A stretch of 64,000 bases of DNA, from positions 1 to 64,000 of the IMG/VR virus record IMGVR_UViG_3300036832_001138; one strand, 5' to 3'. Positions 1 through 64,000 of the stretch are shown in pieces (positions within the stretch are counted from its first letter, which is position 1; every line of letters begins with the position of its first letter). Both the position numbers and the translations under genes were made by a program. The DNA is from a virus. Below the pieces are notes generated by a model. The model worked only from the letters and a program-made list of their open reading frames with translations. It searched no databases and had not been told where the DNA came from.

Positions 1-776
1 CCGCGGACACGCAGACAAACGAGTACAAGAATCAAACGCCGGTGCCGCTGATCGGCGCGATCGCAGGGCGACACGGCGTCGGCACAAAAACTCTCGGCAC
101 GATCCCGAGCTTCAAGGTCGACCGCTTTTCCGTGACGCCCGGCGAGAGCGCGCGCGAGGCAATCACCAAGATTGCCAACGCGGCCGGGGCTAAAATCAGC
201 GCGGATCAGAACGGAAATCTCGAACTTATTGGGACCGACGCTCAGGGCGGCTACGCCGAAGCGATCGAGGGCGTGAATATCCTGATCGGGCGCGAAACGA
301 TCACGTCGACGGAAACGCCGAAAAATCTTGCGACCGCGCAGCGACCCGGCAGCGATGATCAATCCGGTCCAGAAGTTGCGCACCAACAACATGCGCAAGG
401 CCAAGGCGGCGGCGGGCAGATGCAAACCAACATGTTCGCCCGCGTGCTCGGCGAAATCCCTTCGATGGGAATCGAACAACTCAAGCAACGCGCGCGGATC
501 GAGGATAACGTCGGCGATGCCAACTCGATCACGGTAACGCTGACGATGTTGGGATGGCAGAAGCCCAACGGCGGCTTGTGGTGGCCGATGGATATCGTAT
601 TCGTCGAATCGCCGATGCTGATCATGGATCGGCCCCTCATTCTCAAGGCGGTGACATATACGCAGGACGATCAGACCGGCACGCGCTCGACGATCGAGCT
701 TGTAAACATGACGGCGTTTGGCGGCGGTGCTGCACAAGCGTCTGGCGGCGGCGGTGGAGGCGGAGGCGAAGAATGA
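1..776 (+). CDS. Mu gp44/gpP-like baseplate hub protein (5'-truncated by window edge)
   Basis: Frame is open from the window start. C-terminal 'GWQKPNGGLWWPMDIVFVESPMLIMDRPLILKAVTYTQDDQTGTRSTIELV' resembles Mu gpP; lies upstream of the gp45-like gene. Confidence 0.7.
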   Translation, partial: ADTQTNEYKNQTPVPLIGAIAGRHGVGTKTLGTIPSFKVDRFSVTPGESAREAITKIANAAGAKISADQNGNLELIGTDAQGGYAEAIEGVNILIGRETITSTETPKNLATAQRPGSDDQSGPEVAHQQHAQGQGGGGQMQTNMFARVLGEIPSMGIEQLKQRARIEDNVGDANSITVTLTMLGWQKPNGGLWWPMDIVFVESPMLIMDRPLILKAVTYTQDDQTGTRSTIELVNMTAFGGGAAQASGGGGGGGGEE

Positions 777-1711
777 CGTTGCGAACAACGGCGAAAGAAA
801 CCGGGCGGCGCGTGCAAACCTCGCAGGCGCGTTGCACGCTGCGCGATTTCGATGACGATCACGACATGATGGAAATCAAGGCGGCCGATGTGATGACATC
901 GGAAACGCCGACCAATTTCGAGCGCTGGCAATCGGTCGGAATGTCGGTCCACCCGATGCCGCAGGAGCAGGATCAGCAACAACAAGGCCAACAGGATCAG
1001 CAACAGCAAGATGGCGGCGGTGGCGGCGGCAACGGCGATCAAAACCCGTGGAACATGAAGCAGCCCAAGGGCCCGTCGGCCGAAGGGTTGATGATGTACC
1101 CCGGCGGCTCGCGCTCGCATCCGGTATGTGCCGGGATCGATGATCGGCGCGTGCGGCCGTATCAGACCAAGCCGGGCGAAGCGCTTTACTACTCGGCCGA
1201 TGGGTCCGGGCAGACAATGTATCACCGCGTTCGCGGCGACGGGAATGATGGGCTCTTTCTCCTGACGTGCGACGATCAGCAACAGAGCGGGCATGGCGTG
1301 CGCGGACGTGCGGGATCGGGCCAAGGTCCGCAGAAGCGCTACGTTTCCATTCGCCACGTGAACAAGAAAAAGCAGCAACGCAAATCAAAAAAGCTGCAAC
1401 AACAACAGCAACAGCAATACGACATGGAGCTATTTGCTGATCAGCAGCAGGAGTACAAGCACGAAGGCGATTCGGTGAACACCGAGACGCGGCACTACGC
1501 GGATCAGATCGGCTATTACGACGGTTCGACTCAGGTCGGCAATTACAAAAAGAGCGACAAAGAATGGTGCCACCACACTGGAGATCGTAGTCAGTCAACG
1601 CGCGCCGATCAGAATCACTCGCATATTAAATTCGCAGGCTCGCACTGTTGGATGGAGGGCGGCTGCTTTCATTCGGTGCCGTGGGTCTTGAAGCCCGATC
1701 CTTGCACGTGA
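773..1711 (+). CDS. Mu gp45-like baseplate spike/assembly protein with poly-Gln/Gly insertions
   Basis: ATGA overlap with the previous stop. 'ETPTNFERWQSVGMSVHP...AEGLMMYPGGSRSHPVCAGIDDRRVRP...PGEALYY' matches the gp45 pattern. Confidence 0.7.
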   Translation: MTLRTTAKETGRRVQTSQARCTLRDFDDDHDMMEIKAADVMTSETPTNFERWQSVGMSVHPMPQEQDQQQQGQQDQQQQDGGGGGGNGDQNPWNMKQPKGPSAEGLMMYPGGSRSHPVCAGIDDRRVRPYQTKPGEALYYSADGSGQTMYHRVRGDGNDGLFLLTCDDQQQSGHGVRGRAGSGQGPQKRYVSIRHVNKKKQQRKSKKLQQQQQQQYDMELFADQQQEYKHEGDSVNTETRHYADQIGYYDGSTQVGNYKKSDKEWCHHTGDRSQSTRADQNHSHIKFAGSHCWMEGGCFHSVPWVLKPDPCT

Positions 1712-1712
1712 C

Positions 1713-2783
1713 ATGGGCCAGTGGTGGATTGCGCCGGGACACAATAACGGCACCGTCTGCATCGACGATGCCTTGCTTTACAACATTGATTGCTCGTCGG
1801 TCCCGGCCAACATCGATCTGATCTTTTGGTACGGCCAGAACGGCGAGATTCTTTATCAGGTTGGTGACCGGCCGCGCATCCGCGAGCCGTTCATCGATAT
1901 CACGCCGTATATCGCGATCTTCGACAAGTGGATGGTCGCGGCGGAAACGACCACACCGCCGCTCACATTGCCGCAATCGAAGTTCGTCAAAACGCAGGAA
2001 GTCGACGCACTGTTTGCTTCGAAGCGGCAGCTTCCGATGTCGTATCTCGGCTATCTTTGGGACGGCAGCGACGAAGCGACCGGCGCGATGTCGGATCAGA
2101 TCGCGGCCATCACCGCGCCGCCCGATCCCTCCGGCGCGATCAATTCGGCAACCGCCGCGCTGGCGACCAGCGTCAATCAGTCATTCGCTGCGCTGATTGG
2201 TAGCGTGAATTCTGCGCACTCGACGATCGAGAGCACGTCAGACGCGGCCAATGCCGCGCTCGCTGGTGGGTCCGGTGCTGGCTATGTCGTTGATGAGGTG
2301 AACTCGATCAACGATTCGTTTGCTGGCGATAATGCGACGGCCGTCAATAATATGCTGGCCGAATTACAGAGCGGCATCACCTACGCGATCTCGCAGCATG
2401 CGGTGCTGATCAACGGATTGCTGGCGGGCGGTGTTCCGCCGGGCACCGCGCTCGATGGCACGCAACCGACGTTTGCCGGAGCGAGCTTCACAGACGCGAC
2501 CAAGCCGTCGATCGTGAGCGTGCCGAGTGTTTCCGCGCCAGACGTTTCGGTACCGCCGGTTTCCGCCACGCCCGTGCCGCCGGTAGATGCGCCGAATATC
2601 TTGTGGCCTCCGATCGGCGCGCCTCCGGTGCCGCTCACCTACACGCAATTTACCACGTTGCTCGGGATGCTGACGCAACGCCGCAACGCGCTGCAAATCC
2701 AACGCACGAACCACAAGAACAACATCATAATTCTGACGACGATCGCGGCCGTCGTTGCTTACGACATTACGACGGGATGGTGA
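1713..2783 (+). CDS. Tail-associated protein, DUF4376/tail-fibre-assembly-like with a large Ala/Ser-rich insertion
   Basis: C-terminal 'VPLTYTQFTTLL...AAVVAYDITTGW' is typical of DUF4376-like proteins; tail-operon context. Confidence 0.5.
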   Translation: MGQWWIAPGHNNGTVCIDDALLYNIDCSSVPANIDLIFWYGQNGEILYQVGDRPRIREPFIDITPYIAIFDKWMVAAETTTPPLTLPQSKFVKTQEVDALFASKRQLPMSYLGYLWDGSDEATGAMSDQIAAITAPPDPSGAINSATAALATSVNQSFAALIGSVNSAHSTIESTSDAANAALAGGSGAGYVVDEVNSINDSFAGDNATAVNNMLAELQSGITYAISQHAVLINGLLAGGVPPGTALDGTQPTFAGASFTDATKPSIVSVPSVSAPDVSVPPVSATPVPPVDAPNILWPPIGAPPVPLTYTQFTTLLGMLTQRRNALQIQRTNHKNNIIILTTIAAVVAYDITTGW

Positions 2784-2786
2784 GGT

Positions 2787-2813
2787 GGCGGCGGTGCTTG
2801 TGACACCGCCGCC
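2787..2813. terminator. GC-rich hairpin downstream (on the - strand) of the TIGR mini-array
   Basis: ggcggcggtg-cttgtga-caccgccgcc, a 10-bp stem; no clear U-tract. Confidence 0.4.
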
Positions 2814-2819
2814 GGAGAT

Positions 2820-2914
2820 GCGCCCGGCAGTCACCGTTTGGAGTTCACATCATTCCTGGCCGGGCGCGGCGGTCGCACGAACGCGATGGAGTTCAGAAGA
2901 ATAATGGCGACCGC
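2820..2914 (-). ncRNA. Orphan TIGR-like mini-array (2 guide units)
   Basis: gcgcccgg-ca-gtcaccgtt-tggagttca-catcattcc-tgg-ccgggcgc-g-gcggtcg-ca-cgaacgcga-tggagttca-gaagaataa-tgg-cgaccgc; same architecture as the 53.7-56.1 kb arrays. Confidence 0.9.
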
Positions 2915-2942
2915 AACGAGAGTGTAACCGAAAAAAGGGCCA

Positions 2943-4103
2943 ATGGCGAGAACACCCACACGAGTACCCGCATTTCCGACAACGCCGCCGGGCGCGGGCG
3001 TGCCGACGCGCGTACCGGGGCCGTCGCTTCCTCCCGTGGGTACGCGCTCGCCCACGCGCGTGCCCGCTGCGCCGCAGACCGCGCCGGGCAACGGCTTTCC
3101 CAATGCGGTGCGTATTCCGCAAACGTCGCCGGTCGGCCCGACCTACCCGGTGCACAGCCCGCCCGCGCCTACCGTCGGCTCGCGCTTCCCGGCGAATTCT
3201 CCGCCTCTGCCCATCGTGCCCGCGCGCTATCCCAACAGCGCGCGGCTGACGGCGGAGGCGGTGATCAGGGGGGCGAGCTTTCCCAATCGAAGCAGTCCGG
3301 GCATGGCGTTGCCGACGCCAACCGGGCAATTCCCCGATCACCCGACGGCGCAACTCCCGGCCCCGCCCGCGCAATTCCCCGACCGATTCGATCCGGGTAT
3401 GACGCTGCCGACGCCAGTCTCGCACTTCCGTCACTACAACAAGCCGGGTGAGCCGGGCTCGGGCGGGTTTGATCCCGCACCTGCGCCAAATCGGCGCTTC
3501 CCGACGCGGCATATCGATCCGCTCACGCGCATCCCGCGGTGGCGGCAACGGCTGCGTATCGCCTCATTCAAGGGGATTGAATTCTACGTCGAGCAACAAG
3601 GGCGCACGTCCGGCACGCGTACCGTCTTGCATCAATATCCGAAGCGCTCTGTGCCCTATGCCGAATCCATGGGACGCGAGGCGTTGCACTACGCGGTCAC
3701 CGGCTATCTGATCCAATCGCCGAACTGGCCGACGGGCGCGTCGTATTACGAGATGCTCTCGGATTATTCCGATCAGCGCGACAGCCTCGAAGCGGCGTTG
3801 ATGGACCCGGTGCCGGGCGAATTGCGTGATCCGCACACGCCGTATCTCGGCGTTGGTTACGCGCCGCTTCTGTTCATGTGTGAGAAGTACACGATCGTCG
3901 AGCAACGCGAGAAGGGCGGTTTTTGCTCGATCGAAATGAGCTTCGTCGAGGCTGGCGTCGCTGGCATGTCGATCCAAATGCAAGACACCGCTGGCGTCGT
4001 CGCCAACGCCGCGAACAACGCGAGCACTGCCGTAGCCGCGCAGGCTAATGCGCAACTCGGTGCCGTCAATCAACCCGGCGCTGCGCTCGCGTTTGAAGAA
4101 TAG
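2943..4103 (+). CDS. DNA circulation protein (Mu gpN-like) N-terminal domain with a Pro-rich extension
   Basis: 'WRQRLRIASFKGIEFYVEQQGRTSGTRTVLHQYPKRSVPYAESMGR' resembles DNA_circ_N; 'CSIEMSFVEAG' follows. Confidence 0.8.
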   Translation: MARTPTRVPAFPTTPPGAGVPTRVPGPSLPPVGTRSPTRVPAAPQTAPGNGFPNAVRIPQTSPVGPTYPVHSPPAPTVGSRFPANSPPLPIVPARYPNSARLTAEAVIRGASFPNRSSPGMALPTPTGQFPDHPTAQLPAPPAQFPDRFDPGMTLPTPVSHFRHYNKPGEPGSGGFDPAPAPNRRFPTRHIDPLTRIPRWRQRLRIASFKGIEFYVEQQGRTSGTRTVLHQYPKRSVPYAESMGREALHYAVTGYLIQSPNWPTGASYYEMLSDYSDQRDSLEAALMDPVPGELRDPHTPYLGVGYAPLLFMCEKYTIVEQREKGGFCSIEMSFVEAGVAGMSIQMQDTAGVVANAANNASTAVAAQANAQLGAVNQPGAALAFEE

Positions 4104-4158
4104 TTCTTCGTCGTTTCCCCGTTCCACATCGCCGTCAACGTGAAGGGAGGGCATATCA

Positions 4159-4539
4159 ATGCCTGGAAAATGCAATAGCTATGTTCTCGACAACGGCTTG
4201 GTCGCGTTGAAGGCGGCTGCAACGCACATCTATATTTGCAGTCAGGAGCCCGTGGATTACACGACGGCAACGACCACCTACGCGCTTGGCAACAAAAACT
4301 TCGGCGCGGGCGCGGTGCTCACCGGCCCGGTCGATCGCACGCCGAATGGTCGCAAGGTCACGACCAACGCCGTTACCGATGGCAACGTGACCGGCAGCGG
4401 CAATGCCGCACGATGGGCGATTGTCGATGCTGCGAACTCGCGGCTCTTGGTCGACAACGATCTCGCCGCATCGCAGCCCGTGACCGCCGGAAACGTATTC
4501 AGCTTGCCCGGATTTGATTTCGGCATCCCTGGTTCGTAA
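4159..4539 (+). CDS. Putative virion structural protein
   Basis: SD gggagg; 126-aa beta-rich protein in the tail operon. Confidence 0.55.
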   Translation: MPGKCNSYVLDNGLVALKAAATHIYICSQEPVDYTTATTTYALGNKNFGAGAVLTGPVDRTPNGRKVTTNAVTDGNVTGSGNAARWAIVDAANSRLLVDNDLAASQPVTAGNVFSLPGFDFGIPGS

Positions 4540-4561
4540 ACGCGACTAAGGGAGCGCGGCG

Positions 4562-5431
4562 ATGGTCGCCAAGCTCATCAGGCACAAGTTTCAATCGGCC
4601 GTCGCTGACGGTACCGATGCGACGCTCGTGCGACCGTCTGTCTGGAACGGTGATGCGCATGATTTCAAGCTCGGCGGGCGCACCGTCGTGGTGTTGACGG
4701 ATACGATTGTCAACGCCGACGAATGGAGCCTGATCAAATACAATCGTCCTGGTCAAAATATAGCCGTTTCGCTCGCCGCGCCTGACGCTAACAATTTTCA
4801 GGCGGGATGGACGACATTCCTGCGCAACATCAACTCAGGCATCGCCACCATCACGACTCCGGCCTTGATCCAATTTGGCATGGGATCAATCAGTTCGCTC
4901 AATCTTCGTCAGGGAGAAGATTTGATCCTGACATCGGATGGCACGAATTACGACGTGCTGTGGTCATCGGGCTCGCTATTTGCGCGGGCGGGACAAATAC
5001 CGGGGACGGCGACAAACGACAACGCGGCGGCGGGCAATGTCGGCGAGTTTCTGTTCTCCGTTGTCCCAAGCGGTTCAGGGCCGGGTCTTGTTAGCAGCAC
5101 TGCGGTGGCCGTCGCTGGTGTCAATCTCACGCCGGGGGATTGGGACGTGCAGGCCATGATTGGGTTTGTTGGCGGCGCTGCGACGCAGGTGGCCTATGCG
5201 ATTGGTTCGCTATCAACGGCGCAGGGTGGGATAACGGGCGGCTATGGTTCGGTGTGGCAGGCGTATTACAACGCCGGGCCATTCAGTTCTATCGGCAGCA
5301 TCATGCTGCCGATATCGTCAGTACGATATACCCCCACTAGCACGACAACCGTTTGGTTGAACGCGCAGGTGGGCTTTACTCCTGGCTCAGTCAGCGCCTT
5401 CGGCACCATCCGCGCGCGCAGGGTGCGCTGA
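4562..5431 (+). CDS. Putative tail fibre/receptor-binding paralog 1
   Basis: First of three TGATG-coupled paralogs sharing 'HKFQxAxADGxDATLVRP' and 'GQIPGTxxNDNAAxGNVG', ending in 'RRxR'. Confidence 0.6.
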   Translation: MVAKLIRHKFQSAVADGTDATLVRPSVWNGDAHDFKLGGRTVVVLTDTIVNADEWSLIKYNRPGQNIAVSLAAPDANNFQAGWTTFLRNINSGIATITTPALIQFGMGSISSLNLRQGEDLILTSDGTNYDVLWSSGSLFARAGQIPGTATNDNAAAGNVGEFLFSVVPSGSGPGLVSSTAVAVAGVNLTPGDWDVQAMIGFVGGAATQVAYAIGSLSTAQGGITGGYGSVWQAYYNAGPFSSIGSIMLPISSVRYTPTSTTTVWLNAQVGFTPGSVSAFGTIRARRVR

Positions 5432-6288
5432 TGGCAAAACTGTTCAAACATAAGTTTCAGTTGGCCGTCGCGGACGGTGCTGATGCGACACTTGTGCGTC
5501 CATCGACCTGGAACGGCGATGCACATGACTTCAAGCTTGGCGGGCGCACGGTAACGGCGGCGACGGACACGATTGTCACCACCGACGAATGGAGCCTGAT
5601 CAAATACAATCGCGCTACACCCATATCAGTCAGCATGGGGCCGATAGATGCCAACAATTTTCAGGCAGGTTGGGTGACGTTTGTACGCAATCTCGGTGCG
5701 GGAGTTCTGCAAATCAGCGGTACAGGCGGCGTCAACAATGGTTTTGGAAACGCCTCCCCCCTAAGACTTGAGCAAGGTGAAGATGCGATTATCACTTCGG
5801 ATGGCGCGAATTTTGATGCGCTTTGTTCGTCTGGCTCGCTGTGGACGCGCGCGGGCCAGATACCGGGGACGCTAACCAACGACAACGCGGCGGCAGGGAA
5901 TGTCGGCGAGTTTTTGATAGCGACGAGCGGCAGTGGTGCGCTGGTAACCGATACTCCGTTTGCGCTGATAAGTATCACGCTAACAGCAGGAGATTGGGAC
6001 ATTGAGGGGACCGCGACATTTTCCGGCAGTGGGGCAACCCCGGTGAACTATTTGATAACCGCAGTTAACACCGTAGCAAACCAAGTGCATCAGGGACTCG
6101 GTTCGCATTGGCAGACGTTTTGGGGCCAGACGCCATTCAACGTTGTAGGCAACGTGGTTTTGCCGATCAGCAAATGGCGGCTCAGTATTGCGTCTGGCAC
6201 GCAGCCCGTTTATGTGAACGTACAGGCGGGCTTTACTCCGGGCGCAATCAATGCCGTAGGCACTATCCGCGCGCGCAGGGCACGCTGA
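5431..6288 (+). CDS. Putative tail fibre/receptor-binding paralog 2
   Basis: Start MAKLFKHKF overlaps the previous stop; same conserved blocks as paralog 1. Confidence 0.6.
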   Translation: MAKLFKHKFQLAVADGADATLVRPSTWNGDAHDFKLGGRTVTAATDTIVTTDEWSLIKYNRATPISVSMGPIDANNFQAGWVTFVRNLGAGVLQISGTGGVNNGFGNASPLRLEQGEDAIITSDGANFDALCSSGSLWTRAGQIPGTLTNDNAAAGNVGEFLIATSGSGALVTDTPFALISITLTAGDWDIEGTATFSGSGATPVNYLITAVNTVANQVHQGLGSHWQTFWGQTPFNVVGNVVLPISKWRLSIASGTQPVYVNVQAGFTPGAINAVGTIRARRAR

Positions 6289-7169
6289 TGGTAGCAAAGA
6301 TTTTCAAGCACAAGTTTCAGTCAGCGATTGCGGATGGCGCTGATGCGACGCTCGTGCGGCCGCAGGCGAATTGGAATCTCGACGATCATGATTGGCGATT
6401 TGGCAGCCGCACGGTCACGGCGGCGACCGATGCTATCGTCAATGCCGATGAAATGAGCCTGATCAAATACAACAGGTCATCGGCAATCGCTGTTTCCATC
6501 GCGTCGCCGGATGCCAATAACTTTGTACCCGGATGGCTCACGTTCGTGCGCAACATCGGTGTGGGCTTGGTCACGATCACGGCCGCTGGCACAGCAGTGT
6601 TTAATCGTGGATTGGATTCATCAAGCTTTCTCTACCTTCGTCAAGGCGAGGATGCATTCATCATATCTGACGGCACGAATTACGATGCAATCGTTCGGTC
6701 CGGCTCGCTGTTCAATCGACGCGGCCAGATTCCAGGGACGACAGGAAACGACAACGCGGCGACGGGGAATGTCGGCAACACTCTTAGCGCTTCCAACGGG
6801 CCGTTCGGACTCACGTCAAATGTAATTACCAGCACTAATGCATTCTCTTTAGGCCCCGGCGATTGGGATTGTGATGCAACGATGTCATTCAGCACGGTAT
6901 CGGGCAATGAGCCAAACACCTACGTCGATTATATTACTGGTTTTTTCAATCTCGATACTTATGGCCAAGGATATGGACAGCAGCAATTTGCGGTGCCCTT
7001 GTTTCACAGCCAGCCTTTTCTCTTTATTAACAGCCTTGGGTTCGTGCTACCGACCGCACGAGTTTTGGTGCCAGTTGGCGCGACTTCCGGCGTGTTTATG
7101 GCCGCGCAGGCTGGCTTTGCTGGCCCCTTACAATTCACTTGGTACGCGTCATATCGGCGGGTTCGCTGA
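6288..7169 (+). CDS. Putative tail fibre/receptor-binding paralog 3
   Basis: Start MVAKIFKHKF overlaps the previous stop; same blocks, with a more divergent C-terminal domain. Confidence 0.6.
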   Translation: MVAKIFKHKFQSAIADGADATLVRPQANWNLDDHDWRFGSRTVTAATDAIVNADEMSLIKYNRSSAIAVSIASPDANNFVPGWLTFVRNIGVGLVTITAAGTAVFNRGLDSSSFLYLRQGEDAFIISDGTNYDAIVRSGSLFNRRGQIPGTTGNDNAATGNVGNTLSASNGPFGLTSNVITSTNAFSLGPGDWDCDATMSFSTVSGNEPNTYVDYITGFFNLDTYGQGYGQQQFAVPLFHSQPFLFINSLGFVLPTARVLVPVGATSGVFMAAQAGFAGPLQFTWYASYRRVR

Positions 7170-8674
7170 TGTCCGGCCCGACTGCATTCCAACCTAATGC
7201 CTTTCAGGCGAATGCGTTTCAGACCGCCGTCCCGCTGACGGTTAATGCCTATTCGCTCGGCGCGCTGCAAATCGGCATCCCATCGCTGACGGTCAAGCGC
7301 GTTCTGTCCGCCAACGCCTACTCGCTCGGCTCGCCCGCCTTCGCCGCGCCGCCGCTCAAAGCGGTTGTTATCTTCACGGCCCCCGTGGCGTACTCGCTCG
7401 GTTCGCCGAGCTTCGCCAAACCGGCTCTATTTAGCTGGACGCGGATCGTCGCGGGCGATTACTCGCTCGGCTCGCCGAGCTTTGCGACGCCGCCGCTCAC
7501 GCGCATTGTCGTCTTCGGCAAGCCCGCGGCGTATTCGCTCGGCTCGCCCGCATTTGCCACACCGGCTCTGAAAATTATCGGCTTCGCATTTCATGCGAAC
7601 CCGTATTCGCTCGGCTCGCCGTCATTCGCATCGCCGTTTGTCCGCTTCACGCAAAAGTTCACGGCGCGATCGCTCACGCTCGGATCGCCGACATTTGCCA
7701 CGCCGCAACTGACGCAAACGCATCGGTTCTTTACCAACACGATGGCGCTCGGCTCGCCGAGCTTCGACCGACCAAGCGTCAGGATGAACTATCGCCTTGT
7801 ACCGGCGGCGTTCGATGTCGGCAGTCTCGACATTGCGTCGACCCCGCCCGTGCTTGAGATCACCACGCTATTCAAAGCGAATGCCTATTCGCTCGGTAGC
7901 CCGAGCTTCGGCTTCCCGCGGTTGCAAACGCAAGCCGTCACGCCGCCATGGCCGCCGAGCTATTTGACTCAAGTTGAGTCAGCGACCGATCTGCTCGTTG
8001 GCTTCGTCAACGCGGTGTTGCGCAGCATACCCGACACCTCGACTGACGTTGCGCAAACCGCGTTGCAGCTTGGGGCACAACTTCGTGCCAATGCGACCAA
8101 CATCATTCGCGGCAATACGCTTGGCACGCTACTCAATAACTTCCTGCTCGCGGCTGATGCTGCGGGCGCAACCTATGGCGGTATCGAGGAAGCGCGCAAA
8201 TATCTGATGAGCTTTAGCGGAAGCCCGCAAGTGTTTACGCAAATCGTCATGCGCTCGGCGCTCGTGATGACGCTTGGCCTCGAAAGCAAAATCATTTCGC
8301 GCATGACATTCTCGACGCAAGCGCAAGCGCAAACAATGGTCATGGCCGTGCAGACGATGTTTGATGACGCCAAGGCGATCGGGATCGATACCATCGATGC
8401 GCTGGTTTATGAAAACCTGATTGCGTTGGCCGGTGCAATCATGAACCACCTCGCGACGACGGCATTGCAGCTTCCGCGCTACGTGGAATATCGCAGCGGC
8501 CTACCGATGCCGAGCCTTTATCTCGCCAATCGCGTCTACGGCGACGCCAGCCGGTTCGAAGAAATCGAGCGCGAGAACGGCGTGATTAATCCCGCATTCT
8601 GTCCGCGCACATTGCGCGTCTTGTCGGATGCGGAAATCGTTCCGCTACCGGGAGGGCCCTACCGGGCAAGCTGA
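7169..8674 (+). CDS. YSLGSP-repeat protein fused to a Mu gpN-like C-terminal region
   Basis: About 10 repeats of ~25 aa (xYSLGSPxFAxPxL). C-terminal 'LPMPSLYLANRVYGDASRFEEIERENGVINPAFCP' resembles the end of DNA circulation proteins. Confidence 0.6.
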   Translation: MSGPTAFQPNAFQANAFQTAVPLTVNAYSLGALQIGIPSLTVKRVLSANAYSLGSPAFAAPPLKAVVIFTAPVAYSLGSPSFAKPALFSWTRIVAGDYSLGSPSFATPPLTRIVVFGKPAAYSLGSPAFATPALKIIGFAFHANPYSLGSPSFASPFVRFTQKFTARSLTLGSPTFATPQLTQTHRFFTNTMALGSPSFDRPSVRMNYRLVPAAFDVGSLDIASTPPVLEITTLFKANAYSLGSPSFGFPRLQTQAVTPPWPPSYLTQVESATDLLVGFVNAVLRSIPDTSTDVAQTALQLGAQLRANATNIIRGNTLGTLLNNFLLAADAAGATYGGIEEARKYLMSFSGSPQVFTQIVMRSALVMTLGLESKIISRMTFSTQAQAQTMVMAVQTMFDDAKAIGIDTIDALVYENLIALAGAIMNHLATTALQLPRYVEYRSGLPMPSLYLANRVYGDASRFEEIERENGVINPAFCPRTLRVLSDAEIVPLPGGPYRAS

Positions 8675-8677
8675 TCG

Positions 8678-9205
8678 ATGGCCGATGTTCGAATAATCAG
8701 TAAGTTCGATTGGCGCGAGACAATCGCCGATTGGCAGCTATTGCAAAATGGGCTGCTCGACGAACGCGAGGAACTTGCGAATTATGTCAAGGTCGCGCTG
8801 ATGACCAATCGGCTTTCCGAGCCGACGGAAATCAGGCCAGACCCGGATTCTGACGATCGCAACGGATGGTGGGGCGATTATCAGGCGCAAGAGATTCACC
8901 GCGGCTGGCCGATCGGTTGCAAAAATTGGCTGCTCACCCGCGCCAAGATCAACGACGCGCCATCCATGGAAGGTGCAACCGTCGTGCGTGCGGAAATGTA
9001 TACGCGCGAAGCGTTGCAACCGCTAATCGACATGAGACTGTGCACCGCGATCGATGTGAAGGCCGCACGCGTCGGCGTAGATCGCATCGATGTTGGCGTT
9101 GTCGTTTATCGCGGCAACATGCCGGAGGTCGCGCTCCTATTCCAAGACCTTTGGAACAAGATGCGCGTCGAACCGGTGCTCTCGCCGTATGGAGGTTCAG
9201 TATAA
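8678..9205 (+). CDS. Mu gp46-like baseplate wedge protein
   Basis: 'DDRNGWWGD...IGCKNWLLTRAK...RAEMYTREALQPLID' is the GP46 signature. Confidence 0.85.
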   Translation: MADVRIISKFDWRETIADWQLLQNGLLDEREELANYVKVALMTNRLSEPTEIRPDPDSDDRNGWWGDYQAQEIHRGWPIGCKNWLLTRAKINDAPSMEGATVVRAEMYTREALQPLIDMRLCTAIDVKAARVGVDRIDVGVVVYRGNMPEVALLFQDLWNKMRVEPVLSPYGGSV

Positions 9206-10309
9206 ATGCCGTGGGTCACGCCAACGTTGCAGCAATGCCGCGAGATCGTGCGCGACGATATCACCGCGTCTTTGCAGGGCGCGGCCGTGGTCGGCAACAC
9301 GGTGCTGCGCGTTATGTCCGATGCGATGGCGGGGATCGGCGCGCTCGTGCTGCGATACGAGGATTGGCAGGCGCGGCAATTGATGGTCGACCAAGCCGAG
9401 AAGGAATGGCTCGATCGGCACGGGAACATATGGCTCGTGAACGCCGACGGCACGACCGGCCGCAAGGGCGCGACCACGGCATCCGGTACGGTAACCTTCA
9501 CGGGCGTTGCAGGCGTGACCGTTGCCGCGGGCACCGAGCTTGTGTCACCTGACGGGCAGGCGTTTTACGATACGCTGGAATTCATCACGCTCGGCACGGC
9601 ACCGGTCGAGGTTGCCGTTCGCGCGACGACCGCCGGGGCGGCGGGCAACATACCCGCGGGCACCGCGCTGGCGCTGACCGTTCCGGAATCCGGCGTCGAT
9701 AGTGCGGTCATCGTCGTCGATCTGCGCGGCGGTGAGGAAGTCGAGAGCGATGACGAACTCCGCGCGCGCGTGCTCGCGCGTATCCGCCAGCCACCGATGG
9801 GCGGCTGCGCTTACGATTACGAGCATTGGGCGATGAGCATTCCGAGCGTGACGCGTGCATGGTGCGCGCCGCGCGAGATGGGAATGGGCACCGTGACGGT
9901 GCGATTCATGTGCGACGCGTTGCGGCCGGAAACCAGCGGCATCCCGACGCAAGACGATATCAATATCGTGCGCAACTATCTCGACACGGTGCGCCCGGTC
10001 GCGGTGCGAGATTTCTTCGTTGAAGCGCCCGTGCCCGAGCCGATCAATTTCAATCTCGCGCTCAAACAGGATTCTCTCGCGCTGCGCGGGCAAGTGCAAG
10101 CGTCAGTCGCGGCGATGATCAGCGAGAAGGCCGCGCCCGCGCACCAAGTCGACGGCGAGCTTGTGGCGGGCACGACGATTCTCGCATCGTGGGTTGCGGA
10201 GGCGATCAACCGCTGCACGAATGATTTCACGCTCGATATGCAAGATCATCCCATGCCGCACAACGGGGCAATCGGGGTACTCGGTGCGATCAGCTATCCG
10301 ATTCCGTAG
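9206..10309 (+). CDS. Baseplate J / Mu gp47-like protein
   Basis: 'WLDRHG...RKGATTASG', 'GGEEVESDDELRARVLARIRQPPMGGCAYDYEHWA', 'GMGTVTV'. Confidence 0.9.
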   Translation: MPWVTPTLQQCREIVRDDITASLQGAAVVGNTVLRVMSDAMAGIGALVLRYEDWQARQLMVDQAEKEWLDRHGNIWLVNADGTTGRKGATTASGTVTFTGVAGVTVAAGTELVSPDGQAFYDTLEFITLGTAPVEVAVRATTAGAAGNIPAGTALALTVPESGVDSAVIVVDLRGGEEVESDDELRARVLARIRQPPMGGCAYDYEHWAMSIPSVTRAWCAPREMGMGTVTVRFMCDALRPETSGIPTQDDINIVRNYLDTVRPVAVRDFFVEAPVPEPINFNLALKQDSLALRGQVQASVAAMISEKAAPAHQVDGELVAGTTILASWVAEAINRCTNDFTLDMQDHPMPHNGAIGVLGAISYPIP

Positions 10310-10319
10310 AGAGAAGGGC

Positions 10320-10369
10320 GAGCCCCGGCAGTCACGCTCTGGAGTTCATGAATTCGATGGCCGGGGCTC
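10320..10369 (-). ncRNA. Orphan TIGR-like guide unit
   Basis: gagccccgg-ca-gtcacgctc-tggagttca-tgaattcga-tgg-ccggggctc, intergenic between baseplate J and the gp48-like gene. Confidence 0.88.
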
Positions 10370-10420
10370 TAAGTCGCTTGGGAGCGACCTGACGACAAGT
10401 TTAGAAAAGATGGAGAGAGA

Positions 10421-11452
10421 ATGCCACCGCCTCCTGGCCCGCCGGTCGAAGATCGCCACGTCCGCCGCGGGCAGGAAGAATATTCGCACGCCATAAGCGC
10501 GTTGCTGCCGCAAGGCATCGCGTGGCCGCGCTGGCCTGACAGCGTTTTGATGCAAACGGTCTATGGCCTCGCGGGCATCATGGGTTATGCCGACGGCCGG
10601 ATCGCCGATCTGCTTGAGCGCGAAAGCGATCCGCGCATCACAACCGAAATGCTCGATTGGTGGGAGCGGGCGTGGGGCTTGCCTGATCCCTGTTACACCG
10701 GTCCGTCGACCATCGGCGAGCGGCAAAAAGCGCTGATGATGCGCATGACGTTAATGGGCGGGCAGTCGCGAGAATTCTTTATCGCGATGGCCGCCTACAT
10801 CGGCTACACGATCGCGATCAGCGAGTACAATCCCTTCATTGTTGGCATCGCGCCGCGCTACCAAGGGCACTATTATCAGGGCAATTATGACGTTGTTGCC
10901 AACTCGCCCGATCTCAGGGCGATCACGCCGAGCAAGGATCAGTTTTGGAGCGCGGTGACGCCGGATGCCGGATACAACACGCCGCCCGGTTACACCAATG
11001 CGCCGACGCCATCCGCATTGACGGTTGCGCTGCCGCCGCTGACTGCCGGAGCGGCAATCTCTTTCGGCGATCGCTTGTGGTTCGACGGCACCAATTGGAA
11101 AATTGCCCCGGTCGGGCAAAGGTTCTATTCCGACATCGCGGGTTTTGACGAATCGCTGCGCTCGCGCTGCGGAGATAACCGCGATTACAAGGCCGACGGT
11201 TCGCTCGGCGAATGGCCCGCACAGATCGGTCATCCGGCGATGCGGTTTGCTTGGACCGTGCACGTCTACCGCGCGCGGCTGACGTGGTTTCGCGCGAGCA
11301 AGGGCCAAGCCGGTGTCGATCCGCATTTGCGCATCGGCAAGGCCGAGGACCTTGAGTGCATCATCCGCCGATGGCGGCCCGGTCATACCGAGGTGCTGTT
11401 CGATTACAGCGGCACCGCTGCGCCGGGCGATCCCATGGCTGGTACGCCGTGA
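10421..11452 (+). CDS. YmfQ/DUF2313 (Mu gp48-like) baseplate protein with an internal insertion
   Basis: 'ALLPQGIAWPR', 'ESDPRITTEMLDWWERAWGLPDPC', 'LECIIRRWRPGHTEVLFDY'. Confidence 0.85.
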   Translation: MPPPPGPPVEDRHVRRGQEEYSHAISALLPQGIAWPRWPDSVLMQTVYGLAGIMGYADGRIADLLERESDPRITTEMLDWWERAWGLPDPCYTGPSTIGERQKALMMRMTLMGGQSREFFIAMAAYIGYTIAISEYNPFIVGIAPRYQGHYYQGNYDVVANSPDLRAITPSKDQFWSAVTPDAGYNTPPGYTNAPTPSALTVALPPLTAGAAISFGDRLWFDGTNWKIAPVGQRFYSDIAGFDESLRSRCGDNRDYKADGSLGEWPAQIGHPAMRFAWTVHVYRARLTWFRASKGQAGVDPHLRIGKAEDLECIIRRWRPGHTEVLFDYSGTAAPGDPMAGTP

Positions 11453-11512
11453 TCCTCCCGCGCCGTTGAGACGGCGCGCATCAACCAAAGCGTTCAAAGA
11501 GGGAAATGCGCG

Positions 11513-12847
11513 ATGAAATATTCGCAGCCGTTCGGCACGCCCGATCCACCGCTCGGAACCTACCCGAGATTCGTTAACGGGAATCCCGTGACGGGCACCG
11601 AGGGCTCGATCCCTCCGGCGACCGCGTTCGACGAAGACCAAATCGAGATCATCACCGTTATCCAAAACGCTGGTCTAACGCCGGATCACGGCGACCTGAC
11701 TCAGCTATGGCAAGCGTTGATGGCGCTGTTTGCGCAGAAGTACATCACCACGCCAATCACCAAGACGATACACGGCGCGGGCGCGGATTTTCCTGATTTG
11801 ATTGCGGCGTTTAATTGGGTCGCGCAATACATCATCACGCCGACGGGTAGCGTCACGTTTCTTTGCGCGTCGGGGACATGGAATTACACGCAAACCGTCG
11901 AGGTTAATCACCCGAACGCCGATCGCATTGTCGTCACTGGCCCTGCGCTTACCGGAGCTTCGCCAGCGCAGAATCAACTCTCTGTCACGTGGCCGATCAC
12001 CGGCACGTCGCGGCAGACCGACGGCACCAATCAGCACAATCAGTTGAAGGGCATTTACGCGTGCGAGCTTAGCTTTCTTGGCGGCGTGAGCGGGTTTCGC
12101 GTCTACCGCGGCGGCGTGACCATTCGCTATCTCTTGATCAGCGGGACGCAAACGGTCGCGCAACCGCACGCGGGCGATCCCGGCGGCTGCGGCATCTGTG
12201 CATTTGCCACCGTGGTGCTCGACGGCACGGCGGTATGGGGCTTCGGCAATCATGGTTATTACAGTCAAGGCGGCGCATTTTTATCCTACACATCGCTTTC
12301 GATCATTGCGTCGTTTTGCAATTCATGTGGCTTTTGGACCTTCGGCGGGTTGATCTCGTTTCTGTCCAATCAAAACGTTATCAGCACCTCACACGGCTCT
12401 TGCGCGTTTGCCTGTTTCGGCACCGAGGTCTATTCCGGTATTGTCGATGCGCGCGGGATCGCGACACCGAAAACCGTTGCGGGCGGCGGTGCGTCTAACG
12501 TTGGCGCGGTCACGGTCGAGCAGGGCACGCAATTCATGATGGGGGCGGGAAGCCTTGTGCGCTACTGCAACAACCAGGGCTGCACCGTCGCCGACTGCTC
12601 GACGCTGCAACTCAGCGGCAGCACGGTGATGGATTGCAGCGTTTGGCAGATTTGGATGAACAACGGCGTATGTTGGGCGGAGGGCTCAAATATTCAGCAA
12701 ACCGCGGGCACGGTCTATCCCAACGGCGGCGTTGCGGTTCTGCAAAACGGTGCACAGCTTTCGTTGCTCGGTGCTGTTGTCGGCGGCAGCGTCTTCCCGA
12801 CGCCCAACACGTACAACATGGCGAACAATTCTTTCGTGCGCATGTAA
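11513..12847 (+). CDS. Tail fibre/tailspike protein (probable beta-helix)
   Basis: N-terminal 'EIITVIQNAGLTPDHGDLTQLWQAL' is a Mu-type fibre attachment motif; beta-helix-like C-terminal region. Confidence 0.75.
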   Translation: MKYSQPFGTPDPPLGTYPRFVNGNPVTGTEGSIPPATAFDEDQIEIITVIQNAGLTPDHGDLTQLWQALMALFAQKYITTPITKTIHGAGADFPDLIAAFNWVAQYIITPTGSVTFLCASGTWNYTQTVEVNHPNADRIVVTGPALTGASPAQNQLSVTWPITGTSRQTDGTNQHNQLKGIYACELSFLGGVSGFRVYRGGVTIRYLLISGTQTVAQPHAGDPGGCGICAFATVVLDGTAVWGFGNHGYYSQGGAFLSYTSLSIIASFCNSCGFWTFGGLISFLSNQNVISTSHGSCAFACFGTEVYSGIVDARGIATPKTVAGGGASNVGAVTVEQGTQFMMGAGSLVRYCNNQGCTVADCSTLQLSGSTVMDCSVWQIWMNNGVCWAEGSNIQQTAGTVYPNGGVAVLQNGAQLSLLGAVVGGSVFPTPNTYNMANNSFVRM

Positions 12848-12856
12848 GGAGGCACT

Positions 12857-13087
12857 ATGACCGATGTTGGTGTTGGCAGCGGCTATAAGTTTCCTCTCAC
12901 GCCCTTGACGTGCAACTACTGCGGCGCGGTTTGGGATCGAGTCAATCCGGTGGTTCACACCGGAACGGCGAATCAATTCTCCGGCCACACCGATGCCGAA
13001 TGGGAGCAGTGGCGGATCGATCAGGGCATTCCTGACGGCCAACCTTACGCGCGCTGGACGCCGGTCGCGCCCCCGCCCGGACCATGA
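12857..13087 (+). CDS. Hypothetical protein
   Basis: Strong SD taaggagg; coupled to the next gene. Confidence 0.55.
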   Translation: MTDVGVGSGYKFPLTPLTCNYCGAVWDRVNPVVHTGTANQFSGHTDAEWEQWRIDQGIPDGQPYARWTPVAPPPGP

Positions 13088-13977
13088 CGCTTCGTCCGCG
13101 CATCCCGCTCGATCTCGGCATTCGGCGACCGCCGATCGTCAGTCCATTCTTTACCTATCCCTATCAAAATCCGGTGTATCCGCCGGACATGCCGATTCCG
13201 GAGATGGAGCAAATCGCGCGCGACGCGGCAATGGCGCGCGCGCAGTCGCCGGGCGAGCGCGTTTGTTTGATCGATGAGGCGACGGCGCTCGAAAACCCGA
13301 CACATACGCACCCTTACGATGAGTGCATGAATTATCGGCACGATCACGTCGTGGCGGATAGCGATCCCTGGACCTACTGGCAACTGCTCGATCAGGTTGT
13401 CTCGAAGTTTATGGCGATCCCGCCGCCGCCGCCGCCGCCGCCGGTTGGCTGGAATTCTCGCGCCCGCGTCAACGAAAGCGGCATTTCGATCATGGATGGG
13501 ACAAGCCCCGGCTGGCAGGGCTTCACGTGGGCGACCATGATCGGCGCGTCGCGGATTAAGCTCGGGCCCGGCAACCAAAGCCGCGTCACGATCCAAGGGC
13601 TTGCGCTGATCGGTCCGGTCTACCTTTGCCCGATCGCCGCACCGGCAAAACCGTTCATGGCGAACATCATTTATCCGCTAACCTTCAATGGCGGGCAGGG
13701 TTTAGTCGTGCCGCAACCGCCTGATTATGTGGCAACATCTGATCCGCTGCCGCACGGACTCGACCTTCCTAACGGTGTCATGATTTATTCGTATGTTCCG
13801 GACGTAGCTCCGGGGCAACCGACCGGGTATATCGGCCACCGCAACACCGAACAGGATTGGTACTCGCGATGGGCGTATGGCAATTGGTCCGGGCATTATG
13901 ATCTGTTCACGCCGACGGCGTGGGTTGCTGCCCCCTTTGGCTCGATTGGGGTGTTAGAGTTCGACGCGAACTACTGA
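13084..13977 (+). CDS. Hypothetical virion-associated protein
   Basis: ATGA-coupled 297-aa ORF with a poly-Pro linker. Confidence 0.55.
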   Translation: MTLRPRIPLDLGIRRPPIVSPFFTYPYQNPVYPPDMPIPEMEQIARDAAMARAQSPGERVCLIDEATALENPTHTHPYDECMNYRHDHVVADSDPWTYWQLLDQVVSKFMAIPPPPPPPPVGWNSRARVNESGISIMDGTSPGWQGFTWATMIGASRIKLGPGNQSRVTIQGLALIGPVYLCPIAAPAKPFMANIIYPLTFNGGQGLVVPQPPDYVATSDPLPHGLDLPNGVMIYSYVPDVAPGQPTGYIGHRNTEQDWYSRWAYGNWSGHYDLFTPTAWVAAPFGSIGVLEFDANY

Positions 13978-14010
13978 GTCGAATCACAGTGGAAAAACGT
14001 AAAGGACCAA

Positions 14011-14040
14011 TTGCCAAACGCGGACAATTGGCCCTAGCTT
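14011..14040 (+). promoter_or_regulatory. Sigma70-like promoter containing an operator-like site
   Basis: TTGCCA-N18-TAGCTT; the spacer holds GGACAATTGGCCC, a variant of GGGCCANTGGCCC. Confidence 0.55.
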
Positions 14041-14075
14041 GATTGCTCTCACCTCAAACAGAAGGAGTCGTCATT

Positions 14076-14708
14076 ATGGTCGGAAGACTCGCCTACATCG
14101 TGTTTCTGGATTCCGGTGGTCCGGTCGATCCGGGCTTCGGCGTTCCCGGTTGGCCCGCGCATCCTATCGCACCGGGCGGGCCGCCTCCCGGCATCTGGCC
14201 CGGTCCCGGCTACCCGGCACATCCGATCGCGCCCGGTGGTTCTCCGCCCGGCATTTGGGGCGGTGCGCCAGCATGGCCCGCGCACCCGATCGCGCCCGGT
14301 GGTCGGCCTCCGGGTTTTTGGGGCGGGTCACCCGCATGGCCGAGCCATCCCATCGCGCCCGGTGGTTCGCCTCCGGGTATTTGGGGCGGCGTTCCGCCGA
14401 ACTACATCGACATCGGGTTACCGGGCCAGCCGCCCGGCATTTGGGGCGGTGGCAATCAACCGTTCCCGACGCCGCCGATCTACATTCCGATCCCGCCCGG
14501 CGAGCAGCCGCCCGAAGGCGGCAATGGGCTCTTGCCTAGTCATCCGATTGTGATTCCACCGTCGGAAGGCGTTCCCGAAGATAGCCAAAAATACTTGGTT
14601 CACGTTTACGTCGCGGGGGTTGGTGGAGTGTGGTTCTTGATCCAACCGCCGCCCATGCCGACGCATCCGTGGGTGCCGCCCGCTCCACCGGCAGGGCCGA
14701 AGGCGTAA
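14076..14708 (+). CDS. Pro/Gly-rich repeat protein (PAHPIAPGGxPPGIWGG repeats)
   Basis: SD gaaggagtc at 14061; four to five ~19-aa tandem repeats. Confidence 0.7.
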   Translation: MVGRLAYIVFLDSGGPVDPGFGVPGWPAHPIAPGGPPPGIWPGPGYPAHPIAPGGSPPGIWGGAPAWPAHPIAPGGRPPGFWGGSPAWPSHPIAPGGSPPGIWGGVPPNYIDIGLPGQPPGIWGGGNQPFPTPPIYIPIPPGEQPPEGGNGLLPSHPIVIPPSEGVPEDSQKYLVHVYVAGVGGVWFLIQPPPMPTHPWVPPAPPAGPKA

Positions 14709-14828
14709 CGCGTGACATCTTTCGGTGACGGGCAACCCCCATCACCGTGAGCCCTCGACGTTAAGAGCGTCCGAACGTTCTGGAGAGCGCCCGAACGTTT
14801 CTGGCGTCGAGGGCAACCACGATGAGCG

Positions 14829-14862
14829 AAAAAGCGGCCCCGACGCTTAGAGCGCCGGGGCC
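14829..14862 (-). terminator. Intrinsic terminator directly after the orphan guide unit
   Basis: Minus strand ggccccggcgc-tctaa-gcgtcggggcc-gc-ttttt. Confidence 0.6.
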
Positions 14863-14863
14863 T

Positions 14864-14915
14864 GTGATCCGGGCATCAGGTTATTGGAGTTCATAGGTCG
14901 CGTGGCCGGGATCAC
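14864..14915 (-). ncRNA. Orphan TIGR-like guide unit
   Basis: gtgatccggg-ca-tcaggttat-tggagttca-taggtcgcg-tgg-ccgggatcac; new stem sequence but the same boxes and 9-nt spacers. Confidence 0.85.
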
Positions 14916-14970
14916 GCGATCAAGTCTTACAGGGACTTTGCCTAAAGGGTAGAGGCAGAATGAAATGGCG

Positions 14971-15001
14971 GCGGGCTGCTTCGGCGGCCCGCTTTGTTTT
15001 T
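14971..15001 (+). terminator. Intrinsic terminator just upstream of the endolysin
   Basis: gcgggctgc-ttcg-gcggcccgc-tttgttttt. Confidence 0.6.
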
Positions 15002-15012
15002 GGGAGCACGCC

Positions 15013-16821
15013 ATGCGCAACAATCCGATCGCGATCTCGTCGGGCCACGGCAAGTTTATTCGCGGTGCGAGCGGATATCTCGACGAAGTTGACGAAGCGC
15101 GTCGCGTCGTTGCGCGCGTTGCTGACATGCTCACCGAACGCGGCGTCACCGTGCGCGGCCCGTTCAATGACGATACGAGCACAACGCAAAACGAAAATCT
15201 CAATCGCATCGTTGACTGGCATAATTCGCAAGAGCGCGTGCTCGACGTGTCGGTGCATTTCAACGCGAATGAAACCACGTCGTCGCCGATGGGCACCGAA
15301 GTGCTCTACGTCACGCAACAGATGCTCGCGGCCGAAGTCTCGACGGCGATCGCGGATGCGGGCGATTTCAAGGATCGCGGACCAAAAAAACGGACCGATC
15401 TCTACGTGCTCAATAACACCGACATGCCTTGTATCCTGCTCGAAGTGTGCTTCGTTGATAGCTCGGCGGACGCCGAACTATACGAAGACAACTTCGATGC
15501 GATTTGCGACGCGATCGCACAATCGATCTGCGATGTGACGGGCGAAGACGCCGGGCCGCAGCCGCCGGATCGTCCGGATCGCCCGGAGCGGCCGCCGCAA
15601 CCGGAAGTGCCAACCGAGCGCCCCGAGCTAAGCAAGGGCGATGAGGGCCCGTGGGTCGAGAGCGTACAGCGAACACTCGGCCTGCCGCTCGACGGCGACT
15701 TCGGCAATACGACACAAGCGGGCGTGCAAGGCTATCAGCGCGCGGTCGGGCTTTCCGCCGATGGCAAGGTCGGCGACACGACATGGAAATATCTCGATGA
15801 GCTTGATCGCCGTATGGCGACCGGCGACGCCGGGATCAGCGATGAACTCGCGGCATCAATCGATGAGTTGGTCGCGGACTCGGGCATCATAGAATATTTG
15901 TGGCCCGATCGCGGGCAAGCGCCGATGGGTTATTACAACGGCATTGCCAAGACCTACGCGTTAGCGATCAAGCGCTATGCCAACGGCGACGGCGCGACCG
16001 CGATCATGGCGCAAGCCGAAACCGGCAGTGCCAGCCATGATGCGCTGACGTGGTATCACGATGAATTCGAAGCGCGCGGGATGCGCAACGATGCGAATAG
16101 CGTCGACACGCTGCGCCATCTGTTCGTGATGCTCACCGGGCTCGGGGTGCGCGAAAGCACCGGCAACCATTGGACCGGGCGCGACATGACCGCCGACAAT
16201 GTGGAATCCGACACGTGCGAAGCTGGCGCGTGGCAATCGAGTTGGAATCTCAGCAATTGCTCGTCGGAAATCAGCAAGCTATTCGATGAGTTCAAGATCG
16301 ATCCGAACGCGTTCCGCCCGAGCTACAGCGAAGGCGTGGTGCCCTATCCGGATGATCTCGACAACTACGGCGGCGGCGACGGTGCGACGTATCAATTCCT
16401 CGCGAAATATTCCCCGGCGTTTGCTGCATTGATGACCGGTGTCGGCATGCGGTTGCTCGGCGGCAGCGAGGGGCATTGGGGGCCGATTCGCCGCCGAGAG
16501 GTGACGATCGAGCCGCGCATCGATGAACTTCTCACCGAAGTCGATTTGCTGGTCGAGAATGAGGACATCGAGCCGCCGGGCCCCCGTCCTGATCCGCGGC
16601 CGCCGCAACCCGAGCCCGGCGCGGCTTACGTCGCCGTCAATGTCTCGGCGTTGGGTCGCGTGATCGTCAATATCGAGGAACCAACTAACGAACCATCGGA
16701 CGAAGTGCCGGAGGTGACGATCAGCGTGCGCAGTAAAGGTGCGGTCGCAGTGAGCGTGAACCACGGCACGCCCGACGAGATCGCCGATGCGTTGCGCGTT
16801 GGTAAGGTGAGACACGTGTGA
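15013..16821 (+). CDS. Modular endolysin: Amidase_3 + peptidoglycan-binding domain + uncharacterised C-terminal domain
   Basis: 'IAISSGHG...E...VSVHFNA...GTEVLY...DRGPK...LYVLNNTDMPCILLEVCFVDS'; PG-binding 'LSKGDEG...DGDFG...YQRAVGLSADGKVGDTTW'. Confidence 0.9.
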   Translation: MRNNPIAISSGHGKFIRGASGYLDEVDEARRVVARVADMLTERGVTVRGPFNDDTSTTQNENLNRIVDWHNSQERVLDVSVHFNANETTSSPMGTEVLYVTQQMLAAEVSTAIADAGDFKDRGPKKRTDLYVLNNTDMPCILLEVCFVDSSADAELYEDNFDAICDAIAQSICDVTGEDAGPQPPDRPDRPERPPQPEVPTERPELSKGDEGPWVESVQRTLGLPLDGDFGNTTQAGVQGYQRAVGLSADGKVGDTTWKYLDELDRRMATGDAGISDELAASIDELVADSGIIEYLWPDRGQAPMGYYNGIAKTYALAIKRYANGDGATAIMAQAETGSASHDALTWYHDEFEARGMRNDANSVDTLRHLFVMLTGLGVRESTGNHWTGRDMTADNVESDTCEAGAWQSSWNLSNCSSEISKLFDEFKIDPNAFRPSYSEGVVPYPDDLDNYGGGDGATYQFLAKYSPAFAALMTGVGMRLLGGSEGHWGPIRRREVTIEPRIDELLTEVDLLVENEDIEPPGPRPDPRPPQPEPGAAYVAVNVSALGRVIVNIEEPTNEPSDEVPEVTISVRSKGAVAVSVNHGTPDEIADALRVGKVRHV

Positions 16822-17186
16822 TGCACATCGTAACTCCCAATGAGCTAACGTTGCCGCAGCGAGTCGCGTTAACCCTTGTCATTGTATTCGTCATTCTATT
16901 CGCGTTCACGGCGTTCGGTTACTTTCAAGGAACGCGCGACGCCGAAGGAAAAGAAATAGACCTGTATCAAGGAATTCCGTTGGATGAAAAGTTGTTGCAG
17001 TTGGACAGGCGCGCGCTCGACGAAGCCTACCATGCGCATCTGATAAAGCTCTGGAACGTGTGGCTTACCGATGGCGCGCGCGAGGCGCAACGCATCACCA
17101 ACGGATTGCGCATTGCGCGCGAATCTTATGCGGTGGCAGCGGCGCAAATCGCCAAGCGCGAACAGCAACAGGAGCAGCGCAAATGA
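16818..17186 (+). CDS. Membrane-anchored protein (lysis region)
   Basis: One N-terminal TM segment; overlaps the endolysin stop. Confidence 0.55.
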   Translation: MMHIVTPNELTLPQRVALTLVIVFVILFAFTAFGYFQGTRDAEGKEIDLYQGIPLDEKLLQLDRRALDEAYHAHLIKLWNVWLTDGAREAQRITNGLRIARESYAVAAAQIAKREQQQEQRK

Positions 17187-17335
17187 ACACGATCCTAATC
17201 ATCATTCTCGTGCTGTTGCTGATCGGCGCTTTCCCGTCGTGGCCGTATTCGCGCGGATGGGGCCCCTATCCCGCGGGCGGCATCGGGCTCGTGCTGGTCA
17301 TCTTATTGATCCTGATCTTGTTGGGGCACGTCTGA
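17183..17335 (+). CDS. DUF3309 family small membrane protein
   Basis: MNTILIIILVLLLIGAFPSWPYSRGWGPYPAGGIGLVLVILLILILLG is the DUF3309 pattern. Confidence 0.8.
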   Translation: MNTILIIILVLLLIGAFPSWPYSRGWGPYPAGGIGLVLVILLILILLGHV

Positions 17336-17338
17336 AAC

Positions 17339-17497
17339 ATGGCGCAGAAACGAAGGCGCATGACCGAGCGCGAAGCGCGCTTCGAAACCCGGTTTATCTA
17401 CGTGCTTTTGGTCGGGTTCGTGATCGCGATCTCCGCGGTGCTCTATTTCTATTTCACCGGGGCGATCAGCAATGGAGCGGGCAATGCGGTTCAATGA
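17339..17497 (+). CDS. Small single-TM protein (holin candidate)
   Basis: 52-aa ORF read by hand: MAQKRRRMTEREARFETRFIYVLLVGFVIAISAVLYFYFTG... Confidence 0.5.
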   Translation: MAQKRRRMTEREARFETRFIYVLLVGFVIAISAVLYFYFTGAISNGAGNAVQ

Positions 17498-17672
17498 TCT
17501 TAGGCGCGAAACGCAAGTGGCGATCGTGATCTTTTTGGTGGTGGTCGCCGGGTTGCTTGCGATCGCGCTTTACGGTTGGCTCACGGGCGCGTGGGAGTTC
17601 CCGGTCGATTGGCGTGAGACTTCGGAATTGTCACGATCGGCCACGCTGCTTATCAACAATATTGGCCAGTAA
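17472..17672 (+). CDS. Small single-TM protein
   Basis: Hydrophobic segment VAIVIFLVVVAGLLAIALYGWL. Confidence 0.45.
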   Translation: MERAMRFNDLRRETQVAIVIFLVVVAGLLAIALYGWLTGAWEFPVDWRETSELSRSATLLINNIGQ

Positions 17673-18376
17673 TTCGAACGGTATCGTCACACAATGATCC
17701 CAGGCGTATTTCTGACCGAAATCGAGGATCAGATTGCCATCTTTATCGGTGCTGGGAAGGGCGGCCTTGGGCCATTTGATCATGCCTGCGATTGGTTGCG
17801 CTTGCGGTGTTGCGTGAGTCCACATGAGCTTTTCCTCCGATTTGTTTGATTGATCTTCGGTGGCGGCCCGCGAAAGCGCGGTAGGGAATCCAACCCCTGC
17901 CGCGCTTTTCATTTTTGCGCCTGCTTTTGCAACTCCCGCAACGTTTCAATCGCGGGCCAGAATTGATCGCGGCACGGGCAAGCGCTCGGTTTGCCGTGGG
18001 CGCAACTTCCGCAGCATTCGTCGGTCAAAGCCGTCAATGCCGCTTCGGCCGCGCGGTACAAATCCATCATTTTTGCGTGCTCGTTTCGTTGATGATCCGC
18101 GCGCGCAATTCATCGTCGGTTTCGAGGCGGAAACCTTCGACAACCCCAATCAAGAGATCGCACGGCTGTGCTTCGCCCGGTTTAAGCGGGATCAATCGCC
18201 GAGTGAAATGCGGACCGCTCAACTCTGCTAAGATGTCTTCGATGTCTTTCATTTTGTGTGCCCGCGTCGATTGCCTTGACCCTCACACATGAACCATGCC
18301 GGGGGCGGCGGGGAGGCAATCTTTCGGCCCCGACGCGCGGGCTCGCCGAGTAGGAACTTCCGCCCCCGAGCGCATC

Positions 18377-18676
18377 CTAGCTCACACGCCGAAGCCGCGC
18401 ACGCAAACTATCGTGGTGCACCACACCGTCGGGCCGCCAATCCTCGATCCGCTCGATCCCCTGTAGCTTCTCGAATGCCTGATTGCGCAGACGTAGCTCG
18501 CGCGCGGCTTGCGTCTTCTCTCGCACGGCCTGATCCTTCGCCGTCGCTTCCGCCATGCACCGATTGATCTTGTACGCGCGATATTTGCCGATCGCGACGC
18601 ACAGCATCATGATTGCGAAGATGATAAGCCACACGACCATCATCGCGGCAGCGTGGAATTCCTGATCGCCGTTCAT
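18377..18676 (-). CDS. Hypothetical membrane protein
   Basis: SD ggag; N-terminal TM segment. Confidence 0.5.
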   Translation of the reverse strand: MNGDQEFHAAAMMVVWLIIFAIMMLCVAIGKYRAYKINRCMAEATAKDQAVREKTQAARELRLRNQAFEKLQGIERIEDWRPDGVVHHDSLRARLRRVS

Positions 18677-18990
18677 TTGTTATCTCCCCAATTCGATCCG
18701 CCATCGTCTTCCTTGGGGATGCGCTGTGCCCACACAATGCGATTGATCAGGCCGCACGTGACGTTGAAGCGAGCGCGGCAAATGACATTGCCGCACTCGA
18801 TATTGATTGCCGAGCCGCCGCGCGGGCCAAGCACGAAACCGCGATAGCCGCAGTCCGGGCAATGGCCCGCGTTGAGCCGACCGAGGGTGATCTCGTCGAG
18901 CATTTGCATTTCGAAATAGACTGGATCACCGGGCCCGGTGGGCATTCGCGTCATGCAATGGCACGGTTCCTCCGCTTGCGTGCGAGCCAT
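18673..18990 (-). CDS. Zn-ribbon protein
   Basis: CPDC...CxxxxC motif; the start is uncertain. Confidence 0.45.
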   Translation of the reverse strand: MARTQAEEPCHCMTRMPTGPGDPVYFEMQMLDEITLGRLNAGHCPDCGYRGFVLGPRGGSAINIECGNVICRARFNVTCGLINRIVWAQRIPKEDDGGSNWGDNK

Positions 18991-19736
18991 ACTAACCCAA
19001 GACCGAACAGTCCGGCGATCGGTCCGCTGCCGACGATCGGGCCGGGCACGGGCGTCGGACTATGCAGCGTGGTTTCGATCAGCGCGCCAACATCGCCTTG
19101 AGCGAAAGGCGGGTGCGTCCCGCCAGTGAACGCAAAAACTTCGGTGATCTTGAAGTCCTGCCCCGGCAGGATTGCCGTCAGAGTCATATTGTCGATTCGG
19201 TTCACATTGCTGAATTGGTCCTGGCCTGCGAAACTCGAAATGCCGCCCACGAATGGGCCGCAAAACGGGTTGCTCGTGCCGCAAACGAGAACTTGCGTTG
19301 TCACGGTGTAACCCGGATTGGCGGAAGGCGGCGGGCTTTCGATCGAGCCCCATACCGTCGGCATTGTGATTGTGCCAGTGCCGGTGAACCTACCCTGCCA
19401 CGTGGCATAGAGATACGACGTGCCACCTTGCGGCGGTGCAAACCCGTCGTTGAAAGTAAATTCGAACGTCGGGAAGCTTCCGCCGAGCCCGCCGGAGAAT
19501 TGATTGCCTCCGGGCGGAATGACCATCGCCATGATCTGATCGAAACCGAACCCAGTGACTCCGGTGGGCAAGATAGGATTGCCCAATAACTGCACGATTG
19601 GACTCGTGCCGGTGTTAGTGCCGAGCACCTGAATTCCGTTCATGCCTGCGGCCGGATCGAAATATCCAACCGTAACGGTGTCGGCATTAGCTGCCGTCGA
19701 GAACAACAACGTTGACGCGAGCAGTACCTTTTTCAT
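18951..19736 (-). CDS. Secreted protein with a PEP-CTERM-like (VPGP) sorting signal
   Basis: Signal peptide MKKVLLASTLLFSTAANA; C-terminal VPGPIVG + TM + RKRR. Confidence 0.75.
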   Translation of the reverse strand: MKKVLLASTLLFSTAANADTVTVGYFDPAAGMNGIQVLGTNTGTSPIVQLLGNPILPTGVTGFGFDQIMAMVIPPGGNQFSGGLGGSFPTFEFTFNDGFAPPQGGTSYLYATWQGRFTGTGTITMPTVWGSIESPPPSANPGYTVTTQVLVCGTSNPFCGPFVGGISSFAGQDQFSNVNRIDNMTLTAILPGQDFKITEVFAFTGGTHPPFAQGDVGALIETTLHSPTPVPGPIVGSGPIAGLFGLGLVWLARKRRNRAIA

Positions 19737-19754
19737 GGCCGTTATCCTTCACGG

Positions 19755-20156
19755 TTAACCCCCTTTCCTCACCACGGCCGAATCTATCACTCGACCTAGT
19801 GCCTTCACGCCTTCCGGCGTGATCTCTAAAACCTTGTCGCCTTCGACACTGTGCACCTGAAAGTGCACGCCGCTCCAATTCGCGATGCAGTCGCAGATCG
19901 CGACCAAAAGGCTATCGGCGCGTAGCTGATCGCGGCCCATGTCGGTGAGCGACACCGCGCGATACATCATGCTCTTTTCGCCGTGCGGGTCCTTGGCAAT
20001 GAATCCATCTTGGTGCTCGCCCGGTCCGTGCACTTGCGCGAAACCCTTCGCGATCAGCGCGTCGAGCGCTTCGCCGTGACACTCGCCGTATTGCGAGAAA
20101 GCTTCGTTGCCGAGCCACGTCAGCAATTCGCGCTCGGGCAGGGTGAGGTCGGACAT
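19755..20156 (-). CDS. Hypothetical protein
   Basis: 133-aa ORF in the - strand gene run. Confidence 0.5.
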   Translation of the reverse strand: MSDLTLPERELLTWLGNEAFSQYGECHGEALDALIAKGFAQVHGPGEHQDGFIAKDPHGEKSMMYRAVSLTDMGRDQLRADSLLVAICDCIANWSGVHFQVHSVEGDKVLEITPEGVKALGRVIDSAVVRKGG

Positions 20157-20162
20157 GTACGC

Positions 20163-20603
20163 TCACGATCCCAAGAGGAATTTTTGATCTAAGATTTCGG
20201 CCTCGTTCTGCGTAATGCGATCCTGATTTGCTTTCTTTTCACGCAGAGCCGTAAGGGCAGTCTCAGCGCAGTCCAAGCAGATACATTGGCCGTAAGCGCT
20301 CTTACAGCGGTAACCATCTTCGCTCAAACAAAACGAGCAAGCGTCGTGGCTTCGAAGCCTCCAACGGTTGCCGACGGAAACAAAATGTTGCGGATAATGA
20401 GAAAGGATAGACCTGATCTCGCGCATGTTCGTTTGATCGGAAAAAGGTTCGCCTGACCTTTTTTGCCATTCGGGATGTTGCGAGACTTCGGCCAAAATTT
20501 CTTCTAATGACAAAGTGCGCTCGTAGCCCGGAAGATGACCCGGAAGAACCGCCCGCAATCTGTTTAGGCGCTCGGAATAGTCAGACCATCGTATTATTGT
20601 CAT
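20163..20603 (-). CDS. Hypothetical protein with a ClpX-like C4 zinc finger
   Basis: 'CSFC...CICLDCAE'; start coupled to the HTH gene stop. Confidence 0.5.
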   Translation of the reverse strand: MTIIRWSDYSERLNRLRAVLPGHLPGYERTLSLEEILAEVSQHPEWQKRSGEPFSDQTNMREIRSILSHYPQHFVSVGNRWRLRSHDACSFCLSEDGYRCKSAYGQCICLDCAETALTALREKKANQDRITQNEAEILDQKFLLGS

Positions 20604-20776
20604 CGCAGCGCCTTCGCGACCGCGCTCACGTGCTCGCGTGTGGCGCGGCGATAGCCGTTTTCCAGATTGGCGATGTGCGAGCGGGAGCAGCGCAGCCGCT
20701 TGGCAAGATCGTATTGCGAAAGTCCCTCGCGCTCGCGCATCCTGCGAATCCGTCGGGCTCGTTTGTCGCGCTTCAT
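20600..20776 (-). CDS. XRE-family HTH regulator
   Basis: 'IRRMREREGLSQYDLAKRLRCSRSHIANLENG'. Confidence 0.8.
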   Translation of the reverse strand: MKRDKRARRIRRMREREGLSQYDLAKRLRCSRSHIANLENGYRRATREHVSAVAKALR

Positions 20777-20963
20777 ACTGCACCCATGCGCTGCCGCCCG
20801 CGCTTTAGCGTGTAGCGGCCCCATCCGATCTCGATCAGGATGCCGCGCTCGACCAACGTCTTGAGCATCGGCAAGCGCTTCACGCCTGCGCGGTGCAGCG
20901 CGGTCTTGTAGTTCGCTACGTCGCGGCGGCGGATTTCAATGGGTCGGCGTCGGCGCGCGCGTT

Positions 20964-21668
20964 TCATGATGTTTGTCCCTCTCGCATCCCAAGCGTTATG
21001 TCGCCGAGTGCCGCGGTTTTTTCCTCGATCGTGTGCTCGGGACGATTAGTTAGATTCTCGGTCTTCTCGATCCACTCGCCGCCGGTCATTGACGGCGGAA
21101 AGAGCACGAAGCCTCGGCTGGCGTCGTAACGGATCAGCGTGGCGTAACCTTCCTTGCCGCGACGATCGAGGTACGCGCGCAAGACCGGATCGCGATGCGC
21201 GTCGGGATAGTTTGGATCGACCCACACTTGGATTGCGGGAATTGGCGTGCACTTACCGGTCGCATCGTCAACGTGCTCGACGAAATCCGGCGACATGTCG
21301 ACGACGTAGTGCGAGCGATCGGGCCGCGAGAGTTCGGCCGTATCGTCGGCGACCAACCAGCGACATGACCAAAAGCGGCAACCAAAAGGTCGGCGCGCGT
21401 AGATCGCGCAGCCAACGTGAAATTTCTGAAACTTGCATCGCTCGCCCGCGGGTTTGTCGAAATCGCGGATCATGCGGCGCTTCTGCTCGGCCGTGAGCAT
21501 TCCAAGCTCGATCATCTTGGCGAGCGTTTCATCGAAATGCTCAGTCTTCTCCGCTTTCATCGGCAACAGTTTGCAACACAAAGAGCAGTCGCCACATCGT
21601 CGCGCGTTCGGGAGTTCATTGATAATTCCGTCGGCATTGAATTGGATTTTGACCGTGCTCATGACCAA
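20964..21668 (-). CDS. YkgJ-like CxxCxxCC metal-cluster protein
   Basis: 'CGDCSLCCK...CKF...GCAIYARRPFGCRFWSC'. Confidence 0.65.
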   Translation of the reverse strand: MVMSTVKIQFNADGIINELPNARRCGDCSLCCKLLPMKAEKTEHFDETLAKMIELGMLTAEQKRRMIRDFDKPAGERCKFQKFHVGCAIYARRPFGCRFWSCRWLVADDTAELSRPDRSHYVVDMSPDFVEHVDDATGKCTPIPAIQVWVDPNYPDAHRDPVLRAYLDRRGKEGYATLIRYDASRGFVLFPPSMTGGEWIEKTENLTNRPEHTIEEKTAALGDITLGMREGQTS

Positions 21669-22135
21669 TCCCCATAATGGAGTTTTTCAGCTTCACGCCG
21701 AACAGCACCGGCAGCCTCGATCATGTCGTACAGGCCAAGCGAAAGCATCTTGCCATCAACGCAAATTCGCGCTCGAAATCTCTCGCCGTATCGAGTCACG
21801 CCTCGAATGCCAGTTGTGTTATTGCAGCCGACGCTACGGTTTTTTCCATTCTGTGAGCGAGTAGCGGCGCGTAAATTGCGCCAGCGATTGTTGCTTTGTT
21901 TCCGATCGCGATGATCTGTTTCAGATGTGGGCCACGCTCCCGACACGAGAGCGCGCGCGACGATATGCGCCAGATAGTGATGGCCGTCGATATAAAGCCG
22001 ACGATATTTGCGTACAGACTTGTTGCCGCGAAACCATCCTTTCGCTTGACGCACCGACGGCATACGCCAGCGAAACAAACCGGTTGCTTGGTTATATTCA
22101 AGCAAGGCGCGCAATCTCGCGATTGTTGGTTTCAT
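21659..22135 (-). CDS. HNH homing endonuclease with an AP2-like C-terminus
   Basis: 'LEYNQATGLF', 'TDHRDRKQSNNRWRNLR', 'NNTTGIRGV...LGLY...AA'. Confidence 0.85.
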   Translation of the reverse strand: MKPTIARLRALLEYNQATGLFRWRMPSVRQAKGWFRGNKSVRKYRRLYIDGHHYLAHIVARALVSGAWPTSETDHRDRKQSNNRWRNLRAATRSQNGKNRSVGCNNTTGIRGVTRYGERFRARICVDGKMLSLGLYDMIEAAGAVRREAEKLHYGDWS

Positions 22136-22382
22136 TGCGTCGGCCCACCGGTTAGCTTGCGTTGAAGCTCGGTGATCAATGTCTCGAATTCCTTGCGCGT
22201 CGCCTCCATCTCGGCGAGCAGGGCCTCAAGCTCGATTTTGGTTTCGTCGAGCTTGGCGATCGCGCGCTTTTGCAGCGCGGCGAGATGATCAAACAGAGAC
22301 GACATGCGATTCCTTCAACCAATGTAATTCTTACATAGGCCAATGGTCCCCGTCCAGTGGAAAGAAATTTTCTGGACGGGGA

Positions 22383-22979
22383 TTAGTAAATCCAACAGCG
22401 ATTGAGCGGGACGCCCGCCGTCCATGACCACGCGAAGGTCGGGGTGAGATCGCAACCGGCGGCGACAAGCAGCCATTTCCCCTCGCGGCCCAAGGGTATA
22501 AGCGGCGTGCCATTGGTGAGCGCCATGACTGCGGGCCCGTTGGGGGCGGCGCGGACGTTGAGCCCGTCGGCCGCCACGTTCACCATCCCGGTTGAGCACC
22601 GGGGCGGATCGGCGCAGGCGGTATAGGGCCCGTACACCCAACCCAATGGCGGCGGCGCTGGCGGGGGCACCGGGGCCGCTTCCGCGACCACGGGCGGCGG
22701 CCCTGGCGGCACGGGCGGCGGCAGGAGCACCGGCAACGGGCCGGGGCAATAGGGGAAAGGCCCGCCCCGGCAGCCCGGCGGGACGCTGGCGGGCCCGTAG
22801 GCTTCGGTAAGCGTGGGGGCGCGGTATTGCCCAAGGGCGGGGGCCGAAACCAGCGCCAGCGCCATCCCTAGGGCCGGGGCTAGGCTAGCGGCGAGCCCAA
22901 ACCGTAACGGACGCCGGGTGCATTCGAGGGGCGATTTTGGGCCGGTTTGGGCCCTATTTTGGCAGGGGTTCATTTGCAT
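22383..22979 (-). CDS. Secreted Pro-rich SH3b-domain protein
   Basis: Signal-like segment; 'VNVAADGLNVRAAPNG...LTNGT...GKWLLV'; the start is uncertain. Confidence 0.55.
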   Translation of the reverse strand: MQMNPCQNRAQTGPKSPLECTRRPLRFGLAASLAPALGMALALVSAPALGQYRAPTLTEAYGPASVPPGCRGGPFPYCPGPLPVLLPPPVPPGPPPVVAEAAPVPPPAPPPLGWVYGPYTACADPPRCSTGMVNVAADGLNVRAAPNGPAVMALTNGTPLIPLGREGKWLLVAAGCDLTPTFAWSWTAGVPLNRCWIY

Positions 22980-23349
22980 AAGCCTTTCGTTTTCTTAGCT
23001 TTCTTTGCCGCGCGCGGGTTCTCTCGCGGGCCGTGTCGAGCGTAACCTTGCCCCTAGCGATCGCCATAAGCTCATACGCGCGGCTCACCCCCAAACCGCA
23101 GACTTCCCGCACGATCCCCTCCCAAAAATGCTTGGTCTTGTCTTGCCGCAGTGCAACAAGCGCCTTGCCCGCTTCGCGGTAATATCCTGGCGACTTCGGG
23201 AACCGGCGGCCGAAATAGACCATCGAGCGCACCCGACGGGTTTGCTCAAGATCGTGGTCGTCGAGCCGGATGGGCAATTCGCTGATCGTCGTCATCGCGC
23301 TCATCCCGGCCACACAAAAATGTGCGAATAGACGCAAATCGCGATCCAT
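22954..23349 (-). CDS. Putative DNA-binding protein
   Basis: 'EAGKALVALR...CGLGVSRAYELM' is typical of small phage proteins. Confidence 0.45.
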   Translation of the reverse strand: MDRDLRLFAHFCVAGMSAMTTISELPIRLDDHDLEQTRRVRSMVYFGRRFPKSPGYYREAGKALVALRQDKTKHFWEGIVREVCGLGVSRAYELMAIARGKVTLDTARERTRARQRKLRKRKAYANEPLPK

Positions 23350-23483
23350 ATGGCCGCACCCGCGAGCATCAGGAAATTGATAAATCCGTCACTCATCGCA
23401 GCGTGATCCAAACCGCGATCCCGAACATCACGATGCAGAGCGCGATCACCGCGAGTCCAAACAGGATGATCTCATTCATTTTT

Positions 23484-23777
23484 TTAACGCTGCCGATTCT
23501 TCATTTCGTCGCGCGTCAACTGCGATACGCCCTTACTCCGCCGTTCCTTTTCCGTCAGCTTGGGATAGCACTCGACACAGATGCGCTTGGGCACCCTTGG
23601 GGCGTGCCAGCGATACATGATCGGGCACCCGCATCGGCAGCACACGCCCTTGAAATTGTCGTCGAACGGCGATGGCCCATCCGGCAGGCAAACAAGATAT
23701 TCCGCCGTTTCTGCTTTCGCGTCGGATACGACCTTAACCGGCGTGTTGCCGACGTTGACTGTCTCGCGTTTTTTCAC
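23484..23777 (-). CDS. Small Cys-rich (Zn-binding) protein; paralog of 63234-63512
   Basis: 'VVSDAKAETAEYLVCLPDGPSPFDDN...CxxC...RWHAPR.PK.ICxxC'. Confidence 0.6.
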   Translation of the reverse strand: MKKRETVNVGNTPVKVVSDAKAETAEYLVCLPDGPSPFDDNFKGVCCRCGCPIMYRWHAPRVPKRICVECYPKLTEKERRSKGVSQLTRDEMKNRQR

Positions 23778-24718
23778 GGGATATCTCCGGCGGCTTCGAT
23801 CGGCGTGAGCATCGAGCGCACGTGATCGCAGAGCACTTTTGTCGTGGCCTCACGCGTGCCGGTAATGCGCAGCCATTCGGCGATCTTGGCGTCGTCCCAT
23901 GCTCCGCCGCTGTGAAATAGCAAGACCAGCTTGAGCGCATCCATCACGCTGTAGGACGGTTCGGATTCGTAGTTCGTTTCGGTCATCATTCCGGTTCCGT
24001 TTCAAAATAAGCAGCGAGCGCAGATTCCGGTCCGGTTAGCGCAGCGACGGCGAGCGCCACCAACACACCGATATCGCCCTCGAACCAACCGCTATCCCCG
24101 ACCAATCGGGCGAGCGCTTCGATAAGCTCGCGCTGGCCTGCGGTGAGTTCATCGTCGAGATGATTCAGCGCTTGGCTGAATTTCCAGTTTACCAAGCGCG
24201 ATTTCAGCTTCTCATTCATCGCTTGTCATCCTGATCCGACACGCGCAGCAACGGCCGCTCGCCCTGCGCATCCTGATAATCCTCGCGCGCGACTTTGAGC
24301 CCGCGCCGCTGTAGCTGGCGGCGGATGTTCGTGGAGTCGCCGCGCACGTCGCAGTGATTGCCGTAAAGCACGACGCCAAGGAAAACCATCTTGGCGCGCA
24401 CGGCTTCCCAATCCTTGCACGCGCCCCAATTGATATGCACGTTTTCGGTTTTCATTTTTCGTCTCGTTGAGTTTCGAGCGTCATAACCCGTGCTGCTAGA
24501 TCGCGAAGCTCGGATAGCGCTCGATCGATATCGGTATGCATGGCTTCGACTTCGCCCGCGGTAATGTTGGTTCTGGCGAGATCGTTGACGGCAGCACGTA
24601 TCAATCGCATGTCATGTTGCAATGTCGAAATGGCTTCGCCAATCAGCGGCAAGCCATCAACTCTTGCACGGATCGGCGCGAGTTCGGCGCGCAACATTTC
24701 GAGTGTCAGATCAGTCAC
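23774..24718 (-). other. Run of four coupled small hypothetical genes (23774-23989, 23986-24219, 24216-24455, 24452-24718)
   Basis: 4-bp start/stop overlaps between consecutive ORFs. Confidence 0.55.
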
Positions 24719-24724
24719 GATAGT

Positions 24725-24943
24725 TCACACCGTTTCCGGCCAAGATTGCACGAGCATCGCGAGCATGGTGCGGTTGCGGATGACCAACTTTTGAAACACG
24801 TTTTCCAAGCTCCGGCGCACGCCGCCCGCGGTGGTGCCGACCTTGCACGCGATCTCTTTGTTGGTGAGTCCGTGCGCAACCAGCCGCGCAATCTCAAGCT
24901 CGCGCGCGGATAGCTCCTGCATTGCATAGGCCGTCGTGTTCAT
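24725..24943 (-). CDS. LuxR-type HTH protein
   Basis: 'LSARELEIARLVAHGLTNKEIACKVG...NVFQKLVIRNRTMLA'. Confidence 0.8.
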   Translation of the reverse strand: MNTTAYAMQELSARELEIARLVAHGLTNKEIACKVGTTAGGVRRSLENVFQKLVIRNRTMLAMLVQSWPETV

Positions 24944-24953
24944 GGCGCACCGT

Positions 24954-25241
24954 TTACCGCTTGAAGTTGAACGCGCGATCGAAGCTCGACGGTGCGGTCG
25001 TGACCGAACCCTGATAGGTCCCGTGCGTGCCATAGAGGTTCGTTTCGTTGCCATTGCGGATCGAGCTTCCGGAAAAGTTTCCGTTGCGATCGTAAAAGCT
25101 CGTTGAATTGCCGTGCGTGATCGCCGAGCCGGAATAGCGCCCGTTGGCGTCGCGGAAGTTTTCTTGCTGTGCCAGAGCCACAGTCGCGATCATGGTGGTG
25201 ATTGTGATGGTGATCACAATTCCGAACAAAAATCGTCGCAT
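24954..25241 (-). CDS. Small secreted protein with 'xDxNGxxSGS' repeats
   Basis: Signal peptide; three beta-hairpin-like repeats. Confidence 0.6.
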   Translation of the reverse strand: MRRFLFGIVITITITTMIATVALAQQENFRDANGRYSGSAITHGNSTSFYDRNGNFSGSSIRNGNETNLYGTHGTYQGSVTTAPSSFDRAFNFKR

Positions 25242-25372
25242 TGGTCCTTATCCTTTGCCCCGCGCGGGGGAAGTGGGGAAAATCGGGGCCGCCGACGCGG
25301 CGGGGGTGAGAGAGTCGGCGGCCCCTTGGGGCCCGTTCGATCGAGGGGGGATCGACCGGCCGGGCTTTCTCG

Positions 25373-27683
25373 TTAATCCTTCTTAAAGTTGAAGTAGACG
25401 CGCGGGCTATGCGTGAACTCTAGCGAGCCTTTCGCGCCGTCGGCTTTGCGCTTCACGACGACGAACGGTGCCATGAAGCCGATCACTTCGAAGTCGCGCG
25501 TAAGCTCGTTGGTTGTCCAGCGCTCTTGCGCTTGGGCGAGATCGCGATGCGGTTGACCGCTTTCGATCATGGCACGGCGGATGCTCGTACCGTTTTCGAT
25601 CATGGCGCGGCGGTCGCTCTCGGTTTCATCGTGGCTCATTTGTCAGTCTCCCGGTTAGTCGCTAAGGTTCTGCTCGACGTTCATTTCTAAGTGCGCTTCG
25701 CGTGCGCGAGCGGCATCGCAAGCCTTCTCATATTCGCGGCGTAGAGCATTGATCGCCTGCTCGTAATCCTCCGCCGATTTGAAACCGTAACCGCGGCTCA
25801 CTTTGATCTGCACGTCGCGAAGCTCGCGATCGATCTCGGTGATGCGCTCGCGCAATCTGCGCTGCTCGATCAGGCGATCCTTGATCCACTCGACCGGCGG
25901 ATAAACTTCGGTCGGGCCGCCGTAGCTCTCGCGCGCTTTCTTGCTGTAGCTGCCATCGGTGAACAGCAAATTCCCCTCGCGCTGGTGAATGCCCTTGATT
26001 TGCGTCACGCCGCTGCCGTCATGCTTGAGCACGTCGAGCGCGAGGTTCATCGCCTTGGCTTTGATCTCGACCTTTTCGGCAGCGTCGATCGCGGCGGTTG
26101 CTTCGTCGAAACTCGCGAAGTGATTCGGGCGTAGCTCGCCGCCTTCGACGCGAAACTTTTTCGAGTCCGCGTCGATGACGATATCGCGGTCCTTATAGGT
26201 TGCGAGCTTCATTGCTGGACTCCGATCTTCCTGAGATTGATGGGCGCAGTGCGGTAGGTGTAGCCGAGATATCCGCCCCAATCCGATCCGTCGGGTTTCA
26301 TCTCAAACAGCGAGCGCACGGTCACCATGCCGTCGCGGTGCACGCGTAAGACGCGGGCGCGGATGCGCCGATGCGGCGCAAACCAAAGCTCGTAACAAAC
26401 AAGATCGTCCTTTTTGATTTGCGCGGTCATCGCAGCAATCCCAAGTGAAATTGGATCGTGGTGAGCGCGTCTTGCGCTTCCTCCATGTATTCCTTGGCCT
26501 TGTCGATCAGTCGCGGCACGTCGGCTTGCTGTGCTTCCTTCATGATGGTGAGCGTCGCGCTCACGCCTTCGAGCGCGAGCATCAACTTTTCCGTCGCGGG
26601 CCGATCAGCTTTTCGCTTAGCCATGATGGTGGCCCCCCGATCGCGCGTAAGCTTTGCGGGCGTAATGGAGCGCGCAGCGCAGCGTGCAAAATGGCTTGTA
26701 AGGCGTGGAGTAGGTTTCGCCGTCCCACACCCATCGCGTCATGACGGCTCGGCCATCGTCGGCGCTGATATACGGCGAGGTTTCTTTGATCACGACGCCG
26801 TTGCCGCGGTAGGGCGGCGGCGGCGGGATTTCTCCCACTGTGATGTAGCTGCGACGCACGCGGCCGCCCCATTCCTTTTGCTCGTGCAATCGGCTCGGCG
26901 CGTCCCAACGCACCTCTTGCGATGCCGCGTTGCGCCTGCCGTAAGCTTTGCCGCAGCATGCGCATTTCGGGCGAGGTGCGCCGCGCTTTAGCGTGGCGTC
27001 GAGCGATCGCATTTCTTTCTTGGTCGGAGCGGCCATGGCTCAATCCTCCAACTCGATTCGCTCGGCCTGCTCGATCGCGTCGGCGAGCTTACGCGCGTCG
27101 CGGGCTTGCTGCTCGAATGTCTCGACAATGCGCCTGCGGCCTTCGTCCGACCAATACATCGCATCGGCCGGAGGCGTGTTGTGCACAAGCGCATCCGCTT
27201 CATATTGATCGGCGGCGACGCGCAGCGCATTGGCGAGGGTATGGCGTTTCGCGCGCATCACGCCACCGCTTCCGCGAGCACCTTCCACGCATCAACGCCG
27301 GGCTCGAATTCGAGCGTCAGCGCATGGTGAAACGTTTCGCCGATGTAGCCTTTGATGTCGTTGCGGTTCGGTCCGCTCACGCGCAGATCGATCTCGAACG
27401 CGAGCGACGGCCGCACGGTCACGACGTGATAGGTCCAGCCGTCGTAATAACCGCCATCATTCATATGGTGAAACGCCGTCTTGAACCGCAGACAATCGCT
27501 TGTCGAATTGTCGAGATCGAGCGTCGTGGGATTATCGAAGCCGCCGCCCGATGGCATGTGCTCGCGCGTGAGCACTTCGATGGTGTCGGTATGGCGCTTG
27601 AACCATTCGGAATTGCCGTTGGCGCGGCAAGTCTCGCGCGCGTCGATCGCGCTGGCGATGATCTGATAAAGCTTGCGGCGCAT
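25373..27683 (-). other. Early-gene run of hypothetical proteins (25373-25639, 25655-26212, 26209-26430, 26427-26624, 26617-27036, 27040-27258, 27258-27683)
   Basis: Coupled ORFs downstream of the promoter at 27712-27740; SD gaaggagtc precedes 27683. Confidence 0.6.
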
Positions 27684-27711
27684 GACGATGTGACTCCTTC
27701 AACCGGTTCCA

Positions 27712-27740
27712 GATATGGGCCAATGGCCCGGATTTGGCAA
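27712..27740 (-). promoter_or_regulatory. Sigma70-like promoter with operator palindrome
   Basis: TTGCCA-N17-CATATC; perfect palindrome gggccaatggccc at 27717-27729. Confidence 0.65.
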
Positions 27741-27929
27741 GAGGGTTTGCGATTTTCTTTTGCCGAGTTATACGCTCGACGCGCGCAAATTTTTTCCGCG
27801 GGCCGGTTGTCCGGATCGCATTTTCGCTATACATTCCAAGGTAATCGCACCGTCGTAGCCGACTCCTTCAACCGTGCTTTAGTGCTCCGGTGCGGCGGAC
27901 CGCCGCGAACGGCAAAGGTCGCGCTGGTC

Positions 27930-27987
27930 AAAAAGAAACCCCCGGTCGGGCTCGGCCTCATAAGCCAAAGCCCTTCCGGGGGTTTTC
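27930..27987 (-). terminator. Branched hairpin with U-tract ending the cassette operon
   Basis: aaacccccgg...ccgggggttt stem followed by ttttt on the - strand. Confidence 0.55.
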
Positions 27988-28011
27988 ATTTTCAGCGATG
28001 TGACTCCTTTA

Positions 28012-28395
28012 TCAAGGCGCAGGCGGTAACGGCGTTCGGTTGATCGAGCGGCAACCACGATCGCGATCGGCGTTTATTAGATCGCGAGCGAGCACCGCCG
28101 CGTCCGCGGCCATGCCGACATATTCGGGAAACGCATTGAGTAGAATTCCCGCATAGCGCAGTTGATTGGCTTCGACCCGTCCGCACAGCTTATCGTAAAC
28201 AATAATCTGTGCAGCGCGCTTCAAATCCTTCCCAACGACACTAATCCAAACCCAAGAGTTGATGCCGTTATCGCTCGCCCAATTTTGGTATTGCATCCGC
28301 AGAGCGGAGGCTTCCGGACTTACGTTGCTGTCCTGCGCCGATGCCATGCTCACGGTCGCAAGCACGAGCATCATGAGAGCGATTAGAGTTCGCAT
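28012..28395 (-). CDS. Secreted hypothetical protein
   Basis: Signal peptide MRTLIALMMLVLATVSMASA; SD gaaggagtc. Confidence 0.6.
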   Translation of the reverse strand: MRTLIALMMLVLATVSMASAQDSNVSPEASALRMQYQNWASDNGINSWVWISVVGKDLKRAAQIIVYDKLCGRVEANQLRYAGILLNAFPEYVGMAADAAVLARDLINADRDRGCRSINRTPLPPAP

Positions 28396-28487
28396 TGTTC
28401 GACTCCTTCGTTGTGATGCACCGGGGCAAGCCGGTGAGTGCCGATGGGCACTATCGAATCCCGCCTCGCGACGGGACTCTGTAGCGC

Positions 28488-28832
28488 TCAACCTTTGTGG
28501 TGATGCCAACTATGGCCGCCGTCGTGGCTGTGCGCCCCGTGGCCGACGACCTGCTTATTGACCGAGCGGCCGGATAGCTGCTCGGCGCGGGCGATCTCCG
28601 CCTTGGCGAGCCCCGAACCGTGCACCATCAATTGCCGATAGGCGCACGCGTCGGTCACGCCGTTTCGATCGTCTTCGGTCCAGCCCGCAAACGCGATCGC
28701 GCCTTGCGGCCCGATCACCGGCTTAACCTGCTTTGCCGCTAATCGCTGTGAGAGCTTCGCAACAGCGTCGCGGACTTCCTGCTTGCGCTGCGAAATCGTT
28801 TGACCGCGGCGCAACCTTGTATCGCATGGCAT
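28488..28832 (-). CDS. Hypothetical protein (AAA-ATPase module)
   Basis: 114 aa, SD gaaggagtc; co-oriented with the AAA ATPase. Confidence 0.6.
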   Translation of the reverse strand: MPCDTRLRRGQTISQRKQEVRDAVAKLSQRLAAKQVKPVIGPQGAIAFAGWTEDDRNGVTDACAYRQLMVHGSGLAKAEIARAEQLSGRSVNKQVVGHGAHSHDGGHSWHHHKG

Positions 28833-28925
28833 GGGAGACTCCTTCGTATGAGAGCGCCGGGGGCAAACCCGGCGAGTGCATGCGCACTATGACCGGGCCC
28901 GCATGGGGCCCGGCTTAGTGCTCAC

Positions 28926-29729
28926 TTATCGCGTGGGATCGTTGGTGTATTCTTCCCACTGCTTCTTTTCGAGTTGGTCTTTCGACAACGCGTCGAGCGG
29001 AGAAAGATCGATTGCCCGGCCCGTGGTCACGGGCGCGGCGATCGCTTTGCCGTCGGTATCGAGATCGAGGAACGCCGTGCGCTGCTCGGCGATCCTGCGG
29101 ATGGCCGACCGATCAACCTCGACCGCGGCCTGCTCCCCGGCCGCTTTGATGGCCGTGGCGCTGGCGCGTGCCAGATCGATCGCGACTTGCACGCGGGCGG
29201 TTGCGTCAGGCGAAAGCATCTGCCCGACGCTCTTGGCCCGGCGGGCCGCCTCACGAACCTTTTTCACGTCGAGGTTCGCTAAGCCTTCCTGCATATCGTC
29301 CATCAAATCGCGAATCTCGCTATTGATGGCCTTGACCGCCTCAACGTCGTCGGGAGCGATCCGCCCCGTCATGACGTTGACGCTCAACCGCGTGACGTTT
29401 GCGGTTGCGTTGAACGCGTCTTGGATGCGCCGTGCTTCGGCGATCGCAGCGGCGAGCTTATCGCTTTCCGCTTCCGGGCAGAGCAGCCCGAACGCGCTAT
29501 GCGCGCAAACCTTGCGGATCGCGTTAGATGCCTTGCCGCGGGCAACCGCCGCGGCTTCGTGCTCGACCGGATCGACGATCGTGCGCTCGGTTTCCCAACG
29601 CGCCCGCCGCTCGCCTTCCGGCGTAGTGTGATCGGCTTCGATCGTTTGCTTGGCGTAGCTCACATTGCCGCGGACGCTGGTCGACAACGCAACCAAAAGG
29701 CCGGGGCGCAGTGTGGAGGTATTTAACAT
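28926..29729 (-). CDS. Hypothetical helical protein (AAA-ATPase partner)
   Basis: 267 aa, SD gaaggagtc; adjacent to the AAA gene. Confidence 0.65.
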   Translation of the reverse strand: MLNTSTLRPGLLVALSTSVRGNVSYAKQTIEADHTTPEGERRARWETERTIVDPVEHEAAAVARGKASNAIRKVCAHSAFGLLCPEAESDKLAAAIAEARRIQDAFNATANVTRLSVNVMTGRIAPDDVEAVKAINSEIRDLMDDMQEGLANLDVKKVREAARRAKSVGQMLSPDATARVQVAIDLARASATAIKAAGEQAAVEVDRSAIRRIAEQRTAFLDLDTDGKAIAAPVTTGRAIDLSPLDALSKDQLEKKQWEEYTNDPTR

Positions 29730-29827
29730 GGTTAGACTCCTTCGTTTGATATGTCCGGGGCAAGCCGGAACACGTGCTCGGCGAGCACTATCGAGGGCAG
29801 CGCCTTAGCTGCCCTCTGTAGCGATCG

Positions 29828-31408
29828 TCAGGAGATATCGAGGGCGCGGACTTGCGCCTTGCGCCGCTCGATTGTCGCCGCGGTTGTCTCGACCGTGGAA
29901 GCCGGGCGAGCCCGCCCGACCGCCCACGCGCGAAGCGCCGCGATCTTTTCTTTCGACGTTTCGGCCAGCGGCACGACATTGCCCGCCGCTCGGATTAGAT
30001 CGTCGGTCGTGATCTCACGCTTGCCATCCGCAAAGGCGGAGAACATCGCGTCAGGCACGATCTCGGCGACTTCCGAGCCGGTGAACTTGTCGCACGCCTT
30101 GGCGATCGCCTTGGCGTCGACCGCGACCTTGCCACGGCCATGCTTGCGCATGGCCGTCTGCAACACCGCGATCCGCTCGACTTCGCTCGGGAGATCGATG
30201 AAAAAGACTTCATCGAATCTTCCTTTGCGCATCAACTCCGGCGGCAGATCGTCGACCTTGTTGGCGGTCGCGATCACGAAGGCTTCGCCCTGGCGCTCTT
30301 GCATCCAATTCAGGATGCTACCGAGCGCATCGGACGAAACGCCACCATCGGCCGCGCCTTGCGTCGCACCGGCCAATGCTTTTTCGATTTCGTCGAGCCA
30401 CACAACGCAGCGGCCCACGCTCTCGATCACGCGGAGCGCCTTTCTCAAATTGCCTTCCGATTCGCCGACGAACTTGCTTTTGAGCGCACCAAGATCGAGG
30501 CGCAGGAGCGGCACGCCGTAGGCCGTGGCGATCGCCTTGGCCGTGAGCGACTTACCGCAACCGGGAACGCCAACGAGCAGCGTGCCCTTCGGCGCAGGCA
30601 ACCCGTAGGCTCTCGCGTCCGGCGACCATGCCGCACTGCGCGACACGAGCCATTGCTTCAAGCCTTCGAGGCCGCCAACCGCTTCGAGCCCACCGGGCAG
30701 CGGATCATGCCATTCGAGCACGCGCTCGCGGGCAATCACGCGCTTTTTCTCGGAAGCGACGGCGGTCGGCTCGATCGTGCGAGTCTGCACGAGCGATTTC
30801 GAGTAAACCGCCTGCGCTTCCTCCCCGGTCAATCCGACCGCGGCATCGATTGCCGCGTCGCGCTGGCCGTTGAGGTTGAGGCCGTATTGCTCGACAAGAC
30901 CGTCGAGGATCGCGGCGATCTCCGCACGATCCGGAAGCGGCCACTCGATCACCGTGACGTGCCCGGCAAGCTCGGCCGGAACGTCGCCGGAGGGCGAGAG
31001 CACGATCAGCGATTGCGCGGCTTCGCGTTTCACGCCCGGAAGCAACCGGCAAAGGTTGCGAACCTTGCGCAGCGGAGCAGCGCCGGGCGGGCCCTGTAAC
31101 CATACGGGCAAGTCCCGCATGATCCACACGCCCCGCTCATTGCTTTTCGCTCGCTCGCGGATGGCTTCGAGCGTCGCATCCGGATCAGCGGACCCGATGT
31201 TGCGCTCGACGTTGCCAGCCATATCGGCGACGCCTTGGCCTACGTCCCAAGTATGGGCAACGTAACCCGCGGTAGCCGCCGCTTCGAACAAGTAGCCTTC
31301 GACGCGCGCTTCCTCGCGGGTAACGACCCACAACAGCGGATTGCGCGCGCGCAGCAACGCCGCGATATCTTCCGCGACTTGCAGGCTTTTGCTCATAACG
31401 TTTGTCAT
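29828..31408 (-). CDS. AAA+ ATPase (Ycf46/SpoVK-like)
   Basis: Walker A GVPGCGKS, Walker B VWLDEIEK, SRH 'ATAN...LPPELMRKGRFDE'; degenerate N-terminal AAA module. Confidence 0.9.
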   Translation of the reverse strand: MTNVMSKSLQVAEDIAALLRARNPLLWVVTREEARVEGYLFEAAATAGYVAHTWDVGQGVADMAGNVERNIGSADPDATLEAIRERAKSNERGVWIMRDLPVWLQGPPGAAPLRKVRNLCRLLPGVKREAAQSLIVLSPSGDVPAELAGHVTVIEWPLPDRAEIAAILDGLVEQYGLNLNGQRDAAIDAAVGLTGEEAQAVYSKSLVQTRTIEPTAVASEKKRVIARERVLEWHDPLPGGLEAVGGLEGLKQWLVSRSAAWSPDARAYGLPAPKGTLLVGVPGCGKSLTAKAIATAYGVPLLRLDLGALKSKFVGESEGNLRKALRVIESVGRCVVWLDEIEKALAGATQGAADGGVSSDALGSILNWMQERQGEAFVIATANKVDDLPPELMRKGRFDEVFFIDLPSEVERIAVLQTAMRKHGRGKVAVDAKAIAKACDKFTGSEVAEIVPDAMFSAFADGKREITTDDLIRAAGNVVPLAETSKEKIAALRAWAVGRARPASTVETTAATIERRKAQVRALDIS

Positions 31409-31502
31409 CTTTGACTCCTTCAATAGTGAACCGGAGGGCAAGCTCCGGAGCGTTGCGAGTGCAACACTATGACGCCCGCCGTAGCGGGCGCTTAGTGATG
31501 TC

Positions 31503-31727
31503 TCACTTGGTGAGGTGGGCGCGAAACGCGTCACTGTAAGGCTTGGACAGATGCGCCAGCGTTGGCCGGTATCGCATCCGGTAGGATCGATCGTAATTCG
31601 CGCCGTAAGGCTTGCCGATCGCGTTGAGATGTTTGCCGTGTACGCGTTGGGCGACCGTATATTGCCGCGGCTTGGTCACGCGATAACCAGCGGCTTTCAC
31701 CACGGCGATCGCTTGATCGAGACTCAT
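31503..31727 (-). CDS. Hypothetical protein (cassette)
   Basis: Flanked by repeat elements; SD gaaggagtc. Confidence 0.55.
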   Translation of the reverse strand: MSLDQAIAVVKAAGYRVTKPRQYTVAQRVHGKHLNAIGKPYGANYDRSYRMRYRPTLAHLSKPYSDAFRAHLTK

Positions 31728-31823
31728 ATTCGACTCCTTCGAGAGAGAAGCGCCGGGCAAGCGGCGCAGTGCAGCGAGTGCAGCACTATGACCGGGCGGC
31801 ACGCCGCCCGGCTTAGCGATGTC

Positions 31824-32477
31824 TCACTTGGTAGGATTGAAACCGGCCCGCTCGGTCGTGCCCCACGATAAGCCGAAGTGCTCGGCGCACGTTGGGCCAT
31901 AGCCGACCGCGGTCGACCGTTCGTCTTTGAGCGGCAGATTGCAGAAGCAGCACGCGCCAGTTAACCGGCCATGCTCGCCCGCGACCTTTGCGGGATCGCA
32001 AGCGAATTCCTTGAGCCGGGCAACGATCGCGTCCGTGCGGCCGTTGAGCTTGGCCGCCGGTTGAAACCCGCCGTCGACCGTGATCCGGCCGAACCAATCG
32101 CGACCATCAACGCCCTTGTTGGCGTCGAGCACCGTGATCGAGCCCGGCACCTTGGCCCGCGGGCCCGCGACCGAGAGGCGCAGCGTCACGTCCGCGGCAG
32201 GAACCGCGAGCACGATCGCCGGATATTTGAGATGTTGCTTCGCCTTGGCGAAAAGCGCGAGCACGCCGGACATTTCGCCGACTTGCTTGGCTTGCGGCTT
32301 GGCATCGGCAACCGTCGCGTAAATGAAGCTTTCGCGATAGGTGCCGACTTGCTCGCCGAGCGTGACCGGTTTTGTGCGGCCATCGCGCAGCGTCACCGTG
32401 ATGACTTCGCCGGGATTGTGCTGCATATCGCACAGCACGCCCCACGAACCATCCGGCAATTTGCGGAAACTATTCAT
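31824..32477 (-). CDS. DUF6011-like Zn-finger protein
   Basis: C-terminal 'CCFCNLPLKDERSTAVGYGPTCA'. Confidence 0.7.
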   Translation of the reverse strand: MNSFRKLPDGSWGVLCDMQHNPGEVITVTLRDGRTKPVTLGEQVGTYRESFIYATVADAKPQAKQVGEMSGVLALFAKAKQHLKYPAIVLAVPAADVTLRLSVAGPRAKVPGSITVLDANKGVDGRDWFGRITVDGGFQPAAKLNGRTDAIVARLKEFACDPAKVAGEHGRLTGACCFCNLPLKDERSTAVGYGPTCAEHFGLSWGTTERAGFNPTK

Positions 32478-32576
32478 CTTCGACTCCTTCATTTGAATGC
32501 ACCGGGGCAAGCCGGTGAGTGCAGCGAGTGCAGCACTGCAAAGGCCACGCCGAAGCGTGGCCGATGCGGTGGTGTC

Positions 32577-33104
32577 TCACTCAGTGACGACGGCAAGCGG
32601 CGAGTCCGCCTGCCATGCCGGATCGATCGAAGCATCCTCGACGCCGGGATCGAGTCCTTCGTTGTAACCGAGTTGAATCGCGCCATCCCACGACGCCAGC
32701 CGCTCGCGGATTTCGGCGTTGTCGGGCACGACGAGAAGGCCGCCCCAAATCTCATTGAGGCCGGTTTCCTTGACGGTGCCGAGCGTGCCCGCAGGCACGA
32801 CGCAATGGGGAAAGATGTCCCACGGCATCACGAACTTGACGCGCGAGCCGGGGTGCAGGTCGCGAGCCAATTCGAACCACGTGGCGGCGCGCTCGCCGTC
32901 GGCGGGGATCAGACGAAACAGCGGTTGAGCACCGCCGCCGCCGAGGTGCTGGCCATAGGCTTGCAGATCGCGGATCGCGATCGCCGTGCTCTCCGGATCG
33001 TCGGGGAAGCACTCGTCGACGGGGCATTCGGTTTCGAACGTCCAAGCGTCCGAGCCGTGAACTTGCGAGTAGAGGCGCACGCGCATTCTATGTTTGATGG
33101 TCAT
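32577..33104 (-). CDS. Hypothetical protein (cassette)
   Basis: Flanked by repeat elements; SD gaaggagtc. Confidence 0.6.
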   Translation of the reverse strand: MTIKHRMRVRLYSQVHGSDAWTFETECPVDECFPDDPESTAIAIRDLQAYGQHLGGGGAQPLFRLIPADGERAATWFELARDLHPGSRVKFVMPWDIFPHCVVPAGTLGTVKETGLNEIWGGLLVVPDNAEIRERLASWDGAIQLGYNEGLDPGVEDASIDPAWQADSPLAVVTE

Positions 33105-33202
33105 CTTCGACTCCTTCGGGTGATGCGCCGGGCAAGCGGCGCGAGCGTTGCGAGTGCAACACTGCAAAGGCCACGCCGAAGCGTGGCCGATGCGGTGGTG
33201 TC

Positions 33203-33469
33203 TCACTTCAAGTTTTGCCGGTGATAAACGAACGCCGTTTGCGCGCTCGGCAGGGCACGCGAAAACGTTTCGGTGCCCGTGTAGCAGATGACGCCAGCGG
33301 TGCACGTAAAGTCCGCGTTGGCACCGTAAGGCCGGAAAAACGTGATCTCGTTTTCCGTGACGTTTTTGACGATGGCGGTGCCCCACGGACCGTCGAGCAC
33401 TTTCACCACGTCGCCAATGCGAAGCTCGGCAACCGGCATTTCGCGATTGGGATACATCGGATTTTCCAT
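33203..33469 (-). CDS. Small SH3/KOW-like beta protein (cassette)
   Basis: 'ELRIGDVVKVLDGPWGTAIVKNV'; SD gaaggagtc. Confidence 0.55.
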   Translation of the reverse strand: MENPMYPNREMPVAELRIGDVVKVLDGPWGTAIVKNVTENEITFFRPYGANADFTCTAGVICYTGTETFSRALPSAQTAFVYHRQNLK

Positions 33470-33843
33470 TCTGGACTCCTTCGGGTTGATGCGCCGGGCA
33501 AGCGGCGCGGGAATTAAGCGTGCCCCTAGTCTCGCGTGATCCGGCGAGGGCGAGCCGGGCGCTTCGGCAAAATCTTGAATGGCGCGCCTTGCTTCGCGTG
33601 CCATTCGGTAGATTTTGTCGTTTGAAGGAAAGAGTCACATCCGCGCTCGCCGCGTGAAGCGAGCCGCCGATGGAATCTCAGCACCCCCGCTACGTCGGCC
33701 ACAAATAGGGCACTCGCGAGAGCGTGTGAGCGGCGCACCGGGCTTGCTTGTGGATGCCCCCTTTGGGGGTCACGAATGCCGACTTGTGGAGGGCCAGCGC
33801 CCGGCGGTGAACCAATCGAGCTATATGCTCGATCTCGACCGTA

Positions 33844-33872
33844 AATATAGGGCCATTGGCCCGGAAAGTCAA
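33844..33872 (-). promoter_or_regulatory. Strong sigma70 promoter with operator palindrome
   Basis: TTGACT-N17-TATATT; the spacer holds GGGCCAATGGCCC. Confidence 0.8.
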
Positions 33873-33902
33873 GGGCCACAAAGACTATATAAGTCTTTGA
33901 TA

Positions 33903-34163
33903 TTATTCGGGTTTTAGGCCCAAAATGGCCATGGCGCGATGGCCGGGTTTACCCGTCGAAATGAGGTATTGGAGGAACGCGCGCGCCGGGCCGGGCACTC
34001 CGCGCTCGCCCGCGCTCCATCGCCGCGAGGTTCTTTCGTCGACGAATAGCAGCGCCGCGGCATCGACGTGCGAATCGAGCCCAAGCTTTCTCAACGCGTC
34101 GTCGTAATCGTCGGGCGACATGTCCGGCGGCTTTGATTTCTTTGCAGGCGTCTTCGCAGTCAT
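33903..34163 (-). CDS. HTH transcriptional regulator (candidate repressor, probably leaderless mRNA)
   Basis: 'DALRKLGLDSHVDAAALLFVDERTSRRWSAGERGVPGP' HTH; the ATG is 7 nt after the -10 box. Confidence 0.7.
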   Translation of the reverse strand: MTAKTPAKKSKPPDMSPDDYDDALRKLGLDSHVDAAALLFVDERTSRRWSAGERGVPGPARAFLQYLISTGKPGHRAMAILGLKPE

Positions 34164-34170
34164 GCCATCC

Positions 34171-34200
34171 GATATAGGGCCAAAGGTCCCAAACCGGCAA
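34171..34200 (-). promoter_or_regulatory. Sigma70-like promoter with operator variant
   Basis: TTGCCG-N18-TATATC; the spacer holds GGGACCTTTGGCCC. Confidence 0.65.
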
Positions 34201-34204
34201 GACC

Positions 34205-34435
34205 TTATGATGATCGCAAATGCGCTGGCGGTGGTAACGGTCGCCCGATCTGCTTGAATATGCGGAAGGCGAGTTGTTGCTTCGCAAGCATGACCATCTG
34301 CGATGCGCGCTGCCGGGTGACGCCGAACTCGCGGCCGATCGCCTCGATCGTCGCGCCGTCGAGCCGCATATCGAGCGCGCGGGCGTATCGTGCCCAATCG
34401 CGCTGCGCGCCATTGATCAGAAGATTATCCGCCAT
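34205..34435 (-). CDS. Sigma70 region-4-like HTH protein
   Basis: 'GATIEAIGREFGVTRQRASQM'. Confidence 0.7.
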   Translation of the reverse strand: MADNLLINGAQRDWARYARALDMRLDGATIEAIGREFGVTRQRASQMVMLAKQQLAFRIFKQIGRPLPPPAHLRSS

Positions 34436-35104
34436 GTGAAGCCCATCCAACCGAGCGCGTAGGTCAGCGGGCCGATGGTGAACGCGTAAAACCATCCGAC
34501 CCATTGCGCGTAGAACATACACGCGGCAATGCAGAAAATCACGTGCGCCAATTCCCACCGCTCGATCTTGACGCCGCGCACGGTGACAAGCTCGATATCG
34601 AGCCAATCGGCCATGCGATCGAAGCGATCGAGGATCACGCGCGGGACGTAGCGTCCGACCGGGCGATGTTTGCCGCCGAATTCCATCATCTGACGATCTC
34701 GGCTGGCGCTTCGGCCGACCGCATTTGCTGTGATGTCAGCGTGACTTGTATTGCCAGTAGTAAACACATTCGCAACCGTTCCAATCCACTGTCCACCGCC
34801 AATGCTGGCGTCTCATGCAGGGGCGCCAGAACATCCACCACGGCGTGGCTTGCCATGGGCCGGTAGGGTGTTCTGGAAATTCGATCTTCATGTCAGCTTG
34901 CTACTGAAAGGGTTGCGTCTGTGCAATAGCGGCTGGCGCTTCGGCCGACTGCATTTGCTTGATCCGAAACAAACTGTCTTTGTATCGCGGCTTGTAGAAC
35001 GCGGCCTGCATCCAATCGATTGCGTCTTCTTTATCTGCGAACGCGCCCACAACTTCGAAATCGCTCGCGCCTTCCGTTGGGGTGATGATGACGATGTAGC
35101 TCAC

Positions 35105-35524
35105 CTATTGGCCTCGCTGTTCTTCCTTGCCTGCCGCGATGATCTTGCCATTGGCATCGCGCGTGGTCGTCGTGCCGTCCGGCTCTCTTGTCGTGATCGA
35201 AATGATTTGCCCGCCAGCATCGCGAGTCGTCGCAGTGTTGCCGGTCGTGGTGGTGGTGCCAATGAGCTTGCCGTTGGGATCATAGATCGTGCGCGTGCCA
35301 TCGGGGGCGATTTTGGCCGTGCCCGTGAGTTCGCCCTTGGCGTCGCGGAAGTAAACCATGTTGTCAGATGTAGTCGCCGTGCCGACGATTTGGCCTTCGG
35401 GCGATTTGATAATGGCAGTGTGCGGCACAACCGACTTGCCGGGCATGTCAGGCGTCCGCGTTATCGATTGCGCCATCGCGGTCGGGGCAAAGAGCGCGAC
35501 GGAAAGAAATAGCATCTTGATCAT
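35105..35524 (-). CDS. Secreted protein with 'RDAxG' beta-hairpin repeats
   Basis: Signal peptide; five T-rich xDxxG(Q/K/E)(I/L) repeats. Confidence 0.65.
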   Translation of the reverse strand: MIKMLFLSVALFAPTAMAQSITRTPDMPGKSVVPHTAIIKSPEGQIVGTATTSDNMVYFRDAKGELTGTAKIAPDGTRTIYDPNGKLIGTTTTTGNTATTRDAGGQIISITTREPDGTTTTRDANGKIIAAGKEEQRGQ

Positions 35525-35537
35525 TTTGCTTTCTCCT

Positions 35538-35575
35538 AAAAAACGAGCCCGGCGCTAGGTTAGCCACCGGGCTCG
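35538..35575 (-). terminator. Intrinsic terminator
   Basis: cgagcccgg...ccgggctcg stem followed by tttttt on the - strand. Confidence 0.6.
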
Positions 35576-35631
35576 CGCCGAACGGCATCAGCGATGTGGA
35601 TAAACTGCACCGTTCGGTGTTCGTTGTCGAG

Positions 35632-36300
35632 CTACGCGATCGCCAGTTTCTTTTTGCGACGCGTCCACTGCCAGCCACCGAAGCCGAGCATCCCGAGCAA
35701 GCCCGGAAGCCCCGCGCCGACGATTGGTCCCGGCACCGCAGCGGCAGACAGAGCGCCGCCGAGATTGGCCGCGCCTCCACCGTTGGTAACGATGTGGAAA
35801 TCGACGCTGGCGTTGAACGTCGCCGGAAGATTGAACGCAGCGAACGCGGCATCATGCCCACCGGAGATCGGCCCCGTGAAGGTCGAGGAGTCGATGATGG
35901 TGCCATTGATATCCGTGCTGATCGTCGCGACCCAACCGGTAGAGAGCCCGGTTGCATCGAAGCCGCTCAGCAATGCGGTCAATCCGGTCGGGCTGGTGAG
36001 CCCGACGCCGAGCACGTTCAAGTCCAGCGTATGACTTCCTGCAACGGTTTGCTGGACCGAGATCGTGTTGCCTTGCAGAAGGAAGGGCGGCGGAACGCCG
36101 CCCGGTCCGTTGGTCGATCCCGTCGCCAGGATCGTGAAGTCACCGAACGCGACCGGACCAATCGATGACGTAGCGGTCGGAGTCGGAACGGTCGTCGTCG
36201 CCCCACCATCCTCTTGAGCAGTGAAGGTGATGGTTGCGGCCATGGCACTGGTTGACGCCAGCAACAGGGCCGTCGTTAACGCAATTCCTAGTTTTCGCAT
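35632..36300 (-). CDS. Secreted protein with a PEP-CTERM-like (VPGP) signal
   Basis: Signal peptide MRKLGIALTTALLLASTSAMA; C-terminal VPGPIVGAGLPGLLG...RRKKK. Confidence 0.8.
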   Translation of the reverse strand: MRKLGIALTTALLLASTSAMAATITFTAQEDGGATTTVPTPTATSSIGPVAFGDFTILATGSTNGPGGVPPPFLLQGNTISVQQTVAGSHTLDLNVLGVGLTSPTGLTALLSGFDATGLSTGWVATISTDINGTIIDSSTFTGPISGGHDAAFAAFNLPATFNASVDFHIVTNGGGAANLGGALSAAAVPGPIVGAGLPGLLGMLGFGGWQWTRRKKKLAIA

Positions 36301-36398
36301 GCGAAACGCCCCTTTGCGTTTTTCGAGATATTCCATCGCGGCCGACTGGTCGCGATGGTCGTTAATGGCGCTTCAAGCTACGCCATAGAGTTGATGGC

Positions 36399-37028
36399 CT
36401 AGGCCACTTGCCTCCACCATTGATAACGCTTCTGGCGGACGCGAGCGAGCACAAGCATTCCCAAGCCAAGCAAGCCGGGGATTCCCGCGCCCACGACCGG
36501 ACCGGGCACCGAAGCAACGTCGATGCGATAATGCTCGAAGTCTTGGATCACGCCACCAACATCGTTCAGCGTGATCTTCGAGATGGCTTCGCCGTTGATC
36601 GCGGTGAACGTGAACCCGGATTGTGCGCCGTTGATCACACCTAGATCAAAGGTGAACGTTCCGTCCGTGGCGACTACCGTCGCAGTCACATCGCCGGTGC
36701 CTACAAGTGAAAAGACATCGGTTGCGGTGCCAAGTACGGTGGTCTTGTCCGTGGCGAAAACAACGATTTGAAGATCGCTCGTGTTGCTGATCTTAATATC
36801 GTTGCCGTTGGAAGCACCGGTGAAGCTAGAATTCCCCGACAGATCGGTGAATTGAGCAAAACCGGTGTGTTGGCCGTTGAAACTGCCAAAAGCAACATTG
36901 CCGCTAATGGAGTCGAAGACGACGTTATCGCCCGTGCCGCTTAGATGCCGGTCGAGGATAACGTCGGCGCTTGCTTGAGTCGTCGCGAGGCCGAGCGCAA
37001 AGACGCTCGCGAGCAGGAGTTTCTTCAT
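36399..37028 (-). CDS. Secreted protein with a PEP-CTERM-like (VPGP) signal
   Basis: Signal peptide MKKLLLASVFALGLATTQASA; C-terminal VPGPVVGAGIPGLLG...RVRQKR. Confidence 0.8.
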   Translation of the reverse strand: MKKLLLASVFALGLATTQASADVILDRHLSGTGDNVVFDSISGNVAFGSFNGQHTGFAQFTDLSGNSSFTGASNGNDIKISNTSDLQIVVFATDKTTVLGTATDVFSLVGTGDVTATVVATDGTFTFDLGVINGAQSGFTFTAINGEAISKITLNDVGGVIQDFEHYRIDVASVPGPVVGAGIPGLLGLGMLVLARVRQKRYQWWRQVA

Positions 37029-37140
37029 TTTGTGATTACTCCGGTTTGAATACGCGAGGCAGCCCATCTTTTAAGAACCGTGCCCCTCTGGAAAGCCCCC
37101 GCGCGGATGGTGGGTGTCTTGAGAGCAGCGGTAACATGCC

Positions 37141-37169
37141 ACGCTAGGGCCATCGGCCCGGCAGAGCAA
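37141..37169 (-). promoter_or_regulatory. Sigma70-like promoter with operator variant
   Basis: TTGCTC-N17-TAGCGT; the spacer holds GGGCCGATGGCCC. Confidence 0.55.
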
Positions 37170-37272
37170 GATCGGCAAGGCTCTATTTTTTGGACATTGA
37201 CAGATTTTTGCGACGAAGATTTTACGCGTAATTGGGCTTTATTGGGCCATTGGGCAGATATAGCTTTCCTCT

Positions 37273-37626
37273 ATGCCGACGCGGATCAGCGATGACGAAC
37301 TTGTGGAGCTTTGGCACAATGGCGTGGCGACGCACCTTGTGGCCCGCGATTGTGACGTGTCCGCCGAGTTTTTGCAATCGCGGTGGAAACTGCTCAAGGC
37401 CGAAGGTCGCCTTCCTATGACCAAGCGCCCGGTCAAGAGCACTGCCGCCAAAGGGCCCGCGCCCCCCGATAAAGGCGACGACAATAACGGTTGCCCGCTC
37501 GACGACGGCGGCATGCTCGACGCGCTATGGGCCGCGCATCCCGAAGGCCCGCGCGAGGATTTATTCAATGATGCGCGGGCGAAGGCGAGAGCTTTCGGAG
37601 CAGAGCAAGATCGCAAGCAATCGTGA
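37273..37626 (+). CDS. Small HTH-like hypothetical protein
   Basis: Divergent ORF 'DELVELWHNGVATHLVARDCDVS'; operator-like gggccattgggc at 37244. Confidence 0.45.
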   Translation: MPTRISDDELVELWHNGVATHLVARDCDVSAEFLQSRWKLLKAEGRLPMTKRPVKSTAAKGPAPPDKGDDNNGCPLDDGGMLDALWAAHPEGPREDLFNDARAKARAFGAEQDRKQS

Positions 37627-39998
37627 CTGAGCGCGGATCGTCCGGCCGCCCGGCCGCCGTCAATAAAATATTCTCACCGCACGTTGTGCATTCAACGTAG
37701 AAATATCCGCAACGCGGCGCGGGATACGGCAGCGTCGCCTTGCACGACGGCGAGCGCCCCATTGCCATGTTAATATCAACGCCGCTCGGGAATTCCGGAT
37801 TCGGCTTCTCGCGCGGTTCTCTACCCAAATCGATCCATTCGATCTTGAATTTGTCGGTCATTCATCCTGCTTCTTGTCTTTGCGATAATCGATGCCGAGC
37901 GCGAAGTATCGCGCATTGTCGTTGACCATCTCAAGCGAGTTGCACAGCGCCGCGATGCGCTTGCCGCGCTCGACCGTGCTCGGGTTTTTCATCTCGCCAT
38001 CGAGCGCCACAAGAAACGTGCGCACCGCGCTGGTCACCGCGACTAGGCTCGCGCGATACTTGCGCGTTTCGATATCCATCCCGCGCCCCAACCGAGGCAT
38101 GTCAGTTGGCTTTCTCTTTCATGACTTCCGCACGGGCTCGTTGCAGCCGCAGGATGCGCGGATCGCCTGCGATCTGCCGGGCTTCCTCGCGGTTCGGATT
38201 ATCGAGCACATGCTTTCTCCCGCGCTTGCGAAACACCATGATGTGCCCGCAATAGATGCAAATCGTCACGTCGCCGGGCGATGGCTTGTGATCGCCGAAC
38301 ATGCTGCTTGCGGCATCCAACTGCTTGCCGCAGGCAAGACAATAACCGCCCCGAACACGTGTTTCTCGCATGCCGCGTCCATCACGGTTGTTTCGGATTG
38401 ATGATGATCTCGACCGGCTGGCCGACGGCAAGCTCGGGCTGCTCGGCACCGAGCCGCCAACTCTCCCGCATACCCTCGAATTGCACGAACCAACCGATAT
38501 CCTCGTATTCGATTTCAGTCTCCGCCCTGCCATCGGGCAACGTGCGGCCGGTCTTGACCGCGCGCATGGCCATGCGCTTCTGCTCGATCTTGGAAACCGT
38601 GGTATTGATGACGTAGCTCATTCCGGTTCGTTGCAAATTTTGCACACGACTTCGCCAGCCTCGTGATAGCCGCCCCGGTTCTCGCCGCGCGCCGATAGCT
38701 CGGCCTTGCTGGCGAGCCGATTGCGCAGCGCCACGATCGTGGGATTTTCAACGTTCGCATCCGGCACGCGTATGATCTGCGCCTCACCGCCGGGATTGAG
38801 CCCGCGTCGTGTGGCCTCCGTCAATGCGCTTAGAGCATCGTCGGCTTGCACGACGGTCCCGCCGAGAAATCCGCCCTCCGCTTTGGCGCGAGCGAATGAG
38901 ATGTAGAACCAAGTTTTGTCCATTAGATACAATCGTGCTCCCTACCAAGCCGCGAATACTTCTTTCCGCATGCGACGCAAAACACGCCTGTGATCGGCGG
39001 TATGGTATCCATGACCGGAACCGAAAAATTGATATCAAGCCGACCGCCGCAAGCGGGGCAGCGCTCTTGATCGTGAGAAAGAATCTTATCGGTGCGACTC
39101 GGTTTGCTTTGTGTCATGGCGAGCGTCCGATTTCCATGCCGCCATACTCAGAATGAAACCGTTTGCAGTGCGCACAGTATTTGTTTTCAACGTCGCCGAG
39201 ATGATACGAAGTCATGCCGCAGCGCGTGCACACAATCGCCTTGCCGTCGTTGACGATCACATAGGTCCGCGGAACGAACTTGCCGAGAAAATAATCGGTG
39301 AGCACAAACACTGCGGCGGTTCGCACCATGGCCCCGCGATAGCGCTCGTTGAACCAATCCTCCGGCCGCGCCTTCGCTTCCATCACGCGCCGCGCGATCT
39401 CGTAAGCGAGTGAGCCGAGCGTATCGGTAATGCGATCGCTAAGCCCCTTAATTTCATCACGCGTCATGCCCATGCGCTTTCAAAACTTCTCGCCAGCTTG
39501 AATATGCTTCGTTGCGCGGATCGAGCTTGGCGAGATCGAGATGGCCCAAGCGTTCCGCGATTTGCATGATGTTGTTGGTCTTGCCTTCACGCGCCAGCAC
39601 CGCCATCAACCCGGCGCACTGTTGCGGATGGTCACCGGCTCGCTTGTGCGGATCATCGAAGTTATCGTAATCGATAGTCTTGTGGCATTGAAATGCAGAC
39701 TGGTTGAAAATCTCGCGCAAGCGCGGACGCGAAAGCTCAAACGTCTCGCCGACGCCCTTGCGGAAAGGGCAATTCTCGCATGGGCGTTTTAAGTGGAACA
39801 CGGCTTAACCTCGATCCACTTTTTGATGCAATCCTCGCAAAACGATGCCGCCGATCCATCGCTGCGCCACATCATCAACGGCACCTCCGGCAACGCGCCA
39901 TGACAAATTCCGCAGAGCTTGCGTTGCGGTGAGTCCGGCCTACCCCACGAGATCACGCAACCGGGACGAAATGCGAATACGGTGTTAGGGCGGGTCAT
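37565..39998 (-). other. Dense run of small, mostly Cys/Zn-finger hypothetical genes (e.g. 37565-37861, 37858-38100, 38382-38645, 38618-38932, 38923-39117, 39114-39473, 39457-39801, 39789-39998)
   Basis: Coupled ORFs with multiple CxxC pairs; 39457-39801 has a DUF6283-like 'PCxxCPFRK...CHK...CAG' pattern. Confidence 0.55.
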
Positions 39999-40651
39999 GC
40001 TGGCAACAGTGCCATCGCGTCGGCGTGGCGTTGGTTGAATTCTTCGACCGCGGCCGGGCCGTCCCGCTCCGCGACTTCGCGCAGCAATGGGAGGCCACTA
40101 TCGATCGAGTCGATTATTTCGTCGCGCGTCGCCTTGCGACCACGCGCGTACCATTCGAGTGCGATCGGATCGCCGAGCGAAAACAAAATGCCAGGATTTC
40201 CCATGCCATCGGTGCGAAAGGGGCGATAGCTCAGCGTGATCCAAATCGCCATTGCGCCGGGATTGCGCTCGACGTGAATGCCCGGCGCTTCGATGCGATT
40301 ATCCGGCAAGTCATGCTCGTTACGCTTGCGTTCCGGATGCGCCAGAAACGGGCAGGCTTTTACGGCGAAGCGCGCACACTCAAGATGCGACGGCGGCTCG
40401 GAATTGACGCGGTTCAGCGCACACATGGGGCCCAAGATAAAGGCGAGATGCTTTCCCAAGCGCTCGCCACATATCCAACAAAGCTTTTGATTGACCGCCT
40501 GCGCGAGCCACGACGTATGCACGGCACGAAAATCGGGCTTGCCGTCGACCCACGCGACAAACCGCGGCACCGGAAAACCATTTTCTGATATCGGCAGCTT
40601 TAGCATTCGTGCCGGAATGTCGAGTTTGGAAATTGCGTGATTATAGTTCAT
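39995..40651 (-). CDS. Conserved phage hypothetical protein
   Basis: 218 aa; 'GFPVPRFVAW...LCWICGE...EPPSHLECARFAVKACPFL'. Confidence 0.65.
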   Translation of the reverse strand: MNYNHAISKLDIPARMLKLPISENGFPVPRFVAWVDGKPDFRAVHTSWLAQAVNQKLCWICGERLGKHLAFILGPMCALNRVNSEPPSHLECARFAVKACPFLAHPERKRNEHDLPDNRIEAPGIHVERNPGAMAIWITLSYRPFRTDGMGNPGILFSLGDPIALEWYARGRKATRDEIIDSIDSGLPLLREVAERDGPAAVEEFNQRHADAMALLPA

Positions 40652-40882
40652 TGCTCGAATTCTCCGGTTTCAGCGATGGCGATCGCATCGCGCGCCATGC
40701 GGATAAATTGCTCACGGTCGCCACGGTGGGCAAAGGCGGAGAGTCCCATCGTTTCCAGCGCGATCATCATTAAGGTTGCGTGCTCGGCTAGCCCGTTGCG
40801 CTCGGCCATGGCAAATAACCGCAGCGCCGAGCGGCGCAGATCGTTGCGAAAGCAGTCGGCCGCTTGTGTGAGCGTAATCGCA

Positions 40883-41461
40883 TCATTCAGTCTGCCATCC
40901 GCTCGGTCGTGTTGGATCGTCATGGGGGCGTGGCGGCTCGTGCCGTCCTTTATCCTTAGCAAGAGCGAGAAGTTCGCTCACATCTTGCACACGCATCACC
41001 TTCTCAATTATCTTGTTAAGGTCGACGCGCAGCGAGCGTATTTCATGCTCAATTTGGTCGAGTCGGGAAGGGGCCTCGCGCGTTCGCTCCCCGCTATCCA
41101 CACGTCTTTCCAGCGCTAAAATTCGCCGAGCGAGCACAGCGGGATGCAATTCCATCGCTTCGAGCACGCGCATGCGCTCGCGCATGTTCTCTATCGACCC
41201 TTCGGCCCGGTTCAAGGCGTCGAGCGCAGCCGATATCTGCAACGCCAAATGCTCGGCTCGCGGGACGATGCTCTTGTGGACGAAATTTTCCAAGCGGCGA
41301 TGCTGCTCGTCGAGCACTTCGGCCGCGGCGCGGTCGCCCCATCGCTGCCAATTCGGCAGATCAACCGGGACAAGCCGCGTACCCTGCGCTCGCAAGGTGC
41401 GTGGCGGCGTGAAGCCGGTAATCTTGCGCTTGATCTTCCGTTTTCGCTTTTTCATTTGCAT
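40883..41461 (-). CDS. Basic N-terminus coiled-coil protein (near-target of two guides)
   Basis: SD aggagtc; 192 aa. Confidence 0.6.
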   Translation of the reverse strand: MQMKKRKRKIKRKITGFTPPRTLRAQGTRLVPVDLPNWQRWGDRAAAEVLDEQHRRLENFVHKSIVPRAEHLALQISAALDALNRAEGSIENMRERMRVLEAMELHPAVLARRILALERRVDSGERTREAPSRLDQIEHEIRSLRVDLNKIIEKVMRVQDVSELLALAKDKGRHEPPRPHDDPTRPSGWQTE

Positions 41462-41561
41462 TCGACTCCTAGTGGGCGGTCACCGCAATCAGGAGAAAAC
41501 CGCAATGGGTGCGAGCACGTTGCGAGCAGGCCGAAAAGTATCAGTGCGACGCCGAGCGCTT

Positions 41562-44500
41562 TCATGACGGATCGACGCCGCCAATTCGCAGATGGTCGAG
41601 CGCTTTCGCGAGGCATAACTGCGCTGCATAGGCGCGCAGGAGCTTGGCCGTTAGTTCGAATTCTCGGGCGCTGCCCGGCTGGTCGCGATCGCGCGCCTCT
41701 TTCGCCCATACTTCGCGCTCCGCGGCAAGCGTGAGTGCTTCGTCGGCGGCTTTCGGCAATTCTGCCGGAGTGTATTTGGTGGGGATCACGGCCATCATAC
41801 AAACTTCGGTGCGTGTTGTTTTTCGTAATCGTCGAGGATCGATTCCATGATCCGGATGCGCTCGGCGGCTTCGTGCGGCGTCATCTTGTCGTCACGCACA
41901 AACCGCGGGTAAACGCCGCGACGCATCGCAAGCTCGCGCCTGATCTCGGATATCTTTTGTTCCAGCGTGTAGCTCAAATCCAAATCTCCGCGATCTTCGG
42001 GTCGTCGAGCGGGTGACGTTCCATGCGCACCAAACCGCGCGGTATCTTGCCGCGCACTTCGTCGAGCGTGAGCCCAACAAATACCGCTCCGGTTGCCTCT
42101 GTGCGTCCGCGGCCGAGAAGCCACTTTCGCGCGACGTAAAACGTGGGCAGGTCGAGCGGATGGTCATAGATCACCCATAGCGGCAGATCGTTTGTCATCG
42201 CCATTCCGATATCGGCGTCGGATCGAGTAGCGATCGCGGGGTGAATGTTTCCATTAGAAAGCGCCACACGCGTGGAAACAGATCAACCGCCGCACGCATC
42301 GGTTTTGGTTCGGTTACTGGTTGCGCACCATTATCACTGCGCACAGCGCGAGCCCGATCATCGATCCGAACAGAATCAGCAACTCGGGGGGTAGGTGCGC
42401 GAGCATCGGGTTGCCTCCAATAGAGCATCGACTTCGGCATGGTCGCGCGGCCGACGAACCAACATCGCTTCTGATCGATCTCGCGCCAACTCCAATACTC
42501 GCGCGACATGGGCCGCTCGCTGCACGCGATGCGCCCTTGCCCGTGCGCAGGCAAATCGGCAATGAGCATGAACGCGAAGCTTGCGGCCATCGGCGCGAAT
42601 CTCACGTCTTAGTCCGGCGCTGGTAGAAGTGGCTGCATCGTGCCGCTCTCATAGATTTCGGCGATGCGCGGCGCGGCAGTCTCGTAAACCGTCTTGCCAT
42701 CGGGCATGACGATGTGAGCGAAAAACGCTTGCTCGAATGTCTCGATACGGCTGGCGACACTTTCGAGCTTGGCTTTGATGCAAAGAAGTAACGCGCGCCA
42801 GCGCTGCCGCCGCTCTTGCGCGATTTTATCGCCCGCGCCTTCCGGCAACGGCAAGAGAAACCGCACGCGGCGGTTCTTGGCTTCGAACATCACGATGGCG
42901 CGTCCCGGTTCGATGACCAGCCCAAATTTGTCGGCACCATAGCGCGCAACGGCCGCTTCGATTTCCGCTTTGGATTGATTTTCCGGAACACGGGTGCGCT
43001 CGGCATATCGGCTCACGCGATATCCTCAATTTTGAATTCGAGATGCATTCCGTCATTCGATTGCACGTTCGCGCGATAGCCGTGCGCGTTGAGCGTGCGG
43101 TTCACGAGCGAAAAAAGCTTCACGTCGACAAGATAGGATTCATTGGCCGCGTGAAGCTCGGCGATGATTTGCGCGACGGGGATCATCCCATCCTCTGCGA
43201 ACTTGAATGTCACTCCATCCGCTCCGTCGCCGCTGCCCACGACGCGGCTTCCGCTTGAAGCTCGTTGATGCGTTCCACGAGTTCGGCATTTCGTTCTTGT
43301 AGTTGCGGCACGATGTCTGCCAAGTGCTGCATACGTTGCACTTCCGCGATGCTGGCGGGATCACCGAACACGTTGAAGCCCGACCATGACAGGCCCGCGA
43401 ATTCGAGGTTGGCGGCAGTGAGTGCATCGGTGAATTCCCCCGGTGGAATACGCTCACGATTTTTCATGCGTGCTTCTCTGATCAGTTGTTGCCAGAAACC
43501 GGCTTCGTTTTCGATGTCCTGACGCGTGACCACTTATTGCATCTTCGCTGTGCGACGCGGCAGCATGCCCACAAGCCGACCTTGCGATGTTGGCCTCAAT
43601 TGATGATCCATGAATTCGAGCGGGGCGAGCGTCGGCTTGCCGGTTTCGCGGATGATGCGGCGATGCGCCACCATCATGCCGCCTTCGCTATCTTCGCCCA
43701 TGAACGCGATGACTTCGACGCGATTAGGGAAATCAGCGATGGTCCCGCCTCTCTCGATCCATTCTTTCGCTCCGCCGCCCGTCGCGGTCCATGCCTCATC
43801 GATGAACAGGCAGCACACCACGTCGTTAAGCTCGAAGAACGCGCGCATGATGGCCACGCTCGTATCCTTGTCGCCGGACGGCGGCATAACCACCGCATGC
43901 TCGCCGTTGGCTTTGACCACGTGCCACATCGGACGAACCGCGCCCGTTTCCGCAAAGCGATCCTGCGCCCAAGTTGACGCATGCTCGATCATTTCGCGAA
44001 GCTGCGCGGTGCTCATTTGAAATCGCCGGTTGTCTGATCGACGCGCGGATCACTCCGGCGCGGTGGCGCTTTGGCAACGCTGGCGATGCGATCGAGCGCC
44101 GAGCGCATGTCGGTGATGCCTTGACTCACGTGCGAATGCCGCGCCGCTTCGGCGCTGGCGATCTCGGTCAAGACGTTGGCGGCTTCTTCCGCATTCTCTC
44201 TTGGGACGGCGCGGAGCTTGGTCACTTCATTGGCGGCATGCTCGATTGTCTGCCGCGCCTCGTCGCCCAACTGTGCCATGCGTTTGGCGAACGTGTCGCC
44301 GATCTCGCGTAGCTGTTTGGCGACAGTCTCGCCTTCTCTGATCTCTTGATCGGAGATCGCGCGGATTTTGTCGGCCGCTTTGATGCATGCATCCATGACG
44401 CTATTTGCTGCCGCAGGCACGCCGCCGTTGCCGCGCTTGAGTTCATCGCTCGTAAGCTTGGCGAATTCCCGTTCCATCGATTGCGCTAGATCGTGATCAG

Positions 44501-45113
44501 ATGGCATTTTCATTCTCCCCTTGTCTGAAAGGTTCAGGCCATTGCCAGATTAGTTGTCCGTCGACACGAATCACCGGCCGCTTTAGCGCGCCAGCCCTGA
44601 TCTCCGCCTCGACCGCATGATGATCGGCGAACCAATCGACCTTTGGTATTTGATCGAGCGGCAGGTCGATCGTGTCGCCCGCTTCGTCGAAGCCATAGGC
44701 TACCGCGTTGCCCGCGTAGAGCTTGCTATAGATCGCGAAATAATGCTGCTTCGCCGCCTCGACTCTAAATCCCCACTCGTAAACCACGACACCAACGCCG
44801 GACCTGCCATCATGCGCGCGGCGCACGAGCCCGTGGTCGACTTGCAAGCGATCGAGCCCGGCCGCGTCATAAACATCGTGAAGCTCTTTCGCTTCGATCG
44901 GCACGATCTCGCGCGCTGCCGGGCGGATGATCAGAAAATTCATGATCGATATCCGACGCTCGCCTTGTTGTGCGCGCGGATCGCGTCTTTGCGCATGGAG
45001 TCGGAAAGACTCTGCACCGCGAGCGCCGTTTCCGACGTGCCGCGTTTTGGGTACACCGTGACCAATAGCTTGAGCACCATGTGCGCAAACCAAATGCGAA
45101 GCAGGTCGGTCAT
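41562..45113 (-). other. Run of small hypothetical genes (incl. 41562-41798, 42195-42605, 42609-43016, 43210-43533, 43534-44016, 44013-44513, 44497-44943)
   Basis: Coupled - strand ORFs downstream of recT. Confidence 0.55.
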
Positions 45114-46273
45114 TTCAGCGGTATCCCGTCGTATCCGTCGAGCCACGCTTGCCAAAGCTTTTTGTCTTCGCGGTACTCGCCGGGGATCGCCTTGCGCTGT
45201 ACGCCTCTGATCTTGTCGGTTTGTCCGTGGCCCCACGCCTCGATCTCCGCCTCTCGCCCTTGCATGTTGCCCGCGATCTCGCGCGCCTTCTCGCCAAGCT
45301 CGCGCGCTTGGTCGACTTGTTCTTTCGGTGGCAGAATCTCGGGATTGGTGTCGGCAGCGCCGGGATTGCGAGCGCCAGAGGGGACGCTTGCTTCCCGCAC
45401 GCCACCGTTCGCCGCGTCGCCTACGGCATCATCATGCTGTGCGGCAGAGTCAGTCGCTTGCGTCGCGGTCGAACTAAAACCGGCACCGAAATCGTCGAGC
45501 GTCGAGGCGACCGACGCCGGACCGTGCTCAATCTGCGGCTGCGTGCGGTGCTCATACGGCTCGGGATGGCCGATCGCGTCCATGCTCTCGGCTTCGTGCC
45601 GGAATACGTTTTCAATATCCGATGCCATCGGCAGCGATTTGGCATGCCGCCGCATGACGGTCTTGCGCACCATCTCCGGATAAAATACGTCGTCGTCCCA
45701 CGGCGTCGCACGCTTGGCGCGCACGGCAGGCGACTTCAAACGAATTTCTTCGATCTGATCGATGGTCATCCATTCGATCGATTTGCTTTCGTCGTCTTTG
45801 AAGGTCGCGACACTATACGCGCCGATGATCTTGCGCTTCGAATTGCCGGTCAGCGATGGCTTGTGATGCACGTAGGGCCGATCGCCGAATGCGATATCGA
45901 ATTGGTCGCCCTCGAATACGACCTGACAATTTAGGTCGTTGATCAATCCCGATGCGCGAACCTTTTTGCGCAGACCGACCACCATCGGTTGATAGGTCGC
46001 GATCAGATCGGGGCCGGATTTGAACGGCACGATCGCCGCCTCGCGGCCGTCGAGCATCAAGCCATCTTGCGCCGCATGCATCATGACCGAGAGCAGCGAG
46101 CGCGGATTGCAGCGAAGCAAGTCCGGCTTATCGTTGAGCGTGGTGAAAACCACGCGCTTAAACTTATCGACGGTTTCCTTCGGCATCAGCATCGCGAATT
46201 GCGAGCTTGATTTTTCGATTAGCTCGCGCAGCGCGCCGGATTGATCTTGCTTAGCCGGTGTAGTCGTTGCCAT
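45110..46273 (-). CDS. recT: RecT-family single-strand annealing recombinase
   Basis: 'LLRCNPRSLLSVMMHAAQDGL..DGREAAIVPF', 'VFEGDQF', 'TPW...YPEMVRKTVMRRHAKSLP'. Confidence 0.85.
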   Translation of the reverse strand: MATTTPAKQDQSGALRELIEKSSSQFAMLMPKETVDKFKRVVFTTLNDKPDLLRCNPRSLLSVMMHAAQDGLMLDGREAAIVPFKSGPDLIATYQPMVVGLRKKVRASGLINDLNCQVVFEGDQFDIAFGDRPYVHHKPSLTGNSKRKIIGAYSVATFKDDESKSIEWMTIDQIEEIRLKSPAVRAKRATPWDDDVFYPEMVRKTVMRRHAKSLPMASDIENVFRHEAESMDAIGHPEPYEHRTQPQIEHGPASVASTLDDFGAGFSSTATQATDSAAQHDDAVGDAANGGVREASVPSGARNPGAADTNPEILPPKEQVDQARELGEKAREIAGNMQGREAEIEAWGHGQTDKIRGVQRKAIPGEYREDKKLWQAWLDGYDGIPLK

Positions 46274-46285
46274 TTACACTTTCCC

Positions 46286-46534
46286 TCATTCACCCGCCGA
46301 GTTAGGAGTAAAGCGAAACTCCGGCTCGGATGGGCGCATGGCAAATTGCCGATGCGCATCGTCGACTTCCTCGCGCAGCACATTGAACATTTGCCCGACT
46401 TCGTTGGGAGTCAACACGCCGCCATTGCGCTGGCCGAGCCTGCCGAGTTGGCGCAGCCCGCGCAGCACGCGCGAGACTCGCGTTTCGGTTTGCACCCGGT
46501 ATTTATTCGCATCCATTAGTTTCCTCCGTCTCAA
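46286..46534 (-). CDS. Hypothetical protein
   Basis: Lies between the exonuclease and recT. Confidence 0.5.
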   Translation of the reverse strand: MRRRKLMDANKYRVQTETRVSRVLRGLRQLGRLGQRNGGVLTPNEVGQMFNVLREEVDDAHRQFAMRPSEPEFRFTPNSAGE

Positions 46535-46603
46535 GTTTGGTGGGGGCGCGACCGGGAGTGTCGGTTGCGGTGGCCGCGCCCCCGCGGCGACATTGGTGAG
46601 CGC

Positions 46604-47557
46604 CTACGCCGCCGCCGTGCCTTCGTCATCCTTCACAGCACGAAGCTGCCGATAGGTTGACGCGCGCACGAAGTGTTCCTTCTTTTGCACCGTCTTTAGG
46701 GTTACGCGCCAACCGTTCACGAGCGCGATCTCGGCGTCGCCGATCTTTTGCTTGATCTCGATATCAATCTCTTTGCAGCGCGCTTCCGCGGTGTCGCAAT
46801 CGGCTTTGACTTTCTCGCGCTCGGCAAGCAATTCGTGCACGCGGTTATCGCTGCGCAGATCGATGGTTTTGCCCGGTGTCGCCGTGGCATGCATCGCCGT
46901 GATCAGCGCGGCATCGCGGGTAAAATCCGCCTTCGGCGTATTGCCCGCCTCAACGTCATGCCAAAACCTTTGCACGCCATCGCGGATGCGCGCTTCCGCC
47001 GCTTCGTGGCGCGGCACTTCGAACTCGTGAAGCTCCGGCGCGCCCCACGGCTTGATCTCAAGCGCAGCGATCAATCCAAACTCGGCACGCGCGAGCATCA
47101 TGCACGTGAGGCATTGCAGGCTAATCCATGCGGGCGCGCCGTCGGTCCAATAGCGCTTGAATTGCGCGCTGGCGACGGTCTTCGCCTCGACGATGCCGCG
47201 TCTGCGCCCGGTCGGCCTGATCTCGGTACAGAAAAAGTCCGGCGTCCCGCCGAGCCGCAATTGCGTGTGGCGGAAATAGGAGTTGGCCGCGCGCAGTTTC
47301 CAATCCGGATGTGCGCGTTGCACGTAGCGGCCGACCAACTCTTGAAGCTCGATGCCGCGCGCCATCACGCTGCTCATCGCGCGCTCGGGAAGCTCGACGC
47401 CGCGCACCTTGGCGTGCAGGCCATAGATCGTTTCGTAAGGGTGCAGACCAAACAGTGCGCCGACCGTGCCTGCCGTCACGTCGTGCTTTCGCCACGCGAG
47501 CCATTCGGCTTCGCTGGTTATGATACGGCGTTCGATCGTGGGCGGCTTCTTTGGCAT
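46604..47557 (-). CDS. YqaJ-like (lambda-exonuclease family) recombination nuclease
   Basis: 'EWLAWRKHDVTAG...GLHPY', 'MARGIELQ', 'GGTPDF...VEAKT', 'Q' motif; adjacent to recT. Confidence 0.85.
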   Translation of the reverse strand: MPKKPPTIERRIITSEAEWLAWRKHDVTAGTVGALFGLHPYETIYGLHAKVRGVELPERAMSSVMARGIELQELVGRYVQRAHPDWKLRAANSYFRHTQLRLGGTPDFFCTEIRPTGRRRGIVEAKTVASAQFKRYWTDGAPAWISLQCLTCMMLARAEFGLIAALEIKPWGAPELHEFEVPRHEAAEARIRDGVQRFWHDVEAGNTPKADFTRDAALITAMHATATPGKTIDLRSDNRVHELLAEREKVKADCDTAEARCKEIDIEIKQKIGDAEIALVNGWRVTLKTVQKKEHFVRASTYRQLRAVKDDEGTAAA

Positions 47558-47836
47558 CCGGGCGCTCGCGGATGGGGTGAGGGGCCAACGGTCCCGATTC
47601 GCACAATGTCACGCTATGCGGGCAAGTCAAAAGATTTTTTGCGCGAAGCGGTACGCGTCAGCGACGTTGACCCAAAAATATCCCGCTAACCGCCGGAGCT
47701 TAGAAGGTTTTGCGCCTTTTCCACATGCCCCGCCGGGACGCTCGCGACACGTTGCCGGTGACGGCCTCGCGGCGTATGGTTTCAAGGCTCTGTCCGGACT
47801 CGGACTTTCTGCGAAAAATCATGCGGAGGCAATACC

Positions 47837-48226
47837 ATGGCTGATAGCGGCGGCAACGGCTATGACCGACAACAATTGGAGGGATTTCTCAGCGAAATCG
47901 ATGACGCGGATGCACGGCTCGCGTCACTCAAGGGCGAGTATATGCAGTCGTGCAAGGGCGTGCGCGAGGATATCTCGGCGGTTTACGATCGCGTCAAAGA
48001 CGCGGGCGTGCCGCAACGGGCATTCAAGACCATCGTCAAAAACCGGCGCTTGAACCGGCAGATCGACGCCAACGTACAACGGCTAGAGTTGGACGCGCAG
48101 GCCGATTACGACAAATTGTGCGAAGACCTTGGCGACTATATCGACCTTCCCCTTGGCCGCGCCGCGGCCGATCGGGCCCGGCCGCGTGCTGCCGAATCGA
48201 ACCTCGACTCGCTCGCCGCAGGCTAA
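47837..48226 (+). CDS. GapR/DUF2312-like DNA-binding protein
   Basis: 'QLEGFLSEI...EDISAVYDRVKDAGVPQRAFKTIVKNRR' resembles GapR; SD ggagg. Confidence 0.55.
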   Translation: MADSGGNGYDRQQLEGFLSEIDDADARLASLKGEYMQSCKGVREDISAVYDRVKDAGVPQRAFKTIVKNRRLNRQIDANVQRLELDAQADYDKLCEDLGDYIDLPLGRAAADRARPRAAESNLDSLAAG

Positions 48227-48288
48227 CGCCAGCGCCGTAATCTGTAGGCGCGCGGTGGGCGGATGGGGGCCACCATCATGCCTGCCGC

Positions 48289-49935
48289 GTGGCGTTCCTT
48301 CCGGGCTTGTCGGGATGCGGCGGTGCTATGGCATTCGAGGGCGAAGCGCCCAATGGCGCGGAAATGTTTCTTACCGAGCGCGTGGCGCTGCATCACGGCG
48401 ATTGCCGGGCCGTGCTCGCGACCCTGCCGGAAAATTCCCTCGATAGCTGCGTCACCGATCCGCCCTATCACCTGATCAGCATCGTCAAGCGCTTCGGTGA
48501 TGAAAACGCCAAGCCTGCGAGGCCGTTTGCTCGATCAAATCTTGTACGTGATCCCGATACATTGCAGCCGATTATTGGTAAGCAGAGCACGAGTCAATAT
48601 GGCCGCCTCTCGACCGGCTTCATGGGCAAAGTTTGGGACGGCGGCAATGTTGCGGCTGATCCCGAGACATGGCGCGCGGTGTATCGCGTGCTCAAACCGG
48701 GCGCGCATCTTCTCGCGATGGGCGGCACCCGCACTTATCACCGCATGGCGTGCGCAATCGAGGATGCGGGGTTTGAGATCAGAGATTGCGTGCAATGGCT
48801 GTACGGCTCTGGATTTCCGAAATCGCAAAACGTAGCAATTGCTATTGATAAACAAGCTGGAGCATCTGAGCACAGATCAAAAAGGTTCAATACAGCGGGT
48901 GGCGGCCTGCCACCAATCGAAAAACAAGAACTGCGATCAGACAACTCTGAATATCAGCCGTACTCACCTAAAATTGACGCCGCGCGCGAATGGGAAGGAT
49001 GGGGCACCGCGCTCAAGCCCGCCTGCGAGTTGATCGTGCTCGCGCGCAAGCCGCTCTCGGAAAAGACCGTCGCCGCCAATGTGCTCAAGTGGGGAACGGG
49101 GGCGATCAATGTGGATGGGTGTCGGGTTCCGACAGACGAGAAATTGAATTCGCGCGATGGATACAAGACTGACGGCTTACATGATGGCTACAAGCGCCCT
49201 TGGATGACTGATGAAAAACATGACGCTAGATCGCGAATTGCTATTGAAAAAGCAGAATGTCTTGGACGCTGGCCCGCTAATTTAATCCACGACGGAAGTG
49301 ATGAAGTCGTCGCGGCGTTTCCTGACGGCCGTTCTGCTGGCGACTATCCAAGTGAAAGTCGGGGAACCGGAAACGGCACAACTTATCTGCCCGTAAAACC
49401 GCAGGGCCAACTCTATTCCGATTCCGGTTCTGCCGCCCGTTTCTTCTACACCGCGAAGGCCGACAGCGACGATCGGCTCGGCTCAAAGCACCCCACGATC
49501 AAGCCGCTCGACCTGATTCAATATCTTGTTCGGCTGATCTCACCGCGCGGCGGCACAGTGCTCGATCCGTTTGCCGGGAGCGGCACAACCGGCGAGGCGG
49601 CATGGCGCGAGGGCATGCGCGCGGTGCTGATCGAGCGCGAGGATGAATACTGCGCCGATATTCGCCGCCGCATGGCGCTCGTGCTCGCCGGTCCGGAGGA
49701 ACGCACGCGCGAATCCATCAAAGCCCGCGGGCAGGTCGAACAGAATGCGGGGCCGCTCTTTGATTGGAAACCCCGCTCGCAAGGCTCGCCCATTGCGCGG
49801 GTGCTTCAATCATGTCCGCTTTATCCGGGTTGCGGTTGCGGCACGCAATCGGGCCCGCATACATGCGAATGGCGCGCGCAGGACCGCGATCGAGAGCTTT
49901 ATCGCGGCCGCACCAAATCCGGAGACATGATGTGA
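48289..49935 (+). CDS. DNA amino-methyltransferase (N6A/N4C, beta class)
   Basis: DPPY motif, then 'HPTIKPLDL...VLDPFAGSGTT'; the true start may be 48328 or 48364. Confidence 0.9.
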   Translation: MAFLPGLSGCGGAMAFEGEAPNGAEMFLTERVALHHGDCRAVLATLPENSLDSCVTDPPYHLISIVKRFGDENAKPARPFARSNLVRDPDTLQPIIGKQSTSQYGRLSTGFMGKVWDGGNVAADPETWRAVYRVLKPGAHLLAMGGTRTYHRMACAIEDAGFEIRDCVQWLYGSGFPKSQNVAIAIDKQAGASEHRSKRFNTAGGGLPPIEKQELRSDNSEYQPYSPKIDAAREWEGWGTALKPACELIVLARKPLSEKTVAANVLKWGTGAINVDGCRVPTDEKLNSRDGYKTDGLHDGYKRPWMTDEKHDARSRIAIEKAECLGRWPANLIHDGSDEVVAAFPDGRSAGDYPSESRGTGNGTTYLPVKPQGQLYSDSGSAARFFYTAKADSDDRLGSKHPTIKPLDLIQYLVRLISPRGGTVLDPFAGSGTTGEAAWREGMRAVLIEREDEYCADIRRRMALVLAGPEERTRESIKARGQVEQNAGPLFDWKPRSQGSPIARVLQSCPLYPGCGCGTQSGPHTCEWRAQDRDRELYRGRTKSGDMM

Positions 49936-50495
49936 AAAAGATCGCCGATCACCTCATTCTCGGTTTGGATATCGCGACCGTTACCGGTTACGCGATTGGC
50001 GCGCCGGGCACGGTGCCGCGCTGCGGATATATCAGGTTCGGCGAGGCGACGGCTTCGGCGAATTCGATCTTTGGCGCGGCGCTCTCGTGGTTCTCTGATT
50101 TTCTCAAAGAGGAACCGCGGCCGACCATGATCATGCTCGAATCCATGCTGCCCATGGCAGCGATGAAAGGCGAAACCCATCGGCAGACGCGCGATCGCCT
50201 CGCGGGGCTGCACGGCGTGTTGCGCGCCGTCGCCTTCTGCCGCGGGATTCACGATATCGGCGAGATCGGCGTGATCGCCGTGCGCCAGCATTTTTGCGGC
50301 GCAGCCAACGCGGGCAAGCACGGCGTTTATGAGCGCTGCCGCATGCTCGGCTGGCCGGTCAATGATCTCAACGCATCCGACGCCGCGGCGATTTGGAGCT
50401 ATGCGTGCGGCATCGTGCGGCCGGACACCGCGATCAGCGTCACGCCGCTCTTTCATGGGCGACCGTACAGGGTGACCGCAGGAGCGGGATCGTGA
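49932..50495 (+). CDS. RuvC-like Holliday junction resolvase
   Basis: 'ILGLDIATVTG...IMLE...K...NASDAAAI' acidic catalytic pattern. Confidence 0.75.
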   Translation: MKKIADHLILGLDIATVTGYAIGAPGTVPRCGYIRFGEATASANSIFGAALSWFSDFLKEEPRPTMIMLESMLPMAAMKGETHRQTRDRLAGLHGVLRAVAFCRGIHDIGEIGVIAVRQHFCGAANAGKHGVYERCRMLGWPVNDLNASDAAAIWSYACGIVRPDTAISVTPLFHGRPYRVTAGAGS

Positions 50496-50703
50496 GCGAA
50501 CCTGCGCCCCGCCCATGGGATTGGATTTTCGTCGCGACTGGCAGCGGGAGCGACTTTGGGCACGTCTACATCGTCGACGCCAACAACCGAAAGATCGCCG
50601 CGGTGTGGGGCAAGGCGGGCGAGAAGCAAAAGACTGCGGACTTGATCATTGAAGCGGTGAACTCTGCCGATCAGATCATTCAATCCGCAAGCAAGGAACA
50701 GCC

Positions 50704-52848
50704 GTGATGCTGGAGATCGAGCCCATAGCTCGCGCATTGCTCGGCGAGCCCAACGCGAAGCTATCTTCGCAATTCGAATGGCGATATGGCAACCGCGGCT
50801 CGCTTTCAATCGATCTGCGCAAGAATGTTTGGCACGACCACGAAACCGACGAGAGCGGCGGATGCCTCGATCTGATCACTCACAAGACCGGACTCGACGG
50901 CCCGGAGCGTGCGCAATGGATGCACGATCGCGGCATCGGCAATGGATACGATCAAACGACCAAGCGCCCGGAGATCGTGGCGACGTTTCCCTATAATGAC
51001 GAATACGGCAAGGAGCTTTTTCAGGTTGTCAAATTCGAGCCGAAGGATTTCCGCCAGCGGCGGCAAGACAAGACCGCGCCCGGCGGCTATCGCTGGTCGG
51101 TCAAGGGCGTGCGGCGAATTCCCTATCGCCTCGACGATTTGTCAGAAAAAATCGAAGGGCGCATTTTCATCGCCGAAGGCGAAAAAGACGTTGATACGCT
51201 TTGGCGGCACAACATTCCAGCGACGTGCAATGCCGGGGGCGCAGGCAAGTGGCATCCCGAACTCACCGAATTTTTCCGCAACAAGACCGACAACGTAGTT
51301 GTACTGCCCGATCGTGATCCGCCGAAGAAAGACCCAAAGACCGGCGCGGAAATGAAGCACGAGGATGGGCGGTTCATTCGGCCGGGGCAAGACCACGCAC
51401 AAGAGATCGCGGCAGAGATGCATCGCATTGGCGTACCCGTGCGCGTGGTCGAGCTTTGGCGCGATTGGCCGGAGATGCCCGAGAAGGGTGACGTAACCGA
51501 TTGGTTCGATCATGGCGGCACGGCCGACCGGCTACAGAAAATTGTTCAAGACGCCCCATTTTGGAAACCGGGCGATCAAGCTGACGACGGCGCGCTGCTC
51601 AAGCTCCAATCCGTGTTTCCGATCAACGAGCGCGCACTCCCAACGCGCAATTGGATCATGCCAGGACTTTTAATGCGGCGTCAGGTAACCGTGTTGGTAG
51701 CACCAAGTGGTGTGGGCAAAAGTTTGCTCACGCTGCAATTAGGTATCGCCTGTGCACAAGGCCGAAAATGGAGCGGTTGGACTCCGCGCCGTACATTCAA
51801 CGTGCTGTTTATCAACTCGGAAGATGACTATTTCGAAATCTGCCGCAGGCTCGCCGCGGCCACGCAAAGGATGCGACTCGGCGCACATAACGAATTCGAA
51901 ATTGATCAGCTAGGAATCGCCGATCGCTTCCATATCGCCGATGCCGAGCAGAGCGGTACTGTTGTTGCCAAGTTTGACGCACGAACCAAAACGCTCGTGA
52001 GCACACCGTTGCACGATCAACTGATCGAAACAATAAAAGCCAACCAAATCGATGTGGTCTTCGTCGATCCGTTTGCCGAGACTTTCGAGGGCGACGAAAA
52101 TTCCAATAGCGAATTGAAGTGGGCGGGCGCGTTATGGCGCAAGGTTGCGCGGCAAACCGATGCTGCGGTTTGTCTCGTGCATCATACAAAAAAATATGCA
52201 AGCGGGCTGCAAGGTGACGTTGATGCGGCGCGCGGTGCTGGTGCGCTGATCGGAATCGCGCGCATTGTCTCGACGCTATTTCCGATGACGCCGAAGGAAG
52301 CGGAAGCGATGGGCGTCAAGCTCGGAGATAGGTCGCTCTATTTGCGATACGATGATGCGAAAGCAAATCTGAATTTGGTTTCTCCGTTTGCGCGCTGGTT
52401 TCAAAAGACCACGATCACGCTCGACAATGCATGCGGCGATCCTAACAGCGACGACTTTGTGCCCGGCGACGAAGTGGGCGTGCTCAATCCATGGAAGCCT
52501 GAAACGAAAGACGTGCACGAAGCTCAGATCATCGGATTTTTCAAGGCGATCGATCGCGGCATGGTCGACGATGCTGATCAACCGACCGGCGAATTCTGGA
52601 CCTTCAAAAAGGGCAAGAGCGGCGCGAGATACGTCGGCTACCTCGCGCAAAGCTTTTTCAAATGCGATGCGCTCTCGCAAGCCGAAGCGCTGATCCGCAA
52701 GTGGGAAGGCACAAGATTGAAAACGATTCAATTCAAGGCGCGGAACGGTCACCTTCGTGATCGCGTCGTGAGCGAGCTTTCCCCCGACTTCCCGCGCCCC
52801 GAGGCCGCGCCGATCGAGCCGATGGCACAGCTTTTTCCTGCCGAATAG
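50704..52848 (+). CDS. Primase-helicase (TOPRIM + AAA_25/RepA-like helicase)
   Basis: TOPRIM 'IFIAEGEKD...LPDRD', 'KGDVTDW'; Walker A APSGVGKS; 'VFVDP', 'LVHHTKK', 'ARGAGAL'. Confidence 0.9.
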   Translation: MMLEIEPIARALLGEPNAKLSSQFEWRYGNRGSLSIDLRKNVWHDHETDESGGCLDLITHKTGLDGPERAQWMHDRGIGNGYDQTTKRPEIVATFPYNDEYGKELFQVVKFEPKDFRQRRQDKTAPGGYRWSVKGVRRIPYRLDDLSEKIEGRIFIAEGEKDVDTLWRHNIPATCNAGGAGKWHPELTEFFRNKTDNVVVLPDRDPPKKDPKTGAEMKHEDGRFIRPGQDHAQEIAAEMHRIGVPVRVVELWRDWPEMPEKGDVTDWFDHGGTADRLQKIVQDAPFWKPGDQADDGALLKLQSVFPINERALPTRNWIMPGLLMRRQVTVLVAPSGVGKSLLTLQLGIACAQGRKWSGWTPRRTFNVLFINSEDDYFEICRRLAAATQRMRLGAHNEFEIDQLGIADRFHIADAEQSGTVVAKFDARTKTLVSTPLHDQLIETIKANQIDVVFVDPFAETFEGDENSNSELKWAGALWRKVARQTDAAVCLVHHTKKYASGLQGDVDAARGAGALIGIARIVSTLFPMTPKEAEAMGVKLGDRSLYLRYDDAKANLNLVSPFARWFQKTTITLDNACGDPNSDDFVPGDEVGVLNPWKPETKDVHEAQIIGFFKAIDRGMVDDADQPTGEFWTFKKGKSGARYVGYLAQSFFKCDALSQAEALIRKWEGTRLKTIQFKARNGHLRDRVVSELSPDFPRPEAAPIEPMAQLFPAE

Positions 52849-53647
52849 GTTCGTCAACGGCGACGCGACGCCATTCGCTCAGCAAATCTTTGAGAAATTG
52901 TTTCATCGTGATGCGCAGCGCATCTTTGCGCCGATGGCCGTCGGTCCAATCCGGGTGCGCTTTCTTGGTGTAGGCGCGGCGCTTAGCATAGATTTCGCCA
53001 TAGTGGCCCTTTGGCTTGCCTTCGCCGCCGGTTTTCTTTGCGCCAATCCACTGCGCGTTCACGAGCCACGTCGCGATCTGTGCCATCAGCGCATAGCGCT
53101 CCCCGGAAAAAGGATTTTCGATCCATTCGTCGGCGCTCAGCGCGCGCGGTCGCCACGTCGTGCGTTTCCACGTTGATCCGGCGTGGCCGTCGTATGGTGC
53201 GAAGCCGAGCCGCTTCCATAACTTGCTCGGCTTGGAATAATTCGAGAGATCGCCAGCTTCGGCGACGATGGTCGCGAGCCCGAGCGCGCCTGCGCCGTGA
53301 ATCTTTTCGATCCATGGATAAACCGGTAGCTCGCACGCGGCAGCCTCCATTCGCTTTTCCGTGGCAGCACGCCGTTCATCAGCGGGCGCACGCGCAGGAT
53401 CGCATACCTGCAACACTTCTTCCGCCAGCGGATGCGCTTCGCCCTCGCGAATGCGCTTGATAATTTCGCGCACCTCGCGGTTCGATTTCTCGCGCTCGGC
53501 ATCGCTGGCGTTAGGATTCCATTTGGTGCCATTGATACGAATGAAGCTTTCGAGCGAGCGGTCAAGTTTCTGTTGCACTTTCATTGCGAACCGTCGCTTT
53601 CGATGCAGGCCGCGGATCAATTCGATGGTTTCGGATTGTTGGGTCAT
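52733..53647 (-). CDS. TIGR-associated Nop-domain protein without a nuclease domain (TasA-like)
   Basis: 'IHGAGALGLATIVAEAGDLSNYSKPSKLWKRLGFAP' and 'GHYGEIY..RR...HRRKDALRITMKQFLKDL' resemble the IS110/Nop RNA-binding region; starts at the coiled coil with no DEDD-RuvC or HNH; directly downstream of the array. Confidence 0.8.
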   Translation of the reverse strand: MTQQSETIELIRGLHRKRRFAMKVQQKLDRSLESFIRINGTKWNPNASDAEREKSNREVREIIKRIREGEAHPLAEEVLQVCDPARAPADERRAATEKRMEAAACELPVYPWIEKIHGAGALGLATIVAEAGDLSNYSKPSKLWKRLGFAPYDGHAGSTWKRTTWRPRALSADEWIENPFSGERYALMAQIATWLVNAQWIGAKKTGGEGKPKGHYGEIYAKRRAYTKKAHPDWTDGHRRKDALRITMKQFLKDLLSEWRRVAVDEPIRQEKAVPSARSARPRGAGSRGKARSRRDHEGDRSAP

Positions 53648-53676
53648 TTGTTGTGGTTCCTATTTGTGAGTTAGGT

Positions 53677-54214
53677 GCGAGCCCGGCAACCGGTCAATGG
53701 AGTTCACGATCGCCTTGGCCGGGCTCGCGGCGGTCGCAAGCGGCGTGTGGAGTTCACAGACGTGATGGCGACCGCATTGGTGGATTAGGGTGCGAGCCCG
53801 GCACTCGCGATATGGAGTTCAAGTGCTGGTAGGCCGGGCTCGCGGCGGTCGCAACGCAACGTTGGAGTTCACATGATCTTTGGCGACCGCATTCGAGAAT
53901 AGAGCGCCCGGCATGCCGTTTGTGGAGTTCAATCACGTGCTGGCCGGGCGCGGCGGTCGCACGGAGGCGCTGGAGTTCACGATCTACATGGCGACCGCAT
54001 CGGTGGATTGGGTGCGAGCCCGGCATTGGCCGACAGGAGTTCAACCCTTTCCTGGCCGGGCTCGCTACGGTCGCATTGCGCGCGTGGAGTTCACTCAGAT
54101 CGTGGCGACCGCAAAAGGTGCGCCCGGCAGCGTTGTCATGGAGCACACAAGTGTTTTGGCCGGGCGCGGCGGTCGCAACCGCTCCGTGGAGTTCACTACT
54201 GTTTTGGCGACCGC
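53677..54214 (-). ncRNA. TIGR-like stem-loop guide array, proximal (10 units)
   Basis: Minus strand unit: stem-CCA-N9-TGAACTCCA-N9-TG-stem'; stems alternate between GCGGTCG and GCG(A)GCCCGG; all spacer pairs differ. Confidence 0.9.
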
Positions 54215-54226
54215 ATTTCGTGAATA

Positions 54227-54898
54227 TCATGACCGTGCATCGCCCTCGATTTCTGACGGCTTGCGCGCGGCGGCGATCAGATCGCTTGCGACCTTCGCCG
54301 AGCCGTCGCGGATCACTTCGACGGCTTTGATCCTAGCGTCGTTATAGTATTGCACGGCAATCTTGAGCGGTATCACCTTCTCGACTTCGCCGTGCGGATC
54401 GGCGGCGACGCAATAGTCATTCAACCGCCGGATTGCGATCGCGTCGACTGCATCATCATAACCGCGCTGTAGGAAATCTCCGGCCGTGTTTGCCAGATTT
54501 TCCGCGATGGCGCGCAATTCGTGTACGCGCAGCTTCCCAAGCGGACCATAACCACGGATTTTGCGGTTGAATATCTCGGCGGCGACGGCTTGCCCGGCGG
54601 CGATCGCTCCCGCCTTTTGCGCGTCGGTGGGTGTGCGGAGCAGACTGCTCCGGCGATGCTTGCCCTCGCGGCGGCGCGCGGCGGGCTTCGGGTGCGCGAT
54701 CCGCGGTAGCTTCGTTTCGCTCGACGGCGACGACAAGCGCGACAGGTAATCAGCAACGAGCGCGATAAGCAGCGGCCGCTTCGCATTGTCCATCAACGCG
54801 CGTGCCAGCGTCGGTGCGGCTTTGTTCACACTATTGTTGCTGGCGCGCAGCGCTTCGATCGCGGCGTCGCGGAGCTTATCGAGATCAGAGGCGGCCAT
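54227..54898 (-). CDS. Hypothetical helical protein embedded between the two arrays
   Basis: 223-aa ORF with SD gaagga; it fills the gap between the arrays exactly. Confidence 0.7.
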   Translation of the reverse strand: MAASDLDKLRDAAIEALRASNNSVNKAAPTLARALMDNAKRPLLIALVADYLSRLSSPSSETKLPRIAHPKPAARRREGKHRRSSLLRTPTDAQKAGAIAAGQAVAAEIFNRKIRGYGPLGKLRVHELRAIAENLANTAGDFLQRGYDDAVDAIAIRRLNDYCVAADPHGEVEKVIPLKIAVQYYNDARIKAVEVIRDGSAKVASDLIAAARKPSEIEGDARS

Positions 54899-54929
54899 GT
54901 GTTTGGTGTCCTTCTCGTTTGAAAAAAGT

Positions 54930-56121
54930 GCGAGCCCGGCAAGTGGTGACTGGAGTCCACGTCGGATCAGGCCGGGCTCGCGGCGGTCGCAGAATTGTTT
55001 TGGAGTTCACCAAGGCACTGGCGACCGCATTCGAGATAAGAGCGCCCGGCAGGCTACATTTGGAGTTCATAGGGCCAATGGCCGGGCGCGGCGGTCGCAG
55101 CGCAAGATTGGAGTTCACGTGATCTTTGGCGACCGCATTCGAGGGAAAGAGTGCGCCCGGCAGAGCTTCACAGGAGTTCACGCCGAATTTGGCCGGGCGC
55201 GGCGGTCGCATCTCGTCGTTGGAGTTCAATCGTGTGCTGGCGACCGCATTTCGAATAGGTGCGCCCGGCAGAAGCCGGTTGGAGTTCAGGCCAGCATTGG
55301 CCGGGCGCGGCGGTCGCACGACACCAATGGAGTGCAAGGGAGAACAGGCGACCGCATTCGAGATGGGTGCGCCCGGCAGGTCATCGTTGGAGTTCACGTG
55401 CTTGATGGCCGGGCGCGGCGGTCGCAATCTCTGGATGGAGTTCATACAAATGCTGGCGACCGCATTCGGGTGAAAGAGAGCGCCCGGCATTTCCATTTTG
55501 GAGTTCAACTGATCGCTGGCCGGGCGCGGCGGTCGCATTCCAAACCTGGAGTTCATCAGCTTACTGGCGACCGCAGTCGGTTTGATAGGTGCGCCCGGCA
55601 AGGCGATGTTGGAGTTCATATTGCCGGTGGCCGGGCGCGGCGGTCGCAGATAGGTGCAGGAGTTCACACCCGAATTGGCGACCGCGTTGGTGATAGGTGC
55701 GCCCGGCAATGATTGCTTGGAGTTCATCATGAAGGTGGCCGGGCGCGGCGGTCGCAGCGTGGCGTTGGAGTTCACGGGATCAGTGGCGACCGCGTTCGTT
55801 GTGATAGGTGCGCCCGGCAGACAGCGATCGGAGTGCACGTTCACCAGGGCCGGGCGCGGCGGTCGCAGTGGCAGTATGGAGTTCATTCGGCACCTGGCGA
55901 CCGCATTCGAGAATAGAGCGCCCGGCACGCCTCCCTTGGAGATCAATGCCGAAATGGCCGGGCGCGGCGGTCGCATCCTCGATCTGGAGTGCATCAGTGG
56001 CATGGCGACCGCGTTCGTGAAAAGGTGCGCCCGGCAGACGAGTTCTGGAGTTCACGACTACGATGGCCGGGCGCGGCGGTCGCACCTTGAACTTGGAGTT
56101 CAACCACGTCGTGGCGACCGC
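54930..56121 (-). ncRNA. TIGR-like stem-loop guide array, distal (22 units)
   Basis: Eleven two-hairpin modules (~105-115 bp period); same CCA/TG boxes, 9-nt spacers and 9-nt loop repeat. Confidence 0.92.
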
Positions 56122-56129
56122 ATGCCAAA

Positions 56130-56159
56130 CATATACGGGCCATCGGCCTAACGTGTCAA
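56130..56159 (-). promoter_or_regulatory. Sigma70 promoter driving the array-tas operon, with operator variant
   Basis: TTGACA-N18-TATATG; the predicted start site falls at the first stem; the spacer holds AGGCCGATGGCCC. Confidence 0.8.
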
Positions 56160-56174
56160 TGTGACGAAAATCAC

Positions 56175-56201
56175 AAAAAAAGAGCCGCCCCGAAGGGCGG
56201 C
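56175..56201 (-). terminator. Intrinsic terminator insulating the TIGR promoter
   Basis: gccgccc-ttcg-gggcggc-tcttttttt on the - strand. Confidence 0.8.
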
Positions 56202-56208
56202 CCGAGCT

Positions 56209-56868
56209 TTAGCTTAGATCGAGCGTGCGGCCTGCGATCGTGGGGGCCGCGAGTTGTTTCGCTTCGCCGAGATCGAGCCGTCGCTTCGCCATTCGCGAGG
56301 CTTTGATCGCGTCGCGCTGGCGTAGCGATTTCTCGTAATACTTCTTTCGTAACTTGAGCTTGCGCAGTTTCGTCTTAGCGAGCTTTTCCTTTCGCTCCCA
56401 CGCGGCGATCAACTCAACCGTGCGCGCGTAGCGTGCTTGTTGCCGGTCCGTCGGCGGCTTCGCCTTCGCGCGGGCGAGCTTTCCGTCGAGCCATCCCGAC
56501 TTGACCACGTACTCCGCGAGCCTGCGCTCGATATACGCATGTTGCGGAGCGTGCGGCCCGAGCCGATTGCGGTCATAAAGGCGATTGAATGCCCAATGAC
56601 TTATATCGTGCACGATCCCTTTCCATCCGCTGAAACTCGGATGGCGATAGGCCGGGTTGACGTAGAACACGCCGCCACGAGTCCAAGTGCGCCGGTTGCC
56701 CGACGTTGGTTTGAACTTTCCGCGGAACTTGCGTTTCGGCGAGTTCGCCGGACCGAGCGAGAGGGCGAGTCTGACGAGCTTGCGCGCGCCAGCGATCGCC
56801 TCCTGCGGTGTGGGGGCCCGCGCATCCGCGGGCCATGCGGCATTGACGTTTTGATAGTTCGTTGGCAT
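56209..56868 (-). CDS. Hypothetical protein with a zincin-like HDxxH...H motif
   Basis: 'IVHDISHW...GPHAPQH'; basic coiled-coil C-terminus. Confidence 0.6.
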   Translation of the reverse strand: MPTNYQNVNAAWPADARAPTPQEAIAGARKLVRLALSLGPANSPKRKFRGKFKPTSGNRRTWTRGGVFYVNPAYRHPSFSGWKGIVHDISHWAFNRLYDRNRLGPHAPQHAYIERRLAEYVVKSGWLDGKLARAKAKPPTDRQQARYARTVELIAAWERKEKLAKTKLRKLKLRKKYYEKSLRQRDAIKASRMAKRRLDLGEAKQLAAPTIAGRTLDLS

Positions 56869-57567
56869 GATTATAGTTCCTCTGATTTGGACGCAACGCC
56901 TTCCGCCCGGCCGACACCATCGGTCGGGCGGTTTTGTTGCTGATCTGATTCACCTGTCAAAGAGCCCGGTCGCTTTGCGCGCGCGATCTTCTATTTGTTT
57001 GATTATAGCACAGATCGGAATCGCGTGTTTTGTTAGTTAGCTCGCGTCAATGACTTAGCGGGAATCGGACTTCACTTTCCGGCGGCAATCGCACGAAAAT
57101 ATTTTTTATTCATGCTTTTCGGGTAGTGATCCGAGCGCCGGACCGTTGGACAATTCCAGACAATTGGGGCAGACTCGCGCCGATAACCGGAGCAAGCGAA
57201 AATGAGAAAACCCGACTTCGATCTTGAGGGCGTTCCGCAAGCGTACAGCGTCAAGACTTTTGTCTGCGCCAATCCCGAATGCGGGCGCATCCATGTTGTG
57301 CTCGAAGATGAAAGCCGGAAGCCGATCGCGCATTTTGTCGCGCCGGATGATTTCGGCGTCAAGCTCGTGCGCGAGCAGGAAGTAGCGGCGGAGATGCGTG
57401 ACGATCCGCACGTGCACTAATGTCGAACTGGCGCAGTTTTGTCGAGCGACCCGTGCTTTATCAGCGCATTGAAGTAACGCGCTATCCGACGCGAGACGAG
57501 CCGCTTGATTGCCTCATCTGGAACCCGAATGAGAATTGGAATTTACGCGGTCTATACTGGCGACCGA

Positions 57568-59241
57568 TTAGCGCCAGCCTCCCGCGCCAGCCTTGATTTT
57601 GTCCTTGATCCAAATCGCTTCGTCCGCGGCGGTCATCGCACCTTTCGGTATGTGCCTTGAGCGCCGCGGGTGCCACGTATACGGCACATCGATCTCCTGC
57701 ATTAACAGGTGATCGCGGCCCGGCACCGTGATCGAAACGTCATAGCCTGCCCATGTGAATTCGCGCAGCCCGCGAAATTGCATCGGCATCGCGCGCCCGT
57801 CGGCGCGCACGTGCGGACGCACAGCATGAAATATCCGCTGCTCACGGCCATTCTTATCGAGCACGTGGTCGCGATCCTTGAAAAAGTACGGAAGCCGATT
57901 CGGCTCGATGCCAAACACCGCCGTCAGATCGCCCTTCGAAACTGATACGCGGCAGGTCGCATAATAGGATTCCTCAATCTGTTTCACCGCGTTGCAAAAC
58001 AGATGCGCGAGATGCAGTTGTGCGTTCAATCCGTATTGCTTCGCCCATTCTTGGTAGTTGTGCGGGATGCGCCAATCGTGCTCGGTCCGATAATTGCCGC
58101 CTGTTGTCTCGCGCGTCTTCAATACGCGAATGACACTGCCGTCATCGCTCACCCAAATCGGAAACGAGTTCGGCACACCCCAACGCCTTTTGAACTTCGG
58201 ATGCTCGGGACGATCCCACCAAACTGTCAGAACGTAGAGCTTGCCACCGACCTTTGGCTGCACATACCACGGGATGTTTCTGTAGCGCACGAAATAGAGG
58301 AATTTCGGCGTCCACATCTGTCCCTTGTTCGTGGTGTTTTCCCATTCTTCGTCGTGCGGGTTGACGCCATGGGCAACGCAACCGAACACCGGCCAATATT
58401 TCTTGAACCACGGAGTCAGGCGAATGTCTTCCTTGTATCTTTTTAGTTCCTCGCCGCGAATCTTGTGCTGCGGATCGTGCTTGATATTGGTTTGCGTTGC
58501 CGTGTAAGGCAACAACGTCGCGCCGATCACCTTGTAAAAGTCATAGGCGTCGACATCGTGTTTTTTCATCCGCTCGATGTAAACCCAATAGCGCTCAAGC
58601 TGCATTAAGATCGTGTCGCGGAAATTGAACGTGCCGAAGAATTCGGATTCCTTGAAAAGTACATCGCCCTTGCCATCACCCTCCATCCATTCGTCGGCGA
58701 TAATGTCGTCATTCGGATCAACGAACGCATCTTCCACAAGCGGCGGCGGCTGTTCCTTCGGTTCGCTCGGAATAGAGACTCGTTCCTGTTTGACGGGTTC
58801 AGGACCGCCGCGCTCGACCCAAACGTCGTGCTTCATGCGCGCGCGCTCAAGCTCGCGAAGGTGATCATCTTGACGCTTGCGTACATCACGGCGCTGTTGC
58901 GGTGAGAGTTCGTCGATCGCCTTGGCTCTACGCTGCCGCCTAGAACTTCTCGGCTCGGATTCAAACGCCGATGCTGGCGGCTCTTGCGGCGGCTCGAAAG
59001 CGAACGGCGATTGCGGCGTTACGCTTGGTTGCGGCTCAGCTTGCGGCAGCGATGCGATAGGCGCGCTTGGCGCGCTCGCAGGCGAAACGACTGGCGCGGG
59101 CGGCTCGACTTGCGCGGGCGGCTCGACTTGCGTTGCTGGCGGTTGCGGTTCTTGCGTCGATTGCTCGACATGCGCCCCCTCGCTTGGCCGAAACCATGCT
59201 ACCGTCTGCCAGAACCATTGCCGCAGCCGTGCCAGCATCAT
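57568..59241 (-). CDS. Large hypothetical protein
   Basis: 557 aa with a Pro/Gln-rich N-terminus; no family recognised. Confidence 0.65.
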   Translation of the reverse strand: MMLARLRQWFWQTVAWFRPSEGAHVEQSTQEPQPPATQVEPPAQVEPPAPVVSPASAPSAPIASLPQAEPQPSVTPQSPFAFEPPQEPPASAFESEPRSSRRQRRAKAIDELSPQQRRDVRKRQDDHLRELERARMKHDVWVERGGPEPVKQERVSIPSEPKEQPPPLVEDAFVDPNDDIIADEWMEGDGKGDVLFKESEFFGTFNFRDTILMQLERYWVYIERMKKHDVDAYDFYKVIGATLLPYTATQTNIKHDPQHKIRGEELKRYKEDIRLTPWFKKYWPVFGCVAHGVNPHDEEWENTTNKGQMWTPKFLYFVRYRNIPWYVQPKVGGKLYVLTVWWDRPEHPKFKRRWGVPNSFPIWVSDDGSVIRVLKTRETTGGNYRTEHDWRIPHNYQEWAKQYGLNAQLHLAHLFCNAVKQIEESYYATCRVSVSKGDLTAVFGIEPNRLPYFFKDRDHVLDKNGREQRIFHAVRPHVRADGRAMPMQFRGLREFTWAGYDVSITVPGRDHLLMQEIDVPYTWHPRRSRHIPKGAMTAADEAIWIKDKIKAGAGGWR

Positions 59242-59248
59242 CGCTCTC

Positions 59249-59707
59249 TCACACCACGGTGAGTTTGACGGGCTTCTTTCGTTTCAACCGTTGCAGCCGC
59301 GTTGCACGCGCGAGATCGCGCGCTTGGACTTCTTCAACAGCATACGGCTTCAATGCTTCGAGCAGACCGTCGAGATGATAGATATTCGTCGAACTTTTTT
59401 TGTGGAGATTTCGTCGCTGCTCGCGCCCGATAAGCCTAGCGTGCTCTAAACTCGCAATGCGCCGTTGAACGGTGCGCGGGTGGATGCCCATTGCGTGCGC
59501 AATGGTGACCTTCGAAGGATGCGGAAGAGTCTCACGTTCCCACCAATAGCGCAGCAAATGAATGACGATCACAACATCGGTCGAGTCGATCCCGAGCGCG
59601 GTCATGTGCTCGAAAAGCATATTCGGGACGGCCGTCCATCCCGCCTCCACAAGCTCCTTGCCAAACTTCTGTTCGATGGCGCGCGGCTTTTTCGATTCGT
59701 CGGGCAT
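59249..59707 (-). CDS. Winged-HTH protein (replication-initiator-like N-terminal HTH)
   Basis: 'GWTAVPN...PHPSKVTIAHAMGIHPRTVQRRIASLEHARLI...TNIYHL'. Confidence 0.7.
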   Translation of the reverse strand: MPDESKKPRAIEQKFGKELVEAGWTAVPNMLFEHMTALGIDSTDVVIVIHLLRYWWERETLPHPSKVTIAHAMGIHPRTVQRRIASLEHARLIGREQRRNLHKKSSTNIYHLDGLLEALKPYAVEEVQARDLARATRLQRLKRKKPVKLTVV

Positions 59708-60024
59708 CGGTGCCTCCCACGGCTACATAGATCACCGCGGCATTGTTGCAGAGTCCCACCAGGGAGACAGGCGTGCCTTGGGGGCGACGTTCTGATGGGT
59801 TTCGAATACTGTGTGCAGCTTGCGGTGGTTCTTTTTTGTAGGGCACGCGTGTCGCCCCATCCCCGGACACTGGCGTCGTGAGGGGGGAGGCAATGGTGTC
59901 TCCCCCGCTACCGAAAAATAACGATTTTTTCGCTTTAACCGAGACACCGCGGTCGCCCTATTTACCCGCGGCCATTGTCCGACCGTCGCCGTCGGCTGTC
60001 AAACGGTCCGATACGGGCATCCCC

Positions 60025-63000
60025 TCATTTTTTTCCCGCGTCGAGCCATTCGCGGATTTTGATCAACCAAACACCCTGCGCGACCGTGGGGCGTGCGTCG
60101 GCGCTCACCGCAAGCTCGTTGGTCATCTTGCGGATAAATCTTCGATCTTCGGCATCGATGTTGGGAAGCTTGCGCTGCTCGGCGTCCGCCTGCGCAACGT
60201 CGCGCTCGATCGTGACCACGAGCGCAAACCAATCGTCGGGCGAGCGCTCGGTACCCCGCGCCGAATCCACGATGATGGCGATGATTGAAAGAAAAACGGC
60301 AAACGTTGCAACGCCAGCGGCAAATCCCGACCAAAATGTCCACCACGCCTGCCGGTTCACAGCGAAAACTCTTTGATGAACTTGCGCAAGCCCAAATCAT
60401 CGCCCGCCGCAGCTAATCGCAAGCCCTCGATCGTGCGCTCCGGACGAAAATGCGGATCGTGATTCTGTAGCTCGGAAATCAGCATCGCGATCGCGTTCTG
60501 TGGCTCGCGCGGCAGATAGCCGAGCGCCTTGCGTTTGGCGGCGGCGAGTTGGGAGTCGGTGATCATCGGTGCAATACTCCGAACCACCATAGCAGCGCCA
60601 TGATCGCCAGCGTGGCGAGAGCCGCGATGCTGCGAACCTCAATCTGATTCATCGCGATGTTATTCTTGGCACTGGTTTCTCGATTTGCGGCTGCGATGGT
60701 GGGCGTTCCCAACCGCGCTGATCCATGAATTCTTCGGGCGATGAGACGACCTGACACCATTCCCAAACCATGACTATTTGCATTTCATGGTGTTCGCTGT
60801 AGCCGAAGATGCGATCTTGGCCCGGAAGGCCACGGCGACTAACGGATTCGTTGTACCGCGTGATAAAGGCCACGCCGACTAGATATTTACCGAAAGTTTC
60901 TAGGACCAGCGCCGTTCGATTCCTGTCGAGAGCGCGCGCGAAAACGATTCTCATATCCCAAACCTCCGTCCAGTATAGCGGTAGCCTCCAATCTGGCGGT
61001 ATGTGTGCGAACGCGATCGGCATGATCTCGCATCAGTCATCCTTGGTGAACACGTGTTCGTGGTAATCGCAGAAATCGTTGGGCGGCCAATCGCCCATTT
61101 CTTCGACCCACGCGATCGCGTCTTGCTGGTGCGCAAAAATAAATTCCTCGCATAGCTCGCACACGGCGGATTCGCAGTGGCGCACGCGATGATGGAAGCG
61201 GCACAGCACCTCCAAATCTGTGTCCAACTCTGCGCCGAGCCGTTCATAGCTGCGATGGTGCACCTCAAGATTTTCCGTCACGGCACAGCGCGGACCGCGC
61301 GGGCCATCGTCATGGAATTCGCAACATGGCACGAATTCGCAACGATGCCCGGCGGCAATGAGCCGTCGCCTGCGCCGCTCCGCCCACGTGATCGAGGCGA
61401 GATAGTTGCGATAATCGGTTTTGCGGAAACTGGTCATTTCAAAGTCTCATTGAGATACGAGGCCCACATCTTGCCGCCGAGACGATCGGCCAATGACGGA
61501 TCAAGCGGTCGGCCGTCGTCGCGCTTCGGATCGCGTCGTATCCAATGCCGCCAAGTGGCGGGCGAAGTCGGAGCGCGCGGATTGGTGTCCATCTGATCGT
61601 GAATGCACCGGAGTCCAGCTTCTAGCGGTAGCCACGGCTTGATTCCAAAAAACTCATAACCCGCATACTGGACGGGCTTGCATGCCAACTCGCCGAGACG
61701 CTTGGCAAGGTCCATCAACTTTTTCAGTACATCCACGGCATCATCCAATCGATCGAAAAACACCGAAGTGCTCGCATCGCCGAATGCGGCGGCCTCGACC
61801 GTCGCCCAACAGGTGACGCGCCAGCCGTAGTAACGATATGCTTGGATCAGACCGAAATGCTCGTAGCCGGTCCATCCGCCGTATCTGCCGCAGTTTTCAT
61901 TATAGATCACGCGTTTTCCTCGCCACCGCGCTTGCAATTGTTCGGTCGTCAAATAGCGATGTGTGACTTCGATGGATCGGCGGTCAGCGTTCATTCGGAT
62001 GATCCGATCTCTGTGCTGATATACCGATCGAAATATTCCGGCTCTACGTCGATATCGCCACGTGGTTCGCCGCCGATGCACGCCAATTCATTTGCCTCGA
62101 TCGCCAATTCCGCCGTGTTGCTGATCGCTTCGAGGCGATCGAGCGCATACCAAGTTGGCTTGCCGTCGCGGTCGTAGCCTTCCTCGCGAATCGTTTCCAA
62201 TTCGTAAATGATGCGAGCGATCGCGCGATCTAAACCTTGGCGGCTAATCATTCCCTTTCCTCGTCGAGCGCTTCGCGCATGGCTCTGGCTTTTTTCACGT
62301 GTGCATCCAACTCGGCGTTGATGCGGTCAAAGAGTTCGGGCGCGTTGCCTTCGTCTTCGATCACCTTCATTACCCATGTCGCACCGGCATAGAACACAAC
62401 CTCGATCAGCAATTGCAGATGCGCGTTCGGATGCGGCCATTGCTTCGCAATGATTTCCTCTTGCACCGTGCGGAAGCCTTCGGCGATCAAATCCGCTTGC
62501 GTGGTCATCGCGCGTTCTCCTTATCCGGCAGCGTTGCAAGTATTCTTTCCACGATGCTATCGATCATCGCTGGCCCGACCGGAACTTGATCAAATCGTTT
62601 AAGGACTTCACGCACAAAGTCTTCGGTGTGCGCGCGATCCCAATCGCTGATCGGATGCTTGCGTTTCATTGTTCGGCCTTGACCATTGCCACGATTTCGG
62701 CGTGTTTCGCTTCGGCTTCCTCCCACGTCGCGGTGCGAAAGTCTTCCTGATTGTGTTTGCCGCCGAATACCTTCGTTTCAAATGGCATCTTGTCGGGCGT
62801 GAGAACGAGCCCGACGAATACGGTGCTGATCCACACATCGCCGATCTCCGTCTCCGCGACGCGGCGGTTTTCCGTTTTCAAGTACCAGCGAAACCATTCG
62901 TCATTGTTTGGATGCTGCACAACTTTTTTGTCGACAAGGATGAACGTGCACGCATCCAAATATGCCGCGTGCCCCATGTTGGTCATGGCAATGGCCCCCC

Positions 63001-63976
63001 ACCGACATGGAAGATTGTTGTATTTTGCTTTTTCGCAATCTCGTAGCCTTCGCGATCTAATAGTGTCATCAGCAAGTCGACGGTTTGCCCCACGGTGAGC
63101 TTTTCGCCTTCCATGCGGATCATTGCCGAGCCGAGCAACACGATCATCACGTCGCGGGTGCTGGTGGTCATCTTGGATACGAGCCCATGCTTGGTTACTT
63201 TGTCGAGCGCTTGCGCGAGCTTGGTATTGTCGGTCATTCGTGTGCTCCCGTCACTTTTTTGCGTTTGCCCGGAAGTGTCTCGGCGAGCTTGTTGGCGCAG
63301 TTGAGACAAATCTTTTTCGGCTTGCGCGGTACGTGCCAGCGAAACATGATCTTGGTTCCGCAATGCGCGCAAAAGCCGGTGAGGTTGTCGTCGAACTTCG
63401 ATGGCCCATCGGGCATGCAAACAACGTAATCGACCGTTTCCGCTTCGGCTTCGCTGACAACCGTGACCGGCACGCCGCCGAGAGTGATCTTTTCTCGCTT
63501 TCGCTTGGTCATTGTCGCGATTGCTTTCCGTCGCAGTTATCGCCCTTGGCCACCATCTGGCTATGCTCGACGCGGCGATCGATAACTTCGCGCAATGCCG
63601 TGCGCTTCTCGCAAGACCATCCGCTCTTTGCTATTGTGAGATAGCGGCAACACGCCTTGCCTTGACCGAGCCTGCACACCGATTCCACCCATTCGTCATG
63701 CGGCGGCGCATCCGACCAAACCCGCGCTTTCTCGGTCTTTTGCACACGCCGTCGTCGCCGTTTCCTCCGGCCGGTCATCATCGCCAGCAGTTTGCCGGTC
63801 ATCATCGCAGGTTCGCCGTTCACCACCGCCAGCGGTTTGCCGTTTATCATCGCTCTTGCGACTCCACCATCCGCCGCACATAAATGCCGGAGCGGGTTGG
63901 TTGTTTGCAGTAGTCGCAAGTCTCGGGCTCGGGCTCGCGAAGTCGCACGGGCTCTTGCCCGGCCAAGCGATTCCAA
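60025..63976 (-). other. Run of small coupled hypothetical genes (60025-60360, 60649-61023, 61434-61994, 61991-62251, 62248-62508, 62666-62986, 62983-63237, 63234-63512, 63509-)
   Basis: 4-bp overlaps between consecutive - strand ORFs. Confidence 0.55.
61033..61437 (-). CDS. HNH endonuclease
   Basis: 'YLASITW..RR...RCE...LEVHHRSYERLGAE...DLEVLCRFHH'. Confidence 0.75.
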   Translation of the reverse strand: MTSFRKTDYRNYLASITWAERRRRRLIAAGHRCEFVPCCEFHDDGPRGPRCAVTENLEVHHRSYERLGAELDTDLEVLCRFHHRVRHCESAVCELCEEFIFAHQQDAIAWVEEMGDWPPNDFCDYHEHVFTKDD

Positions 63977-64000
63977 CAGGCTTCGCAGATCGCTACCGTC

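What the first reader, a model, noticed from the sequence alone, without database searches (positions are those of the whole stretch)
53677..56121. The two spacers appear to read a 17-bp target with a 1-bp overlap
Seen (hand count over all 36 units): the 3'-terminal bases of spacer A and spacer B are Watson-Crick complementary in 18 units and G.U-compatible in 9 more. At uniform base composition about 9 WC and about 13-14 WC+GU would be expected. All of the best in-window matches also need target = spacer A + revcomp(spacer B) sharing one base pair. Inference: both spacers read the same central bp from opposite strands. Alternatively, these two bases pair within the RNA. Either way it is a testable targeting rule and a clue to how spacers are acquired.
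Basis: partly seen in the sequence, partly recalled or inferred. Interest (0 to 1): 0.82.

Follow-up and report, generated by a model that had tools for sequence, protein, structure and literature searches.

The report
Phage TIGR guide halves overlap one base
A soil phage carries an array of two-part guide RNAs (a TIGR-Tas system) whose two halves read opposite DNA strands and appear to share the middle base pair, giving a 17-bp target, and related phages aim such guides at each other's genes.

Summary
The window has 36 hairpin units, and the 3'-terminal bases of the two 9-nt spacers are Watson-Crick in 18 and G.U in 9 (permutation p=0.005 and 1e-5).

The region is a stem-loop TIGR array read on the minus strand: stem-CCA-N9-UG-AACU-CCA-N9-UG-stem. 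It lies upstream of a nuclease-less Tas protein (52733-53647) in a 73-kb tailed phage.

In 475 non-redundant units from 99 related loci, the same position pair is Watson-Crick in 50.1% (z=12.8). The other 80 position pairs stay within |z|<3.

I searched related phage DNA using only the outer 8 nt of each spacer. Only a 1-bp gap between them, meaning spacer A + revcomp(spacer B) sharing one base pair (17 bp), exceeds shuffled spacer pairs: 47 hits vs 17.1±3.9, and 60 vs 31.9±5.5 in a larger set. Other gaps, the opposite geometry and unrelated DNA are flat.

Many protospacers lie in other phages' tas genes.

Caveats:
- Complementarity is only partial.
- The excess rests on roughly ten guides.
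- One guide fits 18 bp.
- The window's own guides have no perfect target.
- Nothing has been tested at the bench.

I found no printed mention of this overlap. Published structures describe 18-bp targets.

The parts
52733..53647 (-). tasA: 304-aa Tas protein (coiled coil plus Nop-type RNA-binding domain, no nuclease domain)
   Evidence: The only PDB sequence hit is 9MTY_A, TIGR-TasR (E 0.015). The AlphaFold2 model has pLDDT 82.8. The top 7 Foldseek hits are all TIGR-Tas chains (9MTY, 9W03, 9W04, 9W02, 9VZX; E 7e-5 to 8e-4), followed by IS621/ISCro4 bridge recombinases. Pfam gives only a sub-threshold Transposase_20 hit.
53676..54214 (-). TIGR sub-array 1: 10 stem-loop units between the conserved 223-aa ORF and tasA
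   Evidence: Unit table. On the minus strand each unit reads stem-CCA-N9-TG-N4-CCA-N9-TG-stem.
54227..54898 (-). 223-aa ORF of unknown function between the two sub-arrays
   Evidence: No Pfam or PHROG family. tblastn finds it in 20 related loci; in those I compared with the tas coordinates it lies just upstream of tas on the same strand (e.g. L120 9080-9757, tas from 10001).
54929..56121 (-). TIGR sub-array 2: 22 stem-loop units, alternating GCGCCCGG-type and GCGGTCG-type stems (period about 108 nt)
   Evidence: A pair of units folds as two hairpins (z=-3.4).
56130..56159 (-). Possible sigma-70-type promoter for the array operon: TTGACA (56159-56154), 18 nt, TATATG (56135-56130)
   Evidence: Read from the sequence. 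The consensus scan did not list it because the second hexamer lacks T at position 6. Inference only.
56182..56203 (-). Intrinsic-terminator-like hairpin ending the upstream gene 56209-56868, just before the array
   Evidence: 9 pairs, 8 of them G-C, followed by a T run.
2819..2914 (-). Pair of outlying units between tail/baseplate genes
   Evidence: Same orientation as the main array although the flanking genes are on the + strand.
10320..10369 (-). Solo outlying unit between two baseplate wedge genes
14872..14907 (-). Solo outlying unit with a mismatched stem, upstream of the endolysin gene
53045..53061 (+). Site inside this phage's own tasA (codons for NAQW) that matches 16 of 17 positions of a guide carried by related locus L145

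Best explanation
The region is a stem-loop TIGR array of a 73-kb tailed soil phage. It is probably co-transcribed on the minus strand with a conserved 223-aa ORF and a nuclease-less Tas protein (TasA).

Each hairpin unit gives one tigRNA: stem, box C (CCA), 9-nt spacer A, box D' (UG), 4-nt loop, box C' (CCA), 9-nt spacer B, box D (UG), stem.

As in published TIGR systems, spacer A pairs with one DNA strand and spacer B with the other, and their 3' ends meet in the middle of the target. In this TasA clade the two footprints overlap by one base pair. The last base of spacer A pairs with the bottom-strand base of the central pair. The last base of spacer B pairs with its top-strand partner. The target is therefore 17 bp (8+1+8), not 18.

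Because both terminal bases answer to the same DNA base pair, they covary. RNA-type G.U combinations are tolerated.

The guides are aimed at conserved genes of related phages, including their tas genes. With no nuclease, the likely effect is RNA-guided binding and repression of rival phages.

Shown here: the array anatomy, the strand, the covariation and the 17-bp register of natural matches. Inferred: pairing of both terminal bases in the bound complex, repression, and operon transcription.
For: Family.
- Tas fold.
- The units fit the published stem-loop detection rule: box C CCA, box D TG, 14-nt intervals (Xu 2026 methods passage).

Strand.
- 730 of 737 units in 99 related loci lie on the tas strand.
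- Under a strand-symmetric criterion, stems carry G.U far more often than A.C on that strand: 89 vs 41, p=3e-5.

Covariation.
- Window: 18 WC + 9 GU of 36.
- Related loci: 50.1% WC of 475 units, z=12.8, and only at this position pair.
- All four WC combinations are about 2x expectation, U-G 1.44x, G-U 1.15x, pyrimidine-pyrimidine 0.29x.
- It is present in each loop sub-clade.

Register, tested with 16 nt only (outer 8 nt of each spacer).
- A 1-bp gap gives 47 hits at >=15/16, against 17.1±3.9 for shuffled pairs (max 29 in 40 shuffles). Gaps 0 and 2-7 give 8-20 hits and sit at the null.
- In a larger set with 10 whole phage records: 60 vs 31.9±5.5 (max 47 in 30 shuffles).
- Guides with at least 2 site variants: 8 vs a null mean of 2.05 (max 6 in 40).
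- The opposite geometry (5' ends at the centre) is flat.
- 1.04 Mb of unrelated viral DNA shows no gap-1 peak: counts are 8-27, with 27 at both gap 1 and gap 6.

Central base.
- It equals spacer A's last base in 23 of 31 hits of guides whose terminal bases agree.
- At guide level this is 10 of 18 guides (p=0.005).

Best matches.
- Two perfect 17/17 matches, in the tas genes of L157 and L146.
- One 16/16 match whose central base agrees with spacer A only.

Targets.
- 84 of 88 hits are non-self.
- 38 of 88 lie in tas.
Against: - Complementarity is only 50% WC (70% with G.U), so the shared pair is not obligatory.
- By distinct guides the excess is modest: 39 vs 29.3±4.3, with a null maximum of 40. 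It rests on roughly ten guides.
- Most of those guides aim at tas, which is over-represented in my target set: about 100 copies, 8% of the bases.
- One guide (L147) fits an 18-bp contiguous site in tas. Guides with non-pairing terminal bases show about equal small counts at gaps 1 and 2 (13 each).
- One 16/16 hit has a central mismatch to both spacers.
- None of the window's own 38 guides has a perfect target in anything I hold.
- Solved Tas complexes (TaTasR, CsTasR, PlTasA) are described with 9+9 bp, and 18 bp is stated for TaTasR and CsTasR.
- There are no expression, binding or structural data for this clade.
Confidence: 0.8

Rival explanations
1. The two terminal bases pair with each other inside the tigRNA (a structural pair in the free RNP). 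The target's central base pair is not read: the effector reads 8+8 with a 1-bp unread gap.
For: G.U combinations are tolerated and pyrimidine-pyrimidine combinations are strongly avoided, as for an RNA pair. TaTasR tolerates 1-2 bp gaps between half-sites (Faure 2025 passage). SpTasH heteroduplexes are 8 bp (Guan 2026 passage).
Against: In natural matches the central base agrees with spacer A's last base in 23 of 31 hits of guides whose terminal bases agree, so the position carries target information. Wobble tolerance is equally expected for RNA:DNA pairing. A pair between these two positions is not nested next to any helix of the hairpin (sequence). The two readings are not mutually exclusive.
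Confidence: 0.08
2. The covariation is a footprint of how units are made: both spacers are copied from one 17-bp duplex, 9 nt from the 5' end of each strand. The effector itself does not need either terminal base.
For: Same data as the main reading. The partial, transition-rich decay of complementarity (WC 50%, GU 20%, AC 7%, other 22%) looks like drift from an initially perfect pair. Terminal positions are often weakly read in guide systems (general knowledge, not tested here).
Against: G.U (96) outnumbers A.C (35), against 74 and 43 expected. That points to selection at the RNA level rather than neutral decay. No adaptation machinery is known (Faure 2025 and Xu 2026 discussions).
Confidence: 0.07
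3. The register is flexible: some guides use a 17-bp overlapped target and others an 18-bp contiguous one. The 50% complementarity reflects that mixture.
For: The L147 guide matches tas sites as 18 bp contiguous, with both middle bases agreeing. Guides with non-pairing terminal bases have 13 hits at gap 1 and 13 at gap 2, against 4-10 at other gaps. WC 50% equals about one third forced plus chance.
Against: Overall, gap 2 shows no excess over shuffles: 20 vs 15.3±4.3 and 31 vs 29.9±5.5. Guides with non-complementary terminal bases also have convincing gap-1 matches, e.g. 16/16 in three tas genes.
Confidence: 0.04
4. The pattern is chance or an artefact of hand counting or of how units were picked.
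For: Within the window alone, one other position pair also reaches 18 of 36. The in-window target matches are near chance.
Against: z=12.8 in 475 independent units at exactly one of 81 position pairs. The detection rule does not look at these positions. The shuffled-pair and unrelated-DNA controls are flat.
Confidence: 0.01

Closest known systems
Stem-loop TIGR-TasA systems (PlTasA from a Peromyscus leucopus gut contig; MbTasA, BlTasA) described by Faure et al. 2025, Xu et al. 2026 and Guan et al. 2026
   Same: A nuclease-less Tas with coiled coil and Nop domain. [quoted passage not shown] Sub-arrays split by genes, plus outlying units. Phage-borne. Each spacer reads a different DNA strand with the 3' ends at the centre. 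The published function is RNA-guided binding and repression.
   Different: PlTasA and CsTasR complexes are described with 9 bp per heteroduplex, and an 18-bp target is stated for CsTasR. Here natural matches and covariation indicate 17 bp with a shared central pair. Natural targets were reported as undetermined. Here several lie in rival phages' tas genes.
Dual-repeat TIGR-TasR/TasH (TaTasR, PDB 9MTY; SpTasH, 9W03/9W04)
   Same: Same protein fold and the same tandem-spacer logic.
   Different: These have fixed 36-nt tigRNAs with edge and loop repeats, not hairpins, and nuclease domains. Faure 2025 states that spacers A and B show no obvious covariation and are unlikely to overlap, and that 1-2 bp gaps are tolerated. 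SpTasH heteroduplexes are 8 bp.
IS110/IS621 bridge RNA target-binding loop
   Same: A related protein fold is the next-best structural match. Two guide segments in one internal loop read opposite strands on either side of a central core (Hiraizumi 2024 passages).
   Different: It is a recombinase with RuvC and Tnp domains and a fixed CT core dinucleotide, with one RNA per element and no arrays. I did not establish whether both bridge-RNA guides pair with the same core base pair.
Archaeal/eukaryotic box C/D guide RNAs with Nop5/Nop56/58
   Same: Two guides each followed by a box D-type motif, bound by a Nop-domain protein dimer on a coiled coil (Faure 2025 discussion; weak fold hits 3NVK and Prp31).
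   Different: They guide RNA methylation, use K-turns with L7Ae and fibrillarin, and the two guides read separate RNA targets.

Membership tests
TIGR-Tas (stem-loop type) | A Tas protein with coiled-coil and Nop-type RNA-binding domain encoded beside the array | tested here: met
   52733-53647 (-). PDB sequence hit 9MTY_A. Top 7 Foldseek hits are TasR/TasH chains. The gene starts 29 nt from the array.
TIGR-Tas (stem-loop type) | [quoted passage not shown] | tested here: met
   All 36 window units read CCA-like/N9/NG twice with a 4-nt loop and 6-11 bp stems on the minus strand; one solo unit has a mismatched stem.
TIGR-Tas (stem-loop type) | Units co-oriented with tas and repeated in arrays | tested here: met
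   36 of 36 in the window; 730 of 737 in 99 related loci.
TIGR-Tas (stem-loop type) | Array transcribed and processed into single-hairpin tigRNAs bound by Tas | not testable with these tools
   No RNA run is listed for this DNA. Indirect support only: G.U over A.C in stems on the tas strand, and CUU within 8 nt 3' of the stem in 7 of 36 units on the minus strand against 0 on the plus strand.
TIGR-Tas (stem-loop type) | Spacer A and spacer B pair with opposite strands of one DNA site, 3' ends at the centre | tested here: met
   Natural matches fit A + revcomp(B) and not the reverse geometry.
TIGR-Tas (as solved so far) | Contiguous 18-bp target (9+9) without overlap | tested here: not met
   The excess of natural matches is only at a 1-bp gap between the 8-nt blocks, i.e. 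17 bp. This is a difference in register, not grounds to exclude it from the family.
TasA subtype | No HNH or RuvC nuclease domain | tested here: met
   304 aa. Residues 1-104 are modelled as long helices. No nuclease family in Pfam. The alignment to TasR covers only its non-nuclease part (residues 161-221 of 9MTY_A).
IS110 bridge recombinase | DEDD RuvC-like domain plus Tnp domain with a catalytic serine; element ends with a core dinucleotide | tested here: not met
   Only a sub-threshold Transposase_20 hit (20.8 bits vs cutoff 21.3). No DEDD domain hit. IS621 ranks below all Tas chains (E 0.06).

The most novel reading that the evidence does not exclude
The shared central base pair is the birth mark of TIGR spacer acquisition. 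A new hairpin unit is made from one 17-bp duplex of a rival phage by copying 9 nt from the 5' end of each strand, so the middle base pair is written into both spacers.

The arrays of these soil phages would then form a network of mutual RNA-guided repression aimed at each other's conserved genes, above all the rivals' own tas genes ('anti-TIGR' guides). Carriers escape through synonymous differences at the same codons.
Probability: 0.3. Interest if true: 0.88.

Novelty: new variant of a known kind. Interest (0 to 1): 0.78.

Why it matters
TIGR-Tas is a recently described family of RNA-guided DNA binders that needs no PAM and is being developed for editing and gene control.

Two open questions are stated in the papers I read: what the spacers naturally target, and how spacer pairs are acquired.

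This array and its relatives bear on both.
- They give a concrete, testable targeting rule that differs from the published 18-bp rule: a 17-bp target with a central base pair read from both strands, and wobble tolerated there.
- They give the first natural protospacers I could find for a stem-loop TasA clade. These lie in conserved genes of rival phages, including tas itself. That fits the proposed role in competition between mobile elements.

For anyone designing guides for TasA proteins of this clade, a one-base error in register would matter.

Tried and rejected
- Plus-strand reading. On the + strand the complementary pair is the 5'-terminal one, and the 3'-terminal pair is at chance: 8 of 36.
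- Loose IMG/VR scan. A 14-base unit pattern gave 119 loci, almost all single chance matches; the only multi-match locus (L079) is a collagen-like repeat. I dropped it and replaced it with Tas-anchored loci. Those 119 loci later served as the unrelated-DNA control.
- In-window and in-genome targets. No perfect match. The 1-bp-overlap geometry gives 3 matches at >=16/18, and each other setting gives 0-2. This is too weak to carry the claim.
- 5'-ends-at-centre geometry, and gaps 0 and 2-7. No excess.
- Whole-score test with both 9-mers. It double-counts the shared base, so I replaced it with the 16-nt gap test.
- Solo guide 10341. I checked whether its hits in L137-type phages fall in a homologue of the adjacent baseplate gene. 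They do not.
- A broader unit grammar (spacers 8-10 nt, variant boxes) mostly re-parsed the same units.
- RNA evidence. No RNA holder is listed for this DNA.
- Other stem-loop TIGR clades were not tested, because I had no way to fetch them. Supplementary files of the TIGR papers were closed; they may hold spacer-covariation or target analyses that I could not see.

'Not in print' rests on these searches:
- (search listings).
- Passages found in Faure 2025.
- Results and Discussion sections, plus passages, of Xu 2026.
- Passages of Guan 2026.
- A term search of PMC13421893 that found nothing.
Full report
**What is there**

The window is the first 64,000 bases of a 73,077-bp virus record. The record is 59% G+C and carries baseplate, tail-fibre, endolysin, RecT/RecE, primase-helicase and DNA methylase genes, so it is a tailed phage.

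Between 53676 and 56121 lie 32 hairpin units in two sub-arrays, 53676-54214 and 54929-56121. A 223-aa ORF (54227-54898) separates them. Four more units stand alone or as a pair at 2819-2914, 10320-10369 and 14872-14907. Two further units lie in the genome beyond the window.

On the + strand a unit reads stem-CA-N9-TGGAGTTCA-N9-TGG-stem. On the minus strand it reads stem-CCA-N9-TG-AACT-CCA-N9-TG-stem.

**What family it belongs to**

The ORF that starts 29 nt from the array (52733-53647, minus strand, 304 aa) has one sequence hit in the PDB: chain A of 9MTY, the TIGR-TasR complex (E 0.015). Its AlphaFold2 model has mean pLDDT 82.8. Its seven best Foldseek matches are TasR and TasH chains, followed by IS621-type bridge recombinases.

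It has no nuclease domain, so it is a TasA.

[quoted passage not shown] 2026).

**Which strand is read**

- In 99 related loci found through the Tas protein, 730 of 737 units lie on the tas strand.
- With a strand-symmetric criterion for picking units, non-Watson-Crick stem positions are G.U 89 times and A.C 41 times on the tas strand (p=3e-5).
- On the minus strand, a terminator-like hairpin ends the upstream gene, and a TTGACA-18-TATATG motif precedes the first hairpin. The motif is read from the sequence and the scan did not list it.

So the array is read on the minus strand.

**The observation**

Permuting the partners gives means of 10.7 and 15.8, p=0.0054 and p=1e-5.

In the window alone, one other of the 81 position pairs also reaches 18 of 36. 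The window by itself is therefore suggestive only.

**Replication in related arrays**

From the related loci I took 730 units. These reduced to 490 distinct spacer pairs, then to 476 after removing pairs within 4 differences of each other. One of those was dropped for being within 4 differences of a window guide, leaving 475.

- The terminal pair is Watson-Crick in 50.1% (z=12.8).
- The other 80 pairs lie between 21% and 31% with |z|<=2.8.
- All four Watson-Crick combinations are about twice expectation.
- U-G is 1.44x, G-U 1.15x, A-C and C-A 0.75-0.85x, purine-purine 0.54x and pyrimidine-pyrimidine 0.29x.
- The signal is present in each loop sub-clade: 38-71% against about 25% expected.

The preference for G.U over A.C on the tas strand again fits an RNA-level constraint on that strand.

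**The register of natural targets**

To avoid circularity I searched with only the outer 8 nt of each spacer (16 nt in all). I let the gap between spacer A(1-8) and revcomp(spacer B(1-8)) vary from 0 to 7, with array units masked.

First set: 0.92 Mb of related loci plus the phage genome, 513 guides.
- Hits at >=15/16 number 16, 47, 20, 17, 14, 8, 13 and 15 for gaps 0 to 7.
- Forty shuffles of the A-B pairing give 17.1±3.9 at gap 1 (max 29), and similar values elsewhere.

Second set: whole records of ten related phages replace their ±10-kb excerpts, 1.16 Mb, 550 guides.
- Gap 1 gives 60 hits against 31.9±5.5 (max 47 in 30 shuffles).
- Other gaps give 20-31 hits.

By distinct guides the excess is smaller: 39 against 29.3±4.3, with a null maximum of 40. 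Guides with two or more site variants number 8 against a null mean of 2.05 (max 6).

The opposite geometry is flat. So is 1.04 Mb of unrelated viral DNA: counts are 8-27, with 27 at both gap 1 and gap 6.

**Is the central pair read?**

In gap-1 hits of guides whose two terminal bases agree, the target's central base equals spacer A's last base in 23 of 31 hits. At guide level this is 10 of 18 guides (p=0.005). Roughly half of these hits are expected background.

In hits of guides whose terminal bases disagree, the central base equals spacer A's base 9 times, the complement of spacer B's base 10 times, and neither 6 times, out of 25.

Two guides have perfect 17/17 matches:
- the L175 guide against the tas of L157;
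- the L120/G001 guide against the tas of L146.

A third guide (L123/G006) has 16/16 with the central base agreeing with spacer A only, in three tas genes. A fourth 16/16 hit mismatches both terminal bases at the centre.

**What is targeted**

Of 88 hits (overlapping records not merged), 84 are in loci other than the carrier's. Thirty-eight lie in tas, which makes up 8% of the searched bases. Tas is also the one gene present in every locus, so this does not show that tas is the preferred target.

Three arrays aim at the same codons (VNAQWIG) in three registers. The carrier L175's own tas differs from its guide's site at 3 of 17 positions.

This phage's own tas (53045-53061) is a 16/17 match to a guide carried by L145.

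The window's own 38 guides have no perfect target in anything I hold, and only five sites at >=15/17 in their own genome.

**Mechanism and rivals**

The best reading is that both 3'-terminal spacer bases address the two bases of one central DNA pair. The unwound target is then 17 bp, and wobble is tolerated at that position.

Three alternatives cannot be fully separated here, and I give them small shares.
- A purely intramolecular RNA pair is disfavoured, because the central base carries target information.
- A pure acquisition footprint with no reading would predict neutral decay, with A.C about as common as G.U. That is not seen: 96 G.U and 35 A.C, against 74 and 43 expected.
- A mixed 17/18-bp register has limited support: one guide that fits 18 bp, and equal small counts at gaps 1 and 2 for non-pairing guides.

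**Against what is known**

- Faure et al. 2025 (passages) state that spacers A and B of dual-repeat arrays show no obvious covariation and are unlikely to overlap. They describe an unwound 18-bp target and tolerance of 1-2 bp gaps.
- Xu et al. 2026 (Results and Discussion read) report 18 bp for CsTasR. They say that natural targets and spacer acquisition remain unknown.
- Guan et al. 2026 (passages) report 9 bp per heteroduplex for PlTasA and 8 for SpTasH.

None of the passages or searches mentions an overlap or a 17-bp target.

I therefore rate this a new variant of a known kind. The claim is bioinformatic, and I give it about 0.8 confidence.

Noticed in passing
window 54227-54898 (-): A 223-aa ORF with no Pfam or PHROG family sits between the two sub-arrays. 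tblastn finds it in 20 related loci; in those I compared with the tas coordinates it lies just upstream of tas on the same strand. It may be an accessory gene of this TasA clade.
   Followed up: partly
window 2819-2914, 10320-10369, 14872-14907: Outlying units lie between + strand tail, baseplate and lysis genes yet keep the minus-strand orientation of the main array, so they are antisense to their neighbours. Units 2888 and 10341 have their only near-cognate 17-bp sites in the adjacent genes (4087-4103, 15/17; 9576-9592, 16/17). This is a post-hoc observation and its significance was not tested.
   Followed up: partly
window 53045-53061: This phage's own tasA carries a 16/17 match to a guide of a related array (L145), at the codons for the invariant NAQW motif.
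   Followed up: yes
L175, L145, L147 guides; tas sites in about 30 loci: Three different arrays aim at the same conserved tas codons (VNAQWIG) in three registers, which argues against any fixed flanking motif. The carrier L175's own site differs at 3 of 17 positions, all within the same codons.
   Followed up: partly
L165:505, L172:223: A guide carried by these loci has a 1-mismatch site in its own locus directly after a TTGACA hexamer, about 1 kb upstream of tas. This could be a self-regulatory site at a promoter.
   Followed up: no
genome (outside window) 67401-67500: Two further units of the same kind, both with Watson-Crick terminal bases, lie between small minus-strand ORFs.
   Followed up: partly
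window 56130-56203 (-): A terminator-like hairpin (56203-56182) ends the upstream gene. A TTGACA-18-TATATG motif (56159-56130) sits immediately before the first hairpin, suggesting that array, ORF, array and tasA form one transcript.
   Followed up: no
window 53676-56121: Units alternate between two stem types (GCGCCCGG-like and GCGGTCG). The second hairpin abuts the first without a linker, and a 12-16-nt linker follows each pair. CUU occurs within 8 nt 3' of the stem in 7 of 36 units on the minus strand and in none on the plus strand.
   Followed up: partly
L141 (MAG labelled Xanthobacteraceae): The only hit in the species-representative genome collection is a 4.7-kb contig of a Xanthobacteraceae MAG with 17 units. 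This is a weak hint at the host group of this phage clade.
   Followed up: no

What the first reader, a model, noticed from the sequence alone, without database searches (positions are those of the whole stretch)
55640..55685. A guide that spells the TIGR array linker itself
Seen: this unit predicts target ATTCGGGTGATAGGTGC. Its left half occurs exactly in the linker at 55464-55472 and its right half in linkers at 55584, 55692 and 55803, but no linker here has the whole 17-mer (best 12/17). Inference: the guide targets the array of a competing relative (anti-TIGR targeting) while avoiding self, or it records acquisition from array DNA.
Basis: partly seen in the sequence, partly recalled or inferred. 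Interest (0 to 1): 0.8.

Follow-up and report, generated by a model that had tools for sequence, protein, structure and literature searches.

The report
Phage guide RNA aimed at TIGR-array linker
One guide RNA in a soil phage's TIGR array is written to recognise the short linker DNA that joins guide units in arrays of its own kind, which suggests that related phages may turn these RNA-guided systems against each other's arrays.

Summary
Unit 55640-55685 is a canonical stem-loop TIGR unit. Its two 9-nt spacers, joined as A + revcomp(B) with a 1-bp overlap, give ATTCGGGTGATAGGTGC. That 17-mer is the consensus linker of array 54930-56121.

I calibrated this geometry independently on 18 related IMG/VR phage contigs:
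- Only this orientation and offset gives near-exact natural targets: 11 guide-site pairs with at most 1 mismatch, against 0-3 at other offsets and in controls.
- The last base of spacer A complements the last base of spacer B in 125 of 248 guides, against 24.5% expected.

The guide is the only 1 of 436 with both halves exactly present in linkers.

No array examined carries the full target. The best match is 15/18, at the guide's own neighbouring linker 55575 and at one relative's linker. The exact hits elsewhere are at chance level.

Two other guides in the family spell array stems or junctions and match rival arrays at 16/17. Another matches a rival tas gene exactly.

Best reading (about 0.4): a nuclease-free TasA is guided to linkers of a closely related rival array, and the phage's own array is spared. 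The rivals are a spacer copied from the phage's own array, and autoregulation. This is a new variant of a known system.

The parts
55640..55685 (-). The tigRNA unit in question. The terminal stem is 55640-55647 with 55678-55685. RNA-sense spacer A is the reverse complement of 55667-55675. The loop with box D and box C is 55658-55666. Spacer B is the reverse complement of 55649-55657.
   Evidence: It folds with the 8-bp terminal stem plus an extra 6-bp inner helix between the two spacers, -23.3 kcal/mol.
54930..56121 (-). TIGR stem-loop array 1. It holds 22 units that alternate between two stem types, and 10 long linkers.
55575..55592 (.). The phage's own linker (plus GC of the next stem) that is closest to the guide's target: 15/18 with abutting halves. 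The spacer B side matches 9/9 and the spacer A side 6/9.
55464..55479 (.). The phage's own linker that carries the exact left half ATTCGGGTG. It is the only one of 133 linkers in the data set to do so.
55686..55700 (.). The linker directly beside the unit (plus GC of the next stem). It carries the exact right half GATAGGTGC.
55794..55811 (.). The next linker (plus GC of the next stem). It also carries the exact right half.
53677..54214 (-). TIGR array 2, with 10 units, between the companion gene and tas.
52733..53647 (-). The tas gene, 304 aa. The product is all-helical with a Nop/IS110-type RNA-binding fold and shows no nuclease domain, so it is TasA-like.
   Evidence: Pfam PF02371 gives 20.8 bits, just under the 21.3 cut-off. 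PHROG 4285 gives E 8e-14. AlphaFold2 mean pLDDT is 66.7, helices only. The top Foldseek hits are TasH-tigRNA complexes (probability 1.00, TM 0.59-0.63 on the target), followed by ISCro4 and IS621.
54227..54898 (-). Companion gene between the two arrays, 223 aa. It has no family match. Homologues sit just upstream of tas in G001, G002, G003, G006 and G011.
56182..56203 (-). Terminator-like hairpin that closes the upstream gene, just before array 1 in tas sense.

Best explanation
The unit encodes a working tigRNA of a phage-borne, stem-loop TIGR system with a nuclease-free TasA.

How it recognises DNA: spacer A pairs with one DNA strand and spacer B with the other, and the two share the central base pair. 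The recognised site is therefore a 17-bp duplex. For this guide that site is a linker variant (15 nt plus the first GC of the next stem) of the 'ATTCG...GATAGGT' linker family that separates double-hairpin modules in these arrays.

What it most likely does: it sends TasA to the array of a very closely related rival phage that carries this linker variant. Bound TasA would act there as a roadblock on transcription of the rival's pre-tigRNA and of the tas gene downstream. The phage's own 14 linkers differ by at least 3 positions and are spared.

What is shown: the unit's anatomy, the targeting geometry, that the target is a linker of this family, and that other guides in the family hit rival tas genes and rival arrays.

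What is inferred: that the RNA is made, that TasA binds, that binding represses, and that a rival with this exact linker exists.
For: 1. Canonical unit. CCA-N9-UG-N4-CCN-N9-UG between 8-bp stems is found in 38 of 38 units of the genome. [quoted passage not shown]

2. Geometry calibrated without this guide.
- In 17 non-redundant contigs, A + revcomp(B) at offset -1 gives 11 guide-site pairs with at most 1 mismatch of 18 positions, 3 of them exact. Every other offset gives 0-3, and the reversed or swapped controls give 0-2.
- The enlarged set gives 2 exact, 17 with 1 mismatch and 118 with 2 mismatches outside arrays. The reversed control gives 0, 1 and 44.
- A9 complements B9 in 125 of 248 guides against 24.5% expected, p about 2e-18, and in 208 of 436 in the larger set. 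No other position pair exceeds 0.37.

3. The target is a linker. The TRF consensus holds it. Both halves are exact in linkers for 1 of 436 guides, against 0 of 436 reversed. The right half occurs in 9 of 133 linkers, including other phages'.

4. Guides of this family hit relatives, including their TIGR loci.
- The G014 guide hits the tas 5' region of G007, G008 and G015 exactly, while the best site in its own locus has 4 mismatches.
- A G004 guide hits G002 exactly and the 5' end of the companion gene of G003 with 1 mismatch.
- Another G004 guide hits the junction plus type-2 stem at 6 sites in three rival arrays at 16/17. Its own contig matches 15/17, with the extra mismatch at B5. Position 5 is the disruptive one and position 1 the tolerated one in SpTasH (PMC13421893, passages).
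- The L228 guide hits stem plus box C plus the first 4 spacer bases of an L203 unit.

5. Tas lacks a nuclease fold. TasA and dead TasR repress transcription (10.64898/2026.09.09.750476, abstract and Discussion).
Against: - No array with the exact target, or a target with 2 mismatches or fewer, was found. That covers 18 whole contigs plus 45 loci, one IMG/VR exact scan, and 119 metagenome hits with none in an array.
- The left half is known only from the phage's own array. The four best-matching linkers are the four that flank the unit. Both facts fit an origin in its own lineage as well as, or better than, a foreign target.
- Array-directed guides number 3 of 436. Array structural DNA makes up about 1.9% of the genome by my arithmetic. 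That is no more than random sampling of a relative's genome would give, so nothing shows selection for anti-array guides.
- This guide is not conserved in G001, whose Tas is 73% identical.
- Box C before spacer B is CCU, not CCA, which is so in 3 of 38 units. The two spacers can also pair with each other over 6 bp. Either could weaken loading.
- There are no RNA data. The promoter scan found nothing, so strand and expression rest on motif orientation and on co-orientation with tas.
Confidence: 0.4

Rival explanations
1. Relic of spacer origin. The two spacers were templated on a linker of the phage's own array, either an ancestral or lost copy, or a product of whatever unknown process makes new TIGR units. 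The guide has no present target and no selected function. It is a fossil showing that a contiguous 17-bp duplex is split into the two spacers.
For: - The left half is exact only in the phage's own linker, 1 of 133.
- The four nearest linkers are the four best matches, and together they reconstruct the target.
- No foreign target was found.
- A9:B9 complementarity is kept in this guide, as expected for a freshly derived 17-bp protospacer.
- The frequency of array-directed guides, 3 of 436, needs no selection.
- The literature says the origin of spacers is unknown.
Against: - The two other array-directed guides match rival arrays better than their own.
- The exact natural targets found for other guides are all in other phages, not in the guide's own genome.
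- The match stops exactly at the spacer borders and shares no flanks, so simple recombination or slippage does not explain it.
- The unit keeps perfect stems and boxes.
Confidence: 0.27
2. Autoregulation. The guide brings TasA to partly matching linkers of its own array, chiefly 55575-55592. The guide unit lies upstream of that site in tas sense. Binding would throttle read-through into the distal array, the companion gene, array 2 and tas, which makes a negative feedback loop.
For: - The best site in all the data, 15/18 with 9/9 on the spacer B side, is the phage's own next linker downstream in tas sense.
- TaTasR acted in vivo on a natural site with 9/9 plus 6/9 pairing (PMC12045711, section 6).
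- The arrays, the companion gene and tas are co-oriented, and no predicted terminator lies between them on the - strand.
- Near-matches within a guide's own genome exist for other guides: 10319 to 9576 and 55088 to 41421 at 1 mismatch, and G006 9924 to 9644.
- A G001 guide just upstream of tas matches its own tas 5' region with 2 mismatches.
Against: - There are three mismatches in 18, and no evidence that TasA binds such sites.
- No linker-directed guide exists in the other 17 contigs, so this is not a conserved circuit.
- The target geometry of the family is 17 bp, and at 17 bp the phage's own linkers reach only 12/17.
Confidence: 0.15
3. The true target is an unrelated locus or phage that happens to carry the 17-mer, for example the ORF between terminase and portal on IMG/VR contig L001 (also seen as L111). 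On this reading the likeness to linkers is coincidental.
For: There are exact 17-mer hits outside arrays: 1 in IMG/VR, and 27 among the 119 metagenome loci returned.
Against: - The hit counts are flat across the four gap lengths, which have equal information: 27, 33, 29 and 30. That is what chance gives.
- L001 shares no DNA or translated similarity with this phage.
- Chance cannot explain both halves sitting at the two ends of real linkers: 1 of 436 guides against 0 of 436 reversed.
Confidence: 0.05

Closest known systems
Stem-loop TIGR-TasA systems (Faure et al. 2025, PMC12045711; Xu et al. 2026 preprint, 10.64898/2026.09.09.750476)
   Same: - A Nop-fold Tas protein without a nuclease domain.
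[quoted passage not shown]
- Subarrays placed around the genes.
- Phage-borne.
- Each spacer reads a different DNA strand.
   Different: - Two alternating conserved stem types form double-hairpin modules joined by 7-18 nt linkers.
- Natural targets can be seen here, and they show a 17-bp site with a shared central base pair and A9:B9 covariation. The 2025 paper reports no covariation between the spacers and an 18-bp site.
- One guide is aimed at the array's own kind of linker.
Virus-borne mini-CRISPR arrays in interviral conflicts (Medvedeva et al. 2019, PMC6858448; I saw only the search listing and the start of the abstract)
   Same: A virus carries guide arrays whose spacers match closely related viruses, which implies exclusion of competitors by RNA guidance.
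   Different: This is a different guide system, with no cas genes and no CRISPR repeats. The effector here probably binds rather than cuts. Here some guides aim at the rival's guide locus itself: the tas gene, array stems and linker.
IS110-family bridge RNA, donor-binding loop (function recalled; the fold relation rests on the Foldseek hits to the IS621 and ISCro4 complexes)
   Same: A guide RNA bound by a related RNA-binding fold has split guide segments that read both strands of a short duplex. One loop is complementary to the element's own DNA.
   Different: There is no DEDD/RuvC or serine recombinase domain in this Tas. There are many single-loop units instead of one two-loop RNA. There is no evidence of recombination at linkers.
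Nuclease-free CRISPR interference between mobile elements (type IV and type V-M, as cited in the Discussion of PMC12045711)
   Same: RNA-guided binding without cleavage is used by mobile elements against other mobile elements.
   Different: The protein family is unrelated, recognition is single-strand R-loop recognition with a PAM, and adaptation modules are known.

Membership tests
TIGR-Tas, stem-loop class | A Tas protein with a Nop-type RNA-binding domain is encoded beside the array. | tested here: met
   Foldseek's five best chains are TasH-tigRNA complexes (probability 1.00, TM 0.59-0.63 on the target), followed by IS621 and ISCro4, Prp31 and box C/D Nop. PF02371 gives 20.8 bits, just under the 21.3 cut-off. 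PHROG 4285 gives E 8e-14. The model has only moderate confidence, pLDDT 66.7.
TIGR-Tas, stem-loop class | [quoted passage not shown] | tested here: met
   38 of 38 units read stem-CCA-N9-UG-N4-CCN-N9-UG-stem on the tas strand. Box C is CCA in 34 of 38 units at each of its two positions. The same layout holds in 17 related contigs.
TIGR-Tas, stem-loop class | Tandem-spacer targeting: spacer A pairs with one DNA strand and spacer B with the adjacent part of the other strand. | tested here: met
   Natural near-exact targets occur only for A + revcomp(B). This is the order that gives the published 3' overhangs (my derivation from passages). The variant here is a 1-bp overlap, supported by A9:B9 covariation in 125 of 248 guides.
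TIGR-Tas, stem-loop class | The array is transcribed and processed into single-unit tigRNAs bound by Tas. | not testable with these tools
   No RNA run holds the locus. The only run found is a DNA run that may be the source. The promoter scan found nothing.
TasA (nuclease-lacking Tas) | No HNH or RuvC domain is fused to the Nop domain. | tested here: met
   The model contains helices only, with no beta-rich domain. No nuclease family appears in Pfam or PHROGs. Residues 150-186, 201-210 and 266-303 are modelled poorly, so a small disordered insert cannot be judged.
Guide directed against a rival's guide locus ('anti-TIGR') | The target is present in arrays of other phages and absent from the guide's own array. 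| tested here: inconclusive
   Absence from the guide's own array is met, with at least 3 mismatches. Presence in a rival is not shown. The best foreign sites are 15/18 in G006 and 14/17 in G010.
IS110-type bridge RNA with recombinase | A DEDD (RuvC-like) domain plus a serine recombinase domain, and one RNA with a target loop and a donor loop. | tested here: not met
   There is no PF01548 match and no beta-rich N-terminal domain. The units have a single internal loop and occur 38 times.
Any curated RNA family | A match to an Rfam covariance model at the gathering score. | tested here: not met
   0 matches in 53500-56300 on both strands.

The most novel reading that the evidence does not exclude
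The linker guide is not a weapon but a tool of array growth. By analogy with the donor-binding loop of IS110 bridge RNAs, it would mark linkers of its own array family as the place where TasA opens and bends DNA. Double-hairpin modules could then be excised, duplicated or inserted there by a host or phage recombination activity.

This would explain the solitary and paired modules scattered over the genome (2820-2914, 10320-10369, 14864-14915, 67393-67487). Several of them carry half-linker-like flanks. It would also give a first handle on how TIGR arrays expand.
Probability: 0.05. Interest if true: 0.95.

Novelty: new variant of a known kind. Interest (0 to 1): 0.68.

Why it matters
Both TIGR papers I read say that the natural targets and the origin of TIGR spacers are unknown. 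One reason given is that short spacers give too many false matches (PMC12045711 Discussion; 10.64898/2026.09.09.750476 Discussion).

This phage family offers a way in:
- It has a calibrated 17-bp target rule with an internal covariation signature.
- Some guides match related phages exactly.
- Some guides aim at the rival's tas gene, array stems or linker.

If the linker guide does silence rival arrays, it would be the first case of a TIGR system used against another TIGR system. That would point to a conflict between closely related phages that could drive diversification of linkers and stems.

If it is instead a fossil of spacer birth, it shows that one contiguous duplex is split into the two spacers.

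Either way the question becomes testable with one protein, one 46-nt unit and a reporter.

Tried and rejected
**Tried, and led nowhere or was limited**

- Chance match. Rejected (1 of 436 guides against 0 of 436 reversed). The window's only site with 3 mismatches or fewer, 42382, is at chance level: expected 0.13, and 11 of 100 shuffles gave at least one.
- An RNA target, that is pairing with the pre-tigRNA linker in the manner of tracrRNA. Rejected. Only spacer A is complementary to the sense linker. Spacer B is identical to it, which fits reading of both DNA strands and not RNA pairing.
- Origin by recombination, inversion or slippage between stems. Rejected. The likeness ends exactly at the spacer borders and no flank is shared.
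- The opposite order of halves (revcomp(B) + A) and other offsets. No enrichment.
- A recurrent linker-directed guide in relatives. None found among 205 units tested against 49 linkers, nor in the larger set. One L140 guide resembles stem plus linker at 14/17 in the unsupported order, and I treat that as chance.
- Isolated phages. One weak Tas-like hit (26% identity, a Rhizobium phage) and no DNA relative.
- Bacterial and archaeal genomes. No Tas relative and no unit, so the host stays unknown.
- Metagenome scan.
- Sequencing runs. One DNA run was found, and it may be the source of this contig. It is held as contigs only, and laying it gave no linker variant. Of the 17 contigs laid, 10 were under 90% alike, and some loose ends look like TIGR units of other types. 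This is at most a weak hint that related arrays share the sample.
- Promoter scan. No hits. A TTGACA-N18-TATATG on the - strand near 56136-56165, seen by eye, fails the tool's criteria.
- Supplementary files of the papers were not opened. Their tables of loci and spacers might already list this family.

Full report
**What is there**

The window is the first 64 kb of a 73,077-bp virus record. Between 53677 and 56121 lie two arrays of hairpin units, array 2 (53677-54214, 10 units) and array 1 (54930-56121, 22 units). They flank a 223-aa gene and sit upstream of a 304-aa gene, all in the same orientation on the - strand. Six more units are scattered at 2820-2914, 10320-10369, 14864-14915 and 67393-67487, which makes 38 units in all.

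The 304-aa protein is all-helical in an AlphaFold2 model of moderate confidence (pLDDT 66.7). Its best structural matches are TasH-tigRNA complexes (probability 1.00, TM 0.59-0.63 on the target). After those come the IS621 and ISCro4 bridge-RNA recombinases, Prp31 and box C/D Nop proteins. It has a sub-threshold PF02371 match and a PHROG 'transposase' match. No nuclease domain is seen. I therefore call it a TasA-like Tas.

Read on the tas strand, every unit is stem-CCA-N9-UG-N4-CCN-N9-UG-stem. This is the box C / box D layout of published tigRNAs (PMC12045711, passages). Two stem types alternate. A type-1 and a type-2 unit are joined by one base, and such pairs are separated by linkers of 7-18 nt. 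Rfam has no match.

**The observation**

Unit 55640-55685 has RNA-sense spacers AUUCGGGUG (A) and GCACCUAUC (B). Joined as A + revcomp(B) with the last base of each falling on one base pair, they give the 17-mer of the finding.

At 17 bp the best linkers match 12/17. These are exactly the four linkers that flank the unit. The other ten match 5-10/17. With abutting halves, the neighbouring linker 55575-55592 matches 15/18. TRF's consensus of the 111-bp period contains the exact 17-mer between the stems. The guide therefore spells the consensus, or a plausible ancestor, of its neighbouring linkers.

Across the family, 1 of 436 distinct guides has both halves exactly present in linkers, against 0 of 436 for reversed guides.

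**Is the prediction rule right?**

The published 8-nt 3' overhangs require the order A + revcomp(B). This is my derivation from passages. The two wordings of the cut site in PMC12045711 disagree, so I did not rely on it alone.

I calibrated the rule on relatives. An IMG/VR scan with the Tas protein and with a type-1 unit pattern gave 17 further contigs, G001-G017. G015 is 99.3% identical to G007 and was dropped from the counts.

Scanning all 268 units against all contigs at offsets -4 to +4 gave these results:
- The order A + revcomp(B) at offset -1 gave 11 guide-site pairs with at most 1 mismatch of 18 compared positions, 3 of them exact.
- Every other offset gave 0-3.
- The swapped order and the reversed controls gave 0-2.

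The enlarged set of 436 guides over 1.03 Mb repeats this. Outside arrays there were 2 exact, 17 one-mismatch and 118 two-mismatch pairs, against 0, 1 and 44 for the reversed control. The added loci were fetched around units, so they are biased towards TIGR neighbourhoods.

Independently of any target, the last base of A complements the last base of B in 125 of 248 guides, against 24.5% expected (p about 2e-18). In the larger set the count is 208 of 436. No other pair of positions exceeds 0.37. RNA folding cannot explain this pair, because A9 and B9 lie at opposite ends of the unit. A shared central base pair in a 17-bp site does explain it. The finding's guide keeps this complementarity (G and C). 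The 2025 paper reported no such covariation for dual-repeat arrays, so this is a variant feature.

**What the guides of this family hit**

Exact or one-mismatch sites lie in other phages of the family, often at or beside the TIGR locus.
- A G014 guide matches the 5' part of the tas gene of G007, G008 and G015 exactly. The best site in its own locus has 4 mismatches.
- A G004 guide matches G002 exactly, and matches the 5' end of the companion gene of G003 with one mismatch.
- Guides of G007 and G008 match two inverted sites in G016.
- Self near-matches also occur. In this phage, unit 10319 matches 9576 in a baseplate gene, and unit 55088 matches 41421, each with one mismatch.

Two further guides spell array structural DNA.
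- The first unit of a G004 array matches the type-1/type-2 junction plus the type-2 stem and box C at six sites in G002, G003 and G017 at 16/17. Its own contig reaches 15/17, with the extra mismatch at position 5 of spacer B. In SpTasH a mismatch at position 5 breaks the heteroduplex, while one at position 1 is tolerated (PMC13421893, passages).
- A canonical unit in L228 matches stem, box C and the first four spacer bases of a unit in L203.

**The search for this guide's target**

- The exact 17-mer occurs once in IMG/VR. It lies in an ORF between terminase and portal of a contig with no similarity to this phage.
- A gapped pattern covering offsets -1 to +2 found 5 viral loci (4 distinct contexts) and 119 metagenome loci. 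None is in an array. The counts are flat across the four gap lengths (27, 33, 29, 30), which is what chance gives.
- In 18 whole contigs and 45 further loci, no site has 2 mismatches or fewer. The best are the phage's own linker 55575 and a G006 linker at 15/18, and a G010 linker at 14/17.
- Only about 4% of guides have a site with at most one mismatch in the data at hand, so absence says little.
- The tools warn that records very near this genome may be hidden.
- The right half is common: 9 of 133 linkers, several in other phages. The left half is seen only in this phage's own linker at 55464.

**Weighing the readings**

The guide is real, the rule is right, and the target is a linker of this family.

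By analogy with the other array-directed and tas-directed guides, I favour targeting of a very close rival's array by a binding-only TasA, at about 0.4. TasA and dead TasR repress transcription in reporter tests (10.64898/2026.09.09.750476).

An origin from the phage's own array with no present function comes second, at about 0.27. The left half and the best matches are the phage's own. Also, three array-directed guides in 436 is no more than random sampling of a relative's genome would give, since array structural DNA is about 1.9% of this genome by my arithmetic.

Autoregulation through the 15/18 site just downstream in tas sense is possible, at about 0.15. It has a precedent in the 9/9 plus 6/9 site on which TaTasR acted, but it is not conserved in relatives.

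An unrelated target is unlikely, at about 0.05.

Three things could weaken the guide's function: the CCU box, a 6-bp helix between the two spacers, and the lack of any RNA evidence.

**Novelty**

TIGR-Tas is known. What I did not find in print are natural targets in relatives, the 17-bp overlapping geometry, and guides aimed at TIGR loci. I searched full text for tigRNA or TIGR-Tas, and for tigRNA together with superinfection, self-targeting, inter-phage, anti-TIGR or natural targets. I also read the Discussions of the two main papers. Supplements were not seen.

Noticed in passing
window 2820-2914, 10320-10369, 14864-14915; genome 67393-67487 (beyond the window): There are solitary or paired TIGR units far from the main arrays, all in tas orientation. 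Two have stems of their own (GAGCCCCGGC and GTGATCCGGGC). The unit at 10320-10369 has a 16/17 site only about 750 bp away, at 9576-9592, inside a baseplate-wedge gene.
   Followed up: partly
all 18 contigs; window units listed: The 3'-terminal bases of spacer A and spacer B are complementary in about half of all guides (125 of 248, and 208 of 436). Natural targets are 17 bp with a shared central base pair, unlike the 18-bp non-overlapping site described for dual-repeat TIGR.
   Followed up: yes
G014 (L152 2587-2634) against G007 5037-5053, G008 1516-1532 and G015 11517-11533: A guide of one phage matches the 5' coding region of the tas gene of three other contigs exactly. The best site in its own locus has 4 mismatches.
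   Followed up: partly
G004 (L139 5011-5056); L228 2009-2060: Two more guides spell array structural DNA. One spells the type-1/type-2 junction plus the type-2 stem. The other spells the stem, box C and the first four spacer bases. Both match rival arrays better than their own.
   Followed up: yes
window 54227-54898 (-): A 223-aa gene with no family match sits between the two arrays. Homologues (26-52% identity) lie directly upstream of tas in G001, G002, G003, G006 and G011. A G004 guide matches the 5' end of the G003 copy with one mismatch. It may be a partner of TasA.
   Followed up: partly
window 41421-41437: Unit 55088-55139 has a 17-bp site here with one mismatch, in overlapping ORFs of unknown function. 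The homologous site in G001 (42437-42453) has two mismatches.
   Followed up: no
window 53842-53893 vs 55088-55139; 53902-53953 vs 55199-55250: Pairs of units in different arrays share one spacer apart from 1-2 bases (AAGATCATG against AAGATCACG, and GCACGTGAT against GCACACGAT), while the other spacer differs. This suggests that half-guides are reused or diverge after duplication.
   Followed up: no
G016 6995-7011 and 7471-7487: The same guide, carried by G007, G008 and G015, matches two sites in G016 that lie in inverted orientation about 480 bp apart (0 and 1 mismatch). One sits at the 5' end of a 328-aa ORF. The arrangement looks like a pair of operator-like sites.
   Followed up: no
window 50704-52848 (+): A primase/helicase gene (AAA_25, PHROG 239) converges on tas, which places the TIGR locus in the replication region of the phage.
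   Followed up: no
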